A stretch of DNA of 64,000 nucleotides from Eubacterium sp. Lineage in GTDB: Bacteria; Bacillota; Clostridia; Lachnospirales; Lachnospiraceae. The position numbers and the translations under genes are program-made. The notes below the pieces were generated by a model. The model was not told where the DNA came from. It saw only the letters and a program-made list of their open reading frames with translations, and searched no databases. The first letter of the stretch is position 1; every line of letters begins with the position of its first letter. The stretch is from positions 982 through 64,981 of the forward strand of contig JAGABX010000039.1 in assembly GCA_017614395.1 (NCBI GenBank), read 5' to 3'. Of the stretch, positions 1-64,000 are shown piece after piece.

Positions 1-270
1 ATAGCCGTAGACATGTTCACGGGACGCCCGGAGAATTACTACGATGTTATTCTGATGGACATCCGGATGCCGGTAATGGACGGGCTCGCGGCCACCCGCG
101 CGATCCGTGCGCTGGATCTGCCGGATGCAGGCACAATCCCAATCATAGCAATGTCAGCAAACGCATTTGATGAGGATAAAGAGCAATCAATGCAGGCGGG
201 AATGAACGAACACCTTTCCAAGCCTGTGGACATGAACCAATTGTTTGAGGTGTTGGAGAAGTACATCTAA
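1..270 (+). CDS. C-terminal part of a CheY-like receiver (REC) domain protein, 5'-truncated by the window edge (probably the end of a hybrid sensor kinase)
   Basis: Frame 1 is open from nt 1. It carries the receiver motifs DVILMDIRMPVMDG, IIAMSANAF and LSKPV. Stop at 268-270. Confidence 0.8.
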   Translation: MAVDMFTGRPENYYDVILMDIRMPVMDGLAATRAIRALDLPDAGTIPIIAMSANAFDEDKEQSMQAGMNEHLSKPVDMNQLFEVLEKYI

Positions 271-281
271 ATGGAAAAATC

Positions 282-310
282 TTGCATTTATTGTTATATT
301 TTCGTATAAT
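282..310 (+). promoter_or_regulatory. Sigma-A type promoter for the GGDEF gene
   Basis: TTGCAT (282-287), a 17-nt spacer, then TATAAT (305-310). It lies about 30 nt upstream of the SD/ATG at 343. Confidence 0.5.
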
Positions 311-342
311 AGGGATATGACCTGCGAAAGGGGGCGTTCGGT

Positions 343-2634
343 ATGAGTTCAAAATCAGAGAACACGATGGACGAGATGAGTTCCGGTGCGGTTTACGAAG
401 GTATAGTTAACGCGCTGGCTGAGGACTATTTTGATCTCTACTATGTCAACGTAGAGACCGGTTCATATGTCGAATTCGGCTCCGTCAGTGAAGAAGGACA
501 GACGAAGACAGAGAATCGCGGGGATGATTTTTTTGCACAAAGCAAAGAGCATATGGAAAAATATATATACAAAGAAGACCTGGAAATGGTGAAGAAAGCC
601 ATTGACAGGGAAAAGCTGTTGGAAGGGATCAATAAATACGGCGGTACCTATATGCTTCAGTTCCGCCAGTTAGTAGGCGGCAAACCAATCTATGTCAGTA
701 TGAAGGCGACACGGATCGACGGAGATGACCACCACATAATCATCGGTGTCAGCAATGTGGAGTCCCAGGTCAAGGACCGTAGGGCGGCAGAGCGCGCGTT
801 GGAGGAAAGAGAAACCTATAAACGCCTGGCTGCATTGAACGGAACCCTGCTTGTTCTGTATTATGTGGATCCTGACACCGGTCGGTTCAGGGAATTTAAC
901 GCCTCCTCAGAGTATCGTGAACTCGGGATTGATGTGGAGGGGGCTGACTTTTTCAAAACCACCTACAAAAACAGCGACACAGCCATCTATTCAGAGGATC
1001 ATGACCTGTTTCATGCACAGTTTACCAGGGAAAGAATACTCGAAACCATCGAGCGTGACGGCGTGTTTTTGCTTGATTACCGTATTATGCTGGGGGATCA
1101 TCCGACATATGTGGGACTGAAGGCCGCCATGATCGAGGAAAAAGGAAAAAGAACCCTGATCATAGGCGTGTTTAATGAAGACGTGCAGATCCGTCAGGAG
1201 ATGGAATACGTCCAGAATCTGTCTGATGCGAAGAAAATGGCTTCCATAGATTCTCTTACGGGTATCCGGAACAAGCATGCGTATTCGGAGTGGGAGAAGG
1301 AAACCAATGAAAGAATAGAAAAAGAGGAACAGGAACCATTTGCAGTTGTTGTCTGTGATGTCAACAGTCTGAAGGCGGTAAATGATCTGCATGGCCATAA
1401 GGCAGGTGATGTCTGTATCAAAAATGCCTGTGAAAGAATCTGTGATGTGTTCAATCACAGCCCTGTTTTCAGAATCGGTGGTGATGAGTTTGTGGCTCTT
1501 TTGTTTGATGAGGATTACAGCCGCAGACAGGAACTGGTTGCGCATATCAACGCGATCCCGAGTGATCCGTCGAAAATCCGGATCGGAGAAACCATCTCTG
1601 CCGGGATGGCGGAATTCGTACAAGGTCAGCATACCTCTCTGCTGAGTGTTTTTGAAGAAGCAGACAAAAAAATGTATGAGAGGAAGCAGTATCTGAAATC
1701 AACTGTTTTGAAGGAAACACCCCAGGTCGAAGGGGATCCGGAGCCGGACTACATTTCCGTGATCAATTCCAGGAAACGACTGTTGATCGTTGATGATATG
1801 GAAATAAACCGTGAAATGCTGGCTCATATCCTTCAGGATGACTATGATTTCTATTTTGCGTCTGATGGTTTTGAAGCCCTGGAAATGCTGCGAAGCCATA
1901 AGGATGAGATCGATCTGGTTCTTCTCGATTATTTTATGCCGAATAAAAACGGCCAGGAAGTGATCGCGGAGATGCAGGTGGATGAGGAACTGATGAATAT
2001 TCCGGTGATCATACTGACCGTGGATCCTGAAACGGAACTGGATTGTCTGAAGAGCGGAGCCGTGGATTTTATCCTGAAGCCATACCCGAGTATAGAGATC
2101 GTCAGAGCCCGTGTTGCTAAATCCATTGAGTTATCAGAGAATCGTGAATTGATACGGTTTACGGAGCGTGACAAAAAGACAGGAGTTTTGAACAAGGAAT
2201 ACTTTTTCCGATATATCCAGAGGCTTGACCATTTGTATAAGGACTGCGCTATGGATGCCATGGTATTCGATGTGAACAGGTTCCATTCGATCAACAAACA
2301 ATACGGACGGCAATTTGGTGATCTGGTGCTACGGAGTATCGGTACCAGTCTCCGGAATCTCGCCCGTAAAACCGGCGGAATCTGTTGTCGTGAGGGAGGG
2401 GATACCTTTTTCCTGTATGGCCCGCATATGGACGATTATGAACAGCTGATCTGTGAGTTTTTGTCGGAGGTTGTCGCCGGAAAAGGCTTTGAGGACATGG
2501 TTAACCTGAGAGTCGGCGTGTATACCGAAGCCGAACAGGAGCCCGATACAGAGGAAAGATTTGCCAAGGCAAAGATCGCGGCAGAACGCGTGAGAGATGA
2601 CTCGGAAGAGGTATGTGGCGTATATGATCTGTGA
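343..2634 (+). CDS. Multidomain signalling protein: N-terminal sensory (PAS-like) repeats, GGDEF diguanylate cyclase, REC receiver, then a second degenerate GGDEF domain
   Basis: The first GGDEF domain has RIGGDEF preceded by DSLTGIRNKHAY. The REC domain has LLIVDDMEINRE...LVLLDYFMPNKNG...LKPY. The second GGDEF-like domain has DKKTGVLNKEYF ... CREGGDTFFLY (GGDTF instead of GGDEF). Confidence 0.85.
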   Translation: MSSKSENTMDEMSSGAVYEGIVNALAEDYFDLYYVNVETGSYVEFGSVSEEGQTKTENRGDDFFAQSKEHMEKYIYKEDLEMVKKAIDREKLLEGINKYGGTYMLQFRQLVGGKPIYVSMKATRIDGDDHHIIIGVSNVESQVKDRRAAERALEERETYKRLAALNGTLLVLYYVDPDTGRFREFNASSEYRELGIDVEGADFFKTTYKNSDTAIYSEDHDLFHAQFTRERILETIERDGVFLLDYRIMLGDHPTYVGLKAAMIEEKGKRTLIIGVFNEDVQIRQEMEYVQNLSDAKKMASIDSLTGIRNKHAYSEWEKETNERIEKEEQEPFAVVVCDVNSLKAVNDLHGHKAGDVCIKNACERICDVFNHSPVFRIGGDEFVALLFDEDYSRRQELVAHINAIPSDPSKIRIGETISAGMAEFVQGQHTSLLSVFEEADKKMYERKQYLKSTVLKETPQVEGDPEPDYISVINSRKRLLIVDDMEINREMLAHILQDDYDFYFASDGFEALEMLRSHKDEIDLVLLDYFMPNKNGQEVIAEMQVDEELMNIPVIILTVDPETELDCLKSGAVDFILKPYPSIEIVRARVAKSIELSENRELIRFTERDKKTGVLNKEYFFRYIQRLDHLYKDCAMDAMVFDVNRFHSINKQYGRQFGDLVLRSIGTSLRNLARKTGGICCREGGDTFFLYGPHMDDYEQLICEFLSEVVAGKGFEDMVNLRVGVYTEAEQEPDTEERFAKAKIAAERVRDDSEEVCGVYDL

Positions 2635-2658
2635 CGCGGATACTCCATTTATAATCAT

Positions 2659-5157
2659 CTAAACAAAGCACAGCCCCACGCTATGAACGATAAACGCGAC
2701 TACCCATGCCACACTGCACTGAAACAGCACCATCCACATAGCGGCCTTTGCGCCAGATTCCCGTCGGGCAGCCGCCACCGCCGCTATACATGGCGTGTAG
2801 AGCAGGCAGAAAATCAGAAATGAAATCGCCGATAGGGGACTCAGTGCCTCGTGTAATCCGGCTGTACTGCCGTACAGAACGATCAGCATGGATACGACGC
2901 TTTCCTTTGCGAGAAAACCGGACAATAACGCCGTTACCATCTGCCAGATCCCGAATCCCAGCGGAATGAATAACGGAGCAATAAATCCACCCAGCTTTGC
3001 CAGGATACTGTCTCCGGAGTTTTCAACCATATGGAACGACAGACTGAACGTTTTCAAAAACCACACTATGATCGTTCCGATAAAAATAACCGTAAACGCG
3101 CGTTGTAAAAAGTCCTTCGCTTTGTCCCAGACAAGCAGGAGGACATTTTTTATTCCGGGCAGTCGATAGTTCGGCAGCTCCATTACGAAAGGAACTGCGG
3201 AGCCACGGAATATGGTTTTTTTGGTGACCATCGCAACTAAAACTGCAATGATGATACCGATAACATACATTCCGATCATCACTATTGCGACCTGTCCCGG
3301 GAAAAAGGCAGCGGTGAAAAAGGCATATATAGGCATTTTGGCGCTGCAGCTCATAAACGGGATCAGCATCTGCGTCATGCGTCTGTCACGATCCGACGGC
3401 AGCGTCCTCGTGGACATGATAGCCGGCACGCTGCACCCGAATCCGATCAGCATGGGCACAATACTGCGTCCGGACAGGCCGAGTTTTTGCAGGAGTTTAT
3501 CCATGACAAACGCGACGCGCGCCATGTAGCCGCTGTCCTCTAACATCGATAAAAAGAAATACAGCACGACAATGATCGGAACAAAACTGATCACCGTTCC
3601 GACACCGGTAAAAATACCATCAACCACTAACGACCGGATCGCGGGCGCGACATCGACCTCGGTCAGGAATTCATTCACAACATTCGTCAGTGATGTGATT
3701 CCGCTCTCGAGCAGTCCCTGCAGCCAGCCTCCGATAACATCAAATGTCAGCCAGAAAATCAAAAACATTATACCGATAAATGCCGGTATAGCTGTCCAGC
3801 GACCTGTGAAAAAGCGGTCCATATGCCGGCTTCTGATATGCTCACGGCTTTCACGAGGTTTCACGACGGTTTTCTCGCAGACCCTTCGTATGAACCGGAA
3901 TCTCATGTCGGCCAGGGCAGCACTGCGATCCAAACCCCTCTCCTTTTCCATCTGGGAAACAGCCCTGTGGAGGATTTCATTCTCCATATCATCAAGCTTC
4001 AGAGCCTCCTCGACCAGCGGATCGCCCTCGATTAATTTGCTTGCGGCAAATCGCGGGGGGATGTCGGCTGCCTCCGCGTGATCCTCTATCAGGCTCATTA
4101 CTCCGTGCATGGCTCTGTGGACTGCACCGCCGTGGTCGTCTTTTTCACAAAAATCAGTCCGTCCGGGTTTTTCAGCATATTTCGCGACATGGATCGCGTG
4201 ATCGATCAACTCCTCGATACCACGGTTTTTCGCGGCGGATATAGCAACAACAGGCACCTCCAGCAAACGCTCCATCTCGTTGATATGTATCGTGCCGCCG
4301 TTTCCGGCCATCTCGTCCATCATATTGAGCGCGACAACCATCGGGACACCGAGCTCGAGAAGCTGCATCGTCAGATACATGTTACGCTCGATATTTGTTG
4401 CGTCGATGATGTTTATGATCGCGGTGGGATGCTCCTCTAAAATAAAACGGCGGGAAACAACCTCCTCGTTCGTGTATGGGGAGAGTGAGTAGATGCCGGG
4501 GAGATCTATGACCTCAGTGTCAGGGTATCCCTTGATAGAGCCGCTTTTTCTGTCAACGGTCACACCCGGAAAATTTCCGACATGCTGATTAGATCCCGTG
4601 AGCTGGTTGAAAAGAGTGGTTTTGCCGCAGTTCTGGTTTCCTACCAGCGCGAAGGAAAGCTTGCCCTTGTTCACGAGCCTGTTGCGGTGCTCGCGGATCT
4701 CGTGGCGATGTGTGGCAGTCTCACCGAGTCGCGGGTGCTCGGACTCCTTTTTCAGGTGTTTTTTTTCATTTGTATTGTCAGATTTGTGTGATTTTCCGGA
4801 TTTATTTGATTTGATGTTTTTCTCTCCGGTATTATTTGTTGATGAGACAAATTCAGAGTCTTTTTTATCAGAAAAAGGATTACTGTCAGCAGTATTTCCA
4901 TCCGCTGCCGTGTTACCGGAATTTTCCGTCGGATGAATATCGGCTACAGTTATGTTTTTTGCGTCATCAAGCCGTATGGTCAGCGTATATCCCGAAATCA
5001 TCAGCTCCATCGGATCACCCATCGGAGCGTACTTTATCAGCGACACCTCCTCGCCCGGGATGATCCCCATGTCGAGAAAATGCTGTCTGAGAGCGCCGTC
5101 ACCACCGACCTCCGTGACTGTGGCGCTCTGACCGGGTTGTAATTGCTGCAGGTTCAT
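2659..5157 (-). CDS. feoB: Fused FeoA-FeoB ferrous iron transporter
   Basis: The N-terminal ~75 aa form a FeoA-like SH3 domain (GQSATVTEV...LDMGIIPGEEV). A long hydrophilic linker follows, then the FeoB G-domain (ALVGNQNCGKTTLFNQLTG, DLPGIYSL) and a polytopic membrane domain. GGAGAGGAG Shine-Dalgarno site upstream. Confidence 0.9.
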   Translation of the reverse strand: MNLQQLQPGQSATVTEVGGDGALRQHFLDMGIIPGEEVSLIKYAPMGDPMELMISGYTLTIRLDDAKNITVADIHPTENSGNTAADGNTADSNPFSDKKDSEFVSSTNNTGEKNIKSNKSGKSHKSDNTNEKKHLKKESEHPRLGETATHRHEIREHRNRLVNKGKLSFALVGNQNCGKTTLFNQLTGSNQHVGNFPGVTVDRKSGSIKGYPDTEVIDLPGIYSLSPYTNEEVVSRRFILEEHPTAIINIIDATNIERNMYLTMQLLELGVPMVVALNMMDEMAGNGGTIHINEMERLLEVPVVAISAAKNRGIEELIDHAIHVAKYAEKPGRTDFCEKDDHGGAVHRAMHGVMSLIEDHAEAADIPPRFAASKLIEGDPLVEEALKLDDMENEILHRAVSQMEKERGLDRSAALADMRFRFIRRVCEKTVVKPRESREHIRSRHMDRFFTGRWTAIPAFIGIMFLIFWLTFDVIGGWLQGLLESGITSLTNVVNEFLTEVDVAPAIRSLVVDGIFTGVGTVISFVPIIVVLYFFLSMLEDSGYMARVAFVMDKLLQKLGLSGRSIVPMLIGFGCSVPAIMSTRTLPSDRDRRMTQMLIPFMSCSAKMPIYAFFTAAFFPGQVAIVMIGMYVIGIIIAVLVAMVTKKTIFRGSAVPFVMELPNYRLPGIKNVLLLVWDKAKDFLQRAFTVIFIGTIIVWFLKTFSLSFHMVENSGDSILAKLGGFIAPLFIPLGFGIWQMVTALLSGFLAKESVVSMLIVLYGSTAGLHEALSPLSAISFLIFCLLYTPCIAAVAAARRESGAKAAMWMVLFQCSVAWVVAFIVHSVGLCFV

Positions 5158-5242
5158 GGTTATAGCCGCTCCTCTCCGGTTACATAATGCTTACAGGAAA
5201 CGAATCAATCGCTTGCGTTTACAATAATAATGCCGGATCCGT

Positions 5243-6475
5243 CTATCGTACGTCTGAATTATACACTACTTGATGATAAAAGTCAAAAGGAGAAATGGCC
5301 TCATAGATGTCCTCTTCCCGCGGCGGGCAGCCGGGCACATATGTATCGAATTCACGACAGCAGTTACCGATGCCGAACGTGCCGGTTTTCCCACGGTGTC
5401 CCTGACCGATGGCAATTTTTCCGGTTTGTCTGCGCGTGGTTGTCATATGTCCGTTCGGCGTGTTTGGGGAATCCTGTCCGGGGACAATGCCATTTTTGCG
5501 CTCATCCCATACCCCTTCGTCCCGCAGGCGATTCACCGCACCGACAAATGCGGCAAAGCATGCGCTGCATGAATCGACTTCATCAACAGCAACGGACACA
5601 TCCAAGGCGTTTTCAGATTTCAGATCATATGCGTACGGATCGGGATCGTTCCCTGCGAATTGCTTCAGGACTTCTCCATGTTCATTTATTACACTGATAG
5701 TGCAGCATGAAAGATCGCTGCTGCCCGAGCCTAACGCCTCCGCCATTCCGATATAGGGAACCTCATCAATTCTTCGCCCTAAAATCTTACATGCGTAGCT
5801 GTCAATGAGCACCGGATCTGCCGCGACCATCACGCAGTCGGTCTTTACAGGGTTGCCGCCTTCCTCAAAACTCGGATCGCCGCAGATGTGGTCAACCACG
5901 ATAAAGTCCTGTCGGATTCCTAATGACAGGTATGCGATTGGTTTGTGGAGGCCCATGGTATGGAAACGTCTCTTCTCTGAATTCGGAATCAGTCCCTTCA
6001 TGTTTTTCAGTGCACAGGTCATCCGTGTCTGGCAGTGCCCCTTCAGGACGGGGACATTTATTAAAAAGTCAATCCTGTCCACAACATCACAAATATTTAA
6101 CTCCATGCCGGCTAAATCCACGGCGTGGGCTTTTTCTTTTTGAGTATCGATAAAAGGTACATCATATTTCTCGCAGACAGAACGGTAACCGCAGTACTCA
6201 TAGGCCTCTGACGTGCGGTCGCCGACCCAGGAGCCCTCGGTTATGATGATATTTTTGAATCCATGCTCCTGCAGATATGACACGATCCCCTCGACGATCT
6301 CCGGATGCGTCGTAGCTCCGTAGGACGCCGGCGTGGGCGTGACGAGGTTGGGCTTGATGCCAATGCGTTTGTTCGTGTCGCCGATCAATGCAGCGAGTCC
6401 GGCGTATTTTAGCAGCGATATCGTCATCTCCATCGGATCGCTACCATAGCGTTTGATGATTTCGTTAGGGTTCAT
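5243..6475 (-). CDS. DUF362-family protein with a Cys-rich C-terminal extension
   Basis: IGIKPNLV, ATTHPEIVEGIV and VPVLKGHCQTRMTCALKNMKG match the DUF362 pattern. The track ORF starts at a GTG (6484). The ATG at 6475 (MNPNE) sits 5-6 nt after AGGTGA and is preferred. Confidence 0.7.
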   Translation of the reverse strand: MNPNEIIKRYGSDPMEMTISLLKYAGLAALIGDTNKRIGIKPNLVTPTPASYGATTHPEIVEGIVSYLQEHGFKNIIITEGSWVGDRTSEAYEYCGYRSVCEKYDVPFIDTQKEKAHAVDLAGMELNICDVVDRIDFLINVPVLKGHCQTRMTCALKNMKGLIPNSEKRRFHTMGLHKPIAYLSLGIRQDFIVVDHICGDPSFEEGGNPVKTDCVMVAADPVLIDSYACKILGRRIDEVPYIGMAEALGSGSSDLSCCTISVINEHGEVLKQFAGNDPDPYAYDLKSENALDVSVAVDEVDSCSACFAAFVGAVNRLRDEGVWDERKNGIVPGQDSPNTPNGHMTTTRRQTGKIAIGQGHRGKTGTFGIGNCCREFDTYVPGCPPREEDIYEAISPFDFYHQVVYNSDVR

Positions 6476-6582
6476 TATGCTCACCTGTTTTACTGTTTGT
6501 ATTCAATCGTCTGATTTCCTTCACTGAAATGGTACACTATTGTGACAGCCAGTTTATCCTATTATATCTGACAACAGAACTC

Positions 6583-6611
6583 TTGACAAGCCTGTATTTG
6601 AACGCTACAAT
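6583..6611 (+). promoter_or_regulatory. Sigma-A type promoter for prmA
   Basis: TTGACA (6583-6588), a 17-nt spacer, then TACAAT (6606-6611). Confidence 0.45.
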
Positions 6612-6706
6612 AAAAAATGATATTTTTTTGGAGCCTATTTGACGTACATATCCGAGTCAGACAAAAACAGCGCAGAACATGTAATTTACAGAGGAGGGAA
6701 GACGCC

Positions 6707-7888
6707 ATGAAATGGACCCGCTTCACAATTCATACGACGGTGGATGCCGTTGATATACTGAGTTATGAATTAGATGCCATCGGTGTTGAGGGCATAGAAA
6801 TCGAGGACCACATACCGTTGAGTGAGGAGGACAAACAGAAGATGTTTGTCGACATCCTGCCGGAGCCGGAGGTAGTGGATGATGTCGCGAGAGTTTCGTT
6901 TTATCTGGAAGCGTCGGATATAGAGGATTTGCCGGATATTAATTCAGAGTCGGATTCTGTACTGAGCAGACCTGATAAAAGCTCAAGCATGGAGCAACCG
7001 GTCGATAATGCTACTGAAAACAATCTGTCAGGAAAATCCGTTCAGGAGATTTTGCAGCAGGTACAGGAAATCCTCGCGGATATAGGCACCTACACGGACA
7101 TCGGTGAGGGACGCGTGACGGTCTCAACAACAGAGGACAAGGATTGGATCAATAACTGGAAACAGTATTTCAAACCGTTCCGCGCGTCGGATCGGATCGA
7201 AATATTCCCGAGGTGGATGGATGCTCCGGAACGAGCCGAGCCCCCTCACATCCTCCGCATCGACCCGGGCATAGCGTTCGGAACCGGATCCCATGAGACG
7301 ACGAAGCTCTGCATCAGGGCAATAGACAGATCTATAAATAATGGGGACAGAGTACTTGACATCGGTACCGGCAGCGGGATACTCTCGATCGTTTCACTCC
7401 TGCTTGGAGCCTCGCACGCGACGGCAATAGATATCGATGAGATTGCTGTTAAAGTTGCAAAGGAGAATTTTGACGCTAATAATATAGATCCGAATAAATA
7501 TGAATTATTAGCGGGAAATCTGCTTGGGGATGCCGCGTTTGTTAATTTGATATATACTAAGTCGCGGAACGGAGCGGCGGTTGAACAGATGCCACAGAAC
7601 GCAGAAGCTGCTGCCGGGCAAACAGACGAAGAGACAAATAGTATTCCGGAAACCACTCACCCAGGTTACGACCTCGTCATCGCTAATATCCTGCCCGATG
7701 TCATAGTACCGTTGACCGCGATCGTCCCGCGCTTTTTAAAAAAGGATGGGCTCTACATCACATCCGGGATCCTCGCGACGAGAGAGAAGGAGGTTCGGGA
7801 TGCCATGACAGAGGCCGGCTTTACTGATATTGAAACGACGCCGATGGGCGAGTGGGTCAGTTTGACGGGAAGGTTCCGGCGAACTTGA
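6707..7888 (+). CDS. prmA: Ribosomal protein L11 methyltransferase with two hydrophilic insertions
   Basis: MKWTRFTIHT...DAVDILSYEL..GVEGIEIED, the SAM motif VLDIGTGSGILSI, and ANIL. The ATG at 6707 is preceded by GAGGAGGG. The upstream part of the track ORF (6617-) is not needed. Confidence 0.85.
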   Translation: MKWTRFTIHTTVDAVDILSYELDAIGVEGIEIEDHIPLSEEDKQKMFVDILPEPEVVDDVARVSFYLEASDIEDLPDINSESDSVLSRPDKSSSMEQPVDNATENNLSGKSVQEILQQVQEILADIGTYTDIGEGRVTVSTTEDKDWINNWKQYFKPFRASDRIEIFPRWMDAPERAEPPHILRIDPGIAFGTGSHETTKLCIRAIDRSINNGDRVLDIGTGSGILSIVSLLLGASHATAIDIDEIAVKVAKENFDANNIDPNKYELLAGNLLGDAAFVNLIYTKSRNGAAVEQMPQNAEAAAGQTDEETNSIPETTHPGYDLVIANILPDVIVPLTAIVPRFLKKDGLYITSGILATREKEVRDAMTEAGFTDIETTPMGEWVSLTGRFRRT

Positions 7889-7976
7889 TCAGTATATATG
7901 TGTCAGGAACTATCGTTTCGGGGAAAAGCTTATGGCATAAAAAGCACGGAAAGCACGGATAAAAAGCAAAAAAACC

Positions 7977-8005
7977 TTGCCAAATAACGCAATTAGGTAT
8001 AAAAT
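7977..8005 (+). promoter_or_regulatory. Sigma-A type promoter for the ilvBN leader
   Basis: TTGCCA (7977-7982), a 17-nt spacer, then TAAAAT (8000-8005). The predicted transcript includes the repeat element at 8031-8144. Confidence 0.4.
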
Positions 8006-8030
8006 ATAGGAGATATTGCTGTCAGGCGGG

Positions 8031-8144
8031 GAGCGGAAACCGTCCGAAGTTGCGACAGCGAAGCGAAGCAGCGAGGTTACGGTTCTCGATACAACAGTCC
8101 ACCGGACTGTTGTCCTGAGGGCTATGGCCTCGGCAACCGGACGG
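8031..8144 (+). repeat. Composite intergenic repeat, copy A (modules 1+2+3), in the ilvB 5' leader
   Basis: 8031-8084 is 54/54 identical to the reverse complement of 43065-43118. 8083-8144 is about 80% identical to 38882-38945. It contains a perfect 10-bp hairpin ACAACAGTCC-acc-GGACTGTTGT (8091-8113). Confidence 0.85.
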
Positions 8145-8229
8145 GATCAGTCAGATAATCATACAAGTTTAGAGGAGAGTAAATACTCGGAAAAATCGAT
8201 AAAACTATTTTCGGAAGAAGGAAATAAAA

Positions 8230-9957
8230 ATGGCTATCACAGGAGCGGAACTTTTTGTAAAAGCATTACAGTGCGAGAAGGTTGACACGCTGTTCGCATA
8301 TCCGGGCGGCCAGGCAATCGATTTGTTTGACGCGCTTTACGGGGTGGAGGATATAAGGATGATCCTGCCGCGCCACGAACAGGGTCTGATCCATGCGGCT
8401 GACGGATACGCCCGCGCAACCGGGCGTGTCGGAGTTTGCCTCGTAACCAGCGGTCCCGGCGCGACGAACCTCGTGACCGGAATAGCGACGGCGAATTACG
8501 ACAGCGTCCCGTTGGTATGTTTCACCGGGCAGGTGTCACTCAGCCTCATCGGAAATGACGCATTTCAGGAGGCGGACATTGTCGGCATCACCCGCAACAT
8601 CAGCAAATGGGCTGTCACCGTACGCCGCCGGGAGGATTTGGGCGCGATCATTAAAAAGGCATTCTACATCGCCCGCACCGGCAAGCCCGGCGTGGTGGTA
8701 GTGGATCTGCCGAAAAACATACAGCTGGAATCGGGTTCCGACGAGTATCCTGAGAGCATAGATATCCGCAGCTACAAGCCCAACACGGAGGTCCATATCG
8801 GGCAGGTGAAAAGGGCAGTCCGCGTTATGAAAAAGGCGGAGAAACCGCTTTTTCTGATCGGAGGCGGAGTGAACATTGCGCGCGCAGGCGAGGCCATGAC
8901 TGCGCTGGCCGAGAAAACGCGGATCCCGGTGGTCACGACCATCATGGGCAAGGGCGCGCTCCCGACCGACCATCCCCTCTATGTCGGGAACCTCGGCATA
9001 CACGGGTGTTATGCTGCAAACGCGGCGGTGGCGGAGTGCGATGTGCTGATTTCAATCGGTTCCCGTTTCAATGATCGCATAACCGGCAAGGTTGATGAGT
9101 TCGCAAAACATGCCAAGATCATTCATATTGATATAGATACAGCGTCGATCTCACGAAACATCGAGGTTGATATCCCGATCGTGGGGGATGCCGGAAACGC
9201 GATACGGTCTCTCTCGGAATACATGACGACGCTCTCGACTGATGAGTGGATCGCAAGGATTGATGCATGGAAACAGGAACATCCGTTAGGTGCCGGCCAG
9301 CCGGATCTGCCGGGCGTGAATCCGCGCAGGATCATCCGTGAGATAAACAGGATATTCCCCGGAGCGGTGATCACAACCGATGTAGGACAGAACCAGATGT
9401 GGACGACACAGTACATCGAGCTGACAAACGGAAGACAGCTCCTTACCTCCGGAGGACTCGGGACGATGGGTTACGGTTTTCCGGCGGCGATCGGCGCGAA
9501 ACTCGGCTGCCCCGACCGGCCGGTCATTGCGATTAACGGTGACGGCGGATTCCAGATGAATCTGCAGGAGCTGGCAACGGCGGTTGTGTATGAACTGCCT
9601 GTGATAATCTGCGTGCTGAACAACGGTTATCTCGGAAATGTGCGCCAGTGGCAGGAACTTTTTTACGGGAAAAAGTATTCCTCAACCTGTCTGCGCCGGC
9701 GTGAGAGTTGTCCGATAATATGCAACTCGCCGTGTGAGGACTGTCCGCCGTTTATTCCGGATTTCGTGAAACTGGCAGAGAGCTACGGCGCGAAGGGAAT
9801 TCGTGTCGAGCGCGAGGAGGACGTTGTGCCGGCGTTTGAGGCGGCGCTTTCCGAGAAAAAGCTTCCGACGCTGATCGAGTTCATCATAGACCGTGAGGAG
9901 AACGTAATGCCGATGGTACCGCCGGGAAAAACGATCGAGTCGGTTATACTTGAGTGA
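8230..9957 (+). CDS. ilvB: Acetolactate synthase (acetohydroxyacid synthase) large subunit
   Basis: The TPP-enzyme pattern is present: GAELFVKAL, PGGQAIDLFDAL, TSGPGATNL, GLGTMGYGFPAAIGA and INGDGGFQMN. There is a Cys-rich insert near the C-terminus. Confidence 0.9.
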   Translation: MAITGAELFVKALQCEKVDTLFAYPGGQAIDLFDALYGVEDIRMILPRHEQGLIHAADGYARATGRVGVCLVTSGPGATNLVTGIATANYDSVPLVCFTGQVSLSLIGNDAFQEADIVGITRNISKWAVTVRRREDLGAIIKKAFYIARTGKPGVVVVDLPKNIQLESGSDEYPESIDIRSYKPNTEVHIGQVKRAVRVMKKAEKPLFLIGGGVNIARAGEAMTALAEKTRIPVVTTIMGKGALPTDHPLYVGNLGIHGCYAANAAVAECDVLISIGSRFNDRITGKVDEFAKHAKIIHIDIDTASISRNIEVDIPIVGDAGNAIRSLSEYMTTLSTDEWIARIDAWKQEHPLGAGQPDLPGVNPRRIIREINRIFPGAVITTDVGQNQMWTTQYIELTNGRQLLTSGGLGTMGYGFPAAIGAKLGCPDRPVIAINGDGGFQMNLQELATAVVYELPVIICVLNNGYLGNVRQWQELFYGKKYSSTCLRRRESCPIICNSPCEDCPPFIPDFVKLAESYGAKGIRVEREEDVVPAFEAALSEKKLPTLIEFIIDREENVMPMVPPGKTIESVILE

Positions 9958-10034
9958 GTCCGGCAGCATCCGTGAACTGGTCGATGCTGCCTTTCGATAA
10001 CATAGCGAAGAGTATATTTTATTTGAGGTGGAAC

Positions 10035-10550
10035 ATGTTAAAAAAACGATGTATAAGTTTGTTCGTAGAGAACGAGGTAGGAACGCTCGCCTATATCTCC
10101 GGCCTGTTATCCGGCAAGTCCTATAACATGGACTCGCTGACTGTGGGACCGACGATAGACCCGACAATCTCGCGAATGACTATCACGCTCACCAGCGATG
10201 ACAGGACTTTTGAGCAGATTAAAAAGCAGCTGAACCGGAGCGTTGCCGTGATCAAGGTCGTCGATTTCACGCGCGGGGACATATATATGAAGGAACTGAT
10301 GTATATCAAGCTCACCGGCTGTGACGACAGGGAGATGAAACGCGCGTCAAAGCTCGCAGGGGATTATGATGCGACTATCGTTGAGTGCGTGTCAGGCTCG
10401 ATCCTGATGGAAAGCGTAAACCCTGAGAGCGCCAATGACAGGCTTTTGAATGCCCTGCAGCGTGATTTTGCCGGAAGGGTAGAGATAGTGCGCGGCGGAA
10501 CGGTTGCCATCGAGGCGCTGGAGCAAAATGTATTGACAGTTTATGACTGA
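10035..10550 (+). CDS. ilvN: Acetolactate synthase small (regulatory, ACT-domain) subunit
   Basis: ISLFVENEVGTLAYISGLLSGKSYNMDSLTVGPT is a typical ACT N-terminus. The ATG at 10035 is preceded by GAGGTGG. The gene lies directly downstream of ilvB. Confidence 0.85.
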   Translation: MLKKRCISLFVENEVGTLAYISGLLSGKSYNMDSLTVGPTIDPTISRMTITLTSDDRTFEQIKKQLNRSVAVIKVVDFTRGDIYMKELMYIKLTGCDDREMKRASKLAGDYDATIVECVSGSILMESVNPESANDRLLNALQRDFAGRVEIVRGGTVAIEALEQNVLTVYD

Positions 10551-10595
10551 GTTGTTATAATGTTTGAGTTGTTTTATTAAAAATGAAAACACGAG

Positions 10596-11396
10596 GTGGA
10601 GAAAATGAAAATGAAGAAACTGATAACAATGATTTTAGTGGCAACGATGTGCCTGTGCCTGGCAGGTTGCGGTTCGGACAACGGCGAGGGAGAGATTGCC
10701 GAGGTAAAGGACAAGGGAGTCCTCGTAGTCGGTATTACGGATTTCGAACCTATGGATTACAAGGATGAAAACGGCGAGTGGATCGGTTTTGACGCGGACA
10801 TGGCCAAGGCGTTTGCCGAGAAACTCGGGGTTTCTGTAGAGTTCACGGAGATCGATTGGGACAACAAGGCACTCGAACTCGATTCCGGAAGCATTGACTG
10901 CGTATGGAACGGCATGACGCTGACGGATGAAGTAAAAAGCGCGATGGACTGCTCTAATCCGTATTGCAACAATTCACAGGTTGTTATCGTACCGAAGGAC
11001 AAGGCAGATCAGTACAAGGATGTGGAGAGCGTCAAGGGGCTGAACTTTGCTGTGGAGGCCGGCAGCGCCGGTGAATCTGAGGCTGCGGCAAACGGTCTGA
11101 ATTACACAGCCGTGCAGAACCAGGCGAGCGCTCTGATGGAGGTGGCTTCCGGAACATCGGATGCAGCCATCATTGATTCACTCATGGCTGCGGCAATGGT
11201 TGGCGACGGAACGAGCTACGACAACCTGACCTACACCGTGCGCCTAAATGATGAGGAGTATGGCGTCGGATTTCGCAAGGGCTCTAACCTGAAGGACGAA
11301 CTGAACAAGTTTTTCAAGGACGCATATGCTGACGGTTCCATGAAAACGACCGCTGAGAAATATAAGGTTCAGGCAGCTCTGATCGAGCAGAACTAA
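10596..11396 (+). CDS. Amino-acid ABC transporter substrate-binding lipoprotein
   Basis: Signal peptide with lipobox LAGCGS. The family-3 SBP pattern is present (GVLVVGITDFEPMDY, GFDADMAKAFAEKLG, DCVWNGMT). Confidence 0.85.
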   Translation: MEKMKMKKLITMILVATMCLCLAGCGSDNGEGEIAEVKDKGVLVVGITDFEPMDYKDENGEWIGFDADMAKAFAEKLGVSVEFTEIDWDNKALELDSGSIDCVWNGMTLTDEVKSAMDCSNPYCNNSQVVIVPKDKADQYKDVESVKGLNFAVEAGSAGESEAAANGLNYTAVQNQASALMEVASGTSDAAIIDSLMAAAMVGDGTSYDNLTYTVRLNDEEYGVGFRKGSNLKDELNKFFKDAYADGSMKTTAEKYKVQAALIEQN

Positions 11397-11490
11397 TTAA
11401 CAGGTTTTGATCCACGGCTGACGGATTTACATAGTTTCGATGAATGCTTGCACTAATACGTAGCTGTGGATTATTCATTGCAGGAGAATT

Positions 11491-12177
11491 ATGGATACTT
11501 TTTTTGATCAGCTCCCCGTGGTGCTGAACTCACTGAATATCGGATTTTTACAAACATTGGAATTGTTTTTCGTGACTTTGCTCGGAGCAATTCCTCTGGG
11601 TTTGCTGATTTCAATGGGAACGCGTTCAAATTTTGCGCCACTGCGGGCTGTATTGAAGATCTTTATCTGGATCATCCGCGGTACGCCGTTGATGATCCAG
11701 TTGTTGATTATCTACTATTTTCCGGGACTCGTGCTCGGGAATGCGATCTGGGGCGGCAACGAACTCGGCCGGTTCCTCGCATCCTCCGTGGCATTCATCA
11801 TCAACTACGCCTGCTATTTTTCGGAGATATTCCGTGGCGGGATCGAGGGAATCCCTGTTGGGCAGGAGGAGGCCGGCCTGGTTCTGGGACTGTCGCGCAG
11901 GCAGATCTTTTTCAAAATAAAACTGCTGCAGATGATCAAGAGGATTCTGCCGCCTATGTCCAACGAGATTTTAACCCTGGTCAAGGACACGTCGCTCGCG
12001 AGAATCATCGCCCTGCAGGAGGTCATCTGGGCCGGGCAGGCGTTCATGAAGGGCTCGCAGGGAATATCCGGCGCAATCTGGCCGCTCTTTTTCGCAGGGT
12101 TTTATTATCTGATATTCAACGGTCTGCTGACACTCCTGCTGGGACACGCCGAGAAGAAACTGGGGTATTTCAGATAA
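11491..12177 (+). CDS. Amino-acid ABC transporter permease (His/Glu/Gln/Arg/opine family)
   Basis: Polytopic protein with an EAA-like loop (GIEGIPVGQEEAGLVLGLSRRQIFFKI). Confidence 0.85.
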   Translation: MDTFFDQLPVVLNSLNIGFLQTLELFFVTLLGAIPLGLLISMGTRSNFAPLRAVLKIFIWIIRGTPLMIQLLIIYYFPGLVLGNAIWGGNELGRFLASSVAFIINYACYFSEIFRGGIEGIPVGQEEAGLVLGLSRRQIFFKIKLLQMIKRILPPMSNEILTLVKDTSLARIIALQEVIWAGQAFMKGSQGISGAIWPLFFAGFYYLIFNGLLTLLLGHAEKKLGYFR

Positions 12178-12310
12178 CCGATACATTGAACGTTTGTTAT
12201 CATGCCATTCTGCCAATGAAGCAACAGGCTGTTCGGAAGGCTTGAGTTATCAGGCAATCCGATGAGGGCGACGAATAAAAAGCCCGGCAGTAGAGCAGTG
12301 GAGGTTAACC

Positions 12311-13090
12311 ATGAGTCTGTTAGAGGTTGAACACATCGGAAAAAGATTTGAGGATACGCAGGTTCTCAGTGACATTTCTTTTTCCCTTGAAAAAAGTGAG
12401 GTGCTGTCGATTATCGGCTCGTCGGGCAGCGGCAAGACGACTTTGCTGCGTTGCCTGAATTTCCTCGAGCAGGCGGATACCGGCACCATCCGCGTCGCAG
12501 GCGAGCTGGTTTATGACGCGGCTGATCCGACATTTCGCAGGGAATCCGTCATGCGCGTCAACCGTCTGCATTTCGGATTGGTGTTCCAGTCGTTCAACCT
12601 TTTTCCGCAGTATACGGCACTTGAGAACATCACTCTCGCCCGCCGTTTACAGGTGAGCGAGGAGGCGGATTTCAAGGAGAATAAAAAGAAGTATTTTGAA
12701 CAGATCGACCGGGAGGGCGAGGAGCTGTTGGACCAGATGGGACTCTCCGACCGGATGGGAAATTATCCGCACCAGCTTTCCGGCGGGCAATGCCAGCGTG
12801 TGGCGATCGCACGGGCACTCGCGTTGAAGCCGGACATCCTGTGTTTTGATGAGCCGACCTCTGCGCTGGATCCTGAGCTGACCGGCGAGGTCCTGCGCGT
12901 TATCAGGGAATTGGCTGAGCAGAAAATGACAATGATCATCGTGACACACGAGATGAGTTTTGCGAGGGACGTGTCGGATCAGGTCATATTCATGGATAAC
13001 GGCTTTGTTTTGGAAAAAGGAACTCCGGAGCAGGTCATCATGCATCCGAAGGAGGAGCGGACCAGGCAGTTTCTGGGGACGTTCGGTTAG
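12311..13090 (+). CDS. Amino-acid ABC transporter ATP-binding protein
   Basis: Walker [10 protein letters not shown], signature [15 protein letters not shown], Walker [13 protein letters not shown] and H-loop VTHEM. Confidence 0.9.
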
Positions 13091-16000
13091 AGGTCGCCGG
13101 TTGTGTTATAACGTACCGGATATCTACATTTTCCCTTGCATCTGCGGTTTCGTTTTTGGGAATGCATCTTCCTGCTTTGACCGGCATCAAAGGCTTGTAA
13201 GTGGAGCCTACCTTTTTATCTATCCGATCATTAATTGTTGCTCTCATAATTGAACCGGTGCATTCATATGGAATTTTGTAACCATCATATTCCAAGTCTT
13301 TAAAATCCTTATTACTATTGCAATCCGTATAGAATACTTTAGTGTAAATAGGAAGTCCGCTTGATCCGAACTGTATCGGGATTTCTTCCGGGTCATCCAG
13401 ATCATATACATGAAGCCTTGTCTCTATGGAATGTGGTCCTGTCGCATATCTATACAGGTAATTGCAATAGAGTTTCGTGGTGGTTTCCACTCCGGCCGTG
13501 TTCGCCGGTATGGGCAGATCATTCGCATAAAAATCGAATTCACCGGATACACGGGGGACAATCTTGATAACACAGGTTATGTTCCGTCCTGTTGTCAGAG
13601 TGGCCCGGATCGTCTCTTTGTATCCCTCGACCTGGTAGACAAAATCATGCCTTTTCGATAGAATAATATATTTACCATCCCATTTCGCCCTGTAGAGGAA
13701 CCGTTTATCATCTCTACATTTATCATTCATTCTTACATCAACCGATTCGATATCGCCGGCGAAGCCATCAATTTTCGCTTTCAGCCACATACGGTTGTCA
13801 CAGATGGCATCGAATTGGTTAGAAGACTCATTCGTGAGGATCAAACCTTCTTTTTCCGATTTATTTGTAACGGTGATCTTCAGTGTTGTGGAGTATTTTA
13901 CACCTTTATTGCTATATTTGATTGTGAGTTCTTTATTGCCTTTCTCGGCTTTTCTCTGACCTGTGACTTTGATCGTACCGGTTTCCTCGTCCTTTTCGAC
14001 TGTTATACCTTTAGGTACATTCGACCAGCTGATCTTTGTCATATCCGGGATGACAGAATCATTAAGGGTAACCCGGATGGTTTCTGATTCTTTCGCATAT
14101 TTATTACTCATTTCTATTTTGCTCTTGCTGAGGGTGAGTTTTGGTGTTTCATCTGATTTTTTCAGATTGAATTTTGCTTTGACAGCCGTCCCGGGAACCC
14201 ACCTGGAATTAGTGAACCGTACATAACCGTTTACATTACCTTGCATCGCATCTCTGTCTACCGACAGGGAGATGTTCGAGTACTTTTCATGTTTTACGGT
14301 TACATAATCCAGGACTGTCTGTCCGTCAGAGTCCACATAATCGAGAGACCATGTCCCGTCTCCGCAATTACTCGGCATATCGCCGGACTTCTCACAGAGT
14401 TTGATATCGGTGTTTTTTTCATTATCACTCAGTGTACTCGGGATGGTCGAGGTGGTTTTATCCAACTCGTAGTACGGGAGAGTATAGCATCCGATTACCC
14501 GGACCTCGGCATAATTATAAACATTATCCAGATTGCCGTTTACATCGATGCCGCGAACACGGAAAAGCACGGTTCGGTAGTTATTGTTTTCCGCAATCAT
14601 TTTCACCTGATCAGCCGTGATACCGTCCTTGAGCTTGAGACCGACAACGGTGTTTCCATTATCGCTCCCCATCCTGTCCGGAGCTACATCGCACATTTCC
14701 CAGAATTTGTATCCTTCCGCATCCTCGTAGCCGGGGACAGGATGGTCTACGATCTGGACATATCTCGGATCTGCATTTGCCCTAGTTCCCTTGAAATAGA
14801 CTACGGCATATTCATCCTTGAATAACATGTTAAACTGATTAAACGTTTTTGCCACGAAGGTTGACTTTTCATTAACGGGCAGCTCCTCGTCATAGGTTCC
14901 CCAGACAGCCCGGATCGACAGAACACCGTAATGGTTCGTTGTATCAATGGTTGCCTGATCCTCCGTTCCGGCTGTGAGCGGAGCTAATGTCCATTCCTCG
15001 CCCTCGAATTTGTATTCGTAGCCCTTGAACGCGACACGAATCCCCGGATATCCCTTGTCACCCGGTTTGATATAATTCAGGGTTACCGGTTGTCCATAGG
15101 TATAGTTGGTAAGCGCCTCATTGGGATTCGCCGCGCCGCGGAATGATTCCGTGTCAAATACTATGTCGGTGAGCGGCTGGCGCCATACGGCGTGCAACAT
15201 CAGATCTCCGGAACATCCGGAAGGGAGTGTAGTAAATGTGTCGGTGCCGAGTGGTGACAGACTCCATCCGGCGAATACAGAGCCCTGTTTGGTTGGTTCT
15301 TTTGGTATTTCTACCGACTCACCATAGTTGTATTTGTCAGGATTTCCGGTCTCCATGACACCACCAGCCAGATCATAGTTTATATTGTATGTATATGGTG
15401 TGAAATGTGCATAGACCGTGATGTTTCTGTTACTGATGGTTACGACCCTGCCGGTTCCCTCCGGCGTCAGGTACCAGCCATCGAATTCCGCGCCTGTTTT
15501 CCATGCGTCCTCGAGCATGACAGTCACGTCCTCGCGATAGGTTGAGGGGTTGTGCGGACTGTTGGTGCCGCCGTTCAACACATAGGTGATGTTGTAGTAT
15601 TTGTACTGGTATGGGGTCTGTACCGGAATTGGGTTGCCGACCGGTCTGCGGGCGGGAGTGGGGTCGGGGGCGGGAGTGGGTGCCTTGCGTTGAGCAGTGA
15701 AGGTGAAGGTATTATTAGCATTATCATACACAACCCTCCATCGATCATATTGGTTAGGATCTAATTTTTTTTCATTAAATTTCTCATCGTTTACTGGTCG
15801 TACCTTTATATAAAAATAATAAGCGGAATCAGATTGCCGAACCTGAAGACCGCTTGGAGTACCTTCTCCCCAATTAGTCGAATCATCATTTAAAAGTGTA
15901 GTTTCATTAGTCGCATTTTTGTATATGATATTTATACTTGTATCAGGGGTACTACTTCCACAAGTGCAATAACAAATACAATCTCCAGGATAATAATCAC

Positions 16001-16193
16001 CACCATTTTGAAATGATTTCATATTTGCCGGATCGTTATTGAGATTGGTATAATCCTCTGCCTTCGCATCCTTTACCCGGAACAGCTCCGCAGGCGGGAA
16101 CGCAGACGCTAACAACGCCAAGCATAGGAACAGAGTTATAGTGACCAGGTTCCTTTTTTTCATTTTGAATACTCTCTTACATGCATTCTTCAT
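13038..16193 (-). CDS. Large secreted surface protein with InlB B-repeat (Listeria-Bacteroides repeat) modules
   Basis: N-terminal signal peptide. Repeated Y-x-I-x-Y-x-L-x-GG ... F-x-GW modules are present ([11 protein letters not shown]...FDGWY; [11 protein letters not shown]...FAGWS). No LPXTG anchor was seen. The start could also be the MKKRN Met at 16163. Confidence 0.75.
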
Positions 16194-16367
16194 TTTTCAA
16201 ACGCTCCTTTTGATTTTACTTTTAACACTGTATTACATGCGTTTCTCAACGCAACGACGCACTCAGTCGGTTGCTTTTTCAACTGAATACGATACCAAAT
16301 TTACTGGAAAAAGTCAAATTAGACTGCACGAATGTCGATTATTTTGCACGAATGTCAATATAATCCC

Positions 16368-17708
16368 CTACCTCCGGTTTGACCTCCGCCAGATCTTCCT
16401 CTCCTCCGCCTCTCGTATGAGTTCGTCACGGAAATCCGGATGCGCTATGGAGATCAGCATCTCGGCGCGCTCCCATGTCGAGCGGCCCTCGAGGTTGACG
16501 ACGCCGTATTCCGTCGCGATGAAGTATACCTGGCTGCGAGGCGAGGTAATGATATCACCGTTGAACTGTGGCAGGATGCGTGACTGGATCGTTCCGTCGC
16601 GGCGGGTATGGATAGATTTCATGCATAAAAAGGCTTTGCCGCCTCGTGACGCGGATGCGCCCGTCAGGAAATCCAGCTGGCCGCCGGTACCGCTGATCTG
16701 TCTCGAGCCGGCGCTTTCCGCCGCCACCTGACCGTACAGATCCACCGCAACGCAGGCGTTGATGGATACCATATTGTCGAGCTGTTCGATCACGCTTGGA
16801 TTGTTTACATATTCCAACGGATAGGCTGCCAGGCTGTGGTTGTCATCCAGCCATTCATATAATTCAGCCGAGCCGATGGCGCATCCGAATACGCCCTTGC
16901 CCCGGTTGAAACTCTTTTTCATGTTGGTCAGTTTCCCTGCGCGATGCAACTCTAAATAAGCATCGGTACACAGCTCTGTATGCATTCCGATATCCTGAAT
17001 ATCGCTTTCGGCAATGGCGGCTCCGATCGCGTTCGGAATCGCGCCGATCCCGAGCTGGAGGTTTGCTCCGTCGACGATGTACGGGATGATATGTCCGGCG
17101 ATCTGCTCATCTATCGGCGTCGGGTTTATCGGCAGATAGTTTGGGAACGGCTCGTGCTCCCCCTCAACGATCATGTCAACGTCTGAGATGTGGATGCATT
17201 CCTGGTAACCGCCGTGGATTTTCGGGAGGTTCTCATTTACCTCGACGATGACAATGTCTGCTTTTTCACAGATAGGACCTGCCACGCCGGTATTCACCGA
17301 GTAATTGAAATAACCGTGTTTGTCCATAGGCGTGACACTGACCATAACGACGTTCACGTCAATAAAAAACTCATAATACGCCGCGTTGTTATGGAATACC
17401 ATGGGGATATAATAGCAGAGCCCCCTGTCACAGAGCTTCCGTTCGTATGAGGAGCAGTGCCAGGAATGATAGACAAAATGCTCCTGCGTTGGATCGCACT
17501 CGGCGGTCTCAATCGGACCTACGATCAGGTTTCCGCGTATTTTCACGTCCTCGAGTTCGTCACGCCTTTTCGCGAGCGCGCGGTCCAGCAGTATCGGCAT
17601 CCCGAGCGTGCTGGTATAGTCCACCCAGTCGCCGTTTTTTACACATGACACCGCCTCCTCAGGCGTTCTGAGTTTGTTCCGGTATTCGTTAGAAAAATCC
17701 TCTATCAT
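16368..17708 (-). CDS. but: Acetyl-CoA hydrolase/transferase family enzyme, butyryl-CoA:acetate CoA-transferase type
   Basis: DLYGQVAAESAGSRQISGTGGQLDF and the C-terminal WERAEMLISIAHPDFRDELIREAEERKIWRRSNRR closely resemble the But-type CoA-transferases of butyrate producers, as I recall those sequences. GGAGG Shine-Dalgarno site. Confidence 0.7.
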   Translation of the reverse strand: MIEDFSNEYRNKLRTPEEAVSCVKNGDWVDYTSTLGMPILLDRALAKRRDELEDVKIRGNLIVGPIETAECDPTQEHFVYHSWHCSSYERKLCDRGLCYYIPMVFHNNAAYYEFFIDVNVVMVSVTPMDKHGYFNYSVNTGVAGPICEKADIVIVEVNENLPKIHGGYQECIHISDVDMIVEGEHEPFPNYLPINPTPIDEQIAGHIIPYIVDGANLQLGIGAIPNAIGAAIAESDIQDIGMHTELCTDAYLELHRAGKLTNMKKSFNRGKGVFGCAIGSAELYEWLDDNHSLAAYPLEYVNNPSVIEQLDNMVSINACVAVDLYGQVAAESAGSRQISGTGGQLDFLTGASASRGGKAFLCMKSIHTRRDGTIQSRILPQFNGDIITSPRSQVYFIATEYGVVNLEGRSTWERAEMLISIAHPDFRDELIREAEERKIWRRSNRR

Positions 17709-17853
17709 GGCGCCTCCGGTATTCTATAGATTTTTTGAGTTGTTTCGGAATTGCAACACAGTGTCTCTATCAATAAATCTGATCCAGGAATGATTCATCA
17801 TTATTACATATTTATCCTGTTTATTCTACAACTTTTTCCCGCCCACGTCAAGT

Positions 17854-18666
17854 TTACCAGAGCCTTTCCTCCACCTCATTCCGGAAAAAGAATTTGCTCC
17901 GCGCGCCCGATTTTACCGGTGTCAGGCGGCCGCGACGAACGAGGTCATCTATGTTCTGGCGAGTACAGTTCAGGCGTCTCGCAGTCTCTGCAGTGTCACA
18001 TACCTCACGATCGATAAAAAGCCTCATATCATCTAGATTCATGGGCAGAGGCGTTCCTATTTTTCTGATAACATAGTCCGCAATCTCAATCGTTTCGCCC
18101 CAGCCGATGCTGTAACCGCCGGCGTTTACCCTAACTTTTTCAAAAACATGATTATCAGAGAGGACGGGTTTGAACCTGCGGTCCCTGCCGACGAGGTCTG
18201 TCAATTTGCACATCACGGATGTTTTGTCATGAAAAAAAACCAACAGCCGCCGGTCGTTCAGCGGGGTAACGGATTGGATCCGCTGTTTCCCGCGTTCACG
18301 TATTGCATCCGGGAGTTCGTTCTCCGTTATCTGTTCAATCATGCAGTCGTCCTGTGCGCAGCGTCCGTCGGTCAGGATCAACAGTTTGTACTCATCGTAT
18401 TCCGCCAGTCCCGCATCCCTCAAAATCTGACCGATATTCTGGCGGTCACGGGGTATGATGCGGTTACATACCCAGTGCATGCTCCATTCCGAGTCAACAT
18501 AGTTTATGCCTTTTTTTATATATTGGTCGAGTATCAGGGGAGCGTCATTAAACGACAGTCTGTCGGGAATCTCGATATAAAACCGCCCGGCATTTTCAAA
18601 ATAGTACAGATACCCAACGGCTCCCAGCATCGGCCGATATTCATCTGTAATTCTGCAAATCTTCAT
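17854..18666 (-). CDS. Three-part putative antitoxin/regulator: HipS/HipA-N-like N-terminus, DUF2442-like middle and C-terminal excisionase/MerR-type HTH
   Basis: The N-terminal pattern is NRIIPRDRQNIGQILRDAGLAEYDEYKLLILTDGRCAQD. The middle is IQSVTPLNDRRLLVFFHDKT...FEKVRVNAGGYSIGWGE. The C-terminus is DTAETARRLNCTRQNIDDLVRRGRL. The ORF overlaps the kinase ORF by 26 nt and has an AAGGTGG Shine-Dalgarno site. Confidence 0.5.
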   Translation of the reverse strand: MKICRITDEYRPMLGAVGYLYYFENAGRFYIEIPDRLSFNDAPLILDQYIKKGINYVDSEWSMHWVCNRIIPRDRQNIGQILRDAGLAEYDEYKLLILTDGRCAQDDCMIEQITENELPDAIRERGKQRIQSVTPLNDRRLLVFFHDKTSVMCKLTDLVGRDRRFKPVLSDNHVFEKVRVNAGGYSIGWGETIEIADYVIRKIGTPLPMNLDDMRLFIDREVCDTAETARRLNCTRQNIDDLVRRGRLTPVKSGARSKFFFRNEVEERLW

Positions 18667-19570
18667 AGACGCGCCACCTTTCCCAAATCATTTTCCAAAT
18701 CTTATCCAGCCATGCGTCCGGGAGGACACCCTCCAGATCAAAAAGGATTACATCACGGTCGGATTCCTGCAGGGGACGGCTGGTCCATGTACCTGAGACA
18801 GATTCGTTATCTAAGCCGGACTGCTGAATCAGGTTGCCGGATCGGGTTTTCGAGACAGATTTATCATTATCGTCAGACAGCAAAACCCGGCTGCCGGATT
18901 GGCTTCCCGAAATCAGTTTCAGGTTTTCATATGCTGACCGCCCGCCGATAAAGCTTTGGACAGGGAGGTCAGCCATTATATCAAAAGCCTCCATCTCGGA
19001 ATCCGTATGACATGAAAACATCAGCGAGAGACCGTGATCATAGAGAGGAGCCAGCCGGACGCTTTTTCCGGAGCCTTTCAAAACCTCGATGTTTGCTCCG
19101 TGTCTGTCCCTGTTCAGGATCAAAAAATCAGTCATCAGCATGGAGTTAATTATATCGGTCCAGCCCATCCTGTGACAAAATTCAATGGGGGTTTCATTGG
19201 CTTTTTTGCACTGCTGATAGTAAATGTCAAAAGCGACCTTTCTCTCGCCGGGCCGTTTGAAATCCTCGGAAACGCAGATATAGGTTGAAATTCGCGCTCC
19301 ATCAACAACTATGTCTGCATTAATAAGACGGTATGGTACATGATCTATGCCAAGGGTAGTCAGTAGCCGGTCGACAATTATCTCGTTCACTGACTCATGA
19401 CCCACCACGCCGTTCAAAGCTTCGTAATTCGACATTTTATAATACTTTTTTGTTCCATCGAGATCTGAGTATGCTTTTAAAAACGAGCCTGCCGTTCCGG
19501 ATGTATGCCGGTATCGTGACCAGGTCAGATGTGTCAGATCCTGTTTTTCATGTATGATTTTATCGTCCAT
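18641..19570 (-). CDS. Short HipA-family (HipT-like) Ser/Thr kinase, putative toxin
   Basis: Gly-rich loop SGTAGSFLK, catalytic loop LNRDRHGAN (D-x-H-x-x-N) and LAPLYDHG. At 309 aa it has no HipA N-terminal subdomain. GGAGG Shine-Dalgarno site. Confidence 0.7.
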   Translation of the reverse strand: MDDKIIHEKQDLTHLTWSRYRHTSGTAGSFLKAYSDLDGTKKYYKMSNYEALNGVVGHESVNEIIVDRLLTTLGIDHVPYRLINADIVVDGARISTYICVSEDFKRPGERKVAFDIYYQQCKKANETPIEFCHRMGWTDIINSMLMTDFLILNRDRHGANIEVLKGSGKSVRLAPLYDHGLSLMFSCHTDSEMEAFDIMADLPVQSFIGGRSAYENLKLISGSQSGSRVLLSDDNDKSVSKTRSGNLIQQSGLDNESVSGTWTSRPLQESDRDVILFDLEGVLPDAWLDKIWKMIWERWRVYEDLQNYR

Positions 19571-19634
19571 TTATTTATACCTCCGGAGAGCCTCAATTAT
19601 AAACGAATCACAAGGAAAACACCTTTCAAAACAG

Positions 19635-19666
19635 AGTATAACAGAGAACTTGACATATGTCAAGTT
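19635..19666 (-). promoter_or_regulatory. Promoter plus palindromic operator of the kinase operon
   Basis: On the minus strand: TTGACA (19658-19663), a 17-nt spacer, then TATACT (19635-19640). The perfect 20-bp palindrome AACTTGACATATGTCAAGTT (19647-19666) covers the -35 box and the upstream part of the spacer. Confidence 0.6.
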
Positions 19667-19831
19667 GATAAAAGTGTGGGTGTAAGTGCTTGACGAGATT
19701 GTGTCAAATATGATATAATTATCAAACAAAACAAGTTTTGTTATGATATTATGAGAGATATTGATATAATAGTATAATTATCCGATACGATATGATGAGA
19801 TAAAAATCTCGCTATTGAGGAAGGAGCAATA

Positions 19832-20617
19832 ATGAGAAAGCTTAACAAAAACCTAAAGGATATGATAGAAAAAACAGGGTTGGATATTGAACAATTACCG
19901 GAAGATAATCTATTGGGCGCACAGGGAAGAATAATTGCATATTTGATCAGTACAGGTAAACTATCGTATGAACAATATAAAGAGATGTATCGGGAATTTG
20001 AAGATCGAAATGAATACATTAAAGTATTTGAAATGGCGCCGAGAACCTTTGGAGAGACATGGTTGGAAAAAAGAATCTTGGAAAAATTCCCATATACTCC
20101 GGGAACTAATGGTAAGGGATTAATTAAAGCAAAGAAAAAAGATGTTGAACGAGAGTTTCCAAACTATTCAGATCCGTTAGGAAAACCGTTTGGGAGCCAA
20201 TTTGATTTCATATGTTTTGATGGTTGCCAAAGGTATAAAGTAGAAGTCAAGGCATGTAGAGCCAATTCCGAGGAGCCTATAGACGAATTGGGGACATCCA
20301 GTTTGTCAAGTCGGGCATATTCGTATAATGAAGCGAAAAAATTCGAGTTCAAGTTTCACTTTCAGCAGATCAAGCCAGGTTTTTGTGATGTGTTTATTCT
20401 TGTTGGTGTATGTACAGACAAAATATTATATTGGATACTTACTCCAGATGAGTTGATAAAAGCAGGAGGATTATCACCGCAACACCCAACAAGCGGAATA
20501 AAAGATGTTAATGATGCTAAATTTGAAGGACAAGTATACAAACGAATAGATGACTATAAAAAGTTTCTGGTGAACGAGGGACAAATACTGGATATGATAA
20601 TCAAAAAAATGCATTGA
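19832..20617 (+). CDS. Hypothetical PD-(D/E)xK-type nuclease, candidate restriction endonuclease partner of the adjacent methyltransferase
   Basis: FDFICFDG-x10-YKVEVKACR gives a D...E-x-K core. The ORF is convergent with the MTase across a 56-bp gap and lies in an AT-rich island. An extended -10 promoter lies at TTGACG (19690) ... TGATATAAT (19711-19719). Confidence 0.5.
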   Translation: MRKLNKNLKDMIEKTGLDIEQLPEDNLLGAQGRIIAYLISTGKLSYEQYKEMYREFEDRNEYIKVFEMAPRTFGETWLEKRILEKFPYTPGTNGKGLIKAKKKDVEREFPNYSDPLGKPFGSQFDFICFDGCQRYKVEVKACRANSEEPIDELGTSSLSSRAYSYNEAKKFEFKFHFQQIKPGFCDVFILVGVCTDKILYWILTPDELIKAGGLSPQHPTSGIKDVNDAKFEGQVYKRIDDYKKFLVNEGQILDMIIKKMH

Positions 20618-20673
20618 GTAGTGCATGCTTTCAAGCAGGAGTGTGGAATAAACGGTTTTTTATATTCATTTTT

Positions 20674-22836
20674 TTAAGTGAGGAACAGGTTTCCTTCATC
20701 CATTGTCGACTTAATGATTCCATACTCTTCAGTCTTGATATTGTAAAAAGTCGCTATTATTTTATCAAGTTCATCATAGAATTTTTTTATTTCATTTGCT
20801 TTATTTGAATCAAGAATATCATCGACCAAAGCTATTATTTTGTTTTGATCCCCGGCTGATACCATCGGGATCGGAAGTTCCTCTAAATGTGCTCTCAAAA
20901 CCTTTACTGAATTAAATTGTTTTTTAAAATAAAATTGCATACATCTAGAATTTAGAACTGCCATTATGTATTTAATTTTTATATCCGGTATTTCTGGTAT
21001 AAGAATATTACAACTGTTTAGTGACAGTGTTTGTTTATCATCGTATGCAAACACAAGCTGATTACAGATAAATCTATACAATAATTTTTCAGGCGCACGA
21101 TACATTTTGGTGGGAGCCACTTGCTGAAATCTTTCTGGAGAAAACACCATATAGTTTTCTGACGGTTTGATTCGAAATTTTAACAAATCTGATCCTTTTA
21201 ATACTGTTTCGCTTTCATGTGTTTTTTCTTTTTTTATGTATTCATTATTATTTCCAGTTACAATTCCCAAAGCATATTTAGCCTGCCCTTTCAGTGTGGT
21301 TTTATTATTAAGACCACCCATTTTTTTTACAATTCTGTATTCTTCATCTGTCATAGAGAGACTAATGCAGTTAGCTGTTATTTCTCTTTCTGTCATAATC
21401 TTAAACTCTCGACTGCCGTCTGATACAATCATGCCAATACTACTAAACCCGGCCTTTTTATTTAGCATTTGCAGAATAATGCATGGACATTGAACTTTGT
21501 CGAACGCGTTCCCTATATACTCTATGTATTGGAAATCGCAACTGCTTAGAATCTTACTACGAATCATAGTATGCGTCTTAACATTCAAAATTGCTTCCGG
21601 TAAAATAAAAGATAGTATTCCATCCGGATTCAAATTGGAAAGTGCCTGTTCAACAAAAATATCATATGATTCAATACTATTACCTAAGGCTGAATAGTAC
21701 CTGCTTCTTAATTCTCTCTTATACAGATCAGAAAAATCATATCCCCACGGCGGATTTCCAATTATAAAGTCATATTCGTTTTCTTTTTCATCACAGAGAT
21801 AATCCTTTTCTGTAATATGCCCATAAACGATCTCCGGAGCATACTGATCATATTTCAAGGCGAAGTTAATTCGCGCTATCTGTACACTAATTGTATCAAT
21901 ATCGTTACCATAAACATATTCGAAGTCGATTTCATTAGGAAGTTGAAGGATAAAATTACCCGTCCCACAACACGGATCCAAAATCTTTTTTCCGACAGGA
22001 TTATTCATACTAAACAGTTTATTGCATAGTTTTTTAACAATTCTTGTTGGTGTATAATATGATCCCGTTGCTTTCCTTTCACCTATGTTTTTTAAAGAAA
22101 TATATAATAGTCCAAGCGTGTCTTCAGATGGTTCGTATTCAAATCTGTGATTAAACAACTCCGGATGTTTACTTATAATATCAAGAATACCAGTTTGGTT
22201 GTTTATGAGATCATCTATTAGATACCAACAATCATTTTCCGGTAAATTACCCTGGATATATTTACTAAGAGTATTAGAATCCGCAGTATACCCAATTTTT
22301 CTTAAAAAAAGCTGGATTGCACATTCTGAAATAACAAGGCGTAATAGGCTGTCCGTTAATTCCAGACAGGCTTCATCCACCTCATCTATTATTTTTTTAA
22401 CAATATATCGACTTTCTGATAATTCAGAAACATACGAATTGTAAATGTTATTTCCAGTAATATGCTTTTTATTTCTTCTGCTTTTTAACACTCCGTTTTT
22501 TCCGTTCTTAATTTCTTCCTTTAATGAATTCACATATGTCTGGCTAAAAAGCGGTGATCGTTTAGTTTCACAACATGGACTGATTTTCCCAAGTCTTAGC
22601 CAGTTTCGACCGGTAGCAACCGATACAGATAATTCACTACATAAATCTGAAAGTGACAATAAGTCACCTCCGTTAACACTGCGCTCATCAAGTGGTTTTA
22701 CCGCATCACTTGGTATAAGCCAAACATTACTTATCATTTGCGCCCCAGCAATTCGTCCTTCCTCACATAGTTTTTGCACTCTACGTTCTGAAATATTAAA
22801 TCGTTCCGCGGTTTGTTTTACTGATTGCAACTTCAT
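20674..22836 (-). CDS. Gamma-class N6-adenine DNA methyltransferase (Eco57I/TaqI-like) with two N-terminal HTH motifs
   Basis: Motif I ILDPCCGTGNFIL and motif IV IIGNPPWGY. A C-terminal TaqI-like target-recognition region is present. The N-terminus has SVKQTAERFNISERRVQKLCEEGRI and a second HTH, LSDLCSELSVSVATGRNWLRLGKI. AAGGAG Shine-Dalgarno site. Confidence 0.85.
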   Translation of the reverse strand: MKLQSVKQTAERFNISERRVQKLCEEGRIAGAQMISNVWLIPSDAVKPLDERSVNGGDLLSLSDLCSELSVSVATGRNWLRLGKISPCCETKRSPLFSQTYVNSLKEEIKNGKNGVLKSRRNKKHITGNNIYNSYVSELSESRYIVKKIIDEVDEACLELTDSLLRLVISECAIQLFLRKIGYTADSNTLSKYIQGNLPENDCWYLIDDLINNQTGILDIISKHPELFNHRFEYEPSEDTLGLLYISLKNIGERKATGSYYTPTRIVKKLCNKLFSMNNPVGKKILDPCCGTGNFILQLPNEIDFEYVYGNDIDTISVQIARINFALKYDQYAPEIVYGHITEKDYLCDEKENEYDFIIGNPPWGYDFSDLYKRELRSRYYSALGNSIESYDIFVEQALSNLNPDGILSFILPEAILNVKTHTMIRSKILSSCDFQYIEYIGNAFDKVQCPCIILQMLNKKAGFSSIGMIVSDGSREFKIMTEREITANCISLSMTDEEYRIVKKMGGLNNKTTLKGQAKYALGIVTGNNNEYIKKEKTHESETVLKGSDLLKFRIKPSENYMVFSPERFQQVAPTKMYRAPEKLLYRFICNQLVFAYDDKQTLSLNSCNILIPEIPDIKIKYIMAVLNSRCMQFYFKKQFNSVKVLRAHLEELPIPMVSAGDQNKIIALVDDILDSNKANEIKKFYDELDKIIATFYNIKTEEYGIIKSTMDEGNLFLT

Positions 22837-23051
22837 ATAAACAACTCCTTACGCATATAATGTAATATTATATACGAGCTTGCGAATAATGTCAACATTA
22901 ATGTACACTTGACTTTCACTCGCGTCTATGCGATAATAAAGCGGTAAACGCAAACATGTTTAGGAGCGATGAAAATGCAAGATGTCGGGAACTTTTTCTG
23001 AAAAAAAGCAGCCCGGGCAGGATTAACATTCGCTCCGGAATGGAGGTATCT

Positions 23052-23456
23052 ATGAGAAAAAGTATGAAAGCTCTCGCACTCGTGATGATTTGCGCTCTGC
23101 TGTTCGGAGCCATCGGCGTGCGCAGCAACGATTCACAGGCGTCAGGCACCTATTGGGTAACGGGTAGTTATGGCAGCTCCAAGGTTGTTTTCAACGGGAA
23201 AAAGTTCAAGTTCTCCGGCAAATGGGGGAAGGGCTCATCGCTGGATAGATCAGCGACTGCTTTTTTTGACGGAGACACGATCAATTTCAAAAAGTCGATC
23301 AAAAAAGGCAAAAACCTGCGTACAGGCACTCTCAGCGATGATATGTATTACGATGACGTGCCGAATGTTACTACCGGAACCAATCTGGTCGGGATCACCC
23401 TGCATGTCAAGATCAAGAATAACAGGGTGGTTGAGGTCATCGGATCGGCGATGTAA
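23052..23456 (+). CDS. Small secreted protein of unknown function
   Basis: MRKSMKALALVMICALLFGAIGVRS is a signal peptide. The ATG at 23052 follows GGAGG. The upstream part of the track ORF is not needed. Confidence 0.6.
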   Translation: MRKSMKALALVMICALLFGAIGVRSNDSQASGTYWVTGSYGSSKVVFNGKKFKFSGKWGKGSSLDRSATAFFDGDTINFKKSIKKGKNLRTGTLSDDMYYDDVPNVTTGTNLVGITLHVKIKNNRVVEVIGSAM

Positions 23457-23520
23457 CAGACAGTATCCGGTCGGGATATATGACGGAGATTTGGAAAGCG
23501 TGATGGAAATTAACTGAAAA

Positions 23521-25425
23521 ATGGGAAATATCAAAGCTGTTAAGTATAAAAAAAGAATAATTAGTCTTGTTTTACTGTTATCAGTATTTTTATCATCATA
23601 TATCGACTCAACGGCAAGTCGGATTGTCGGACAAACCAATGAACAGTTGAAGGACTACGCCGTCTCCTGTATAAATGCTCTCGTAGCGGAGCCGGGTGTC
23701 GGTTCCATCGGAGGGGAGTGGGCGGTGCTCACGCTCGGTCGGGCAGGTGCGGTTACGCCGGAATTCAAGGCGAAATATATGGCTCACTTACGAGAAAAAA
23801 TGTCTGCAGCGACATCGACTGTCAATGAACGCAACAGCTCTGAGAGAATAATTCGTGAATTCATTATGTGGAAAAAGAATATTCGGTTGATGTCAACGGC
23901 AGAAAACAAAACAAATACTGCATGCAGGCTGCACGAGAAAAAGGCTACGGAAAACGAGCGCGTGATCATAGCATTGTCTGCGCTGTGTGAGCCGGTTATT
24001 ATTGATGGATATGATCTGGCAGAGCCACTCTATGATTTCAGTTATACTACCGGGCAGGGCATCAACGGAGCGATATTCGGTCTGATCGCTCTCGATATGG
24101 CGGCCTACTATAGGGAAGGCGAGGCCCCGTTACAGACAACCGCAAACGATGAAGTGTCTGTCCGAGATGACCTGCTGAGATTTATACTGGAACGTGAGCT
24201 CGCCGGTGGTGGATGGACCATGATCGGAACGCAGGCGGATCCTGATATAACGTTTATGGCGTTGCAGGCTCTCGCTCCGTATTATGGCAGAGATGAACAG
24301 GTCAAGTCAGCGGTAGACAGAGTATTGACCGCGATGAGTGTGCAGACAAATATTGTTTTACAGAACACACAAACCGAAGTATCTGATGAATTTAACGGCA
24401 GAGATACGGGGGTTGCAGGGGTAGAGTCGAATTCCCTGAATAAGCCCGCCGGAACAGCTGAAACCGCCGCTCAGAAAATAGTTGCGCTCACGTCATTGGA
24501 CATAAACCCGAGAACAGATCCGAGATTTTTTGTAGATGGCAAATCAGCTGTTGACGAGTTGCTCGCCTTTCGGACTAAGGGTGGGTTCGCTCATACACTA
24601 AATAAGAATTCGAAAGGATTAACATGGTATGAGGGTGCGGAGCAGATTGAGTCTTCGGCATCTGAATCATCAGGTAATTTAGATCGAATGGCAACCGAAC
24701 AGGGCGCATATGCCTGTGTAGCGCTGTGGCTGCTGGATCATGGGAAACATCTGTATGACCATCTGATATGGGAACCCGGCAGTGGCGTTCCGCCTGTTAC
24801 ACCGGGAACAACAATCGCACCGGAATCAACGATGTCTCCGACGATGCCCACTCCAACGCCGGAGCCGGGAACCACATCGGTCACAGGTTCAGCTGATTCA
24901 GTGACGGTTTCAAATGATGATGGTTCTGTTACTACGACATCTTTTTCCTCTGATGGGAGAATATCTCAGATTGAAGTTGAAAAAAGCAATGATAACAGTA
25001 GGATCCGGTTGATCTATACCTCAACGGACGGCATAGTGATGAAACTGTCACGAGTTCGGATAAACGGCAGTTCTTATTCATCAATTTCCATAAACAGTGT
25101 AATGGATTCCGCCGGAGTCAGCCACAGGGTAATTTGTATCGTGCCGAGGGCGGTGCGAGGATCAAAACAGTTGAGGAGCGTTACTCTCGGCAGCAATATC
25201 AAAACCATAGGCAGTGCCGCATTTGAAAAGTGTTCAAATTTGAAACGTCTCACGCTGTCGGCAAAGAATCTAAAATCTATAGGTAAAAACGCGATACGTG
25301 GCATTCATCAGAGGGCAGTCATTCGTATTCAAGGAAATAACAAACAGTATAAATCCGTTGTAAAAAAAATAACTAAAAAAGCAACGGGATATGAATCGGG
25401 GATGACGATTATGAAGTTATCGTGA
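23521..25425 (+). CDS. Secreted prenyltransferase/squalene-oxidase-repeat (alpha6/alpha6 toroid) protein with Pro/Thr linker and C-terminal BspA-type leucine-rich repeats
   Basis: N-terminal signal/anchor. Toroid-type repeats are present (GGEWAVLTLGRAG, NGAIFGLIALD, GGGWTMIGTQADPDITFMALQALAPYY, GGFAH). The LRR region has TLGSNIKTIGSAAFEKCSNLKRLTLS. Confidence 0.7.
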   Translation: MGNIKAVKYKKRIISLVLLLSVFLSSYIDSTASRIVGQTNEQLKDYAVSCINALVAEPGVGSIGGEWAVLTLGRAGAVTPEFKAKYMAHLREKMSAATSTVNERNSSERIIREFIMWKKNIRLMSTAENKTNTACRLHEKKATENERVIIALSALCEPVIIDGYDLAEPLYDFSYTTGQGINGAIFGLIALDMAAYYREGEAPLQTTANDEVSVRDDLLRFILERELAGGGWTMIGTQADPDITFMALQALAPYYGRDEQVKSAVDRVLTAMSVQTNIVLQNTQTEVSDEFNGRDTGVAGVESNSLNKPAGTAETAAQKIVALTSLDINPRTDPRFFVDGKSAVDELLAFRTKGGFAHTLNKNSKGLTWYEGAEQIESSASESSGNLDRMATEQGAYACVALWLLDHGKHLYDHLIWEPGSGVPPVTPGTTIAPESTMSPTMPTPTPEPGTTSVTGSADSVTVSNDDGSVTTTSFSSDGRISQIEVEKSNDNSRIRLIYTSTDGIVMKLSRVRINGSSYSSISINSVMDSAGVSHRVICIVPRAVRGSKQLRSVTLGSNIKTIGSAAFEKCSNLKRLTLSAKNLKSIGKNAIRGIHQRAVIRIQGNNKQYKSVVKKITKKATGYESGMTIMKLS

Positions 25426-25475
25426 TGCGCGGCAATAAACCTTTGCGAGAGCGAGGACTTTTTCTGCATATTCCA

Positions 25476-25513
25476 CTTGATTTACTGCATATAATGTGAT
25501 AAATAATATGCAG
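25476..25513 (+). promoter_or_regulatory. Extended -10 promoter embedded in an inverted repeat (operator), upstream of the DUF4430/ECF genes
   Basis: The layout is TTGATT, a 17-nt spacer, then TG-n-TAAATA. The arms TTTACTGCATAT (25481-25492) and ATATGCAGTAAA (25506-25517) form a perfect 12-bp inverted repeat. The element is about 30/39 identical to 34292-34330. Confidence 0.5.
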
Positions 25514-25557
25514 TAAACTGTATGTTTTGGCACCAGTCGTAAAACAAGGAGTCATCA

Positions 25558-26592
25558 GTGAAACGATTTATTCAGCGTAACCGTTCAAAAATAATAGTCT
25601 TGTGCCTGCTGGTTGTATGCATGATCATCGGATTGTCTGCGATCAGGATTTCATCGATTGATGATACGAGACAGGAGAATGCGGTCAATGCGTCGATAGA
25701 GGATATAGTTGCGGTTGAACCGGGTGACCGGTCTCCGGGGGCAGCCGAATCGTTTCAGGACGGATTATCCCGATCCGGTTCACAGGCAGGGAATGATTTA
25801 GAAGACAGAAATCTTAACAATCCGCATGGTGCGTCAGGAGACAGTTCGCGTTCACACGTAGACTCTGACGGAAATAATAATAATTATAATAACCCTGACA
25901 GAATAAACAATAATATCAAATCAAATCAGGATACCGGCAATCAATCTGATAGAAATAACGGAAACAATAATGGTAACGGAAACACTTCCAACAATAATAA
26001 TAACAACAGTAACAATACCGATAATAATAACTCAAATTCAAACAATAACAACTCATCGAATGGAAACTGGGATAACAACAGAACCATCTCCGACGGGAGC
26101 GGACAGGGACAGGACGAATACCGGACTGATCCGGTAGATGAGGGAAAACCGGAGCCGGTCAATCGGGAAGATCAGACGGTTACAGATGAGTCGTTCACGG
26201 TATACTTATCCATAGATTGCAAAACATTACTGGATCACATGGACAGTCTCGATGAAAGCCTGAAAAAGTATGTCGGTGATGGAATCATCCTGGAAAGAAC
26301 CCCGGTTAAATGTTATTCCGGCGAATCGGTTTGGGATGTGCTCATCAGAGAGTGCAAGGCTCGCGGGATAAACCTCGAGTCCGCTGACACGCCCGTTTAC
26401 GGCTCGGAGTATGTCGAGGCAATAAACAATTTAGGTGAGTTCGACTGTGGAGAGTTGTCGGGGTGGTGCTATTCGGTTAACGGCTGGTTTCCGAATTACG
26501 GGGCTTCACGCTATGTTCTCGTCGAGGGCGAGACGATCGAATGGAGATACACATGTGATTTGGGAAGGGATGTTGGTTCGGAATGGAAATAA
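25558..26592 (+). CDS. Membrane-anchored DUF4430-domain protein with a long Asn/Ser-rich linker
   Basis: N-terminal TM helix. The low-complexity N-rich stretch is encoded at about 25860-26100. The C-terminal part has TVYLSIDCKTLL...SGWCYSVNGWFPNYGASRYVLVEGETIEWRYT, which is the DUF4430 pattern. Confidence 0.7.
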   Translation: MKRFIQRNRSKIIVLCLLVVCMIIGLSAIRISSIDDTRQENAVNASIEDIVAVEPGDRSPGAAESFQDGLSRSGSQAGNDLEDRNLNNPHGASGDSSRSHVDSDGNNNNYNNPDRINNNIKSNQDTGNQSDRNNGNNNGNGNTSNNNNNNSNNTDNNNSNSNNNNSSNGNWDNNRTISDGSGQGQDEYRTDPVDEGKPEPVNREDQTVTDESFTVYLSIDCKTLLDHMDSLDESLKKYVGDGIILERTPVKCYSGESVWDVLIRECKARGINLESADTPVYGSEYVEAINNLGEFDCGELSGWCYSVNGWFPNYGASRYVLVEGETIEWRYTCDLGRDVGSEWK

Positions 26593-27377
26593 GGCACCCG
26601 CTGACGGAATTCACCGCATATATTATTCTGCTGCTTTTTATCAGTTTTTCTCTGAGTCCGTACTCATTGGGAGTTATTTTGCTCGGACTGATCCTCATGA
26701 AGCCACGGACAATTCCCGTAGTTCTCATAGTTGTAACTCTGACAACTGTCATAAATCCTCTCGTAAATCATAAAGGAGAGACATATCTGTTTTATCTGAA
26801 TGATAACATAGTTACATTGGAATCAGTAATCTATGGAGTTGTATTGGGCATGCAGGTCAGCAGTCTGATCCTTGCGTTCAAGCTCATGTCCGATAACATG
26901 ACCTCTGATAAAATAATCTCGGTAACATCATATTTAGCACCGCCGCTGGCACTGGTATTATCCATGGCGATCCGTTCACTCGGGAGATATACCAGGAAAA
27001 CAGGCGAGGTGTATAGGCTGCAGAAAAGCTTTGCGCCGGGCGGCAATTTTTTTTACAGGATTATAGTCCTGATCAATACTTTTTCAATAATGATCGGATG
27101 GATCCTGGAAAACTCCATAGAAACGGCGGATTCCATGGTGGTCAGGGGATACGGCTCGCATCGGCGGACCACCTATCACAACATCAGGATAAGTATCAGG
27201 GATTTTCTGGAGATTCTCGTGATCATCGGGGTGTTCATTCTGTTTCTGCTGACGCGGGCTGACACGGTTATCATTCCGTTTATTTATATAGGTTTTGATG
27301 CGGTTAATCTGGTGGCAACAATAGTATTTGTTATATATTTGATAATTTACAATAAAATGCAGATAGATTATAAATGA
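26583..27377 (+). CDS. ECF transporter transmembrane (T) component, CbiQ/EcfT family
   Basis: Polytopic membrane protein. The start overlaps the DUF4430 stop by 10 nt. ECF ATPases follow. Confidence 0.7.
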   Translation: MEIRHPLTEFTAYIILLLFISFSLSPYSLGVILLGLILMKPRTIPVVLIVVTLTTVINPLVNHKGETYLFYLNDNIVTLESVIYGVVLGMQVSSLILAFKLMSDNMTSDKIISVTSYLAPPLALVLSMAIRSLGRYTRKTGEVYRLQKSFAPGGNFFYRIIVLINTFSIMIGWILENSIETADSMVVRGYGSHRRTTYHNIRISIRDFLEILVIIGVFILFLLTRADTVIIPFIYIGFDAVNLVATIVFVIYLIIYNKMQIDYK

Positions 27378-27541
27378 ATAGTAGATCCAATTAGTATTCA
27401 TAAGCCAGAAATAAACATCACAAAACAGTATAGTTCCACTGCAAATCTGTGCATGTTCTACAGGAGGCATTATAAAAATGCAATGTTTTTTGCGTTTAGT
27501 ATAAATATATCGGAACTGACATGACTAAAAAAGGAAAACAA

Positions 27542-29023
27542 ATGAAAAACTATGCAATCAAAATAGACTCCCTGAGAGCCGGTGACAAAACAATTCTTCA
27601 CGACATTGATGAAACAATTGAACCGGGCATCACTCTGATCGTCGGAAAAAGCGGCTCCGGAAAAACTGCGCTTGTCAGGCGGTTGGTGCCGAAACTGACA
27701 CAGGTCGGAGAACTGCAGGGAAGCGTAACATACGGAGATAAACCGATAAAGGATACAGAGGTCGGAACCATAGGCTATATCTCTCAGAACCCTGATAATC
27801 AACTGGTTTGTGATAAAGTATGGCATGAGCTTGCATTCGGTTTGGAATCAATGGGCGTTCGCGAGGGCCTGATCCGTAATCGTGTGGCGGAGGTCGCAAC
27901 TGTATTCGGGATAGATGAACTTTTTAATAAAAGAACCGATGAGTTGTCCGGCGGACAGAAACAGAAGGTAATTCTGGCGTCCGTGCTCTGCATGAATCCC
28001 GATGTGGTCGTGATGGACGAGCCGAGCTCGATGCTGGATCCAATCGCGACGAGGGAGTTTTTTGAGTTGGTCGTGAGACTGCATGAGGAACTCAGGATAT
28101 CGTTTATAATCGTTGAGCATAATATTGATTATCTGCTCTCACAAGCTGCCAAAACAATATATATGGACGAGGGAACCGTTATACAGAAAAAGCCGAAAAC
28201 AACGAGACAGAAACTTATTGAACTGCTGGGAGAACCCGGGACTCAGACGGTCGAACCCGAATGCGCGCAGGAGAGGCCTGTCTTTTTCAAACAGAGATCG
28301 ATCAGACGGCAGTATGACAGAAAACTCGCGCTGAATATTCCAAAACTTGAGCTGCACGAGGGCATCACCTGCCTGATCGGACCGAACGGCGCAGGCAAAA
28401 CAACCCTGGCCAAGGAGCTGTCCGGCTTTTTCGGGAAAAAGAAACTGCCCTCCGTTTGCATGATGCCGCAGGATGTCCTGACTATATTTGTTAAGGATAC
28501 AGTGAAGGAGGAGCTGTTGTGCATCGGTGATATCGGCGAGGACACTGAAACAGCTGATCATGAAAGATACAGCGACAATAGGGCAGTAGAGGAGAATAAT
28601 AGTGGCAGGGACAATAAATCCGATGTGCAGAAAATGATCAGATCGCTTTTGGAGCCGCATTTTGATTCCCATCCGCTCGATATTTCGGGAGGGGAACAGC
28701 ACATTCTGGCAGTCTGCAAAACGATGCTTCGGGGGACAGAACTGACAATCCTTGACGAGCCCACGAAGGGTATGGATGCGGAGACGAAAGAAATAATTAA
28801 GGAACTGATAATAAAGGGATTTGACGGAAGAAATGTAATCATAATCACTCATGATTTAGAGCTCGTTGCGGAGATCGCGGAGCATGTGATATTTATGTTT
28901 AACGGTGATATCGCGTCACAGGGCGAGGTGCATGACGTGCTGTGCGGCAACACTATGTATAAACCGGAAATATCCAAAATGTGGGAAGGAGCGGTACGTC
29001 CCACTGAGGTCAAGCGGAATTAG
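27542..29023 (+). CDS. Fused tandem ECF/ABC ATPase (EcfA1-EcfA2 type)
   Basis: Two nucleotide-binding domains are present: GKSGSGKTAL / LSGGQKQKV / VVVMDEPSS, and GPNGAGKTTL / ISGGEQHIL / ILDEPTKGMD. The ATG at 27542 follows AAGGAA. An alternative ATG lies at 27521. Confidence 0.85.
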   Translation: MKNYAIKIDSLRAGDKTILHDIDETIEPGITLIVGKSGSGKTALVRRLVPKLTQVGELQGSVTYGDKPIKDTEVGTIGYISQNPDNQLVCDKVWHELAFGLESMGVREGLIRNRVAEVATVFGIDELFNKRTDELSGGQKQKVILASVLCMNPDVVVMDEPSSMLDPIATREFFELVVRLHEELRISFIIVEHNIDYLLSQAAKTIYMDEGTVIQKKPKTTRQKLIELLGEPGTQTVEPECAQERPVFFKQRSIRRQYDRKLALNIPKLELHEGITCLIGPNGAGKTTLAKELSGFFGKKKLPSVCMMPQDVLTIFVKDTVKEELLCIGDIGEDTETADHERYSDNRAVEENNSGRDNKSDVQKMIRSLLEPHFDSHPLDISGGEQHILAVCKTMLRGTELTILDEPTKGMDAETKEIIKELIIKGFDGRNVIIITHDLELVAEIAEHVIFMFNGDIASQGEVHDVLCGNTMYKPEISKMWEGAVRPTEVKRN

Positions 29024-29098
29024 AACAGGTCGACCAAGCGTGACTGAATCGCATAACCTCAAGTCGAAAAGTCGTTGTACGGATATTGATCAGAAGTA

Positions 29099-29740
29099 TT
29101 GCGAGAAGGGAGCAGTCGTTTGTACGGAAGCAAGAGCATATTAGTCGATAATTATTACCTGATCAGCCTGCTGATAATAGCGGCAGGCATAGTTATCACT
29201 GCGCTCTACTACAGGCGGCGGATGAATGCGAGGGAACTCGTCCTCATAACTTCATTGTCCGCTCTGATTGCGATCTCCCGGGGCGTCATGGCGTGGGCAC
29301 CGGAGGTTAAACCTGTGTCAGCATTAGTGATTACGATCGCATCAATATTCGGTCCCGTGCCGGGCATGATTATAGGTGCGCTGTCCGCGTTCCTCTCCAA
29401 CTTTTTAATAGGACAGGGACCGTGGACGCCGTTCCAGATCATCGCGTGGGCGTTGATGGGATACATTGGCGGGTTCCTCGACACTGACAATAAATATAAG
29501 CCAATGCTGGTTTCGATTCCTCTGGTTCTCGGCGTTTATTCAGTGTCGGTAAATATTGCTTCGGCTATACTGATCACCGGGTCGTTCACCTGGGATTCAT
29601 TCGTTGCGATGGAGATTTCGGGATTTCCACTGGACTGCGTGCATACCGGATTTACCGTGATTCTGTTGTATTTCATCTGGAATCCGCTCAGGAAAAAGCT
29701 GATGCGGATGCGGACGAAATACGGAATTCTGCGGAGATAG
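29099..29740 (+). CDS. Putative ECF substrate-capture (S) component
   Basis: Small protein of about 6 TM helices directly after the ECF ATPase. Motif FLIGQGPWTPFQIIAWALMGYIGG. The start is TTG at 29099, or TTG at 29120 (7 nt after GAAGGGAG). Confidence 0.55.
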   Translation: MREGSSRLYGSKSILVDNYYLISLLIIAAGIVITALYYRRRMNARELVLITSLSALIAISRGVMAWAPEVKPVSALVITIASIFGPVPGMIIGALSAFLSNFLIGQGPWTPFQIIAWALMGYIGGFLDTDNKYKPMLVSIPLVLGVYSVSVNIASAILITGSFTWDSFVAMEISGFPLDCVHTGFTVILLYFIWNPLRKKLMRMRTKYGILRR

Positions 29741-29744
29741 ATCG

Positions 29745-29954
29745 TTATAACAATAACGATGAAATCTTACTTTCCGCTTCTTCGACATCATTACAGCCGT
29801 GAATAATCATTATGATCATTCGAAGGAAACTGTTAAACTGGTGATCTGTCAGAGAATCTATTTCATTTTTTTTGAGTTTTTTTACGTATGGATTTTTTAT
29901 CGCCTTGCTAAAATCAAACTCTTTTTCTAATAATTCATCATCAATATCACTCAT
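29745..29954 (-). CDS. Putative antitoxin partner of BrnT (atypical)
   Basis: The N-terminus FDFSKAIKNPYVKKLKK resembles BrnA-family N-termini. The ORF overlaps the brnT stop by 4 nt (ATGA). The C-terminal half does not look like the usual RHH region. Confidence 0.5.
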   Translation of the reverse strand: MSDIDDELLEKEFDFSKAIKNPYVKKLKKNEIDSLTDHQFNSFLRMIIMIIHGCNDVEEAESKISSLLL

Positions 29955-30244
29955 GATCCAACACTCCTTTCATATTCTTTTTGTTCGTAAGATGTAGATC
30001 TTCTTGCCGAAATAATTCGGATAATATCCTCGTCTCTGATACAGTGAACCACAAGAAGAATATTTCCCTTATCACTGCAACCGAGAATTCGGAATCTGTC
30101 TTCTGATTCAGAATGATTCTCGTCGTATTCTAACAGTGCGTTTTCATCATAAAAAACTGTCTTTGCTTCTCGGAATGATATCCCGTGTTTTTCTTGGTTT
30201 ATAAGATCCTTTTGGCTGTCCCATTCGAATGAAAGCATCATCAT
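29951..30244 (-). CDS. brnT: BrnT-family (DUF497) ribonuclease toxin
   Basis: FEWDSQKDLINQEKHGISFREAKTVFYD...RFRILGCSDKGNILLVVHCIRDEDIIRIISARRST matches the DUF497 pattern. Confidence 0.8.
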   Translation of the reverse strand: MMMLSFEWDSQKDLINQEKHGISFREAKTVFYDENALLEYDENHSESEDRFRILGCSDKGNILLVVHCIRDEDIIRIISARRSTSYEQKEYERSVGS

Positions 30245-30344
30245 AAAACCTCCTTAATGTAATTATAAAGATATGGGAAACATATTTCAAGTTTTTTTTT
30301 GTGTCAAAATAATGACGATTACGCGTATCGTCCATAAAAAGCGC

Positions 30345-30373
30345 TTGCGCAAGCAGGGGCTTTGCTGTATAAT
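30345..30373 (+). promoter_or_regulatory. Sigma-A type promoter for the hybrid kinase operon
   Basis: TTGCGC (30345-30350), a 17-nt spacer, then TATAAT (30368-30373). Confidence 0.45.
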
Positions 30374-30450
30374 AGGTGCTGTGTAACAAGACTTTCCGCA
30401 TCTTGAAAAGTGGCAGGCATGAATAGCAGGGGCAACGAAAGGAGGTCGAC

Positions 30451-33396
30451 ATGAGCCAGCTGCATAGTGTTGTAATGGTTATCCAGATAATCAGCATAGT
30501 TGTTGTATTCATAGAGTGTTGGGTTGCGTTCAGGAACTGGCGGAGCAAGGCTCAGGCATACCTTTTTTTCGCGTGCATAACTACTCTGGTCAACGATGCG
30601 GCGTACCTGATGGAGATGACATCCCGAAACAAGGAGCAGGCGTTTACATCGCTGCAGATGTCCTATCTGGGCAAGACATGGACAGGCTTTTTTATGCTCC
30701 TTTTTATAGCGGAACTGACAGGGTTTACGATACCGCGCGTTGTCAAGGTCATTCTCGGAATCATAAACACTGCAACCTATATCGCTGTATTCACGACAAA
30801 AACAACGGGACTGTATTACCAAAGCACCCTGTTTGCGCTGAACGGTGATCTGGTGGTTTTGACGAAAAAGCCCGGGATATGGTATCATTTCTGGACGGGC
30901 ATGATGGTGTTTTATACACTGTTCGGAATAGTGATGCTCATCATAACGTTAACGAGGGAAAAAAGCGCTATAGTGAAAAAGCGTGTCTGGCTCGTCCTGC
31001 TCTCATTGATCATACAGGGAGGATGCGTTGTCATTCAGATGCTGAGGCTTTTTCCGATCTGTGATTATTACGACCTCACCATGGCATCATTTCCTATCGG
31101 TGGGATCCTCGTTCTGGTTGCCATATTCAAATACAGGTTGTTTGATGCTGAGGGACTCGCGAGGAAATACGTTGATGACGAGTTGTCCGAGGGAATCATA
31201 GCCATAGATAACAGCGGCAGGGTAGGATTCAGCAATGCTACGGCTCGGGAACTTTTTCCGAAACTGACAATCAATCCGCGAAAAACAACTGATAAGATCG
31301 ATCAGGCTATCGAGACGGACAATCTGTTGTACCTGAATGACAGGATTTACACGCCGTCATCACAGGAACTAATACAAAAAGGTCAATCGGTCGGCAGGCT
31401 GTATGTGCTGAAGGACGACACCGAGCATTACAATTACATGGCGGAGCTGTCAGAGCAAAAACAGATAGCGGACGATGCGAACAAGGCAAAATCGCTTTTT
31501 CTCGCAAGCATGTCTCATGAGATCAGGACACCGATCAACGCGGTGCTCGGAATGGACGAGATGATCCTGCGTGAGAGCCGGGAACCGGATACGCTGTCAT
31601 ATGCGGGTGACATCCGGACGGCGGGGCAGACGCTCCTTTCGCTGATAAATGACATACTTGATTTTTCCAAAATAGAGGAAGGCCGGATGGAGATACTGCC
31701 GACGCAGTATGAACTGTCCTCGATGATAAACGACCTCGTGAATATGATCAGGAGTCGTGCAGAGAAAAAGGATTTGCAGTTTGAGGTTGAGGTCGATCAG
31801 GATATTCCGTGCACGCTGTATGGTGACGAGATCAGGATCAAGCAGGTGGTGCTGAACCTCCTGACTAATGCCGTGAAGTATACGGAAAAAGGATCAGTAA
31901 AACTGGAGGTCGGGTACCGGCGGGCTGACTCCGGCCAAATTATCCTATCTTTCCGTGTTACAGACACCGGCATCGGAATGAAGGAGGAGGACATGAACAG
32001 GCTGTTCTCTCCATTCGAGCGTATCGAGGAGGTCAGGAACCGTTCCGTCGAGGGCACGGGACTTGGGATGAGCATCGTGAAACAGCTCCTCGAACTGATG
32101 GACAGTCAGCTGGATGTAAATAGTGTTTACGGCGAGGGATCGGAGTTTTCATTTGAACTGCGCCAGGGCGTTGTGAATGACGAGCCGATCGGGGATTATT
32201 CGGCACGGTATGAGGCAGCGGCGAATGAAGTATATCACGAACTTTTTCACGCACCATCAGCCCGTATCCTGGTTGTCGATGATAATGAAACAAACCTTGC
32301 GGTTATCAAAAATCTGTTAAAAAGGACGCAGATTCAGATCGATACCGCAACATCGGGACGCGAGGCGATAGGGCTGGCTGCGGCGAAACTGTCAGAGTCT
32401 GCAAAATCGTCAGAGCAGCCTGATTCTTCACAGTCGGATGAGTCCGCGGAGCAAACAGGGACTAATCACAGAGGATATGATATTATTCTTATCGACCATA
32501 TGATGCCCGACATGGACGGAATTGAGACTCTGCAACACCTGAAAAAGCAAGCTGTTGAATCAGAGATTTCCGGTCTCGCTGAATCTTATGATCATACGAG
32601 CAAAAGAACAACAAACGATTTGCCCGATCAGACAGTATATATCGCTCTGACAGCGAATGCGGTATCAGGTGCGCGGGAGATGTATTTATCTGCCGGATTT
32701 GACGATTATCTGACGAAGCCCGTGGACGGTTCCGTGCTGGAGACGACGTTGCGGCGCTATCTCCCGGCGGAAAAAGTTTTGCCGGCGGATGGTGCAGACG
32801 TATCTGCCGGGGAGGATTCACTCCCAGACTGGCTGACACGGATTCCGGAGCTCGACATGACAGAGGGATTGCGATACGGCGCGACACCGGATGGCTACAT
32901 TTCGATCCTGAAGGTATTCCATAGGACAGCGGAACAGAAAATGCAGGAGATACGCGATAACTATGAGAATGAAAACATCGGTGACTACACGATTGAGGTT
33001 CATGCATTAAAAAGCTCGGCGCGTATGATAGGCGCCACAGAAATATCAGCATTGGCAAAACAACTTGAGGATGCGGGCAAATCCGGCGATATGGACTTCA
33101 TTCATGACAATACGGACAGATTGCTGACCATGTACCGGGAACTCGATGAAAAACTAATTCCTCTCGATGAGAAAAAACTTGCGGAGGATATTTCGGATAA
33201 ACGTTTAGATGAGGCGTTCCGGACAATCGGTGAGATCGCGGAGAGCATGGATTACGGGCTGATGGAGGAGCTGCTGGACAGCCTGCGCGGATATCGGATG
33301 TCATCGGATGATGAGGAACGGCTCACAGAGATATCATCAGCATTGACACAGCTCGACTGGGATGCTATCATGGATATTGTCAAAGAAAGGAAATAA
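30451..33396 (+). CDS. Hybrid sensor histidine kinase (7TM sensor, PAS-like, HisKA, HATPase, REC with insertions, HPt)
   Basis: Multi-TM N-terminus. H-box SMSHEIRTPINAVLG. N/G boxes LTNAVKYT and DTGIGM...GTGLGMSI. REC ILVVDDNETNL...ILIDHMMPDMDG...LTKPV. C-terminal HPt HALKSSARMIGA. Confidence 0.9.
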   Translation: MSQLHSVVMVIQIISIVVVFIECWVAFRNWRSKAQAYLFFACITTLVNDAAYLMEMTSRNKEQAFTSLQMSYLGKTWTGFFMLLFIAELTGFTIPRVVKVILGIINTATYIAVFTTKTTGLYYQSTLFALNGDLVVLTKKPGIWYHFWTGMMVFYTLFGIVMLIITLTREKSAIVKKRVWLVLLSLIIQGGCVVIQMLRLFPICDYYDLTMASFPIGGILVLVAIFKYRLFDAEGLARKYVDDELSEGIIAIDNSGRVGFSNATARELFPKLTINPRKTTDKIDQAIETDNLLYLNDRIYTPSSQELIQKGQSVGRLYVLKDDTEHYNYMAELSEQKQIADDANKAKSLFLASMSHEIRTPINAVLGMDEMILRESREPDTLSYAGDIRTAGQTLLSLINDILDFSKIEEGRMEILPTQYELSSMINDLVNMIRSRAEKKDLQFEVEVDQDIPCTLYGDEIRIKQVVLNLLTNAVKYTEKGSVKLEVGYRRADSGQIILSFRVTDTGIGMKEEDMNRLFSPFERIEEVRNRSVEGTGLGMSIVKQLLELMDSQLDVNSVYGEGSEFSFELRQGVVNDEPIGDYSARYEAAANEVYHELFHAPSARILVVDDNETNLAVIKNLLKRTQIQIDTATSGREAIGLAAAKLSESAKSSEQPDSSQSDESAEQTGTNHRGYDIILIDHMMPDMDGIETLQHLKKQAVESEISGLAESYDHTSKRTTNDLPDQTVYIALTANAVSGAREMYLSAGFDDYLTKPVDGSVLETTLRRYLPAEKVLPADGADVSAGEDSLPDWLTRIPELDMTEGLRYGATPDGYISILKVFHRTAEQKMQEIRDNYENENIGDYTIEVHALKSSARMIGATEISALAKQLEDAGKSGDMDFIHDNTDRLLTMYRELDEKLIPLDEKKLAEDISDKRLDEAFRTIGEIAESMDYGLMEELLDSLRGYRMSSDDEERLTEISSALTQLDWDAIMDIVKERK

Positions 33397-33398
33397 AA

Positions 33399-34154
33399 AT
33401 GGATAAAAACGAATTAGTTGCTATCATCAGTCCGTCGGACAGTTTTCTGGCGCACAGCCTGATTTCAAAAATCGAGGCGGTCGGGTTCGGAACCTTTTTC
33501 TCGCATGGCACGATCAAGGAAATCGAACCGATGAGGGATGATATCGAGCTGTTCATCTTTTTCTCGGACGGAGAGGCCGAGGAGATGACGGAAACGCTGG
33601 TTTATCTGAAGGATCTGGCAAATGACCTCGACAGAAAAATAATTATCATAGGCGATTCGGGCGAGCACGATCCGGCGTTCAAGATCATCCCTGAGCAGTT
33701 GGTTTACGCGAGCTTCAGCCGGCCGCTTGTTATGGATGATCTGGTAAAAAGTATCTCAACATACATGGAGGCGAACACCGGCGAAAATGCGAAGAAAACC
33801 ATCCTGATCGTGGACGACGACCTGACATATATGCGGACGGTCTGTGAATGGCTCAAGGAGGATTATCATGTCGGTATGGCGTCGAATGGCGTGCAGGCGA
33901 TCAGCTACCTGGCGAGGAACAAGGCGGATCTGGTGCTGCTCGATTATGAGATGCCGGTGGCTAACGGACCGCAGGTGCTCCAGATGCTGAAGGATGAATC
34001 CGAGACGGGCCACATTCCGGTGATGTTCCTGACCAGCCACGGCGACCGCGAGAGCGTCCTGTCGGTTGCGGGTCTTCGTCCGGCGGACTACCTGCTGAAA
34101 ACCATCGACAAACCGAAACTGCTGGAGAAGCTGAGGAACTTTTTCAACAAATAG
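33399..34154 (+). CDS. REC-only response regulator with N-terminal pseudo-receiver-like domain
   Basis: ILIVDDDLTYMR...LVLLDYEMPVANG...LLKTIDKP. No output domain is present. The start lies 3 nt after the kinase stop. Confidence 0.8.
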   Translation: MDKNELVAIISPSDSFLAHSLISKIEAVGFGTFFSHGTIKEIEPMRDDIELFIFFSDGEAEEMTETLVYLKDLANDLDRKIIIIGDSGEHDPAFKIIPEQLVYASFSRPLVMDDLVKSISTYMEANTGENAKKTILIVDDDLTYMRTVCEWLKEDYHVGMASNGVQAISYLARNKADLVLLDYEMPVANGPQVLQMLKDESETGHIPVMFLTSHGDRESVLSVAGLRPADYLLKTIDKPKLLEKLRNFFNK

Positions 34155-34163
34155 TATTTGGCG

Positions 34164-34233
34164 AAAACTATAAACAGGTATAAAAGATAAAAAAAACTAT
34201 AAACGATTACATAAAAACGCCAAAACTATAAAC
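34164..34233 (+). repeat. Three phased direct repeats AAAACTATAAAC (29-bp period) upstream of fic
   Basis: Copies at 34164-34175, 34193-34204 and 34222-34233, with a partial fourth copy at 34234-34243. Confidence 0.8.
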
Positions 34234-34291
34234 AACTATAAAAGGAATAGCATTTAATGCATAAAATCTCTATAATCTTTATGCATTAACC

Positions 34292-34330
34292 CTTGACATT
34301 CTGCATAAAAAGTGATAGATTATTATGCAG
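34292..34330 (+). promoter_or_regulatory. Extended -10 promoter embedded in an inverted repeat (operator) for fic
   Basis: The layout is TTGACA (34293-34298), a 17-nt spacer, then TG-a-TAGATT. CTGCATAA (34301-34308) and TTATGCAG (34323-34330) form the inverted repeat. A second palindrome, TTAATGCATAAA/TTTATGCATTAA, lies at 34254-34289. Confidence 0.5.
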
Positions 34331-34344
34331 AAAGGAATTCTGAT

Positions 34345-35391
34345 ATGCATATATATGATTACAGTTTTTTAGATAATGGAATGCTTCCGGCGAGCCTGGT
34401 TGGTTTAACTGCGAATATTTATCTGTTGGGAGAGAAGACAGACTGGCAGAAGGAGAATTTCGAAGAAGTCTTTACAGAACTGTCCTATATAGCGAGAGTT
34501 CAGTCAGTTAAAAGTTCCAACGAGATCGAGGGCATCGTCACAACTGATGAAAGGATTCAAAGCATAGTTAGCGGAAACACGGCGCCTGTCGGGCATAATG
34601 AGCAGGAGATTGCCGGATATCGCGATGCACTTTCTATAGTTCACACAGAGCATGAACATCTGGATTTCAGTGATGCGGATATCAGGCGCCTGCATCAGGT
34701 AATGTTAAATATCGCAGGATATGCATACGCCGGGGAGTACAAGGATGTGGACAATGACATCATGGAAACGGACATTGACGGACATCGGCGGATTCGTTTC
34801 TCTCCTGTATCGGCGAGGGAAACGGCATATAATATGGAACAGTTGATACTGGCTTACCGCGATGCCAGGGACAATCCGAACATAAATCAGCTTCTGCTGA
34901 TCCCATGCGTGATCCTTGATTTTCTTTGCATACATCCGTTTCGTGACGGAAACGGCAGGATTTCCAGATTGCTTTCCCTTCTCCTATTATATAAAAACGG
35001 ATTTGATGTAGGCAAGTATATTTCATTTGAAGAACAGATAAACAAACGAAAAGGTAACTATTATAAAGCATTAAAGGATTCCTCAATCGGGTGGCACGAC
35101 AATGAAAATGATTCGTCCGGGTTCATAATGGAATTCCTGATCACTTTATACAAATGCTACGAGGAACTGAACTCCCGTTTTGCAGTAATAGATGGGAGAA
35201 AGCATACGAAGCAGGCAAGGATAGAGGCAGCCGTGTTGAATAGTACTGTTCCGATTTCAAAATCCGAACTCGCTAAACGCTACCCGGATGTCAGTACAAC
35301 AACCATAGAGAGTGTTCTCGGCAACATGATTCGGGATAATAAGATAAAAAAAGTAGGGAATGGCAGGAATACTGAGTATATACGGGTATGA
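34345..35391 (+). CDS. fic: Fic-family protein (AMPylase-type fold) with C-terminal winged-helix-like region
   Basis: Canonical Fic motif HPFRDGNGRISR. The track ORF begins at 34312. The ATG at 34345 (MHIYDY) is equally plausible. Confidence 0.85.
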   Translation: MHIYDYSFLDNGMLPASLVGLTANIYLLGEKTDWQKENFEEVFTELSYIARVQSVKSSNEIEGIVTTDERIQSIVSGNTAPVGHNEQEIAGYRDALSIVHTEHEHLDFSDADIRRLHQVMLNIAGYAYAGEYKDVDNDIMETDIDGHRRIRFSPVSARETAYNMEQLILAYRDARDNPNINQLLLIPCVILDFLCIHPFRDGNGRISRLLSLLLLYKNGFDVGKYISFEEQINKRKGNYYKALKDSSIGWHDNENDSSGFIMEFLITLYKCYEELNSRFAVIDGRKHTKQARIEAAVLNSTVPISKSELAKRYPDVSTTTIESVLGNMIRDNKIKKVGNGRNTEYIRV

Positions 35392-35403
35392 CCGACGTTT
35401 TCG

Positions 35404-35478
35404 GAAAAATGTGATAGAGCCATCAAATTAACCCCGAAAAATGTGATTTTTAGCCTTGAAAAACCCTGAAAAATGTGA
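35404..35478 (+). repeat. Three phased direct repeats GAAAAATGTGA (32-bp period) downstream of fic
   Basis: Copies at 35404-35414, 35436-35446 and 35468-35478. Confidence 0.8.
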
Positions 35479-35585
35479 CAGAGGACTCGCTAGTCCCTAT
35501 TTTATGGCATTTCTTTTAAAAAGGGTTCTGAGGGGAAACTTGTTTTAAATATGAGTTTATGATATCATGGATATCGGAGGAGTTT

Positions 35586-36683
35586 ATGAAGATACCATTC
35601 GTCAGTTTTTTACCAATGGAAAGAGAGCTTGAGAGCGAACTACGCGCGGCGTTTGACCGTGTGTTTTCCGCGTCCTGGTATATTCTCGGACGTGAGGATG
35701 AGGCTTTTGAGAGTGAGTTTGCGGAGTATATCGGCGTGGAGCATGCCATCGGTGTCGGGAATGGGCTGGACGCCCTGATGCTCGCGCTGAAGGCGTTGGG
35801 TATAGGTGAGGGTGATGAGGTGATCGTTCCGTCGAACACCTATATCGCTACTGCGCTGGCGGTGACCTATGTCGGTGCGACGCCGGTTTTTGTCGAGCCG
35901 GACATCCGGACGTATAACATTGATCCGGCGAGGATCGAGGTGGCAATCACGGATCGTACACGCGCGATTATGCCGGTTCATCTGTACGGGCAGGCGTGCG
36001 ACATGGATCCGATTATGGAGATTGCCGGGCGTCATGGATTGTATGTGGTCGAGGATTGCGCGCAGGCGCATGGTGCAAAATATAAGGGCAGAAAAGTAGG
36101 TACATTTGGCGATGCCGCTGGGTTCAGTTTCTATCCCGGTAAAAATCTCGGTGCCCTCGGTGACGGCGGTGCTACCGTTACAAATAATGCAGACATAGCA
36201 GAAAAAGTAAGGGCTATCGGAAACTATGGTTCTGACTATAAATACCACCATATTTACAAGGGTAATAACAGCCGGCTGGACGAGATGCAGGCTGCTTTTT
36301 TGCGGGTTAAATTAGAACATCTCGACAGGATGAATGCTGATCGTCGCAGGATTGCCGATAGGTATCTGAATGAGTTCCATAACGACAAAATAATCCTGCC
36401 GTATGTCTCACCGGACTGCGAGCATGTCTGGCATGTGTTCGCGATCAGATGCCCGGATGATCGTGACGCCCTGGAAAAATACTTAAACGACCACGGCATC
36501 GGAACAAACAAGCACTATCCGATTCCGATTCACCGGCAGGAGTGCTATTGCGACCTGGATATTCCGGAGGGGGCATTGCCGCTGGCTGAGGAGATCAGCG
36601 CTACCGAGCTCAGCCTGCCGATGTATTACGGGATGACTGATGAGGAAGTACAATATGTGATTGATAGAATTAACGAATTTTAG
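35586..36683 (+). CDS. DegT/DnrJ/EryC1/StrS-family sugar aminotransferase (FdtB/QdtB-like candidate)
   Basis: The PLP sugar-aminotransferase pattern is present ([50 protein letters not shown]). The ATG at 35586 follows GGAGGAG. Confidence 0.85.
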
Positions 36684-36849
36684 TTGTATTATTGAGTATA
36701 ACGATTTTTTACGGTATAAGAAATAGACATCAAATACGGATCAATTTGAACGGAGTGTAATGGAATTAGTGACAGAGAATATATTTTATTGTATAATGAA
36801 TTATGAAAAACCAGAGTCAATATTAAAGATAAAAAAATGGAGGAGAAAA

Positions 36850-38844
36850 ATGAGCAACAGAACCTATTTCAAAAAGACTGCAGCCGTGATGCTTGCGTTT
36901 GCATTCATGGCAGCATCAATCGGAGTGCCGCCAACTCAGACCACTGAGTCGGCAGCAGCATCAAAAATCAAGCTGTCAAAAACAAAGCTTTCGCTGGCGC
37001 TGGGCAAGAGCACAACAATCAAATTGAAAAATGTTAAAACGAAGGATGCAGATAAAATCAAATGGACTACATCCAATAAAAAAGTAGCAACAGTGTCGCC
37101 GAAAAACGGTTCAGCAAAAACGACTGTCAAGGGTGTTTCCATCGGCAAGGCTTCTATTAAGGCAAAACTGGATAAAAAGACCTATACCTGCAAGGTGTCC
37201 GTGGTGGTCGCCGATTCGTCAGTTAATCTGGAAAAAGCAGAGCTTCCCATGTATTTCCGCTCTGTCGATCAAAAGGAATCCATAAAGCTCTACTTTGCGG
37301 ACAAGGCTCATGAGATCCCCTATATCGATGCCGATACGGTAAAGGCTCTCCTGGAGAAGATTTATCACGAGATCAATCTGGATAACGGGTTTTCAATCTC
37401 CCTGAAAACAAAGGGGGATACGGCAGTATTCACACGGGAAAACACGTACATGATGGAGCTGGATGCAGCTGCAGACAAGATCTATTTCAAGGATTACGAC
37501 GCGTTCTTTATGCCGTCGTCCTCGCCGACTATCATCGATGTACTGGAGCATTACGGATTAATTAACTGTCTGAAGGTCGTGGAGGGAAGCTCCTACAGCC
37601 GTTACGGCTGCGAGGTAACGATGGATCTGGCCGCCTATGGGATTGACCTGATCGAGAAGGACGGTGTCTGCTATATGCCGCTGCAGACGTTCGGTGATAT
37701 ATGCACATCGCTTTCCAGTTATGCGATTTTCCTGTACAACGGACAGGCTGTTTTTGTAGATGAATTCTGCTCGGATTTTGAGGGCGCGCTTTATGATAAA
37801 TATTTCGAGACAAAGGCAGATACTCCGAACCGGAGTCAAAAGCTGATAGATTTTACCTATAACGAACTCTGCATGATCCTGGACTACAGTTACGGGTTGA
37901 AGGAACAGCATAATATTACGACGTTCGATGAATATTTGTATGAAACGGGATTAAAGCAGGATCTCCTGTCTGAGGATACTCTGACAAGCGCAAAGGCGCT
38001 GTATGATCTGACATATCTGTATATCGCCGATATGCACAGTAATTATATAGAGAACTCATGGCGGATCGGACCCGATGCGAATGCCAGAACCAGTAAAGGA
38101 AAGTCATTTAAGGATTATTCTGCTTATGAAAAGGAACTGACCGAATACAGAGACAAATATTTCCCGAACGGCGTGGCCGGTTATCAGGAGGTCGGAGATA
38201 CAGCGTATATTACATTTGATGAATTCGGAACGATGCCTGCCGGTACGGATTACTATAAAAATCCGCCTACCGCAGATACCACGGACACGGTAGGAATCTG
38301 TCTCTATGCTTTTTCACAGATAACCAGACCGGGAAGCCCCGTTAAAAACGTGGTTCTCGATCTGAGCATAAACGGCGGCGGAGACACCACGACAGGGAGC
38401 TTTGTCCTCAGTATGTTTCTGGGAGAGGCAAGCGTCTGTCTGGAGGATACGATGACCGGCGCCTATATGAATGAGACATTTTGCTGTGATGCCAATCTGG
38501 ATGGGGTGTTTGATGAAAAAGATTCGCTGAAAAATTATCGTCTGTTCTGTCTGACGTCGCCCTGCAGCTTTTCCTGCGGGAATCTGGTACCATGTGTTTT
38601 GAAAGATTCAATGAGGGTGAAGACGATAGGTATGACCAGCGGAGGAGGCGCCTGCGTTGTTCTGCCTCTCTCCCTGGCAGACGGCACGACGATCCGTGTG
38701 TCCGGTAACCGCAGGCTGAGTTATATGAAAAACGGCTCCGTGTACGATATAGACAGGGGCTGCCAGCCGGATTACCCGATCACTACATTCGAACGTTTCT
38801 ATAACAGAGACGCATTGACGAAATATATTGACGGATTATATTAA
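36850..38844 (+). CDS. Secreted S41-family (C-terminal processing-type) peptidase with N-terminal Big_2 Ig-like domain
   Basis: Signal peptide after the ATG at 36850 (GGAGG Shine-Dalgarno site). The Big_2 pattern is KLSKTKLSLALGKSTTIKL...VATVS. The S41-like motif is VVLDLSINGGGDTT...SPCSFSCGN. Confidence 0.65.
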   Translation: MSNRTYFKKTAAVMLAFAFMAASIGVPPTQTTESAAASKIKLSKTKLSLALGKSTTIKLKNVKTKDADKIKWTTSNKKVATVSPKNGSAKTTVKGVSIGKASIKAKLDKKTYTCKVSVVVADSSVNLEKAELPMYFRSVDQKESIKLYFADKAHEIPYIDADTVKALLEKIYHEINLDNGFSISLKTKGDTAVFTRENTYMMELDAAADKIYFKDYDAFFMPSSSPTIIDVLEHYGLINCLKVVEGSSYSRYGCEVTMDLAAYGIDLIEKDGVCYMPLQTFGDICTSLSSYAIFLYNGQAVFVDEFCSDFEGALYDKYFETKADTPNRSQKLIDFTYNELCMILDYSYGLKEQHNITTFDEYLYETGLKQDLLSEDTLTSAKALYDLTYLYIADMHSNYIENSWRIGPDANARTSKGKSFKDYSAYEKELTEYRDKYFPNGVAGYQEVGDTAYITFDEFGTMPAGTDYYKNPPTADTTDTVGICLYAFSQITRPGSPVKNVVLDLSINGGGDTTTGSFVLSMFLGEASVCLEDTMTGAYMNETFCCDANLDGVFDEKDSLKNYRLFCLTSPCSFSCGNLVPCVLKDSMRVKTIGMTSGGGACVVLPLSLADGTTIRVSGNRRLSYMKNGSVYDIDRGCQPDYPITTFERFYNRDALTKYIDGLY

Positions 38845-38881
38845 TAAGTGTGTCCAAGGCTGTAACTCGGGAGAAACACGA

Positions 38882-38945
38882 TTCTCGATACAACAGTTCG
38901 CCGGACTATTGTCTTGAAAAACATGGCTGTGGCAATCGAATGTGG
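38882..38945 (+). repeat. Intergenic repeat copy C (modules 2+3) in the leader of the acetyltransferase gene
   Basis: TTCTCGATACAACAGTTCGCCGGACTATTGTCTTGA...ATGGC..GGCAA is about 80% identical to 8083-8144. Confidence 0.7.
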
Positions 38946-38958
38946 AAGGGCGTGAACA

Positions 38959-39816
38959 ATGGAAAATCAACCGGAAATCGGGAATAATACTATTATCGGG
39001 AACAATTTCCAATGTGGTAAAAACGTTGTCATAAAAAGCAATTGCATTATCGAGGACAATGTCGTATTAGGGGATAATGTCTATATCGATCACAATTGCA
39101 TTATTCGCAATGATGTATCGATCGGTGACAATTCGACGGTTGGAGCGAACTGTATTTTAGGCGAGCTTCAAATGGATTTTTTTCTGGATCATTCCTATCA
39201 CAAACATGAATTGACAATAGGGAAAAATGCTATCATACGCAGCGGATGTATATTTTACAGCGGCTCGGAGATAGGGGACGATTTTCAGTCAGGCCATCAG
39301 GTTACAATTCGGGAAAAAGCAATGATCGGAAACCATGTCAGTATAGGAACGCTGAGTGACATACAGGGGCACTGCAGTATCGGAAACTATGTCAGGCTGC
39401 ACAGCAACGTCCATGTCGGCATGGCTACTGTAATAGATGACTGTTGCTGGATTTTCCCCTATGTCGTATTTACAAATGATCCGACCCCTCCATCCGATAC
39501 ACTGCTGGGCGTTCATGTACATTCATTTGCCATAGTTGCAACGCATGCGACAGTTCTGCCGGGAATCGAAATACAGGGAGATTCCCTGATCGGAGCCGGG
39601 GCAGTGGTGAATCGTAATGTTGAAAAATACCAGGTGGTTGTCGGTAATCCCGGAAAGGTCAAGGGGGATATCCGACAGATAAAAAACAGGGAGACAGGAG
39701 AGAATTACTATCCGTGGAGGTTTCATTTTGATAGGAATATGCCATGGAAAAACTATGGTTTTGACAAATGGTATGAAACATTGGATGATGAGATGAAGAG
39801 AATGCTTCTGGAATAA
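38959..39816 (+). CDS. Left-handed beta-helix (hexapeptide-repeat) acyl/acetyltransferase
   Basis: Many [LIV]-G-x-x-x-x hexapeptide repeats run through the protein (IGNNTIIGNNFQCGKNVVIKSNCIIEDNVVLGDNVYI...). Confidence 0.75.
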   Translation: MENQPEIGNNTIIGNNFQCGKNVVIKSNCIIEDNVVLGDNVYIDHNCIIRNDVSIGDNSTVGANCILGELQMDFFLDHSYHKHELTIGKNAIIRSGCIFYSGSEIGDDFQSGHQVTIREKAMIGNHVSIGTLSDIQGHCSIGNYVRLHSNVHVGMATVIDDCCWIFPYVVFTNDPTPPSDTLLGVHVHSFAIVATHATVLPGIEIQGDSLIGAGAVVNRNVEKYQVVVGNPGKVKGDIRQIKNRETGENYYPWRFHFDRNMPWKNYGFDKWYETLDDEMKRMLLE

Positions 39817-39898
39817 AAAGTTAGGATGACGGGTTCACAGGTGTTGATCATGTGGATGGTCTCAGTTATAGGAAACTAATTCGCACTGGGTATATGTC

Positions 39899-41350
39899 TC
39901 ACTCGTTCGGAGATTCCTGTTTATTGTTTTTCCTGCCTCGTATCATCACAAACAGCTTCAGCAAATCCGCGCGATACAAAAAGACAAAGCAAGCGGACAC
40001 GAGGATGGCGCCTCCCACGCCGATGAGCCACTGAGATGAAAACAGGAACCGCCATGCTGTCATGAATGCCGCCATGAGCATCGTTGCCAGGATAAAACGG
40101 CCGGATAATACCATCAGCTTCATTTTGCACAGAACGATCACGCAAACGATGTCTGAAACCACATATCCGGTGAGTGTCGCCAGGGCGGCACCCTCTATTC
40201 CTAGAATTGGGATCAGAAACATATTTATTACAAAATTCAGACCTGCGCCGGACATCAGGATCAGCAGATTCGGCCAGGTCTTTTTTATTATTAAAAACTG
40301 GTTTGCAGCAACCTGGAACAGCATCTGCAGGAGCGGTGCCAGAAACAGATACGGCGCAACGATATATCCGCTCAGATACTCAGCCGGAAACAGTATCTGA
40401 AAGATCAGATAACTTAATCCTGCAATAAACGAGGTTACGGAAAACGAAATGACACCCAGGTATTCAAAAATCATTGAATTGGATTTGACCTGGTTGTCCT
40501 CCTTCATGGTAGCAAAGGCAAAATACTGCCACCCTCCGGCGAATGCCGTGTAGATCAGCTGGCTGGCATGTCCGAGCTTTGAACTGACTGAGTAAATTCC
40601 TGTTGCCCCGGGATCCATGTAATTTGTGATCATTATTTTATCGCACGAGTTGAACACCCAGTATATTAAAAAGTTCGGAAGCAGTGGCAGAGCGATGACC
40701 AGCAGCTCTTTCAACAGCTTTTTATCAAATAACGACAGACGGAACCACGAGTGGTTTAATGAGAAAAAGATAATGCACATCGTCACTCCGACGATCACGG
40801 TAGCCAGTGGCAATGCGATAATATAGTGCCCCATGAGCAGCAGCGGAATCGCAATGCCATAGGAAAGCAGCGGCGCGATCGTATTGGTGATGAGAAAAAC
40901 CTTCCGTTTATTCTGCATGCGTGTAGGAGCCGCGAGTATGCTGGTGTTAGTGCTGACCAGGGTTGCCATTGCCGAGAGATAAACAATGTATGCATATTTC
41001 GGATCCTTGAAAAAAAGCGCCGCTATGGGATCGCGGAAAATGATCATCAGTACAAAAACAACAACGGATGTGATCATGGTAAATGTCAGCGTAGTCGAGC
41101 AAACGGTCTGTTTGAAGCGCAGGTCTTCTTTTTCAAAAAACATGCGGTACATAGCATCGCACATTCCCATGATCGCCAGAGCAGAGCCGAATGAGATCAG
41201 TGTGTCGGACAGATCGCTGATACCGAAATACGACGTGTTCGGCATGATCAGCGTAACGATCGGGACCATGATCAACGGGATAATTTTACTGATGATCCCA
41301 CCGAGTCCGTATATTAAAAAGTTTGATATAAAAAGCTTCAGTTTATTCAA
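39899..41350 (-). CDS. wzx: Polysaccharide/oligosaccharide flippase (Wzx, MOP superfamily)
   Basis: 483-aa protein with about 12-14 TM helices and a typical Wzx N-terminus (FLIYGLGGIISKIIPLIMVPIVT). TTG start. Confidence 0.75.
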   Translation of the reverse strand: MNKLKLFISNFLIYGLGGIISKIIPLIMVPIVTLIMPNTSYFGISDLSDTLISFGSALAIMGMCDAMYRMFFEKEDLRFKQTVCSTTLTFTMITSVVVFVLMIIFRDPIAALFFKDPKYAYIVYLSAMATLVSTNTSILAAPTRMQNKRKVFLITNTIAPLLSYGIAIPLLLMGHYIIALPLATVIVGVTMCIIFFSLNHSWFRLSLFDKKLLKELLVIALPLLPNFLIYWVFNSCDKIMITNYMDPGATGIYSVSSKLGHASQLIYTAFAGGWQYFAFATMKEDNQVKSNSMIFEYLGVISFSVTSFIAGLSYLIFQILFPAEYLSGYIVAPYLFLAPLLQMLFQVAANQFLIIKKTWPNLLILMSGAGLNFVINMFLIPILGIEGAALATLTGYVVSDIVCVIVLCKMKLMVLSGRFILATMLMAAFMTAWRFLFSSQWLIGVGGAILVSACFVFLYRADLLKLFVMIRGRKNNKQESPNE

Positions 41351-41461
41351 ATCAATCTGTCCTTTCGGATTGTCAGGTATTCACAGATCTGCAGGCCTGA
41401 TCCCGACCATGGAAACCGGCATGTATAGTTCTGTTTATGGTGTTTTCAGGTTATCAGCATT

Positions 41462-42553
41462 TCAATTCAGTTTGTCGAAGATGTTATTGTTTAATGAGGT
41501 TTTAGCCAGTGTTGCGCGTATCAGCCGGCTCATTATGAAATCATATACCAGCCACACAATGAAGCACACGATATATATTCCGATCACGCAGCCGATGAGA
41601 TGCAATGTCAGGATGAAGATATTCCGTGCCGCAAATTCAGTGATGTGAAGAACAGGAAGTATGCTTGCATGAACCAGATATACTGTAAAGGAAGCCTTTG
41701 CCGGGATGTTGATCCATTTATGTGATCCGGTTTTGAAACCGCGGAACAGCAGCAGCGCCTCCGCGGCCAGCCATATCACGAGAGGATTGCAGTATTCCAG
41801 GCAGCGCAGGTAGATAAAAGGTGTGCCCGTCCGCAGCTCCAAGACTGACCATGTGAAGAGCAGCGCCAGGCAGAGCAGGAAACGAAGGATACTGCCATGG
41901 ATTTTTGAATCACGCAGATATGCGCCTATGAGGTAAACAAGCGCAAAATTCACTATGGTATAACCCAGGTTACTTCCGTAAATTCCTATGGTGCTCATGA
42001 GATTGAGATCTGCCCCGGTGATCTCAGACAGCACATCTAAGGCGGTTGGAAATACGGAAAACAGAATAAAAAGTATGATGAGTGACTTTTTCTCCAATCC
42101 GTTCTTTTTCAGACTGTCCAGGAGGAGATTTAAAAAGGGCGAGATGAGATACAGAACGACATAAAGGATAACAAACCAGTTGTTGGGAATCAGGTTGGTG
42201 AGGATGTCCTGTCCTGATAATTCGGCGCGCCCGAGGACGACCGTCAACAGATAGATGGCTTCCTTGATCAGGATAACCTGAAGTATGAGTTCGAGCGGAC
42301 GCAGGAGCGAGCGTTTGTTGCTCCTGCACATGAAATAACCGCTGATCAGAATGAAAACATTAACAGCGGTTACAGAGATGCACTCCATAAACATCAGAAA
42401 CCAGTGGTTCAGTCCGGTTGCTGCTTCTATGCCCCCGCCTATTGCAGGGTTGTTGTAGTGCAGGATGACAACGCCGCAGGCGGCAAGGATCCGGAGTAGT
42501 TCTATATTGGAATCGCGTCCGTTACGGACGGCGGTTGTTGTATCGTTTTTCAT
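41462..42553 (-). CDS. Membrane acyltransferase family 3 (OafA-like O-acetyltransferase)
   Basis: RDSNIELLRILAACGVVILHY and about 10 TM helices. Confidence 0.8.
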   Translation of the reverse strand: MKNDTTTAVRNGRDSNIELLRILAACGVVILHYNNPAIGGGIEAATGLNHWFLMFMECISVTAVNVFILISGYFMCRSNKRSLLRPLELILQVILIKEAIYLLTVVLGRAELSGQDILTNLIPNNWFVILYVVLYLISPFLNLLLDSLKKNGLEKKSLIILFILFSVFPTALDVLSEITGADLNLMSTIGIYGSNLGYTIVNFALVYLIGAYLRDSKIHGSILRFLLCLALLFTWSVLELRTGTPFIYLRCLEYCNPLVIWLAAEALLLFRGFKTGSHKWINIPAKASFTVYLVHASILPVLHITEFAARNIFILTLHLIGCVIGIYIVCFIVWLVYDFIMSRLIRATLAKTSLNNNIFDKLN

Positions 42554-42598
42554 GAACAGTATTGTTCCTTACTTTTTATCAGATTTTTGAGTGCTGGT

Positions 42599-43009
42599 TT
42601 ATGAATTATCAGTGTTCTTAATGAATTCCAAAAACTCGTCGTAGTCGCGGATGTAGTCGGCCTCGTCATAGAGTTCGCTTGCCAAAACCATCAGCACTGC
42701 GTCGGGAGAAAAATCAAACATCTCCCTCCACATTACATTGGAGACATATAATCCTTCATAGGGTTTTTCCAGAGGAACGACCTTGGTCTCCTGCCCGTTG
42801 TCAAGGCGGATCTTGCAGCTGCCGTGGATACAGATAAGTATCTGCTCCAGGGATTTGTGCGCGTGATGTCCCCTCACGACGTCCTTGCCGGTATCGTACA
42901 TGTAGTAGACTCGTTTGATTTGGAACGGGATGTCCTTGAACTCCTCTAGCGCGACAAGCTGTCCGCGGTCATCACCATGCGGTTGGAACATATATTTGAC
43001 TACTTGCAT
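42599..43009 (-). CDS. fdtA: FdtA/QdtA (WxcM-like) cupin, dTDP-4-keto-6-deoxyhexose 3,4-ketoisomerase
   Basis: HGDDRGQLVALEEFKDIPFQIKRVYYMYD...VRGHHAHKSLEQILICIHGSC matches the FdtA pattern. 136 aa. Confidence 0.8.
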   Translation of the reverse strand: MQVVKYMFQPHGDDRGQLVALEEFKDIPFQIKRVYYMYDTGKDVVRGHHAHKSLEQILICIHGSCKIRLDNGQETKVVPLEKPYEGLYVSNVMWREMFDFSPDAVLMVLASELYDEADYIRDYDEFLEFIKNTDNS

Positions 43010-43015
43010 ATTGTT

Positions 43016-43175
43016 CTCCTTTTAACTTGAAAGTTTTTCTCTGCCGAATCCGTCCGGTTGCCGAAACCGTAACCTCGCTGCTTCGCTTCGCTGTCGCAAC
43101 TTCGGACGGTTTCCGCTCCTTTTAACTTGAAAGTTTTTCTCTGCCGAATCCGTCCGGTTGCCGAACCCATCCGGT
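43016..43175 (-). repeat. Intergenic repeat copy B (modules 3-1-3) including a 50-nt direct duplication of the fdtA leader and its Shine-Dalgarno site
   Basis: 43065-43118 is the exact reverse complement of 8031-8084. 43016-43065 is identical to 43116-43165 (100-nt period). An extra partial unit lies at 43166-43179. Confidence 0.9.
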
Positions 43176-43178
43176 TGC

Positions 43179-44201
43179 CTACGTTTCATGGATTAATCGT
43201 ACGTATTCTTCGTCGACCGTGGCAGCGGTGTATCGAGTGTGCAGCCTGTGGTCTGTTATCGAGCGGAGCTTGCCGGGAATTCGCAAACATCCTATTGTTC
43301 TTTTTATTGATGAAGATGACTTTTTTATTTCGGACAGCCGGATAAATGATTTACGGAGCGTTTCATCCGATATAAACCCGTCTGCCAGCAGGATCTCATC
43401 TGCAGAAGCCCAGTCGGCTGCGATCTTTTTCATCCATTCATCGTTCTGTGCGGTGGAGATGCCGGTTCCCAGTTCATATAACACGGCACCCTTTCCCAGG
43501 AAAAAGGCACGCTCGCCGGCTCCTGCCATCAGGCGATAGATGTTGTCTTCTGCATAGACAACTTTGTTTTGAAGCATGCCCAGATACTTTTTCATAGACT
43601 GTGTATTCACAAGTGTGGTCGCGCCTCTCACCAGATCCTCGAAAATCAGGTAGTTGTAACCCCATGAATTACGGTAGAATCCATGATTTTTCTGCGGATG
43701 TGTCTGAACCGAGACGATCTGCAGGTTTTCGGGGGAAATGTCGGAGCTGGTATAACTGTAACAAATATCGTCAGCAAACCCCACTATGCAGCCATGCTTT
43801 TTCATGCCGTTCATCCAGTCTCTGAGTATTGTCTCGCCATAGAGATAATCACCGGGGCTTATCGGTTTTACATATTCGCCATGGCAATAGTTCAGGCCGT
43901 TTATCAGGTTCTCAACTGTGCCTTTGTTTTTAGTCAGTGCTGCTATTTTATAGTCGGTAAAACCATTTTTTTCAAAAAAAGCAGTGACTGCTGCGGTATC
44001 CAGATCATCTCCCGAACCATCGTCAGCGATTACAATCTGAATTGATACACCTCGTTGCATCAAGGCGGAACGGAGAGTGACAAGCAGCTTTTCCATTGAA
44101 GGATGATAGGTCGCAACGAGGACACTTATGTCACAGGATATATTGGTTGCCGGATCGTTGTTTTTATCTGATGTAGCAGAGTTGCGGATATTGTTTGTCA
44201 T
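43179..44201 (-). CDS. Family 2 glycosyltransferase
   Basis: ISVLVATYHPSMEKL...QIVIADDGSGDD is a GT-A DxD-type N-terminus. Confidence 0.8.
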   Translation of the reverse strand: MTNNIRNSATSDKNNDPATNISCDISVLVATYHPSMEKLLVTLRSALMQRGVSIQIVIADDGSGDDLDTAAVTAFFEKNGFTDYKIAALTKNKGTVENLINGLNYCHGEYVKPISPGDYLYGETILRDWMNGMKKHGCIVGFADDICYSYTSSDISPENLQIVSVQTHPQKNHGFYRNSWGYNYLIFEDLVRGATTLVNTQSMKKYLGMLQNKVVYAEDNIYRLMAGAGERAFFLGKGAVLYELGTGISTAQNDEWMKKIAADWASADEILLADGFISDETLRKSFIRLSEIKKSSSSIKRTIGCLRIPGKLRSITDHRLHTRYTAATVDEEYVRLIHET

Positions 44202-44272
44202 TTACAATTGCTCCTCCCATGATACTGCGGCATTATCTGACCTACAGATGCTAATCTCATAGAACCATTATT

Positions 44273-44944
44273 TTACGCTTTTTTTGGAAACCATTCATAC
44301 AACTTTTTTATGTCATCAAGCGGCATTTTGTCTATTGGCTTGTATAGCTCATCCATATGCGCTAGGGCGGTTTCCGCATCCAGTCTGTCATAGTCCAGTG
44401 TCAGGAGGAATTCGATCACTTCTTTTTCAAAACGATATCTGATGACCCTTGACGGGACACCGCCAACTACGGAGTACGGAGGCACGTCCTTCACCACGAC
44501 TGCTCCCGCGCCGATGACAGCTCCCTGCCCGATCCTCACTCCGGATAACACGGTTACTCCGCCGGACAGCCAGACATCACTTTCCACGTATATGTCACCT
44601 TTGGCCATAGGCTCCTCGCCACCGAGCAATCGTGCGCGAAACGGGTAGGTTGATAGGTGGTTCAGGGGGTGTTCGACCTCCAGCATAAACCGGACATCCG
44701 GTCCGATGGAAACGAATGAGCCTATATGAAGCTTGTGATCGTTTCCATGAGTAATCAATTCTATGGGACCATATGAATAATCACCAACCGTCACAAGGTC
44801 GGGATTGAAATTGTTTGCTTTTGTGGTGAGATTGCTGCGATGTTCTTTTTCCCACCGGGTTGACATGCGCTTGAATTTCAGACGCACGAGATAGTCCCAT
44901 AGGAGAGTTTTATTGAAATGTTTTGGTTTTCTCATTTGGTTCAT
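44273..44944 (-). CDS. Hexapeptide-repeat acetyltransferase (CatB/Vat-like xenobiotic acetyltransferase fold), here probably a sugar O-acetyltransferase
   Basis: VWLSGGVTVLSGVRIGQGAVIGAGAVVVKDVPPYSVVGGVPSRVIRYRF. Confidence 0.75.
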   Translation of the reverse strand: MNQMRKPKHFNKTLLWDYLVRLKFKRMSTRWEKEHRSNLTTKANNFNPDLVTVGDYSYGPIELITHGNDHKLHIGSFVSIGPDVRFMLEVEHPLNHLSTYPFRARLLGGEEPMAKGDIYVESDVWLSGGVTVLSGVRIGQGAVIGAGAVVVKDVPPYSVVGGVPSRVIRYRFEKEVIEFLLTLDYDRLDAETALAHMDELYKPIDKMPLDDIKKLYEWFPKKA

Positions 44945-45022
44945 GTTTTTTCCTCAATAACTGAAATAATATCTGACGCATGTCCGGACTGATTCGGAGT
45001 AAGCAGCCGGCTCTCGAAATAA

Positions 45023-46060
45023 TCATCCCTTCAGGATACCAGCGATGTCTCCCAGCCAGATTTTTTTCGTGGAATAGCGGCTGAATAAACATGGAGAACA
45101 AACAATGTATCGCGCGATGTTTTTCTTTTTCAGAAGCTTTTTCCGGGTCGAGAAATAATCCCTGGCACGGGATATGGTTTTATTGTTTTCAGGCGAAAGA
45201 TCGTAAATCTGATCGAGATACCTGATCTCCTTGTCTATCTGGTCGATACGCCCGTCAAGTCCGGTGCGGAGCTTCGTATGAGAGAGATTCATTCCGGATG
45301 TGTTCGCGTCGTGGATTCTATAGCGGCTGAGATATTTGCCGAGAAGCCAGTATCCGCCGTCTGTTGCGGCGAGATATTCGATCAGCCTGTCGTGCATCTC
45401 AAATGCGGAAACATCCATTTTGTCTATGGTTTCCTTAACAGAGCACCGGATCACTGTTGTCATCCCGGGCCGCAGGGCGCCATGCTTTTGCAGGATCAGA
45501 TCACCTGCTGCTATCGGGGACAGAGGCCTGCGCGGTCTGCGATCCTGCCCGAAAACCTTGCCGTCTCCGTCAATCAGCCGGTTGCAGGAGGACAGGCACA
45601 GGATTTCAGGATGCTTTTTGAAAACGCTTAAACATACCGCTGCCTTGTTTTTTTCCCAGATATCATCCTGATCTGAGAAAAAGATAAAGTCGCCGGTCGC
45701 TAACGACAGGGCGTCAAAAAAGGTCTGCGCATATCCTTTTTGCTCTGCATGCTCGAGATATCGGACGATACAGCCATTGGAATTCCAGGTCAGCTCTTCG
45801 GTTCGAATCCCATCGCCGTTCCCGGAGAAGCCTGGTTCCTTCCGGGATGATGAAACAGGTTCGGCCGTGGAATCTGCAGCATCACCATGACCCGCGCCGA
45901 CAGCGGAGACGATCTCGTTTATGCATTTTTCAGGAGAGCAGTCATCGATCAGTATCAGCTCGTCAACGGGATGGGTTTGTTCGAGAATGCTTTTTATCTG
46001 CTCTCCTATATACTGTCCGCCGTTGTAGACGGCCATGACTACGCTGGTTTTCGGTTTCAT
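45023..46060 (-). CDS. Family 2 glycosyltransferase with internal hydrophilic insertion
   Basis: TSVVMAVYNGGQYIGEQIKSILEQT...LILIDDCS. The start overlaps the upstream stop by 4 nt. Confidence 0.8.
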   Translation of the reverse strand: MKPKTSVVMAVYNGGQYIGEQIKSILEQTHPVDELILIDDCSPEKCINEIVSAVGAGHGDAADSTAEPVSSSRKEPGFSGNGDGIRTEELTWNSNGCIVRYLEHAEQKGYAQTFFDALSLATGDFIFFSDQDDIWEKNKAAVCLSVFKKHPEILCLSSCNRLIDGDGKVFGQDRRPRRPLSPIAAGDLILQKHGALRPGMTTVIRCSVKETIDKMDVSAFEMHDRLIEYLAATDGGYWLLGKYLSRYRIHDANTSGMNLSHTKLRTGLDGRIDQIDKEIRYLDQIYDLSPENNKTISRARDYFSTRKKLLKKKNIARYIVCSPCLFSRYSTKKIWLGDIAGILKG

Positions 46061-47400
46061 CTTTCAGCTCCTTTTTCAGCAGATACCCTGTTGCCGTTTG
46101 CAGGCATGCCATTTGCTAATACCATTATATCAGATCTGATCGTGTCGGTTTGTTTATCGGATATTGCTGCCAGCAAAAATGCCATAATTGCAAATATCAT
46201 ATAATCCGTCAGTACGACGGAGGGTGCCTGCAGCCACAGCACGGCGGAAAACACGACTGTCAGAAAGCACATCTGCATATTGTCCAAAACGGAATTTCGC
46301 AGTACATGAATTATTTTTCGAATCAGCAACACCAGACCGATGATCGCGACAAATCCGAAATCCAACAGTGTTTCCAGAAACGCATTATGAAGCGATACGG
46401 TCTCGTTTACCAGCCAGTCACCATACAGCCCGTGCGAGCCGAGTACGTTTCGCATCAGAGCGCCGGCGTTTCCGATACCGACACCTAAAAAGCAGGAATT
46501 AAACATCCATTGGATGCTGGCTATGATCGTGTTGATCCGGTACAGAACAGAAGTGTTGCTCTGCATGTACATTTCGCCCCGGAACAGTGCCTTGATGGGT
46601 TCGACTATGGTTTCTTTCCAGGAGTACCCATGCAATGAAACATCCAATGCGTCAACAACGATAAGTATTATAATGAATATGAGAATAGCCGGGAGGAGGA
46701 TCATTCTCCTGTAGCGGTAAGCCCTGTTCCTGATCTCAAGGTATGCGACGATCAAAAACTGCGCCAGTACTCCCAGCAAAACCAGCTTGCAGTCGTTCAG
46801 AACGAGATAAAGCATTGCGACCGGGATGTATGCCAGGAGGAGCAGGGGATGCCTGCTTTTTTTTGATCGAAAATAAAACACAGGAATGATGGCCGCGATC
46901 ACTGCACCGTAGTCATTAGGATTGTTAATCAGTATGAATGTCGGGCTGTAGTCATAATGTGTGTGATAGATAGCCATGAACACTAACAGGTAGCATATCC
47001 CGACGACCATTGCAAAATTACTGAATGAGCGGAAAAAGTTTTTGCTGTCCTGCTCATGCAACATGACCACGGCAGCGACTACTGCTGCGATCCCTGCGTA
47101 CAATAACAGATATGAAAAATACCTCTCCGCGGAAAATCTCACGCCGATCTCATTGATGGAACAAAAAACGAGAGACTGAATAAATGAAACCAGTCCCACG
47201 ATAGCAGCGACCAGGAATACCTTGCGCGCTCCGGTGGAGCCGACTAAAGTAACGATGATAGCGACGGGCAGCAGGATGCGAAACAGATTGATCGACGAGG
47301 TGCCCAGCCTCAGGAGATCGTTGAACGCACCTGCAAATAAAAATAAATATAAAAAAGTTGTTCGGCCTTTGATGTTGATTTTTATTCTATCAATCGTCAT
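46057..47400 (-). CDS. O-antigen ligase/polymerase-like (Wzy family) membrane protein
   Basis: Polytopic protein with a large loop containing SLHNAFLETLLDFGFVAIIG, a Wzy_C-like motif. Confidence 0.7.
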   Translation of the reverse strand: MTIDRIKINIKGRTTFLYLFLFAGAFNDLLRLGTSSINLFRILLPVAIIVTLVGSTGARKVFLVAAIVGLVSFIQSLVFCSINEIGVRFSAERYFSYLLLYAGIAAVVAAVVMLHEQDSKNFFRSFSNFAMVVGICYLLVFMAIYHTHYDYSPTFILINNPNDYGAVIAAIIPVFYFRSKKSRHPLLLLAYIPVAMLYLVLNDCKLVLLGVLAQFLIVAYLEIRNRAYRYRRMILLPAILIFIIILIVVDALDVSLHGYSWKETIVEPIKALFRGEMYMQSNTSVLYRINTIIASIQWMFNSCFLGVGIGNAGALMRNVLGSHGLYGDWLVNETVSLHNAFLETLLDFGFVAIIGLVLLIRKIIHVLRNSVLDNMQMCFLTVVFSAVLWLQAPSVVLTDYMIFAIMAFLLAAISDKQTDTIRSDIMVLANGMPANGNRVSAEKGAER

Positions 47401-47514
47401 ATTATTTTCCCGGTTTTCATTATCCTAGTTTTAAATCAAGTGTATATTGGCATTATTCTGATTTTAATGCTTGCCGTTTAGTTATATTCAGGTTTCGCTG
47501 TTTACTATCTGGTT

Positions 47515-48771
47515 TCAATGCATCATCGAATTATGTTTTTGCACTCGCTTCATGTGTTTTTCTATGTGTAAAAAGCATTTGTTCAGCTCATATTTTTCTT
47601 CGACATTTTTTCTTCCGTTTTTTCCAAGTTTAATCTTGAGAGATGGCATATCGTACAGGCGGATAACGGCATCTGCAATAGCGCGCTCATTTTGTTTTGG
47701 GACGAGCACGGAGGTATAGGGAATGTCATCTCCAACTGAGTCATAGTCGTCGGTTGTGTGTTTCAACGAATCAGTGGCGTCATTATTCAAAGCGGTCATT
47801 TCGTCATAGGGAACAGGTATGGTTGTTTCCATCAGTCCACCCACATCGGAGATGACGAGCGGAGTCTCGCAGGATTGCGCTTCAACGGCAGCTACGCCGA
47901 AGGATTCATGGTGTATTGACGGAATGATGGCTACGTCCATGTTGTCCCATTCAGTGGCAGCCTGTTCCTGCGGTATCCTTCCCAAAAAAGTGACGATGTC
48001 ATCTATGCCGAGCGCTGCGGTCAAATCACGGTATTCGGCTTCCTGGGGACCGTCTCCGGCTATCCTGATGCGCAGGTTTATGTCGGGTCGCTCGTCATGT
48101 ATGATAGCGGTTGCGCGGAGGAGATAATCTATTCCGTACAGTGTGGCCAGCGTCTTGACTGTTCCGATCGTAAAAACCGGAGAAGAACTGTTATCAGCTC
48201 CGGAATCATGCGGGTTATGTTTATCGGAATTCGGCCGGAACATTTTCATATCCACTCCGAACGGTGTTATGACAAACCGGCGTTTGGTATACGCCGCTGC
48301 CTCGTCAGCCATGGTTTCCGATGTGGAAAAAAGTAATGCCGGCCGGCGCAGGCTGATTTTTAGGAGTGCACGGTGCAGTGGGCTTTTTTTCGGAAATTCA
48401 TAAATATCGGATCCCCATACCGAGAGGATATATCCTTGAATACCGCTCAGTGCTGTAGCTATGCCATAGCTGGTGGCGTAATGGACATTCACGATATCCG
48501 GGGAAATCTCATGTACTAAACGTCGGATTTTTCCGCCGGTGGTCATGTATTTCAGCTTTCCGGCGTCGCTCCCGTTCGCATCCACCCCGATATCGATGAG
48601 ATGGACGGTCGCTCCCGGCAGTTCGCCGGGCGTGAATGATATAACATGAAGTTCATGACCGCGGGATGAAAACCACTTGCACCATTTAACGAGATGTTCA
48701 CTGTTTGCGGGTCCGATAAAACAAATTTTCAATTGGTTATCCTTTCCATTAGGCATATTCATCAGGCACAA
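47515..48771 (-). CDS. Family 4 (GT-B) glycosyltransferase
   Basis: ESFGVAAVEAQSCETPLVISDVGGLMET is an E-x7-E type motif. The start is uncertain: TTG at 48771, ATG at 48762 or ATG at 48756. Confidence 0.8.
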   Translation of the reverse strand: MCLMNMPNGKDNQLKICFIGPANSEHLVKWCKWFSSRGHELHVISFTPGELPGATVHLIDIGVDANGSDAGKLKYMTTGGKIRRLVHEISPDIVNVHYATSYGIATALSGIQGYILSVWGSDIYEFPKKSPLHRALLKISLRRPALLFSTSETMADEAAAYTKRRFVITPFGVDMKMFRPNSDKHNPHDSGADNSSSPVFTIGTVKTLATLYGIDYLLRATAIIHDERPDINLRIRIAGDGPQEAEYRDLTAALGIDDIVTFLGRIPQEQAATEWDNMDVAIIPSIHHESFGVAAVEAQSCETPLVISDVGGLMETTIPVPYDEMTALNNDATDSLKHTTDDYDSVGDDIPYTSVLVPKQNERAIADAVIRLYDMPSLKIKLGKNGRKNVEEKYELNKCFLHIEKHMKRVQKHNSMMH

Positions 48772-48799
48772 GCCAACTGACAGTCTTGTGCCGTATCGC

Positions 48800-50128
48800 T
48801 TACATCCTCCAGAATCTCATCCCGGATGCGCGCAACTCATCCATGCGGTACAGGCTCTTGACATCGACCAATACTTTTTCCGAATCAGGCTGATCCGGTT
48901 TGAAATACTTTTTCAGCTGCATCGGAGAGAGAGAACGATATTCATTGTGTCCTACTGCTACGATGACGCAATCTGCAGGTGGGACATCCTCGGGCGCGAC
49001 CAGATCAACATGATATTCCTGTTTGGCAACAGCCGCATCTGCCCACGTGTCGGTCACGATGGGTTCTATCTCATATTCGCGCAGACGATTGATTATGTCC
49101 ACGACCTTGCTGTTTCTGGTATCGGGGCAGTTCTCCTTGAATGTGATTCCGAGTATCACGACAACAGCTTTTTTCGGTGCCAGGCCCGCCTCAATCATTT
49201 CCTTGATGGCGGCGTCAGCAACATATCCGCCCATGGAGTCATTGACCTTGCGGCCGTTCAAAATGATCTGACTGTGGTAGCCCAGCTTTTCAGCTGCGTT
49301 CGTGAGATAGTACGGGTCGATTCCAATGCAGTGACCGCCGACTAAACCGGGCTTGAAACCGAGTGCGTTCCATTTCGTATTCATTCCTGCTAACACTTCG
49401 TCCGTATCAATGTGGAGCTTGTCACAGATCATGGCTATCTCGTTCATGAATGCGATGTTGATGTCACGCTGGCTGTTCTCGACAACCTTTACGGCCTCGG
49501 CTGTCTTTATATTTGACACTAAAAAGGTTCCGGCCTTGATAACGATGTCATAGACCTTTTTAATCTGATTTGCAGATTCCTCGTCCATTCCCGAAACAAC
49601 CTTGACGATTGAAGGGAGGCGGTGCACACGGTCACCGGGATTGATTCGTTCGGGACTGTAGCCGATTTTCCAGTCGGTACCGCATTTCAGTCCGGATTCC
49701 CGTTCTATGATAGGGATGCAGACATCCTCTGTCACGCCCGGATAAACAGTTGATTCGAATACGACGATCGTGCCCGGTGCCAGATTCTGCCCGACAGTTT
49801 TGGATGCGCCCTCGATAGGACGCAGATCCGGTGTAGTGTCATCGTTGATCGGCGTGGGGACAGCGACGACGATGAAACGCGCTTCCTTCAAACGCTTCGG
49901 ATCAGCGGTGAATTCAACCGTGGTATTTTTGATCGCTTCGCCGACCTCGTTAGTAGAGTCAATTCCGTTCGCGTACTCGTTAACTCTTTTTTCATTGATG
50001 TCGAAACCGATGACACGGATATGCTTGGCAAATTCCACAGCGATAGGCATGCCGACATAGCCGAGTCCGACTAATGCGAGGCTGGTTTCTCCGGATATCA
50101 GTTGCTGGTAGATGTTATTGAATTCCAT
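48800..50128 (-). CDS. Nucleotide-sugar 6-dehydrogenase, UDP-GlcNAc dehydrogenase (WbpA/TviB-like)
   Basis: LALVGLGYVGMPIAVEF Rossmann motif and GGHCIGIDP catalytic Cys motif. The ATG at 50128 (MEFNN) follows AGGAGA. The upstream extension in the track ORF would overlap the preceding gene. Confidence 0.8.
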   Translation of the reverse strand: MEFNNIYQQLISGETSLALVGLGYVGMPIAVEFAKHIRVIGFDINEKRVNEYANGIDSTNEVGEAIKNTTVEFTADPKRLKEARFIVVAVPTPINDDTTPDLRPIEGASKTVGQNLAPGTIVVFESTVYPGVTEDVCIPIIERESGLKCGTDWKIGYSPERINPGDRVHRLPSIVKVVSGMDEESANQIKKVYDIVIKAGTFLVSNIKTAEAVKVVENSQRDINIAFMNEIAMICDKLHIDTDEVLAGMNTKWNALGFKPGLVGGHCIGIDPYYLTNAAEKLGYHSQIILNGRKVNDSMGGYVADAAIKEMIEAGLAPKKAVVVILGITFKENCPDTRNSKVVDIINRLREYEIEPIVTDTWADAAVAKQEYHVDLVAPEDVPPADCVIVAVGHNEYRSLSPMQLKKYFKPDQPDSEKVLVDVKSLYRMDELRASGMRFWRM

Positions 50129-50150
50129 TTGTTTTTCTCCTGTCGTTTTA

Positions 50151-51275
50151 TTATTGATTAAGAAGGGCACTGCATACTGTTTCCACGTCCTGCTCCGTGA
50201 GATACGGATGCATCGGCAGAGACAGGCAGCGGTTTGTTGCCTCAATCGTGTTCGGGTACATATCGTCGGTGAGATCCATCCACCGGTAGGCTTCCTGCTG
50301 GTGCAAACCGCGCGGATAATAAACCATGGTCGGTATTCCCTGTTCCTTCAGCCGCGCCTGGGTATTGTCACGGGTCTCCCGATCCTCCAACAGAATCGTG
50401 TACTGTGCCCACGAGGAAACATAGTCAGGCAATACCGTCGGAGTGACGAAACTGTTTTTCAGCCGCTCGGTATACATTTCGGCAACCCGGTTTACATCAT
50501 CGACCTCGTGCTCGCGAAAAGCCTTCAGCTTCGGCAGAAGGATTGCGGCCTGCAGCGTGTCTAAACGGCTGTTGATACCGATTTCCCGGTTGTCGTATTT
50601 GTCTATGGGGCTTTTTCCCTGTGCCCTGATGCTGATCAGGCGTGTTGCCTCCTCGTCGTTATCGGTGAAAACAGCGCCTCCGTCACCATAGCAGCCCAGC
50701 GGTTTTGCCGGGAAAAAGGATGTCGCGGACATATTACCGAACGAGCATGCCATCTTCCCTCTGATGCTGCCGCCAAATCCCTGTGCGCCGTCCTCCAAAA
50801 CCCTCAGTCCGTATTTTTCAGCGATGGGCAGAATCCTGTCATAGTCAGCGGGCTGACCGAACAGGTCAACGGGGATTATCACACGCGGTGTCAGTTTTCC
50901 TTCACCCAACACCCTCTTTATCTGTGTTTCCAATGCTGACGGATCCATGTTGAATGTGTTTAAGTCTATGTCGACTAATACCGGCGTTGCGCCGAGGATT
51001 GAGGAGGTTCCGGCCGATGCAAAATAGGTAAAATCAGAGGTAAATACTGCGTCGCCCGGTCCTATTCCCCATATCATCAGAGCCAGCTGCAACGCGTCAG
51101 TACCGCTGGCACAGGCCACGCAGTGTTTTCTGCCGGTGTATTTTGCGAGTTCGGTTTCCAATTCCTTGACCTGTGATCCGAGAATAAATGCCGTGCTGTC
51201 GATGACGGACTGTATTCCGGCGTCGATCTCAGGTTTCAAATGTTGATATTGAATTCCTAAATCTCTGAATTTCAT
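50151..51275 (-). CDS. DegT-family aminotransferase (WbpE-like)
   Basis: HCVACASGTDALQLALMIWGIGPGDAVFTSDFTYFASA and SFFPAKPLGCYGDGGA. Confidence 0.85.
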   Translation of the reverse strand: MKFRDLGIQYQHLKPEIDAGIQSVIDSTAFILGSQVKELETELAKYTGRKHCVACASGTDALQLALMIWGIGPGDAVFTSDFTYFASAGTSSILGATPVLVDIDLNTFNMDPSALETQIKRVLGEGKLTPRVIIPVDLFGQPADYDRILPIAEKYGLRVLEDGAQGFGGSIRGKMACSFGNMSATSFFPAKPLGCYGDGGAVFTDNDEEATRLISIRAQGKSPIDKYDNREIGINSRLDTLQAAILLPKLKAFREHEVDDVNRVAEMYTERLKNSFVTPTVLPDYVSSWAQYTILLEDRETRDNTQARLKEQGIPTMVYYPRGLHQQEAYRWMDLTDDMYPNTIEATNRCLSLPMHPYLTEQDVETVCSALLNQ

Positions 51276-51380
51276 GGCTGGTCTCCATTTTCTATAAACG
51301 ATTTAATTGCTGTCATAATAGCCTGTTATTGTAAATGAAAAAACAATGCGTTTACTATAATGCCTCAGGCAGGATGCGTA

Positions 51381-52058
51381 TCAGACCTCCGGGTATCTTT
51401 CGATTCCTTCGGGTGTTTCATGATAGGTGGTCCCGCAGCTTGGACAGTGATATTCATCTGTATGACTGTCTGGGTATGGTTTCAGTCTCTCGCCGCACCA
51501 GCAGACCCATCCGTGCTGTTTTGCGGGAACACCAAGCATCAGCGCGTGCGGAGGCACATCGGAAGCCACGACTGCGCCGGCGCCGATGAGAGCGTCGTGA
51601 CCGACCCTGTGACCGCAGACAATGGTTGCGTTCGCGCCGATAGATGCATTATCCTCAACAATGGTTTTTTTATAATTCTCATGCCCTTTGGGAAATCCTG
51701 CGCGCGGAGTCAGATCATTGGTAAACACACATGACGGTCCGCAGAATACGTTGTCGCCTAACTCAACGCCCTCGTAAATCGACACGTTGTTCTGGACTTT
51801 TACGCCGCTGCCGATACTCACGTTGTTGGACACATTGACATTTTGTCCGAATGAACATCCCTCGCCGATCCGGGCACCTGACTGTATATGGCAGAAATGC
51901 CAGATTTTTGTCCCGCGACCGATTTTTACATTCGAGTCAACAACGCTGGACGGATGGATATAGATTTCCTTTTTTGTTAGTTTTTTCTTAGACATATTCA
52001 ATGGATTCGCGTTTTTTTTATTCTTTTTTTTCTGTTTCTTGCTCATATTGTCCTCCAA
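51381..52058 (-). CDS. Hexapeptide N-acetyltransferase (WbpD/WlbB-like) with Lys-rich N-terminal tail and C-terminal Cys4 segment
   Basis: LbH repeats are present (IGRGTKIWHFCHIQSGARIGEGCSFGQNVNVSNNVSIGSGVKVQNNVSI). The C-terminus is WVCWCG...HCPSCG. The start may instead be the internal Met at 51995. Confidence 0.75.
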   Translation of the reverse strand: MEDNMSKKQKKKNKKNANPLNMSKKKLTKKEIYIHPSSVVDSNVKIGRGTKIWHFCHIQSGARIGEGCSFGQNVNVSNNVSIGSGVKVQNNVSIYEGVELGDNVFCGPSCVFTNDLTPRAGFPKGHENYKKTIVEDNASIGANATIVCGHRVGHDALIGAGAVVASDVPPHALMLGVPAKQHGWVCWCGERLKPYPDSHTDEYHCPSCGTTYHETPEGIERYPEV

Positions 52059-52146
52059 AATAACAACACTTTACCACGTTCACCGGAATGATTTGTTGCT
52101 TTTTTCGACTCGAGGCTGTCAGGTTTATCTGAATTAAGAATTGTTT

Positions 52147-53235
52147 CTACCTCATCCTTTTTCTCTCTCCGAACCGTCCGGAGAAATCCATTGTTGAGCA
52201 GTCAGTGAGGGGCAGTTTCACAGGCTGGTTTTCGGCAGCTGATTTATATATCGCCAGCACCAGTTCCAGCGCGCGTTTTCCGTCCTCGGCTGTCACATAC
52301 GGTTCCCGTCCGTTTTCTATCGCAGATATCATATCCGCATATAGAGGGGTGTGGCCGAACCCGTAGACATTCGGCGGATTCTCCCCGAATTCTTTTTTTA
52401 CCGATTCCGGATCATCTAAATAATCAGCAAACGTCCATTCCTCTATCCTGTTGACTGAGGAACCGCCGGCCTTTACCGTTCCTTTCTGTCCGAATAGGTA
52501 CAGGGTTTCCTCCAGATTTTTCGGATAGATGTCTGTCGTTCCTTCGACGATTCCATATGAACCGTTTTTAAATTTTATCAGCGCGATTCCGAGATCCTCT
52601 GCCTCGATGTATTCATGATTGAGGCGGTCTGTCATACCCATGACTGTATCGATCTCGTCCCCCATCATCCATCGGAGGAGATCGATGTTGTGGATGCACT
52701 GGTTCATGAGCGCGCCACCGTCCTGTTCCCAGGTTCCGCGCCAATCGGCACGTGAATAGTATTCCCAGTCACGGCACCAGCGCACATGGGCGGTTCCGTA
52801 GAACATTTTTCCGAAACGTCCTTTTTCCAATGCATCCCGGATTTTTTGTACTGATTTGTTAAACCTGTTTTGATGGTTTGCGCATACCTTAACGCCTGCG
52901 CTTTTCCCGGCAGCGATGATTGCATCGGCATCCGCGATTGACAGGGCAATAGGTTTTTCTATTATGGTATGGCAGCCTGCGTTGATGCAGTCAATCGCAA
53001 TGGACGCATGATTTCCCGATTCCGTTGCAATGGCTACGAGCTCCGGTTTTTCCTGCTCCAACAGTTCCCTGTAGTCCGTGTATTTTCTGACGGTTCCCAA
53101 ACTGAATTTTTTTGCTTTTTCCTCCATCGCCTCCGGCAGGATATCGCACATGGCAACGAATTCTAAATTGTTGTTCTTTGCTGCTTCGATGTGGTTCGGG
53201 CTGATCCGCCCGCAACCGATAAGTGCATATTTCAT
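52147..53235 (-). CDS. Gfo/Idh/MocA-family oxidoreductase (WbpB-like)
   Basis: MKYALIGCGRISPNHIEA Rossmann N-terminus. Its position next to the WbpD/E/A-like genes supports the call. Confidence 0.8.
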   Translation of the reverse strand: MKYALIGCGRISPNHIEAAKNNNLEFVAMCDILPEAMEEKAKKFSLGTVRKYTDYRELLEQEKPELVAIATESGNHASIAIDCINAGCHTIIEKPIALSIADADAIIAAGKSAGVKVCANHQNRFNKSVQKIRDALEKGRFGKMFYGTAHVRWCRDWEYYSRADWRGTWEQDGGALMNQCIHNIDLLRWMMGDEIDTVMGMTDRLNHEYIEAEDLGIALIKFKNGSYGIVEGTTDIYPKNLEETLYLFGQKGTVKAGGSSVNRIEEWTFADYLDDPESVKKEFGENPPNVYGFGHTPLYADMISAIENGREPYVTAEDGKRALELVLAIYKSAAENQPVKLPLTDCSTMDFSGRFGERKRMR

Positions 53236-53290
53236 AATGACGCTCCTGTTTTTAATTATATTATGTTACAGTCTACCCTAATCATGATAG

Positions 53291-53328
53291 ATTCTCTGAC
53301 CCAAATCCGGTTGGGGCCGAAACCGTAC
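53291..53328 (-). repeat. Intergenic repeat copy D (tail of module 1 plus module 3)
   Basis: The minus strand reads GTACGGTTTCGGCCCCAACCGGATTTGGGTCAGAGAATC. Compare copy B, TTACGGTTTCGGCAACCGGACGGATTCGGCAGAGAAAAAC. Confidence 0.6.
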
Positions 53329-53349
53329 AATTGCCGTATTGACCCGATT

Positions 53350-54714
53350 TCAGACTGAAGACTCCTTCTTTTGATCTATCACGTTCAAAAACTCCTCAGC
53401 TAATTTGCGATAGGTGTATTTTTCCAGAATTTCATGTCTGCCGCGCTCTCCCATTTTTTGCCGTTCGGAGACAGGCAAATCCATCAGTTCCCGAACGGAC
53501 GAAACAATCGCATCGGCATCCTCAGGGGGGAGTATACGTCCGCAGTCACATTCCTCAACAGGCGTGGTAGGGGAGTTTATTGCAAAAAGTATGGGTTTTC
53601 CGGCCATCATCCCGTCAAACATTTTGTTCATGCATACTCCGAAACGATACAGGGGCGAATCCATGGCTCCGATGTAGATTGCGTCAAACTGATCTGTCAG
53701 CGCCGGTATCGCCAGCTTCGGAACCGGAGGGAGAAATGTAATGTTATCAAGTCCTTTCGCGGCATTGATCAGATCCGGTTTTTCCACGCCGTCACCGACC
53801 AAAACGAAATGCGCCTGCTTCCCGGAACGGGATTTGTTTTTTCGATTCGTATTTGATTCATCTGACTTTATTCTGTTTTCATCGTCCATCATACGCGCCG
53901 CCTCGACCAATGTGCCGAGACAGTTTGAGAGGGCATGTCCTCCGAAATAACCGACAATGAATTTACCCTCCTTTTTCAACTGATCGAGGATCCTGCCATG
54001 TTCTTCCGGCAGCTTTTCAGGGTAGTACCACTCCTCAGTGACGACGCCGTTCGGTATGTGGAAAAAGCAGCCCTCGCGCAGCCCGTGCTTTTTCATATAC
54101 TCCTCTGCGTTTCCGGGCAGTGAGACCACGGCGTCCGCGTGAGAATATGCGAAGTTTTCACCGTGCTGCATCAGCATTACAAACGGATTGAGCTTTGACA
54201 TGCCGCCGAGCTCGATAAGCGTCGATGGCCACATGTCATGCACCTCGTGAATATGGACGATTTTTTTATGATGGTTTTTCCCTTCTGTATGGCAACAGCC
54301 ATGGTTACATGCGCAGGAGGTTTGTTTTTCTGCATATGTAATAATTTTATGCGCCGCTATGGCATCAATCGGATAGGTGGACGAGGAGATGATAACATCC
54401 GGGTTTGTGAGTTCGCAGATGCGCTGCCGGTACTTTTTCAACTTACCGCAAAAACGCAACATCGTCAGGGCACGCTCGGTACCGTTGCCCTCGTATTCCC
54501 CGGTGCGTAACCAGTAATAGTCTATGCCGTCTATCGTGGACTTTTTCAAATCATGAGAGATCCGGGGATTCTTTTTCCGGAGGTGTGAATAGTCACCGGC
54601 GATTATTGAGACATGATGTCCCTGCCGAACCCATTCGCGGGATAGGTAATACGGACGGAATTCCATCCCCATGTCCGGCGAACCGGCATAGTGCTCGATA
54701 TACAGAATGTTCAT
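53350..54714 (-). CDS. Family 4 (GT-B) glycosyltransferase with Cys/His-rich and Lys/Asn-rich insertions
   Basis: MNILYIEHYAGSPDMGMEFRPYYLSREW is a WbuB-like N-terminus. A C-terminal GT1 domain is present. Confidence 0.75.
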   Translation of the reverse strand: MNILYIEHYAGSPDMGMEFRPYYLSREWVRQGHHVSIIAGDYSHLRKKNPRISHDLKKSTIDGIDYYWLRTGEYEGNGTERALTMLRFCGKLKKYRQRICELTNPDVIISSSTYPIDAIAAHKIITYAEKQTSCACNHGCCHTEGKNHHKKIVHIHEVHDMWPSTLIELGGMSKLNPFVMLMQHGENFAYSHADAVVSLPGNAEEYMKKHGLREGCFFHIPNGVVTEEWYYPEKLPEEHGRILDQLKKEGKFIVGYFGGHALSNCLGTLVEAARMMDDENRIKSDESNTNRKNKSRSGKQAHFVLVGDGVEKPDLINAAKGLDNITFLPPVPKLAIPALTDQFDAIYIGAMDSPLYRFGVCMNKMFDGMMAGKPILFAINSPTTPVEECDCGRILPPEDADAIVSSVRELMDLPVSERQKMGERGRHEILEKYTYRKLAEEFLNVIDQKKESSV

Positions 54715-54901
54715 TGACAGACCTTTCCTATAGGGGTTGTACTATGATATGATCCGGTAATGTTCACGGAACTGCTTAAAAAATCGAGTTTATAACGGAT
54801 TTTCGGATGTTTGTCGGTCGTTCACAGTTACCGGTTGTCAGCAAATTCGTTCTTAATTATATATCGTTTCATTCGAAAAGTCAACACTGACAAGAAAAAT
54901 G

Positions 54902-54930
54902 TTGCGCCCCGGGAGGTTGTCTGTTATAAT
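54902..54930 (+). promoter_or_regulatory. Sigma-A type promoter for the Wzz-like gene
   Basis: TTGCGC (54902-54907), a 17-nt spacer, then TATAAT (54925-54930). This leaves a leader of about 135 nt. Confidence 0.45.
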
Positions 54931-55067
54931 CATGTTGTTGCACAGTAAACGTGGGAATTCACCCGAGTTTGCCGTGGTGTTGCCTATAGGACATGCATGG
55001 ACTCGCATAGAAAACATGTTTTACTGTCGGCGCAGGAAGTGTTTTTTCAGAAAGGAAGCATCAATAA

Positions 55068-56372
55068 ATGAACAGAGAAGTCGGAATGGAAATAACAATA
55101 GGAGAGCTGATGCGCGTAGTTCTCCGGCATTGGGTGGTTTTAGCTGTTGCTGCGATTCTGTGTGCTGCTGCAGGGGGCGCATTCGGATATCTGCGCGGTT
55201 CGTCACAGGCAGGATCTCAGGAGGAGACGACACAAACCGAGGCACAGGAACAGGAATGGTATGATGAGAATCTGGAGATGACCGGTGAGTATTCACCGCT
55301 GGCCAAGGAGGCAATGGTCAAGTTTCGCCGGGAGTGGCTGCGTCTCGGAACGGTTTTTCGTGATCACCCGTTGATGAAGCTCGATGCCGGAGCATGTGAG
55401 TGGGAGAATATTGTCATCCAATTTGAAAATGGCAGCGGAAACCACAAAGGATTAGTTTCGGGATGGATACAGTCGGCGGATGAAAAATTGGTTTTCGGCT
55501 CTGAATCGGACAAATTGGCGAGGTACAAAAGTGATCTGCTGGATATTGATGATCAGGAGGGAGAAACCACTGTCCAAGCAATTGCGGTTGACGGCTGGGA
55601 TATAGAAAGCGCAGCGTCATACCTGAAAAACTGGTTCGCAGAGCAGGCAGACAAGGACGGGATCCAGGTGGACGGCATTGTCGTAACTCATTGTAGCGGA
55701 CATCTGAAGAAGATAGAGGAATACCGCGTTAACCTGAGCAATATGATGACTCTCATGATGGGTTCCATAACAAACGTGAACAGCATAGCCGCGGCGTTTC
55801 CTATGCCGGTTCCTCCGACAGCTACGGGAGGCAGCGGTATCAGTATCAAATCCGTAATAAAATATGTGATTGCCGGATTTGTACTCGGATTGATACTGGG
55901 ATTTTGCATCGTAATGTTTCGCCTGCTCAGACGCGGCTGCATTATCAGTCGCAGGCAGGTGGAGTCAACATTTGGACTCGAGCTTTTGGGAGATCTTTCC
56001 GGGGGCAGCAGCGGTTCGCGTAATCCGGATGGATCAGGCAGGACAGGAGGTTCAACCGGAACATCTCCGGTTGCTGTTGTTAATGCGAACCTGGATCTGA
56101 TGATCGGCGGTGACGGTGGAGTAATGCTGATCGGTGTCGGAGAAAAAGTAGATGCTGTATCGGTCGCCTCCGCACTGAGTTCGGGATCCTCACATGAGGT
56201 TGTCGTCGGTGTTGATTTAATAGATGACGCCACGACGATTGACAGATTGCAGGGTGTAGACGGCATCATGATCGGTATTCGGATCGGAGAGTCACGCGTT
56301 GCGGATATAAACCGTCTGATGTTGCGCGCCGGGACACTCGGAAAGAATGTTTTGGGGTGGGTAGCTGTGTGA
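55068..56372 (+). CDS. Wzz/CpsC-like chain-length-determinant protein fused to a short, degenerate BY-kinase-like tail
   Basis: TM1 is WVVLAVAAILCAAAGGAFGY. TM2 is VIAGFVLGLILGFCIVMF, followed by RRQVESTFGLELLGDL. The tail has DGIMIGIRIGESRVADINRLMLRAGTLGKNVLGWV but no GxxxxGK[ST] P-loop. Confidence 0.65.
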   Translation: MNREVGMEITIGELMRVVLRHWVVLAVAAILCAAAGGAFGYLRGSSQAGSQEETTQTEAQEQEWYDENLEMTGEYSPLAKEAMVKFRREWLRLGTVFRDHPLMKLDAGACEWENIVIQFENGSGNHKGLVSGWIQSADEKLVFGSESDKLARYKSDLLDIDDQEGETTVQAIAVDGWDIESAASYLKNWFAEQADKDGIQVDGIVVTHCSGHLKKIEEYRVNLSNMMTLMMGSITNVNSIAAAFPMPVPPTATGGSGISIKSVIKYVIAGFVLGLILGFCIVMFRLLRRGCIISRRQVESTFGLELLGDLSGGSSGSRNPDGSGRTGGSTGTSPVAVVNANLDLMIGGDGGVMLIGVGEKVDAVSVASALSSGSSHEVVVGVDLIDDATTIDRLQGVDGIMIGIRIGESRVADINRLMLRAGTLGKNVLGWVAV

Positions 56373-56496
56373 TGAGCGGCCGGTTTCAGCACCGCCAGGA
56401 GTTGCAGCGGAATTCTGTTGTTTCGCAGCCGGTGCGTGAAACGAAAGAACAAAGTGTTACCATTAACCTGTTAGCGTATTAAGGGGGGAGTCGGAT

Positions 56497-58302
56497 ATGA
56501 GGAGATTATATCGTGTAAAAAGATACCGGATTGTGTTCCTGGTTCTGGTTTTATTCCTGGCGATCGGGGGAGTGCTGCCGTCAACGATGCCGGAGGTTAC
56601 GTATGCGACGCTTACTCCGGATGCTAACGGCAATTATCCACTCTCATTACCTGCAGATATTTATGAGATGACCGATATGATATTAGGTAGTAACGCCAAT
56701 GCGTCTCATTATACTGGTCCCGATTATTCCGGGTCGGGTAACAGTAGTGCCAATTTTATAATGACAAACGACATAAATATGAATGGCTCCGGTCCAAACT
56801 GGGGCTCAAACTCTCCTTCATACAGTGGAACTTTCGATGGTGGCGGATATACGATCAGTAATTATGTTGTAGGTGGAAGCAATTTTGACCAATCTACAGC
56901 AAATTTCGGCTTTTTCCCATCTACAAGCAGTGCTACCATTCAAAACGTGACATTTCAGAACAGCAGCGTTACATCAGAGATATTGGATAATTATTCAAAC
57001 GTAGGTGTGGTCGCCGGTTCAATGACCAATACGACGGTCAACAACGTTAGTGTAGTGAATTCACAGGTTGTGCTGAATAACGATAATAATAACCGCACAA
57101 TTGAAAATGCGGGATTGTTGGCCGGCAATATAACCGGAGGCACAATAAACAATCTGAGTATATCCGGATCTGAGATTAAAGATAATTCCGACCAAAAAAT
57201 TATTAATAATGTCGGCGTGGTTGCCGGCTCCATGAACGGAACCTCGATTCAGAACAGTACATATTCAGGAAATACCATCAATATTGCTCCTGCTCATCAG
57301 GGAACCAATGTAGGCGATGGGAATTCCCTGGCCGGTCAGGCAACAAATGTAACTGTAGATGGCGTATCGCAAAACAGCGGCGACACATCTTCCGGCTCTT
57401 CCGGAGCGGAGCCCGAGGAGGAACCGGCAGCTACAGCCATTCCGACCGCTGAACCCGTTATAGTTCCCACGCCTGAGCCGACGGAGACTCCCAAGCCATC
57501 AGCCACGCCACTGCCTAAGGGCGAAACACTCAGGCAGGACGGAAATGAATTCCGCACGTTAGGCGGAACCAAGGTGGGTTATGCCGGAACAGCTGAGGAT
57601 GAGGTCAAGGTCATAATCCCGGACACCGTGGAGGATGAAAACGGTATCGAGTACCGGGTTACCAGAATACTGAAAAACGCCTTCAAAGGCGAGGAAACAC
57701 TGAAAGAGGTCACATTCGGCCAGTACATAGAGGTGGTGGAGTCATCGGCATTTAAAAACTGTACCGCATTGACCAGGATGCAGACATCACCGGTGCTTCG
57801 CATCATCGAGAAGGAGGCCTTTTTAAACTGTAAACGCCTGAAGGATGCGAGGCTCGCCCCAACGATAGTATCAATCGGTGACCGCGCTTTCAAAAACTGC
57901 CAGGCCATACGCGAGATCATCATAGGTGATGAGTCAATCAAAGCACCGGATATGGAGTTAGCCGGGGCGGAAAAAGACTTCGTGATCTATGACGACTACA
58001 ATTCGGAGAAACTCGACACCATAAACATCACGATCGGTGCTAATGTTTTTTCGAGCTGTCAGAATCTCCGACGCGTAGTGATCAATATCCAGGTGACAGT
58101 GATCGGAAATTCTGCCTTTTCCAACTGCACTAAACTGACCGCTATCGAGGTCTACTCCAAGGTTCTGCAAACCGTCGGCGACCAGGCGCTGAAGGGCGTC
58201 CACGACTGCCGGATCTCAGTAGTGAAGGTTCGTCTGAAAAAGTACAAAAAACTGTTCAAAAACCGCGGACAGGGGAAAAAGGTTGTTGTCGCGAAGATGT
58301 AG
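56497..58302 (+). CDS. Secreted surface protein with GLUG-motif repeats, Pro/Thr/Glu linker and BspA-type leucine-rich repeats
   Basis: Signal peptide. GLUG-like repeats are present (NVGVVAGSM, NAGLLAGNITGG). The LRR units have SSAFKNCTALTRM..., IGDRAFKNCQAI... and IGNSAFSNCTKL. Confidence 0.7.
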   Translation: MRRLYRVKRYRIVFLVLVLFLAIGGVLPSTMPEVTYATLTPDANGNYPLSLPADIYEMTDMILGSNANASHYTGPDYSGSGNSSANFIMTNDINMNGSGPNWGSNSPSYSGTFDGGGYTISNYVVGGSNFDQSTANFGFFPSTSSATIQNVTFQNSSVTSEILDNYSNVGVVAGSMTNTTVNNVSVVNSQVVLNNDNNNRTIENAGLLAGNITGGTINNLSISGSEIKDNSDQKIINNVGVVAGSMNGTSIQNSTYSGNTINIAPAHQGTNVGDGNSLAGQATNVTVDGVSQNSGDTSSGSSGAEPEEEPAATAIPTAEPVIVPTPEPTETPKPSATPLPKGETLRQDGNEFRTLGGTKVGYAGTAEDEVKVIIPDTVEDENGIEYRVTRILKNAFKGEETLKEVTFGQYIEVVESSAFKNCTALTRMQTSPVLRIIEKEAFLNCKRLKDARLAPTIVSIGDRAFKNCQAIREIIIGDESIKAPDMELAGAEKDFVIYDDYNSEKLDTINITIGANVFSSCQNLRRVVINIQVTVIGNSAFSNCTKLTAIEVYSKVLQTVGDQALKGVHDCRISVVKVRLKKYKKLFKNRGQGKKVVVAKM

Positions 58303-58313
58303 GAGGTTTCGGT

Positions 58314-58844
58314 TTGAATAAACCACGCGAGTCAGATGAAACAAACAGGTCATTTAACCAGGCATTGTCTAATTTTGTGTTTGGTGTAGCGAATCGAGAT
58401 CTGATCTGTCATTTGGCTGATCAGGGTTATTCCGTGCGTAGGATCAAGGAGGCTACGGATTATCCGGTATCTGTGGAGAAGATTGCCGAAACAGTCTGGG
58501 AGCATTATGTTGAAAAAGGCGTGCTACGTATGGAACGTCCGGAGGATGTTTCGGCAGGTAACATAAAAACAGAATTTGTAATGGACATCGGAAAATACGG
58601 ACGCAGAAGCTTCCGGCAGGTTGAGGTTATTTCTGCAGCTGATGATAACAGAGAGTACGCGGCAGTTGATATCGGCATATGGAAACGACATGAACCAAAA
58701 AAATATCAGGATTATTTGAATCGGCTGGATAGCAGAAAAAGAGATTATATTGACGGTCTCCCGTGGCCGGATGCGCGGGTTTATCATGAATTGAATTTAC
58801 AGTTTCGGGAGATTCTGGATATGTGGCAGGATCCCGACCGATAG
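58314..58844 (+). CDS. Hypothetical cytoplasmic protein
   Basis: The TTG start lies 7 nt after a perfect AGGAGG (58301-58306). I recognised no family. Confidence 0.5.
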   Translation: MNKPRESDETNRSFNQALSNFVFGVANRDLICHLADQGYSVRRIKEATDYPVSVEKIAETVWEHYVEKGVLRMERPEDVSAGNIKTEFVMDIGKYGRRSFRQVEVISAADDNREYAAVDIGIWKRHEPKKYQDYLNRLDSRKRDYIDGLPWPDARVYHELNLQFREILDMWQDPDR

Positions 58845-58950
58845 GAGCATGGAAACATTCATATTTAGGATAGAGTATCGGAAACTCTGTATTGTATGTG
58901 CATGATGAATCTTCAGTGTGTATATAATTAGCGAAGGGAGTGGATAGTTT

Positions 58951-60447
58951 ATGGCGGAAATCAACGAGACTCCCTCGGGACTGCGGACACATATTGCTTT
59001 TTTCGGAAAGGTCAATGCGGGAAAATCCTCGCTCATTAATGCTCTCTGTGGCCAGGAGGTTTCAATAGTATCAGCAGAGAAAGGAACCACGACAGATCCC
59101 GTATACAAGGCGGTTGAAATACAGCCGATAGGCCCGTGTCTGCTGATTGATACTGCGGGTTTTTCAGATGAAACAGTATTGTCTGAAAAAAGAATGGAAA
59201 AAACCCGTGAGGTAATCAAAAAAACAGATATTGCAGTTATTGTAATTGATGGATCCTCTGTCGGTCAGGCTGGTGGATTAACAGGTAATAATTGCACTAA
59301 AAAAAGCACCGAAAGAACTAATTCAGATGAAATAATCGAAAAAAATAAATCAGCAACAAAAACCGAACAGAACATAATAGATTTATCAGAAAGAATTATT
59401 TCAGAAGAAATAAAATTATTTAAGCAATTAAACAGCAATAATATTCCGGTAATATTTGCTATAAATTATGCGGATAAATATGCTGATAATTATATAGAAA
59501 AACATGCAGAAATACAAGTAGAAAAATATGTGGATAATTCAGAAAAAAATATTGTTGTCATGATCAACAGTATTATTGAAAAAAATGTATTAGAAACTGC
59601 ATCAATTGGCAGTTCGGCGGATTCATTTTCTGATAAAAATAAGAGCCTGTCAAATATATTGAGTAATCAATTCTGTATTCCTGTCAGCGCTGTTTCCGGC
59701 GAGGGAATAGAGGAACTTCGCGCCGCAATTATAAACGCAGCAAACTCATCAAACGAAAAAACAATAATCGGCGATCTCGTTAACGAGGGCGATTCTGTAT
59801 TGCTCGTTATGCCACAGGATAAACAGGCTCCGCGGGGACGTTTAATATTACCGCAGGTGACTACAGTTCGTGAGCTGCTCGACAAACACTGCATAGTCAC
59901 ATCTGTATCAACAGAGCAAATCGATGATGCTTTGAACAACATGAAAAAACCGCCGAAACTGATCATCACCGATTCGCAGGTTTTCGATATTGTATACGGG
60001 AAAAAGCCACCCGAGAGCATGCTGACGTCTTTTTCAATATTATATGCGGGATTGAAGGGCGATGTAAAAACCTACATCGAGGGCGCGCGAAGTATTGAAA
60101 ACCTGACGGCAGGTGCGCGGATACTCATAGCGGAGAGTTGTTCGCACGCGCCGATGGAGGAAGATATCGGCCGTGTGAAGATACCGGCGATGATTCAGAC
60201 ATCGATAGATATGACAGCAGATGACAATAAACAGCAGTCAGTTATATCGGTCGATGTCTGTGCCGGGTCCGATTTTCCCACAGATCTCAGCGACTACGAT
60301 CTGGTGATCCAGTGTGGCGGGTGCATGTCAAACCGACGCGCTATCATGTCGCGGATTGAGCAGGCGAGAGAGCAGGGCGTTCCGATTACGAATTACGGCA
60401 TCTGTATCGCATGGCTGAAGGGGATACTTGACAGTGTCATATTATAG
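58951..60447 (+). CDS. hydF: [FeFe]-hydrogenase H-cluster maturation GTPase HydF, with AT-rich in-frame insertions
   Basis: G1 GKVNAGKSS and G3 DTAG. The C-terminal cluster-binding motifs are ESCSHAP and QCGGCM. It is about 100 aa longer than my recollection of typical HydF. Confidence 0.85.
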   Translation: MAEINETPSGLRTHIAFFGKVNAGKSSLINALCGQEVSIVSAEKGTTTDPVYKAVEIQPIGPCLLIDTAGFSDETVLSEKRMEKTREVIKKTDIAVIVIDGSSVGQAGGLTGNNCTKKSTERTNSDEIIEKNKSATKTEQNIIDLSERIISEEIKLFKQLNSNNIPVIFAINYADKYADNYIEKHAEIQVEKYVDNSEKNIVVMINSIIEKNVLETASIGSSADSFSDKNKSLSNILSNQFCIPVSAVSGEGIEELRAAIINAANSSNEKTIIGDLVNEGDSVLLVMPQDKQAPRGRLILPQVTTVRELLDKHCIVTSVSTEQIDDALNNMKKPPKLIITDSQVFDIVYGKKPPESMLTSFSILYAGLKGDVKTYIEGARSIENLTAGARILIAESCSHAPMEEDIGRVKIPAMIQTSIDMTADDNKQQSVISVDVCAGSDFPTDLSDYDLVIQCGGCMSNRRAIMSRIEQAREQGVPITNYGICIAWLKGILDSVIL

Positions 60448-60460
60448 GAGGAGAGTTTCT

Positions 60461-61408
60461 ATGAAATTTACGAAAATGCATGGTACCGGAAACGACTATA
60501 TTTACATAAACCTTTTTCCGGGATATGATGACAGTGTAGATGCGACCTATGATGACAACGGTAAACTCCTGACGGTTGACGGACGACCGGTGGATGAGGT
60601 AGCGCGAGAGGTCAGCGACAGACATTTCGGAATCGGTTCGGACGGACTCATTGCAATCGCGCCGTCGGACATGGCAGATGCGAGGATGATAATGTTCAAT
60701 CTCGATGGCTCCGAGGGTGCGATGTGCGGGAACGGGATACGCTGTGTGGCGAAATACGTTTATGACAAGGGACTGGTAACAACAGACGTAATCAGTATAG
60801 AAACCGCCAGCGGTATCCGGGAGTTGGAATTAACTATCGAGGATGGCGTATGCAAATATGTGAGCGTAAATATGGGGCAGGCAATACTGACGCCGAAGGA
60901 TATTCCGGTGGATTTGTCCGAAATTAATTTGACCGGTATCAATAGTTCAGATAGTAAAGCGCCCGAACATGCGGTCTTCAGTGGTGATAAGATTGTGGAC
61001 TGTCCTCTGGATGTCGCCGGATCGACATATCGTGTTACTTGTGTATCAATGGGTAATCCCCACTGTGTAATCTTTACAGAAGGAATAGATGATCTTGACC
61101 TGGAAAAAGTCGGTCCACTTTTTGAGAAGAATAAAGCTTTTCCCGAACAGGTTAACACCGAATTCGTCGAGGTAGTTGATGATCACACGGTTCGTATGCG
61201 TGTATGGGAACGCGGCTCCGGTGAGACTATGTCCTGCGGAACAGGAACCTGTGCCGTGACGGTAGCCTCGGTACTGAACGGATATGTTAAACGAGGCACG
61301 GAGGTTGAGGTGCAGATACGGGGCGGAAAACTCTACGACACATGGCTCGAGTCCGGAGAAGTTCGGATGCGCGGCCCGGCTACGACGGTGTTTGTCGGGG
61401 AGTATTGA
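60461..61408 (+). CDS. dapF: Diaminopimelate epimerase
   Basis: MKFTKMHGTGNDYIY, the catalytic Cys motifs MCGNGIRC and SCGTG, and an AGGAGGAG Shine-Dalgarno site. Confidence 0.9.
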   Translation: MKFTKMHGTGNDYIYINLFPGYDDSVDATYDDNGKLLTVDGRPVDEVAREVSDRHFGIGSDGLIAIAPSDMADARMIMFNLDGSEGAMCGNGIRCVAKYVYDKGLVTTDVISIETASGIRELELTIEDGVCKYVSVNMGQAILTPKDIPVDLSEINLTGINSSDSKAPEHAVFSGDKIVDCPLDVAGSTYRVTCVSMGNPHCVIFTEGIDDLDLEKVGPLFEKNKAFPEQVNTEFVEVVDDHTVRMRVWERGSGETMSCGTGTCAVTVASVLNGYVKRGTEVEVQIRGGKLYDTWLESGEVRMRGPATTVFVGEY

Positions 61409-61463
61409 AGGGATGTAATATGAAATCGCTGAATGTAGCTTTTTTGTGTGAATGAATTCGTAC

Positions 61464-61524
61464 TTGACATATCTGCAATAATACCCTATACTAACTTTAG
61501 AGTTAGTAACCTTAAAGTTAGTAA
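61464..61524 (+). promoter_or_regulatory. Promoter with adjacent repeated half-sites upstream of the ATPase gene
   Basis: TTGACA (61464-61469), a 17-nt spacer, then TATACT (61487-61492). The palindrome ACTAACT-ttag-AGTTAGT lies at 61490-61507, and a further AGTTAGTAA follows about 15 nt downstream. Confidence 0.45.
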
Positions 61525-61538
61525 AAGGATGTGTCCAT

Positions 61539-62942
61539 ATGAAAAATGACAGATTTATCGGACGTGAGCGTGAATTATCTACATTGGAATCAATGCATAA
61601 TGAGGATTCTTTTCAAATGCTGATTCTTTATGGGCGCCGGCGTGTGGGGAAATCACGGCTGATCCGGGAGTTTCTAAAAGACAAACGCAGCATTTACTAC
61701 ATGGCGGTGGAAACTGATGTGGCTGACAATCTTCGTTCGTTCAGTGAGATTGTTTTTCGATCCCTGATGCTGGGCGATACGGCACCGGAGTTTCGGAGTT
61801 TTGAGGACGCGTTTTCCTTTATCGTTGCCAACATGGGAGAGGAGCGCCTGACCATCGTTATCGATGAGTTCCCATATCTTGCCATGGCGGACAAATCTAT
61901 ATTGTCGGTTATGCAACGGATTATTGATACGGTGCTCGGGGGTCAAAACATTTTTCTGATTCTGTGCGGTTCCTCTATCCGATTTATGGAGGAGGACGTT
62001 CTCGGTGAAAAAAGTCCCCTGTTTGGCAGGAGAACGGCCGCCATGGATCTGAAACCATTTGATTACATGGATAGTGCCAACTTTGTATCCGATTATTCCT
62101 ATGAACAAAAAGCAATCGTTTACGGTGTGACCGGCGGAGTAGCCAAATATCTCGAGCAGTTTAATGAAAAAGAATCTCTGGATTCCAATCTGAAACGCCT
62201 GTTTTTTTCAGAAGCAGGCTATATGGTGGATGAACCGATTAATCTCCTGAGGCAGGAATTTCGAAATATATCTACATACATGTCTATTATCGGAAGCATG
62301 GCAAACGGTGCTGTCAAGATGCATGAAATTTCGCAAAAAACCGGGGCTCAGACGGCGGCTCTTTCAAAATCTCTGTCGAATCTGTCAGCGGTACGCATAA
62401 TCAGCAAGTTCATTCCGATTCTGAATGAAAAAAGTAAAAACCAGTCGGGATATATCATTGAAGATTCTATGTTTTCCTTTTGGTATCGTTTTGTTCTACC
62501 TGGGAGAGACGCTATCGCGCTCGCGCACGGCGATGTGTTTTACGACATACAGGTAAAACCATACTTACATGATTTCATGGGAGCTGTTTTTGAAAAAATG
62601 TGTCGAGCCTATACATTGGAAAAAGGACTTACGGGACAGCTTGATACTTTGTTGACCTCGGTCGGAAAATGGGCCGGCGCAGACAAATTAAAGAAAACAC
62701 CGGCTGATATTGATGTGGTCGGGATCAACAAGGCTTCACGAGAGGCTGTGATTGGTGAGTGTAAATTCAAAAATAAAAAGCTTTCTACAGAGGATGCGAA
62801 AACATGTGTCGATCGCATTCGTTTGATTGAACCATACGATGTAAAAAGCATCCTTTTGTTTTCACTCGGTGGGTTTTCCAAAGGTGTTCCGGAGGTGGAT
62901 CCCCGCGTGACAACCGTGTCAATGGAGGAACTGTACAGGTGA
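61539..62942 (+). CDS. ATP-binding protein of the archaeal-type ATPase / DUF234 family
   Basis: FIGRERELSTL...LILYGRRRVGKSRL is the P-loop and VIDEFPYL is Walker B. The C-terminal DIDVVG...VIGECKF is a DUF234-type nuclease-like motif. Confidence 0.8.
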   Translation: MKNDRFIGRERELSTLESMHNEDSFQMLILYGRRRVGKSRLIREFLKDKRSIYYMAVETDVADNLRSFSEIVFRSLMLGDTAPEFRSFEDAFSFIVANMGEERLTIVIDEFPYLAMADKSILSVMQRIIDTVLGGQNIFLILCGSSIRFMEEDVLGEKSPLFGRRTAAMDLKPFDYMDSANFVSDYSYEQKAIVYGVTGGVAKYLEQFNEKESLDSNLKRLFFSEAGYMVDEPINLLRQEFRNISTYMSIIGSMANGAVKMHEISQKTGAQTAALSKSLSNLSAVRIISKFIPILNEKSKNQSGYIIEDSMFSFWYRFVLPGRDAIALAHGDVFYDIQVKPYLHDFMGAVFEKMCRAYTLEKGLTGQLDTLLTSVGKWAGADKLKKTPADIDVVGINKASREAVIGECKFKNKKLSTEDAKTCVDRIRLIEPYDVKSILLFSLGGFSKGVPEVDPRVTTVSMEELYR

Positions 62943-63158
62943 TTTTGCAAAAAAATACATCATCGAGAAATGTGAGGAAACCCGTCTGATAAGCGGGCAA
63001 CGGCCGGGCCAGCCAACTCTTAAACTAGCCGAGATTCTACGACCGGATGAAGAATTGCTGTCTCTTTATAATGTTAAGATAGCAAAAGATCATTTCATCT
63101 ATAGAGGATTGTAGGCATAACCAACAAACCCTATTTTTCAGAATTCTGAAGATCCCAG

Positions 63159-63216
63159 CCCCCATAATATAAGTGAAAGGTAAAAACCATCACTTATGTT
63201 ATGGGGGATTTTTTCT
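63159..63216 (+). terminator. Rho-independent terminator
   Basis: An 18-bp stem (CCCCCATAATATAAGTGA with TCACTTATGTTATGGGGG; 17 Watson-Crick pairs plus 1 GU), a 13-nt loop, then ATTTTTTCT. Confidence 0.6.
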
Positions 63217-63234
63217 CCCGGAATGGAGGAAACC

Positions 63235-64000
63235 ATGCGATATTACAAAATGATCATCGGAACCAATTCTGAAGAGCTTATGACAAACGCCGAGAGGATA
63301 CGGACAGAATCAAACATACGAATCGGAGGCTCCGGATACTATCCTACCCCTATCGAAGCAGTCAATGATTATCTATACCGGAATACGGAGAATCATGTGA
63401 CTTGCATTGTTTTTAAGGAGAAAGAGGGATGCTTTCATTCGGTCTTTTCTTATGATGAGCAGAAAACCGGTTTTCAGGCAGCATATGATTCGTTGGTCGG
63501 CCTGCTGAAGGAAACATTCTTTGTTAAACGAATGATAGGAGAACCGGTAGAGATCACGATGATAGAGTTTGTTGATCGCCTGCTGGAATCAAAACGAAGA
63601 TGGGGGTCCGGTTATACATCGCATATTGCTGATGAGGCTCATTGCTGGTATTATTACGCAGAAATGTCCAGAGATCCCGTGAATCTCCACTATGAGTATG
63701 AGGAAAGAATGATTGCTGATAGAGAGAATACGGAAAAAGCTATTTATGATCAGGGGTTTCGAAAGGAACTGAAAAATATTGAGACACATAAGAATACTCC
63801 TGAGTGCAAGGGAAATACGGTTCATTATATCATCTCCGGGCGAAGCATGGAGGCGGCGAGTGACATGACCGGTGCGCTGATGCATAGCCTTCTGAAGTCA
63901 CATCGTATCAGCACAAGGCGTATGGAGATCATCAGTGAAATCGAGCCGAGTGTTTTTATGCATACGAATCATATTGAAGATATGATAGAAAACAATTACG
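63235..64000 (+). CDS. Hypothetical protein, 3'-truncated by the window edge (absent from the ORF track because no stop is reached)
   Basis: The ATG at 63235 lies 4 nt after GGAGGA. I read frame 1 through to nt 64000 and found it open (MRYYKMIIGTNSEELMTNAERIRTE...). No family was recognised. Confidence 0.5.
   Translation, partial: MRYYKMIIGTNSEELMTNAERIRTESNIRIGGSGYYPTPIEAVNDYLYRNTENHVTCIVFKEKEGCFHSVFSYDEQKTGFQAAYDSLVGLLKETFFVKRMIGEPVEITMIEFVDRLLESKRRWGSGYTSHIADEAHCWYYYAEMSRDPVNLHYEYEERMIADRENTEKAIYDQGFRKELKNIETHKNTPECKGNTVHYIISGRSMEAASDMTGALMHSLLKSHRISTRRMEIISEIEPSVFMHTNHIEDMIENNY

Follow-up and report, generated by a model that had tools for sequence, protein, structure and literature searches.

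We consider it likely that positions 8030-8177 of the window (the whole stretch of 64,000 nt that was analysed), upstream of the acetolactate synthase gene ilvB, are a full nested copy of a lineage-specific, non-coding family of modular palindromic repeats, with ∼60 copies in the host genome, that spreads via the tetranucleotide GGAG. The preliminary description of this DNA had left two readings of the segment: a REP/MITE-like element or a cis-acting leader RNA. The first reading stood, the family being made of ∼56-60 mosaic copies, near species-specific and polymorphic between strains. The second one, a leader RNA dedicated to ilvB, did not: the element precedes ∼50 unrelated genes, orthologues do without it, and it comes with neither a terminator nor an Rfam match.

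Host genome and searches

The host is an uncultured ruminant-gut bacterium with Shine–Dalgarno sites of the Firmicutes type. Its genome is represented by a 2.6-Mb MAG (151 contigs, 46.6% GC, completeness 94.7%) assembled from ruminant-gut metagenome samples. Family members were counted genome-wide with an nhmmer profile of the 3′ module of the element (E < 1e-3) and with a covariance model (CM); assemblies of other strains were retrieved via exact-protein look-ups. The look-ups with IlvB, IlvN, PrmA and a 285-aa protein returned merely the same contig or short contigs breaking inside the repeat. Metagenome contigs were both broken and mis-joined by the repeat; for example, contig L038, in which the ilvB leader is joined to fdtA via a shared 55-mer, we read as an assembly chimera.

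Modular structure of the copy upstream of ilvB

The basic element is ∼45-50 nt long and consists of an H box (CGGCAACCGGACGG), the linker TTCAGTCAGATAA, a small AU hairpin and the trinucleotide AGA, with GGAG on both sides; the short form can be written as GGAG/CGGCAACCGGACGG-GTTCAGTCAGATAA-(small AU hairpin)-AGA/GGAG. The long form has in addition a palindromic unit, module 1, nested within the element at its 5′ CGG (CGG/AAACCGT...ACGGTTT/CGG), the ends of this unit being a 7-nt perfect inverted repeat. A few copies, that of ilvB included, carry a nested module 2 as well. We found no terminal inverted repeats of the whole element: its left end (CGGAAACCGT...) is unrelated to its right end (...GATTAGA).

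The copy at ilvB (copy A, forward strand) had been suspected to be a nested composite, and so it is, with module 1 nested in the shorter element and module 2 nested in module 1. It begins with the left-flank GGAG (8030-8033), a putative duplicated target. Next come module 1 (8034-8084; CGG/AAACCGT...ACGGTT, with the 7-nt inverted ends and a GCGAA-rich, slippage-prone centre), module 2 (8085-8129), a 45-nt hairpin, and then the H box TCGGCAACCGGACGG (8130-8144), the first part of the 3′ module, complementary in sequence to the module 1 head. The linker (G)ATCAGTCAGA (8145-8155), by the conservation profile the best-conserved stretch of the family, is followed by the small AU-rich hairpin (8156-8171, with one mismatch in this copy) just 5′ of the right-hand GGAG (8174-8177). 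The latter, the presumed docking site, lies 53 nt upstream of the ilvB ATG with no start codon near, and is therefore not the Shine–Dalgarno site of ilvB. The gene itself (8230-9957, forward strand), coding for the large subunit of acetolactate synthase with TPP_enzyme N/M/C domains, has its own ribosome-binding site, GAAGGA.

Parts of copy A recur in the window, as the preliminary description had reported. The exact reverse-complement match of 8031-8084 to copy B holds over 55 nt (8030-8084 of the forward strand equals 43065-43119 of the reverse strand); its chance expectation is 0, with no such match in shuffled sequences. The hairpin module, placed earlier at 38882-38945, has its second copy at 38878-38938, which is 77% identical to 8079-8139, a stretch containing the hairpin ACAACAGTCC-acc-GGACTGTTGT; ∼6 copies of module 2 are present in the family. 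Finally, 8130-8144 indeed resumes the sequence found directly 3′ of module 1 in copy B.

The promoter proposed upstream of the element is a plausible one by its match to the consensus (TTGCCA-17-TAAAAT, 7977-8005, forward strand, 10 matches out of 12); if it is used, the whole repeat lies within the 5′ UTR of ilvB. The 89-aa ORF at 8016-8285 of the forward strand, a frame open through the repeat that overlaps the start of ilvB in another frame, has no Pfam match on record. As had been stated, it is not a gene, merely the open frame of the repeat; a second long contig has an identical frame across the ilvB composite. Accordingly, the ilvB ‘leader’ and this ORF are not to be annotated as a riboregulator or a gene.

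The ilvB composite is predicted to fold into a rod-like hairpin with a dG of -74.6 kcal/mol compared with -56.6 kcal/mol for shuffled sequences (z -4.1). In this fold the H box is the partner of the module 1 head, and the 3′ halves of modules 1 and 2 pair with each other. The ilvB leader contained no terminator-like site or U-tract and no leader peptide. Rfam models gave 0 matches in the window at the gathering threshold, and in an E-value scan of 7900-8300 the only match was a chance one to the hairpin ribozyme (E 0.52). The ilvB copy (8030-8177) is an ordinary, though maximally nested, family member.

Other copies in the window and variation between strains

Four copies were found in the window, all of them, as described before, in the sense orientation upstream of a gene. 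Copy B, on the reverse strand, has a proximal unit (43016-43119) made of GGAG, module 1, the H box, a locus-unique tail and a right-hand GGAG that is the Shine–Dalgarno site of fdtA (ATG at 43009). Its distal part (43116-43181, reverse strand) comprises a second identical 49-nt 3′ module (43116-43164) and a 17-nt partial duplicate of the H box (43165-43181). The direct repeats of copy B are spaced by 100 nt, and it is the only 1.5-unit array noted in the family. Copy C (38878-38945, forward strand), which has module 2 between the last part of module 1 and a degenerate H box, is located 14 nt upstream of an ATG at 38959; its sequence is identical in a second strain. Copy D (53276-53327, reverse strand), upstream of an oxidoreductase gene (52147-53235), is degenerate and belongs to a variant subfamily with TCGGCCCCAACCGG as the H box.

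In two assemblies (ENA ERZ27256909 and Logan SRR12529214) exactly 100 nt are missing at copy B, namely module 1 together with one copy of the duplicated 49-nt 3′ module; in three further assemblies of this species module 1 is present before fdtA. Since a 49-nt perfect direct repeat encloses this polymorphism, it may be either an insertion or a deletion, and the short form in Logan could be a repeat collapsed in the contig. Within the reach of its contigs, the Logan strain shows copies A and C unchanged, and the 100-nt unit of copy B is the only case of polymorphism within the species.

Number, position and neighbours of the copies in the host genome

A genome-wide search had been proposed in the preliminary description. 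With the profile of the 3′ module we observed 56 copies at E < 1e-3 in the 2.6-Mb genome, and with the CM 60 copies. Anchored searches detected 46 copies of the H box, 21 heads of module 1 and ∼5-6 hairpins of module 2, distributed over ∼45 contigs; 36 copies of the H box had at most one mismatch. Five copies of the 55-nt stretch (module 1 and the flanking GGAG) are identical and located on different contigs, which indicates recent copying.

The copies are far from randomly placed. Random orientation and position had been named as the pattern that would speak for a plain selfish repeat; what we saw was the opposite, a strongly sense orientation and a position fixed at the ribosome-binding site. 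About 48 of the 56 copies are sense-oriented and end with the hairpin, AGA and GGAG(G), with the start codon of a long ORF on the same strand 3-8 nt later; the spacer and the start codon vary from copy to copy. Co-directional genes surround 37 of 53 copies. The upstream stop codon is often situated 2-60 nt before the H box (full range 2 to 286 nt), and the linker and the tail contain TAA or TAG in two of three frames.

The ∼50 downstream genes have no common function. They code, among others, for DegV, an FHA protein, a SpoIIE phosphatase, a STAS protein, PanD, a DNA-alkylation repair protein, the CCA-adding enzyme, a class II aldolase, OppC, an XRE regulator, Hpt, an S1-domain protein, MurF, DAHP synthase, an AI-2E transporter, an aminotransferase, CheX, a LUD protein, IlvB, GlyQS and FdtA. 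Altogether ∼2% of the host genes carry a foreign hairpin cassette in the 5′ UTR or at an operon junction, and the family makes a natural experiment on how structured inserts beside a ribosome-binding site affect translation and mRNA decay.

One copy was found in frame within a gene for an ABC ATPase. Its borders are fuzzy and too diverged (68% identity to the nearest homologues) for a clean comparison of a filled with an empty site, and we rejected it for this use.

Structural conservation

Two alternative pairings on the same nucleotides had been noticed in the ilvB copy, and both exist. The pairing AACCGT/ACGGTT is used in the minimum free energy (MFE) fold of long copies without module 2, and the long-range helix 8040-8053/8133-8144 in the MFE fold of the ilvB composite. 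When it comes to covariation, support was found for some helices and not for others. The ends of module 1 covary between subfamilies (AAACCGT..ACGGTTT, n=6; ATACCGT..ACGGTAT, n=5), and the stem variants of module 2, ACAAC..GTTGT versus GCGAC..GTCGC, are compensated. In the small AU hairpin preceding GGAG 78.8% of cells are paired, compared with at most 43% when the partner is slid, and at its pair 34/43 AU is seen in 20 copies against UA in 18; this covariation together with the pairing excess supports the hairpin. In contrast, the substitutions between copies in the long-range helix are all uncompensated, and we rejected the helix between the module 1 head and the H box as a selected RNA helix. 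RNAalifold produced no consensus structure from 42 copies of the 3′ module.

The H box and the linker are near-invariant even in copies with divergent tails, which could reflect function instead of youth. Module 1 has length variants of the slippage type (GCGAA repeats). Thirty copies are truncated from the 5′ side at many different points, with a fixed 3′ end and no GGAG at the breakpoint.

Distribution among relatives and in databases

The family appears close to species-specific. The 36 H boxes of the host genome compare with at most one per genome in 40 relatives, 24 of them congeners. With the CM, G017, which is the closest congener, had 2 weak copies, whereas the 70 other congeners searched had none. 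Exact-pattern scans of ∼185,000 species genomes and of JGI metagenomes gave either 0 matches or three isolated single-copy matches in unrelated MAGs (two of Bacteroidales), which we take to be chance. The element is absent from the ilvB leaders of 18 congeners, as well as from the leaders of the glyQS and panD orthologues in congeners.

The copies of G017 are located before prkC and between rpmC and rpsQ, and both sites are empty in the host genome; at the rpsQ site the host genome reads TAAGGAGgcgtaacccATG and G017 reads TAAGGA/ttcGATACCG... The presence of copies in G017, along with the expansion in the host, indicates that the family predates the split from G017 and expanded in the host species.

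GGAG flanks and the mode of spread

GGAG stands directly 5′ of the element in 12 of 18 long copies and in six short ones, so that 18 copies have GGAG on both sides; four more have GGA[A/T] at the left edge. For the right-hand GGAG we see signs of a native target. In the copy on contig C150 it makes the first four bases of tRNA-Ser(CGA), and as the acceptor stem of this tRNA needs GGAG, the right-hand GGAG must be the native target sequence. At glyQS and panD the right-hand GGAGG and the spacer resemble the native sites of congeners.

These observations suggest the following scenario. The element would spread, or would have spread, at the DNA level and integrate at GGAG, which is then present on both sides. 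A sense-strand GGAG in intergenic DNA would usually be a Shine–Dalgarno site, and insertions inside genes were presumably purged; the surviving copies would then be those lying in the sense of the gene, between a duplicated orphan GGAG and an intact Shine–Dalgarno-to-ATG geometry. Copies placed in this way would be nearly harmless and co-transcribed. The palindromic 5′ modules may be unstable, and decay from the 5′ end would leave many 5′-truncated copies. The fixed sense position at the ribosome-binding site is best explained by docking at GGAG combined with selection, and a regulatory function is not needed to explain it. At ilvB the element would have docked on a GGAG of the leader 53 nt before the start codon, so that the 5′ UTR acquired a long hairpin rod. 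If ilvB is affected at all, the effect is probably a general one on stability or processing of mRNA rather than amino-acid sensing. Docking on GGAG, if confirmed, would be a target specificity explaining harmless colonisation even of ribosomal-protein operons.

With respect to the mechanism, a bolder and less probable reading is that the family is a Shine–Dalgarno-homing, non-autonomous element that targets the GGAG of a ribosome-binding site or another exposed GGAG (such as the 5′ end of tRNA-Ser), duplicates the four bases, with the RBS-to-start geometry of the gene preserved, and is moved by an unusual recombinase. Comparisons at tRNA-Ser and rpsQ fit a 4-nt duplication. The flank duplications, however, have lengths of 4, 12, ∼15, ∼26 and 49 nt, and those of 12-49 nt do not fit, nor does the copy in the ABC gene; such variable length is better explained by slippage or recombination than by fixed-length duplication by a transposase.

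As for the enzyme, the Y1 transposase domain (PF01797) had 0 matches in the MAG, which is 94.7% complete, and the control was positive in 6 of 14 genomes. No match to IS110 was seen in the MAG at this completeness, insertion sequences being known to often fail to assemble; there was none to IS91 either, but as the IS91 control was likewise silent, this negative carries no information. A longer element bounded by modules of the family was not found in the MAG.

The sole reverse transcriptase of the host is encoded beside a lectin-like variable protein; it looks like a prophage-borne DGR enzyme and was rejected as a driver of the family. Integron attC sites, CRISPR and group II introns were also rejected, since the copies are single, over ∼45 contigs, without arrays or associated genes.

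Alternative explanations

The variable flanks bring up an explanation with no transposition at all, in which host recombination (template switching, gene conversion, slipped-strand duplication and deletion) acts between palindromic leaders ending in GGAG, with no dedicated enzyme. We regard it as rather unlikely, even if several observations agree with it. Along with the variation of flank duplications and of the left breakpoints of truncated copies, the borders of the 49-nt duplication in copy B coincide with module borders, a 17-nt tandem partial duplicate of the H box adjoins this copy, module 1 has GCGAA-repeat length variants, and no transposase was found in the MAG. Still, recombination alone could hardly seed a first copy at a naive site having nothing but GGAG, as at rpsQ and prkC in G017 and at tRNA-Ser, and the five identical 55-nt copies on different contigs point to efficient copying.

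The remaining explanations assign the element a role in expression. A portable post-transcriptional module, retained in ∼50 leaders through binding of a trans factor that co-regulates their translation, is quite improbable in our estimate. The factor could be CsrA, whose two GGA targets would be the one in the loop of the mini-hairpin AACC-GGAYG-GGTT of the H box and, ∼38 nt away, that of the Shine–Dalgarno site, or it could be a small RNA pairing with the invariant linker TTCAGTCAGATAA. The host genome does have csrA; the H box and the linker are the best conserved parts, also where tails diverged; the small hairpin before the Shine–Dalgarno site covaries; and the mini-hairpin has a few compensated variants (e.g. 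AATC..GATT), with helix 1 paired in 72% of cells. Yet the support for the mini-hairpin is weak: one of its pairs is unpaired in 17 of 42 copies, and the AGTGAG subfamily has lost it. In addition, the genes downstream are functionally unrelated, the family is missing in 70 congeners, in which the same genes must be regulated too, and the copies at ilvB and tRNA-Ser are not at a translated Shine–Dalgarno site. We give a slim chance to a portable cassette of promoter and ribosome-binding site, similar to Neisseria REP2 (a precedent described in PMC3184786), which would create new transcription starts inside operons. A promoter-like sequence, TCGGCA-18-GATAAT (8130-8159, 9 matches out of 12), is indeed located within the element, its GATAAT box is common to the larger subfamily, and at the 37 of 53 copies between co-directional genes an internal promoter could matter. 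Against such a cassette, the -35 match is poor, the -10 box does not begin with the conserved T, GATAAA takes its place in the second subfamily, and the right-hand GGAG appears to be a native target and not supplied by the element. Finally, an ilvB-specific regulator (an attenuator or a new riboswitch in branched-chain amino-acid control) was suggested by the place of the element between a promoter-like site and ilvB, by a fold much better than that of shuffled sequence and by the two alternative pairings on the same nucleotides. With the element missing from the ilvB leaders of 18 congeners, with the same sequence standing before ∼50 unrelated genes, and with no terminator, U-tract, leader peptide or Rfam match, we leave it next to no probability.

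Comparison with known repeat systems

Our verdict is that this GGAG-docked family is a new lineage-specific small interspersed bacterial repeat, with MIRU, Neisseria REP2 and BOX/BIME as the closest systems; the fixed docking on GGAG/Shine–Dalgarno sites sets it apart from other small interspersed repeats. MIRU elements are 40-100 nt long, intercistronic and co-transcribed, occur in tens of copies and have tetranucleotide direct repeats (Supply et al. 1997 via Delihas 2011, PMC3184786); their homologous sites in a related species are empty, and they contain internal GC-rich inverted repeats (PMC3184786). The family resembles MIRU in size, in having tens of copies, in the co-directional intercistronic sense position, in the GGAG tetranucleotide repeats (18 copies), in empty sites in a relative and in internal inverted repeats. 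On the other hand, the short ORFs of MIRU overlap with the stop and the start codon on either side (translational coupling), and MIRU often form tandem VNTR arrays (PMC3184786), whereas here we see stops in two of three frames, no fixed distance to the upstream stop and one 1.5-unit array. The host belongs to another phylum, and the tetranucleotide duplicated here is the Shine–Dalgarno core GGAG.

Neisseria REP2, as well as Borrelia IR-A and IR-B, shares with the family a position directly upstream of ORFs, in gene orientation and ending at the RBS, along with internal stem-loops and the lack of terminal inverted repeats of the whole unit (PMC3184786). REP2 contains a promoter, an RBS and an ATG and marks a co-regulated gene set (Parkhill 2000, Morelle 2003 via PMC3184786); here, in contrast, each gene has its own start codon and spacer, GGAG probably belonged to the target site, the promoter is a weak match and the genes are unrelated in function.

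The likeness to BOX and BIME is an analogy of build only: mosaic units of ∼45-60 nt, with a boxB-like optional inner hairpin folding on itself and outer modules pairing with each other. All are also near species-specific, with past bursts and slow current turnover. BOX is confined to mitis-group streptococci and S. suis, and BIME/REP elements are found mostly at 3′ ends of genes. The host family differs from them in being locked to the 5′ side of genes at the Shine–Dalgarno site. BOX elements of Streptococcus pneumoniae show no preference for the sense orientation of genes and occur in excess between convergent ones (Croucher et al. 2011, PMC3049150).

Asymmetric ends, subterminal hairpins, a fixed junction tetranucleotide and the lack of terminal inverted repeats are reminiscent of the IS200/IS605-derived and REP/RAYT elements, as a mechanistic analogy only; a difference from them is that no Y1 transposase was detected in the host MAG. 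IS200/IS605 and REP/RAYT elements do not duplicate the target. Classical MITEs differ in having terminal inverted repeats of the whole element, which in the host family are limited to the 7-nt, CGG-flanked inverted ends of module 1; also, a parent autonomous IS with the same ends was not found in the host MAG, a weak piece of evidence at 94.7% completeness.

A sister species has another repeat family, unlike this one, at sites of this type. Repeats docked at ribosome-binding sites may be a general, fast-turning-over strategy in the genus.

Family copies outside the window in the MAG and its closest congener

Members of the repeat family were also seen outside the window. On contig C100 of the MAG (∼31640–31740) a family copy lies inside the gene of an ABC-transporter ATPase as an in-frame insert of ∼26 amino acids, placed after the signature motif and ahead of Walker B (...CIARVMLKL-SVKERNTVSATGRVQSENLSRSEKNSERS-ILILDEATS); homologues of this protein have LPPM at the insert position. 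In this respect the copy is similar to Rickettsia palindromic elements.

Two further copies, located on contigs C150 (∼20560–20740) and C23 (∼230–500), are found 5′ of tRNA-Ser genes; one of them directly adjoins the first base of tRNA-Ser(CGA), and the other precedes the tRNA-Ser(TGA) promoter, TTGACA-17-TATAAT. A diverged copy is present in G017, the closest congener, where it resides on contig C133 (locus L060) between rpmC (L29) and rpsQ (S17) of the S10 ribosomal-protein operon; there the start codon of S17 is apparently GTG. The rpmC–rpsQ junction of the MAG itself is just 13 nt long.

Leader repeats of sister species and the reverse transcriptase

The ilvB leader of sister species G061 (L008) and the panD leader of sister species G003 (L055) both hold another interspersed hairpin repeat of ∼81 nt, GACGAGCACAAATA...GCACGCATGCGGTGACTCGC...GTGCTCGTC, followed by a Shine-Dalgarno site. 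This repeat, with 17 matches in each of the two genomes, was found neither in the MAG nor in G017; its leader position is of the same kind as that of the MAG family. Leader-docked repeat families seem to turn over within the genus.

The sole reverse-transcriptase gene of the MAG (397 aa), in locus L069 (contig C22:27787–31311), was considered as the driver of the family's spread and rejected; it is unrelated to the repeat. Its neighbour codes for a protein whose C-terminal segment is rich in Cys and Trp, and the surroundings appear to be of the prophage tail-fibre type; such an arrangement is typical of a diversity-generating retroelement.

Probable slippage at copy B and a probably mis-joined contig

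Directly 5′ of copy B, the copy in the fdtA leader, the H box, which is the start of the family's 3′ module, is partly duplicated in tandem (17 nt, TAGGCAACCGGATGGGT; window 43165–43181, minus strand). The duplicate is present in both strain forms and points to slippage at this locus. In a metagenomic scaffold (L038; ENA ERZ28653989 scaffold_125251) the ilvB promoter and leader are joined directly to the fdtA 3′ module via the shared 55-nt repeat. Most likely a chimera of short-read assembly, this scaffold exemplifies how the family repeat can mis-join metagenome contigs.

Follow-up and report, generated by a model that had tools for sequence, protein, structure and literature searches.

A Putative Toxin–Antitoxin-Like Operon of the Hip Kind, with a CtkA-Like Kinase Encoded before a Three-Domain Partner

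Introduction

In a stretch of 64,000 nucleotides of Eubacterium sp. DNA, here called the window, two overlapping genes on the minus strand encode a protein with the motifs of a HipA-type kinase and, immediately after it, a partner protein of several domains. The locus raises the question of whether the pair is a toxin–antitoxin (TA) operon of the Hip kind in which the usual functional pieces have changed places, and how much of such an architecture would be new. The sequence-only reading of the locus had described it as a permuted HipBST-like module, with the kinase (T) first and a HipS-like domain (S), an additional domain (X) and a DNA-binding domain (B) fused in the second protein. We followed this description from the genes to their products, to the promoter region and to the homologous loci.

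Results

Layout of the Genes

The kinase ORF (309 aa; 18641-19570, minus strand) and the partner ORF (270 aa; 17854-18666, minus strand) were found exactly where the sequence-only reading had placed them, together with the 26-nt overlap between the 3′ end of the first and the start of the second (18641..18666, minus strand), where an AAGGTGG ribosome-binding site is followed by the ATG of the partner. The overlap suggests that the two genes are translationally coupled; their reading frames also overlap in the homologous loci with called genes, by 26 or 35 nt. A GGAGG ribosome-binding site lies 9 nt upstream of the kinase ATG (19580..19584, minus strand), and GAGGTG or GGAGG occurs at the equivalent position of the homologous loci.

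The Kinase

The 309-residue product shows the motifs TSGTAGSFLK (residues 23-32), NRDRHGAN (153-160) and LAPLYDHG (174-181). K32, the catalytic loop residues D155, H157 and N160 (D155-x-H157-x-x-N160) and the Mg-binding D178 are invariant across 55 kinase homologues. Since the Gly-rich loop is reached already at residues 23-32, compared with 57-64 in HipT and 150-157 in HipA, the protein lacks N-subdomain-1, and on this point the earlier description of the kinase holds. In the profile-HMM check that had been proposed for it, the kinase matches Pfam HipA_C (PF07804) over residues 144-182 only, with 21.2 bits (E 2.4e-4), under the gathering cut-off of 30.5 bits. The same is true of the family, as HipA_C is matched by 55 of 55 kinase members, none of them better than E 1e-4 and none above the cut-off. 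The PADLOC profile PDC-M03A matches the kinase at E 7e-10, over 63 of its 309 residues (128-190). When the kinase family profile was compared with the single E. coli HipA, the catalytic loop alone was matched (E 0.0055), this comparison being a shallow one.

In a profile search of the PDB with the kinase, the Helicobacter pylori kinase CtkA was the sole significant match (E 1.3e-6). The AF2 model of the kinase (pLDDT 80.5) led to the same protein in Foldseek, with E 8e-8 and a TM score of 0.54-0.56, followed by HipA (E 1e-4), Fam20, PI4KII and HipT (E ~1e-3, TM 0.41-0.46). Judged by its active site and its predicted PI3/4-kinase-like fold, the kinase belongs to the HipA/CtkA superfamily of Ser/Thr kinases and is a putative toxin; by sequence profile and predicted fold it is nearer to CtkA than to HipT or HipA. 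The claim of a HipA-family kinase core is therefore sound for the superfamily, by the invariant catalytic residues and the predicted fold, but not for the HipA_C score or for a closeness to HipT.

The kinase also carries a lineage-specific in-frame insertion of ~36-38 aa (residues ~223-260; 18791..18904, minus strand), seen in the alignment, in the model confidence and in its self-identity. It is built of two degenerate 57-nt units (self-identity of 0.56 at an offset of 57), is predicted to be disordered (pLDDT <50 at 223-260) and is missing from all 54 aligned homologues, as it is from the closest one, L087. A further relative outside this alignment, P0001, is 99% identical to the kinase and also 309 aa long, a length matching the presence of the insertion.

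The N-Terminal Domain of the Partner

The partner was modelled by AF2 as a protein of three domains (pLDDT 92, pTM 0.83). The first of them, at residues 1-127 (18286..18666, minus strand; pLDDT ~90), is predicted to consist of three N-terminal strands, four helices and a closing strand, and is the putative kinase-neutralising domain. Most of the positions that are invariant in the family (R69, P72, R75, Q76, N77, L82, Y90, G101, R102, C103, Q105 and D106) lie in NRIIPRDRQNIGQILRDAGLAEYDEYKLLILTDGRCAQD, which corresponds to residues 68-106.

HipA and HipS were the sole PDB folds matched by this domain in Foldseek, with Shewanella HipA (4pu4_B) at E 0.02 and probability 0.95, and Haemophilus influenzae HipS (7czo) at a TM score of 0.58 over 119 columns; the E-values for these matches are modest (0.02-0.14), the query being a three-domain protein. 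A first local hhalign run against an alignment of 13 HipA-N/HipS sequences gave the expected register at E 0.52, and with deeper alignments residues 1-121 were colinear, end to end, with HipA-N/HipS residues 2-112 (P 0.03-0.07). Moreover, the PADLOC profile PDC-M03B matches partner residues 67-115 (49 of 270) at E 1e-4, and on this profile the partner and E. coli HipS run colinear; local hhalign, global hhalign and the PDC-M03B bridge share one register, which holds from the opening strand through to the closing one. For 62 partner members searched against Pfam with E-values up to 10, 25 families were listed, without Couple_hipA, and the partner family profile, in a shallow comparison with the single E. 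coli HipA, gave no significant match. In a search of 1.84 billion representatives with the N-domain profile, the best 150 matches all came from the family itself, which comprises 740 clusters at 50% identity, and linked the domain to no other architecture.

Thus, the domain resembles HipS and the HipA N-subdomain-1 by its predicted fold, with marginal support from sequence. The earlier description of a HipS-like N-terminus stands as regards the fold and the colinear alignments; as regards sequence it does not, with the likeness short of significance and Couple_hipA not listed, and we do not claim homology to HipS at the sequence level because hhalign stayed at P 0.03-0.07 even with the deeper alignments.

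The DUF2442 and HTH Domains of the Partner

The N-domain is followed by a beta-rich DUF2442 domain (residues ~130-205; 18052..18279, minus strand), assigned by Pfam, Foldseek and a PDB profile search, and by an excisionase/MerR-type winged HTH of the HTH_17 family (residues ~211-269; 17860..18036, minus strand), assigned by Pfam, PHROG, Foldseek and covariation, which is the putative operator-binding domain. The window partner itself matches DUF2442 at E 4.7e-3 (17.6 bits, cut-off 23.9) and HTH_17 at E 2.7e-4 (21.6 bits, cut-off 27); like the HipA_C match of the kinase, both are below the curated Pfam cut-offs. Instead, 62 of 62 partner family members match the two families, with best values of 5.5e-10 and 7e-10, respectively. 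The two assignments are solid at the family level only, where they bear out the order of domains that had been read from the letters.

The HTH is matched by the excisionase profile phrog_4691 (E 1.2e-13) and, in Foldseek, by BldC, Xis, RdfS and phage MerR-like HTHs; we propose that its recognition helix lies around C234-S-R236-Q-N-I-D-D-L. The sole match of the partner profile to PDB sequences was NE0471 (2auw), at E 0.095, and Foldseek, with the partner model, led to the same structure (E 2e-3, 129 columns). An association of DUF2442 with antitoxins, in which it is common, is recognised (bioRxiv 10.1101/2023.12.08.570793), and in the partner the domain is probably a linker or a dimerisation module. 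The view of the “B” piece as a permuted HipB has to be abandoned, as the domain is of the excisionase/MerR type and not of the Xre type; it would be an analogue of HipB.

The Promoter and the Operator

Upstream of the kinase gene, a consensus scan revealed a sigma-70-type promoter (19635..19663, minus strand) formed by TTGACA (19663-19658), a 17-nt spacer and TATACT (19640-19635), with 11 of the 12 consensus positions plus a TG extension. Its -35 box is overlapped by a perfect 20-bp palindrome, AACTTGACATATGTCAAGTT, at 19647..19666, which is the proposed operator for the partner HTH; palindrome and promoter are present as first described. Many promoters of these cassettes have long palindromes with covarying arms.

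CTTGAC-N(2-10)-GTCAAG occurs once in the window, with 0.04 occurrences expected, and of 74 homologous loci, 66 carry the palindrome core TTGWC-N4-GWCAA upstream of the kinase gene, where shuffles would give 0.19. In most of these loci the palindrome is followed by the same -35/-10 layout. That the palindrome is kept merely as a -35 box was ruled out: its mirror half is as conserved as the half holding the -35 box, and in a divergent subfamily it lies past the -10 box, on the downstream side, where a -35 role cannot account for its being conserved. The half-site varies together with the proposed recognition helix, ACTTGAC being found with CSRQNIDDL, ATTTGAC with C[ST]RQN[LI][AS]Y, and TTGAT..ATCAA with CSMQN, that is, with Arg236 replaced by Met. 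Its conservation marks the palindrome as a genuine operator-like element of the whole family and, taken with the covariation of half-site and helix, argues for a probable autoregulation of the operon, with the partner as its putative repressor.

Distribution and Genomic Context

The partner gene lies immediately downstream of the kinase gene, overlapping it on the same strand, in 81 of 84 loci; in the other three, the contigs end at or within ~100 nt of the end of the kinase gene. The kinase family counts at least 530 relatives in GTDB species-representative genomes and 3197 clusters at 90% identity, and the cassette is common in gut and rumen Clostridia. Most members are annotated as “hypothetical protein”; they escaped annotation because they score below the Pfam HipA_C cut-off. 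Cultured carriers are Blautia luti, Cuneatibacter caecimuris DSM 29486, Diplocloster agilis and, on its plasmid pNP95, Pseudobutyrivibrio xylanivorans. In the pNP95 copy the kinase looks intact and the partner ORF lacks ~20 N-terminal residues, an arrangement that, if genuine, would speak against strong toxicity.

The homologous loci sit in varied surroundings, among IS elements, an integrase and other TA genes, as would fit mobile TA cassettes. Some adjoin HicAB, a DUF1016 protein, an AAA_14 ATPase, an integrase or a canonical HipA, and several lie among housekeeping genes (queuosine synthesis, ExoVII, Cys/Met metabolism). The cassette is a compact two-gene operon inherited as a unit across varied contexts, as is typical of type II TA systems. 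A phage or plasmid origin was ruled out, the kinase being found in just 2 of 2.9 million viral contigs and on one plasmid, with no full-length phage match.

In the window the module adjoins a type II restriction-modification (R-M) pair, an adjacency that the sequence-only reading had pointed out. The pair was not found at any other homologous locus examined, and its GC content differs (32-34% vs 47-49%); on these grounds we ruled out a single unit made up of R-M pair and module, and the adjacency is not a conserved one.

Discussion

The invariant catalytic residues of the kinase, the match of its predicted fold to CtkA, HipA and HipT, the presence of the partner gene directly after the kinase gene in 81 of 84 loci, the predicted fold of the partner N-domain and the covariation at the operator led us to read the cassette as a TA module. 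We consider it probable, with a good deal of room for doubt, that it is a Hip-type, autoregulated TA-like operon of type II whose first gene is that of the toxin, in which toxicity, neutralisation and repression are the parts that we infer. In such an operon the free kinase would phosphorylate an essential component of the cell, possibly an aminoacyl-tRNA synthetase, and stop growth, by analogy with HipA and HipT. The partner gene, translationally coupled through the 26-nt overlap, would yield a single three-domain protein, whose N-domain would supply in trans the HipS-like piece missing from the kinase and keep it inactive, whose DUF2442 domain would link or dimerise the protein, and whose HTH_17 would repress the operon by binding, as a symmetric dimer, to the CTTGACATATGTCAAG palindrome that overlaps the -35 box. 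One polypeptide would thus do the jobs that HipBST divides between HipS and HipB. We counted against this reading the gathering score of HipA_C, missed by 55 of 55 kinase members, the HipS likeness of the N-domain, which comes from a predicted fold, at Foldseek E-values that are modest (0.02-0.14), and from marginal hhalign results, and the action on host cells described for the closest solved relative, CtkA.

The same cassette could serve as a switch for abortive infection, in which a phage product, or the shut-off of the host by a phage, removes or titrates the partner, perhaps via DUF2442, and the kinase arrests the infected cell. The PDC-M03A and PDC-M03B matches are partial but significant (E 7e-10 and 1e-4), the module adjoins an R-M pair in the window, some loci have HicAB, DUF1016, AAA_14, integrase or canonical HipA genes as neighbours, and abortive infection was proposed for the analogous hipIN and hipL modules (Gerdes 2021, PMC8262856). 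Nevertheless, those matches cover just 63 of 309 and 49 of 270 residues, and PDC-M03, a candidate two-gene system for phage defence, was picked out through “guilt by embedding” in R-M, BREX or DISARM loci (Payne et al., bioRxiv 10.1101/2024.01.29.577857), PADLOC PDC systems having the standing of candidates (same source). The R-M pair, for its part, differs in GC and is missing from every other locus examined, several loci lie among housekeeping genes, and no trigger-sensing domain was identified in the module, so we hold a defence function to be possible but rather unlikely. It would be compatible with the TA mechanism, to which it adds a trigger and a purpose. Improbable, in our judgement, is a wider combination, in which the kinases form a CtkA-like Hip branch that no classification has so far included and that abounds in gut and rumen Clostridia, the antitoxin merges the roles of HipS and HipB in one chain through a DUF2442 adaptor, the module responds to phage by abortive infection, and the long palindromes reflect control by DNA structure (cruciform or hairpin) rather than simple operator reading.

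A non-toxic signalling pair, an ordinary regulatory unit of kinase and transcription factor in which the kinase phosphorylates the partner or another specific substrate and so tunes the DNA binding of the partner, with the N-domain as a substrate or docking domain and not as an inhibitor, would agree with CtkA not being known as a TA toxin, with the wider substrate sets of HipA-like kinases such as YjjJ/HipH (PMC9948734), with the intact kinase that stands on pNP95 beside a partner apparently lacking its first ~20 residues, and with the lack of significant sequence similarity between the N-domain and HipS. However, the sole conserved binding site found, a predicted one, is the promoter of the operon itself, as is typical of autoregulated TA modules and not of regulators that act on other genes; the cassette moves among unrelated contexts as a self-contained two-gene unit, DUF2442 domains, like excisionase-type HTHs, are typical of antitoxins, and the fold match of the N-domain is specific to HipS/HipA-N. 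These observations make the signalling pair quite improbable. As for the N-domain, it could be unrelated to HipS, a new kinase-binding or other domain with no more than the look of a small alpha/beta fold, whose IIPxDR...LL...GRCAQD resembles LLPE...LL...GxDxxGA by convergence or by chance: hhalign gave E 0.52 at first and P 0.03-0.07 with deeper alignments, the comparison with the single E. coli HipA was insignificant, Foldseek stayed at E 0.02-0.14, and the Pfam listing for the 62 members is without Couple_hipA. We find this very doubtful, as HipA and HipS are the only PDB folds matched, three alignments (hhalign local and global, and the PDC-M03B bridge) agree on the register, and the domain is encoded beside a HipA-superfamily kinase that misses exactly such a domain.

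If the Hip-type TA reading is right, the repertoire of Hip kinase TA systems gains a large uncharacterised family, with at least 530 relatives in species representatives and thousands of sequence clusters. The cassette is also a natural experiment on the split HipA N-subdomain, tethered here in one chain to the putative repressor of the operon, and it links CtkA, so far viewed as a virulence kinase of H. pylori, to a TA-type context. The conserved operator and the covariation of Arg236-to-Met with GC-to-AT offer a testable code of protein–DNA recognition, and the homologues in cultured strains make the predictions directly testable.

Among the known systems, the kinase has its nearest solved relative in CtkA (JHP0940, PDB 3AKJ/3AKK/3AKL), which is of similar size (~325 aa) and also without N-subdomain-1, although the two are only 11-13% identical. 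The role described for CtkA is that of a pro-inflammatory kinase that enters host cells by translocation, not that of a TA toxin. HipBST (E. coli O127:H6 and Legionella pneumophila; PDB 7AB3-5, 7VKB, 8EZR/S) shares with the cassette a kinase lacking N-subdomain-1, a HipS-type domain in trans as the likely inhibitor and an HTH function that autoregulates the operon, here putatively. By contrast, it is made of three genes in the order B-S-T, with an Xre-type HTH in HipB and with HipS as a free protein of ~100 aa, whereas here two genes follow the order T then S-X-B, the HTH is an HTH_17 and the HipS-like domain is fused to DUF2442-HTH; HipT, moreover, comes below CtkA and HipA among the structural matches of the kinase. 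NE0471 of Nitrosomonas europaea (2AUW) has DUF2442 followed by a helical DNA-binding domain, but neither it nor the DUF4160/DUF2442 TA pairs have a HipS-like N-domain or a kinase partner. In PDC-M03 the order is likewise A then B, the A profiles match this kinase, HipA and HipT, and the B profiles match the partner N-domain and, weakly, E. coli HipS; these matches are, however, local, the B profiles of 232-245 positions being matched in their N-terminal half alone (up to position 122).

The nearest precedent for the architecture is found in Gerdes 2021 (PMC8262856), where hipIN (the kinase HipI, then HipN, a HipS-like domain with HIRAN), hipJS and hipEB were described. Like the cassette, hipIN encodes first a short core kinase without N-subdomain-1, but the DNA-binding domain of HipN is HIRAN, which recognises DNA ends and possibly single-stranded DNA, whereas here DUF2442 and HTH_17 would be aimed at a palindromic operator; HIRAN is not listed by Pfam for any of the 62 partner members. 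That data set started from HipA, HipT and YjjJ as seeds, with E <1e-10 required (PMC8262856), and since our kinase reaches E 2.4e-4 on HipA_C, its family was probably left out of the sampling. Literature searches on PDC-M03, on DUF2442 with HipA, on HipS-like/HipN proteins and on anti-phage HipA-like kinases turned up no account of such an architecture. The suggestion of an uncharacterised architecture can therefore be kept in part: the kinase-first order and the fusion of a HipS-like with a DNA-binding domain are already published, for hipIN and hipJS, and what is novel here is the DUF2442-HTH_17 fusion and the CtkA-like branch of the kinase, on what is otherwise a variation on the Hip TA theme.

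The Kinase Gene Precedes Its Partner

The two genes of the module lie on the minus strand, and the gene of the kinase, the putative toxin (18641-19570, 309 aa), precedes that of its partner, the putative antitoxin and repressor (17854-18666, 270 aa), with an overlap of 26 nt (18641-18666). Ribosome-binding sites were observed before the start codon of the partner (AAGGTGG) and 9 nt 5' of the kinase ATG (GGAGG). Upstream of the kinase, a perfect 20-bp palindrome, AACTTGACATATGTCAAGTT (19647-19666), contains in its left half the -35 box of a minus-strand promoter, TTGACA-17-TG-TATACT, matching the consensus at 11 of 12 positions; the arrangement CTTGAC-N(2-10)-GTCAAG occurs once in the whole 64-kb window, against 0.04 occurrences expected. 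ORFs, overlap, motifs, palindrome and promoter had all been described from the sequence alone, and each was recovered in the same position. Directly 3' of the partner there is an acetyl-CoA hydrolase/transferase gene (16368-17708), with no predicted terminator in between, and the region is flanked by large secreted/surface proteins, 13038-16193 (minus strand) and 23521-25425 (plus strand), one with Listeria-Bacteroides (Flg_new) repeats and the other with BspA-type leucine-rich repeats, as is typical of gut Clostridia.

CtkA, Not HipT, Is the Closer Relative of the Kinase

The Pfam HipA_C profile matched only residues 144-182 of the kinase (E 2.4e-4), with 21.2 bits against a cut-off of 30.5 bits, and an NCBIfam search gave a weak YjjJ match. 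All the 55 aligned homologues matched HipA_C, none above the cut-off, so that this is a kinase family lacking a Pfam label, whose members are mostly annotated as "hypothetical protein". The active site is complete and invariant in the family alignment, with the Gly-rich loop T23-S-G-T-A-G-S-F-L-K32, the D155-R-H157-G-A-N160 motif and the Mg-binding D178. HipA and HipT autophosphorylate at a position beside the Gly-rich loop, where S24 and S29 are invariant in the family and S23 and T26 nearly so; by analogy, the kinase may autophosphorylate at these residues.

When PDB sequences were searched with the kinase-family profile, the one significant match was CtkA of H. pylori (E 1.3e-6). CtkA was also the top Foldseek match (E 8e-8, TM 0.54-0.56) of the AlphaFold2 model (pLDDT 80.5, pTM 0.81), followed by HipA (E 1e-4), Fam20, PI4KII and the E. 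coli and Legionella HipT (E about 1e-3). The protein had been read as a short HipA-family kinase: it is indeed a member of the HipA superfamily without N-subdomain-1, by active site and fold, but it falls outside the curated HipA_C family, and CtkA is closer to it than HipT is.

In the window kinase, 36-38 aa (residues about 223-260; 18791-18904, minus strand) form an in-frame insertion that is composed of two degenerate 57-nt units, SQSGSRVLLSDDNDKSVSK and TRSGNLIQQSGLDNESVSG, and predicted to be disordered (pLDDT below 50). It is found in none of the 54 homologues aligned without P0001, a relative 99% identical to the window kinase and of the same 309-aa length, and it appears to be lineage-specific.

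A Three-Domain Partner with a Predicted HipS-Like Fold

In the AlphaFold2 model of the partner (pLDDT 92, pTM 0.83), an N-terminal domain of three strands, four helices and a closing strand (residues 1-127) is followed by a beta-rich DUF2442 domain (residues about 130-205) and by a winged helix-turn-helix of the HTH_17 family (residues 211-269). The window protein matches HTH_17 (E 2.7e-4) and DUF2442 (E 4.7e-3) under the Pfam cut-offs; each family is matched by all the 62 aligned partner homologues, with best E values near 1e-10. The C-terminus matches an excisionase PHROG (E 1.2e-13), Foldseek relates the HTH domain to BldC, Xis and RdfS, and in viral structures this domain alone finds matches. 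The order proposed previously, an N-domain, DUF2442 and an excisionase/MerR-type HTH, is supported by the model and by both Pfam families.

The N-domain had been compared to HipS and to the N-terminus of HipA, and here fold and sequence have to be distinguished. Among PDB structures the partner matched NE0471 (2auw), a DUF2442+HTH protein (E 2e-3), Shewanella HipA (4pu4_B; E 0.02, probability 0.95) and 7czo (target-normalised TM 0.58 over 119 columns). The latter entry, H. influenzae HI_0666, bears the deposited name "N-terminal domain of HipA toxin"; we take it to be the HipS of the hipBST locus of this organism, from the HI0665/HI0666 gene pair. We thus consider the N-domain HipS-like by fold with moderate confidence; by sequence the resemblance is not proven. 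Couple_hipA was absent from the Pfam families listed for any of the 62 partner members, and the first hhalign comparison with an alignment that joined the HipA of E. coli K-12 and the HipS of E. coli O127 to diverse HipA N-termini taken from Gerdes Table S1 gave E 0.52, while P was 0.03-0.07 with both alignments deepened. Every version returned the same end-to-end register, partner 1-121 on HipA 2-112, pairing P-L-I-L-S with P-I-S-L-S-L-P, R-I-V-P-x-D-R-Q-N with G-L-L-P-D/E, Y-D-E-x-x-L-L with x-x-F-x-L-L, and G-R-C-A-Q-D with G-E-D-C-x-G-A. Profile B of PDC-M03, a two-gene phage defence candidate in PADLOC, provides an independent bridge from the partner to HipS that agrees with this register, since it aligns partner residues 67-115 on positions 73-122 (E 1e-4) and, colinearly, E. 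coli HipS residues 13-64 on positions 24-79 (E 0.05); profile A is matched by HipA, HipT and the window kinase alike. Moreover, the gene immediately 5' of the partner encodes a kinase without exactly this N-subdomain. Taken together, fold, register, bridge and upstream kinase make it likely, but do not prove, that the N-domain is homologous, or at least functionally equivalent, to HipS.

Kinase and Partner Travel as a Pair

The kinase family comprises 3197 clusters at 90% identity (E up to 1e-3), and tblastn confirmed at least 530 relatives among the GTDB species representatives, almost all of them Clostridia of gut and rumen (Lachnospiraceae, Oscillospiraceae, Ruminococcaceae and others). Among the 740 clusters at 50% identity of the partner N-domain, the best 150 are almost throughout 265-287 aa long, or fragments, indicating that members as a rule have all three domains. 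Of the 84 loci fetched, 81 have the partner directly 3' of the kinase, on the same strand and in overlapping frames; in the other three the contig stops at the end of the kinase gene or no more than about 100 nt from it. The neighbours vary from one locus to another, being HicAB with DUF1016, or an IS transposase, or genes for queuosine or ExoVII, or else an integrase together with an AAA_14 ATPase and a canonical HipA. Of 2.9 million viral contigs just 2 carry the kinase, as does one plasmid (P. xylanivorans pNP95), and it occurs in none of the full-length phage records searched. Strict pairing, shifting flanks and rarity on viruses and plasmids mark the two genes as a self-contained cassette that is horizontally mobile and mainly chromosomal.

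At loci L093/L094 (4622-10758), the cassette shares an island with a canonical HipA (Couple_hipA and HipA_C), an AAA_14/DUF4143 ATPase and a phage-type integrase. This HipA is split into two ORFs in L094/L095 and entirely missing in L096, hence the island is variable. In the only plasmid copy (L097, 6001-7617; strain MA3014) the kinase is intact (273 aa), while the reading frame of the partner opens about 20 residues further in than usual (253 aa counted from a TTG codon; the annotation gives 193 aa), and the first strand of the N-domain is seemingly missing; this may reflect a frameshift, a mis-call or real decay.

The Palindrome Covaries with the Partner HTH

A TTGWC-N4-GWCAA core precedes the kinase gene in 66 of 74 homologous loci, whereas shuffles predict 0.19. 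Its typical form is tACTTGAC(A/G)TA(T/C)G(T/A)CAAGTa, and about 17 nt further on there is usually TATAAT, with GAGGTG and the start codon behind it. A divergent subfamily (L029, L036, L056, L063, L065, L078, L084) has the palindrome 3' of the -10 box, showing that its conservation is independent of a -35 role. The half-site covaries with the partner HTH helix across loci, including L044, L051 and the divergent subfamily: ACTTGAC accompanies C-S-R-Q-N-I-D/E-D-L, ATTTGAC accompanies C-S/T-R-Q-N-L/I-A/S-Y and, in two loci, TTGAT...ATCAA accompanies C-S-M-Q-N, in which Arg236 is replaced by Met. Compared across loci, the sequences argue strongly that the partner reads the site, and they suggest a direct Arg-guanine contact. 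The palindrome over the -35 box, the operator originally proposed, is exact in the window and its core is widely conserved, and we infer that the partner binds it and represses the promoter.

In about 16 loci the palindrome is longer, with perfect arms of 13-23 bp, 5' of a kinase start at about 6001. It measures 40 bp in both L001 (about 5938-5977) and L005, whereas that of L060 has 46 bp around a central mismatch (other examples are L009, L013, L026, L039 and L050). The outer arms vary in sequence between loci and keep their complementarity, a covariation for symmetry, not sequence, and the right arm forms the -35/-10 spacer, reaching into the -10 box. An extended operator over the whole promoter, quasi-palindrome correction by template switching or a DNA-structure element (cruciform) are all possible. 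Nine loci (L058, L067, L068, L071, L072, L074, L077, L080, L081) have a second copy (…GACAAGTaaa…) about 30-35 nt 5' of the main palindrome, apparently a two-operator arrangement.

The Restriction-Modification Genes Look Like a Separate Insertion

Beside the module there are, as had been remarked, a type II restriction enzyme (19832-20617, plus strand; PADLOC REase_II, E 5.5e-18) and, convergent to it, a TaqI_C/N6_Mtase/Eco57I-type methyltransferase (20674-22836, minus strand). However, the block (19600-22900) has 32-34% GC, where the module and the flank on its far side have 47-49% and the flanks of the block 45-55%, which points to a separate horizontal acquisition, and the R-M pair was absent from all the other homologous loci examined; a functional unit with the module was therefore rejected.

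The methyltransferase has an N-terminal HTH_17, the Pfam family of the partner C-terminus. A promoter-like site facing the restriction gene (TTGACG-18-TG-TATAAT, 19690-19719, plus strand) has its -35 box within an imperfect inverted repeat, TTGAC-N8-GTCAA (19690-19707), with the half-sites of the Hip-like operator at different spacing; cross-talk and coincidence are both possible. The methyltransferase gene, which starts at 22836, has on its 5' side (22885-22925, minus strand) a TTGACA-17-TATAAT promoter preceded by GTCAAG-N12-TTGACA, which could be an autoregulation site for the HTH of the methyltransferase itself.

A Probable Autoregulated Toxin-Antitoxin-Like Operon

We consider it probable that the module is an autoregulated Hip-type operon resembling toxin-antitoxin systems, with the toxin gene first. 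The free kinase would phosphorylate an essential target and arrest growth, in analogy with HipA/GltX and HipT/TrpS; the N-domain of the partner would inhibit it by providing the missing N-subdomain in trans, DUF2442 would link or dimerise the partner, and HTH_17 would repress the promoter through the palindrome, while translational coupling would tie partner synthesis to that of the kinase.

The main alternative, that the same machine is a phage-triggered abortive-infection switch, is in keeping with the relationship to PDC-M03 and with the proposals of Gerdes for hipIN and hipL, but the loci examined lack a conserved defence-island context, and we regard it as rather unlikely. It is more doubtful still that the pair joins a non-toxic kinase and a transcription factor, and the least credible reading is that the N-domain is unrelated to HipS, which the sequence scores would allow and the fold and colinear register speak against.

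Comparison with Known Hip Systems

Gerdes et al. 2021 (PMC8262856) described ten Hip gene organisations. Some of these have the order reversed (hipAB subclades, hipEB), and in three the kinase gene comes first and that of a putative antitoxin follows, namely hipIN (HipS-like plus HIRAN), hipJS (HipS) and hipMP (resolvase-like). The searchable literature contained no description of a HipS-like/DUF2442/HTH_17 fusion or of this kinase branch. Membership of PDC-M03 is not demonstrable, the window proteins giving only local profile matches. HipBST has three genes, a free HipS and a HipB HTH, whereas here two genes, a fused HipS-like domain and an HTH of another family rule out membership. Of the "permuted HipBST" idea, the kinase-first order stands and the HipS-like fusion is likely; the HTH is not of the HipB family and the order has published precedents in hipIN and hipJS. 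Given the precedent of a kinase-first HipS-like fusion, the module comes nearest in concept to hipIN, DUF2442-HTH_17 taking the position of HIRAN. The cassette is real and widespread and has gone without annotation, and the case for its autoregulation from comparison of loci is unusually good; it extends the published Hip theme and does not found a new one.
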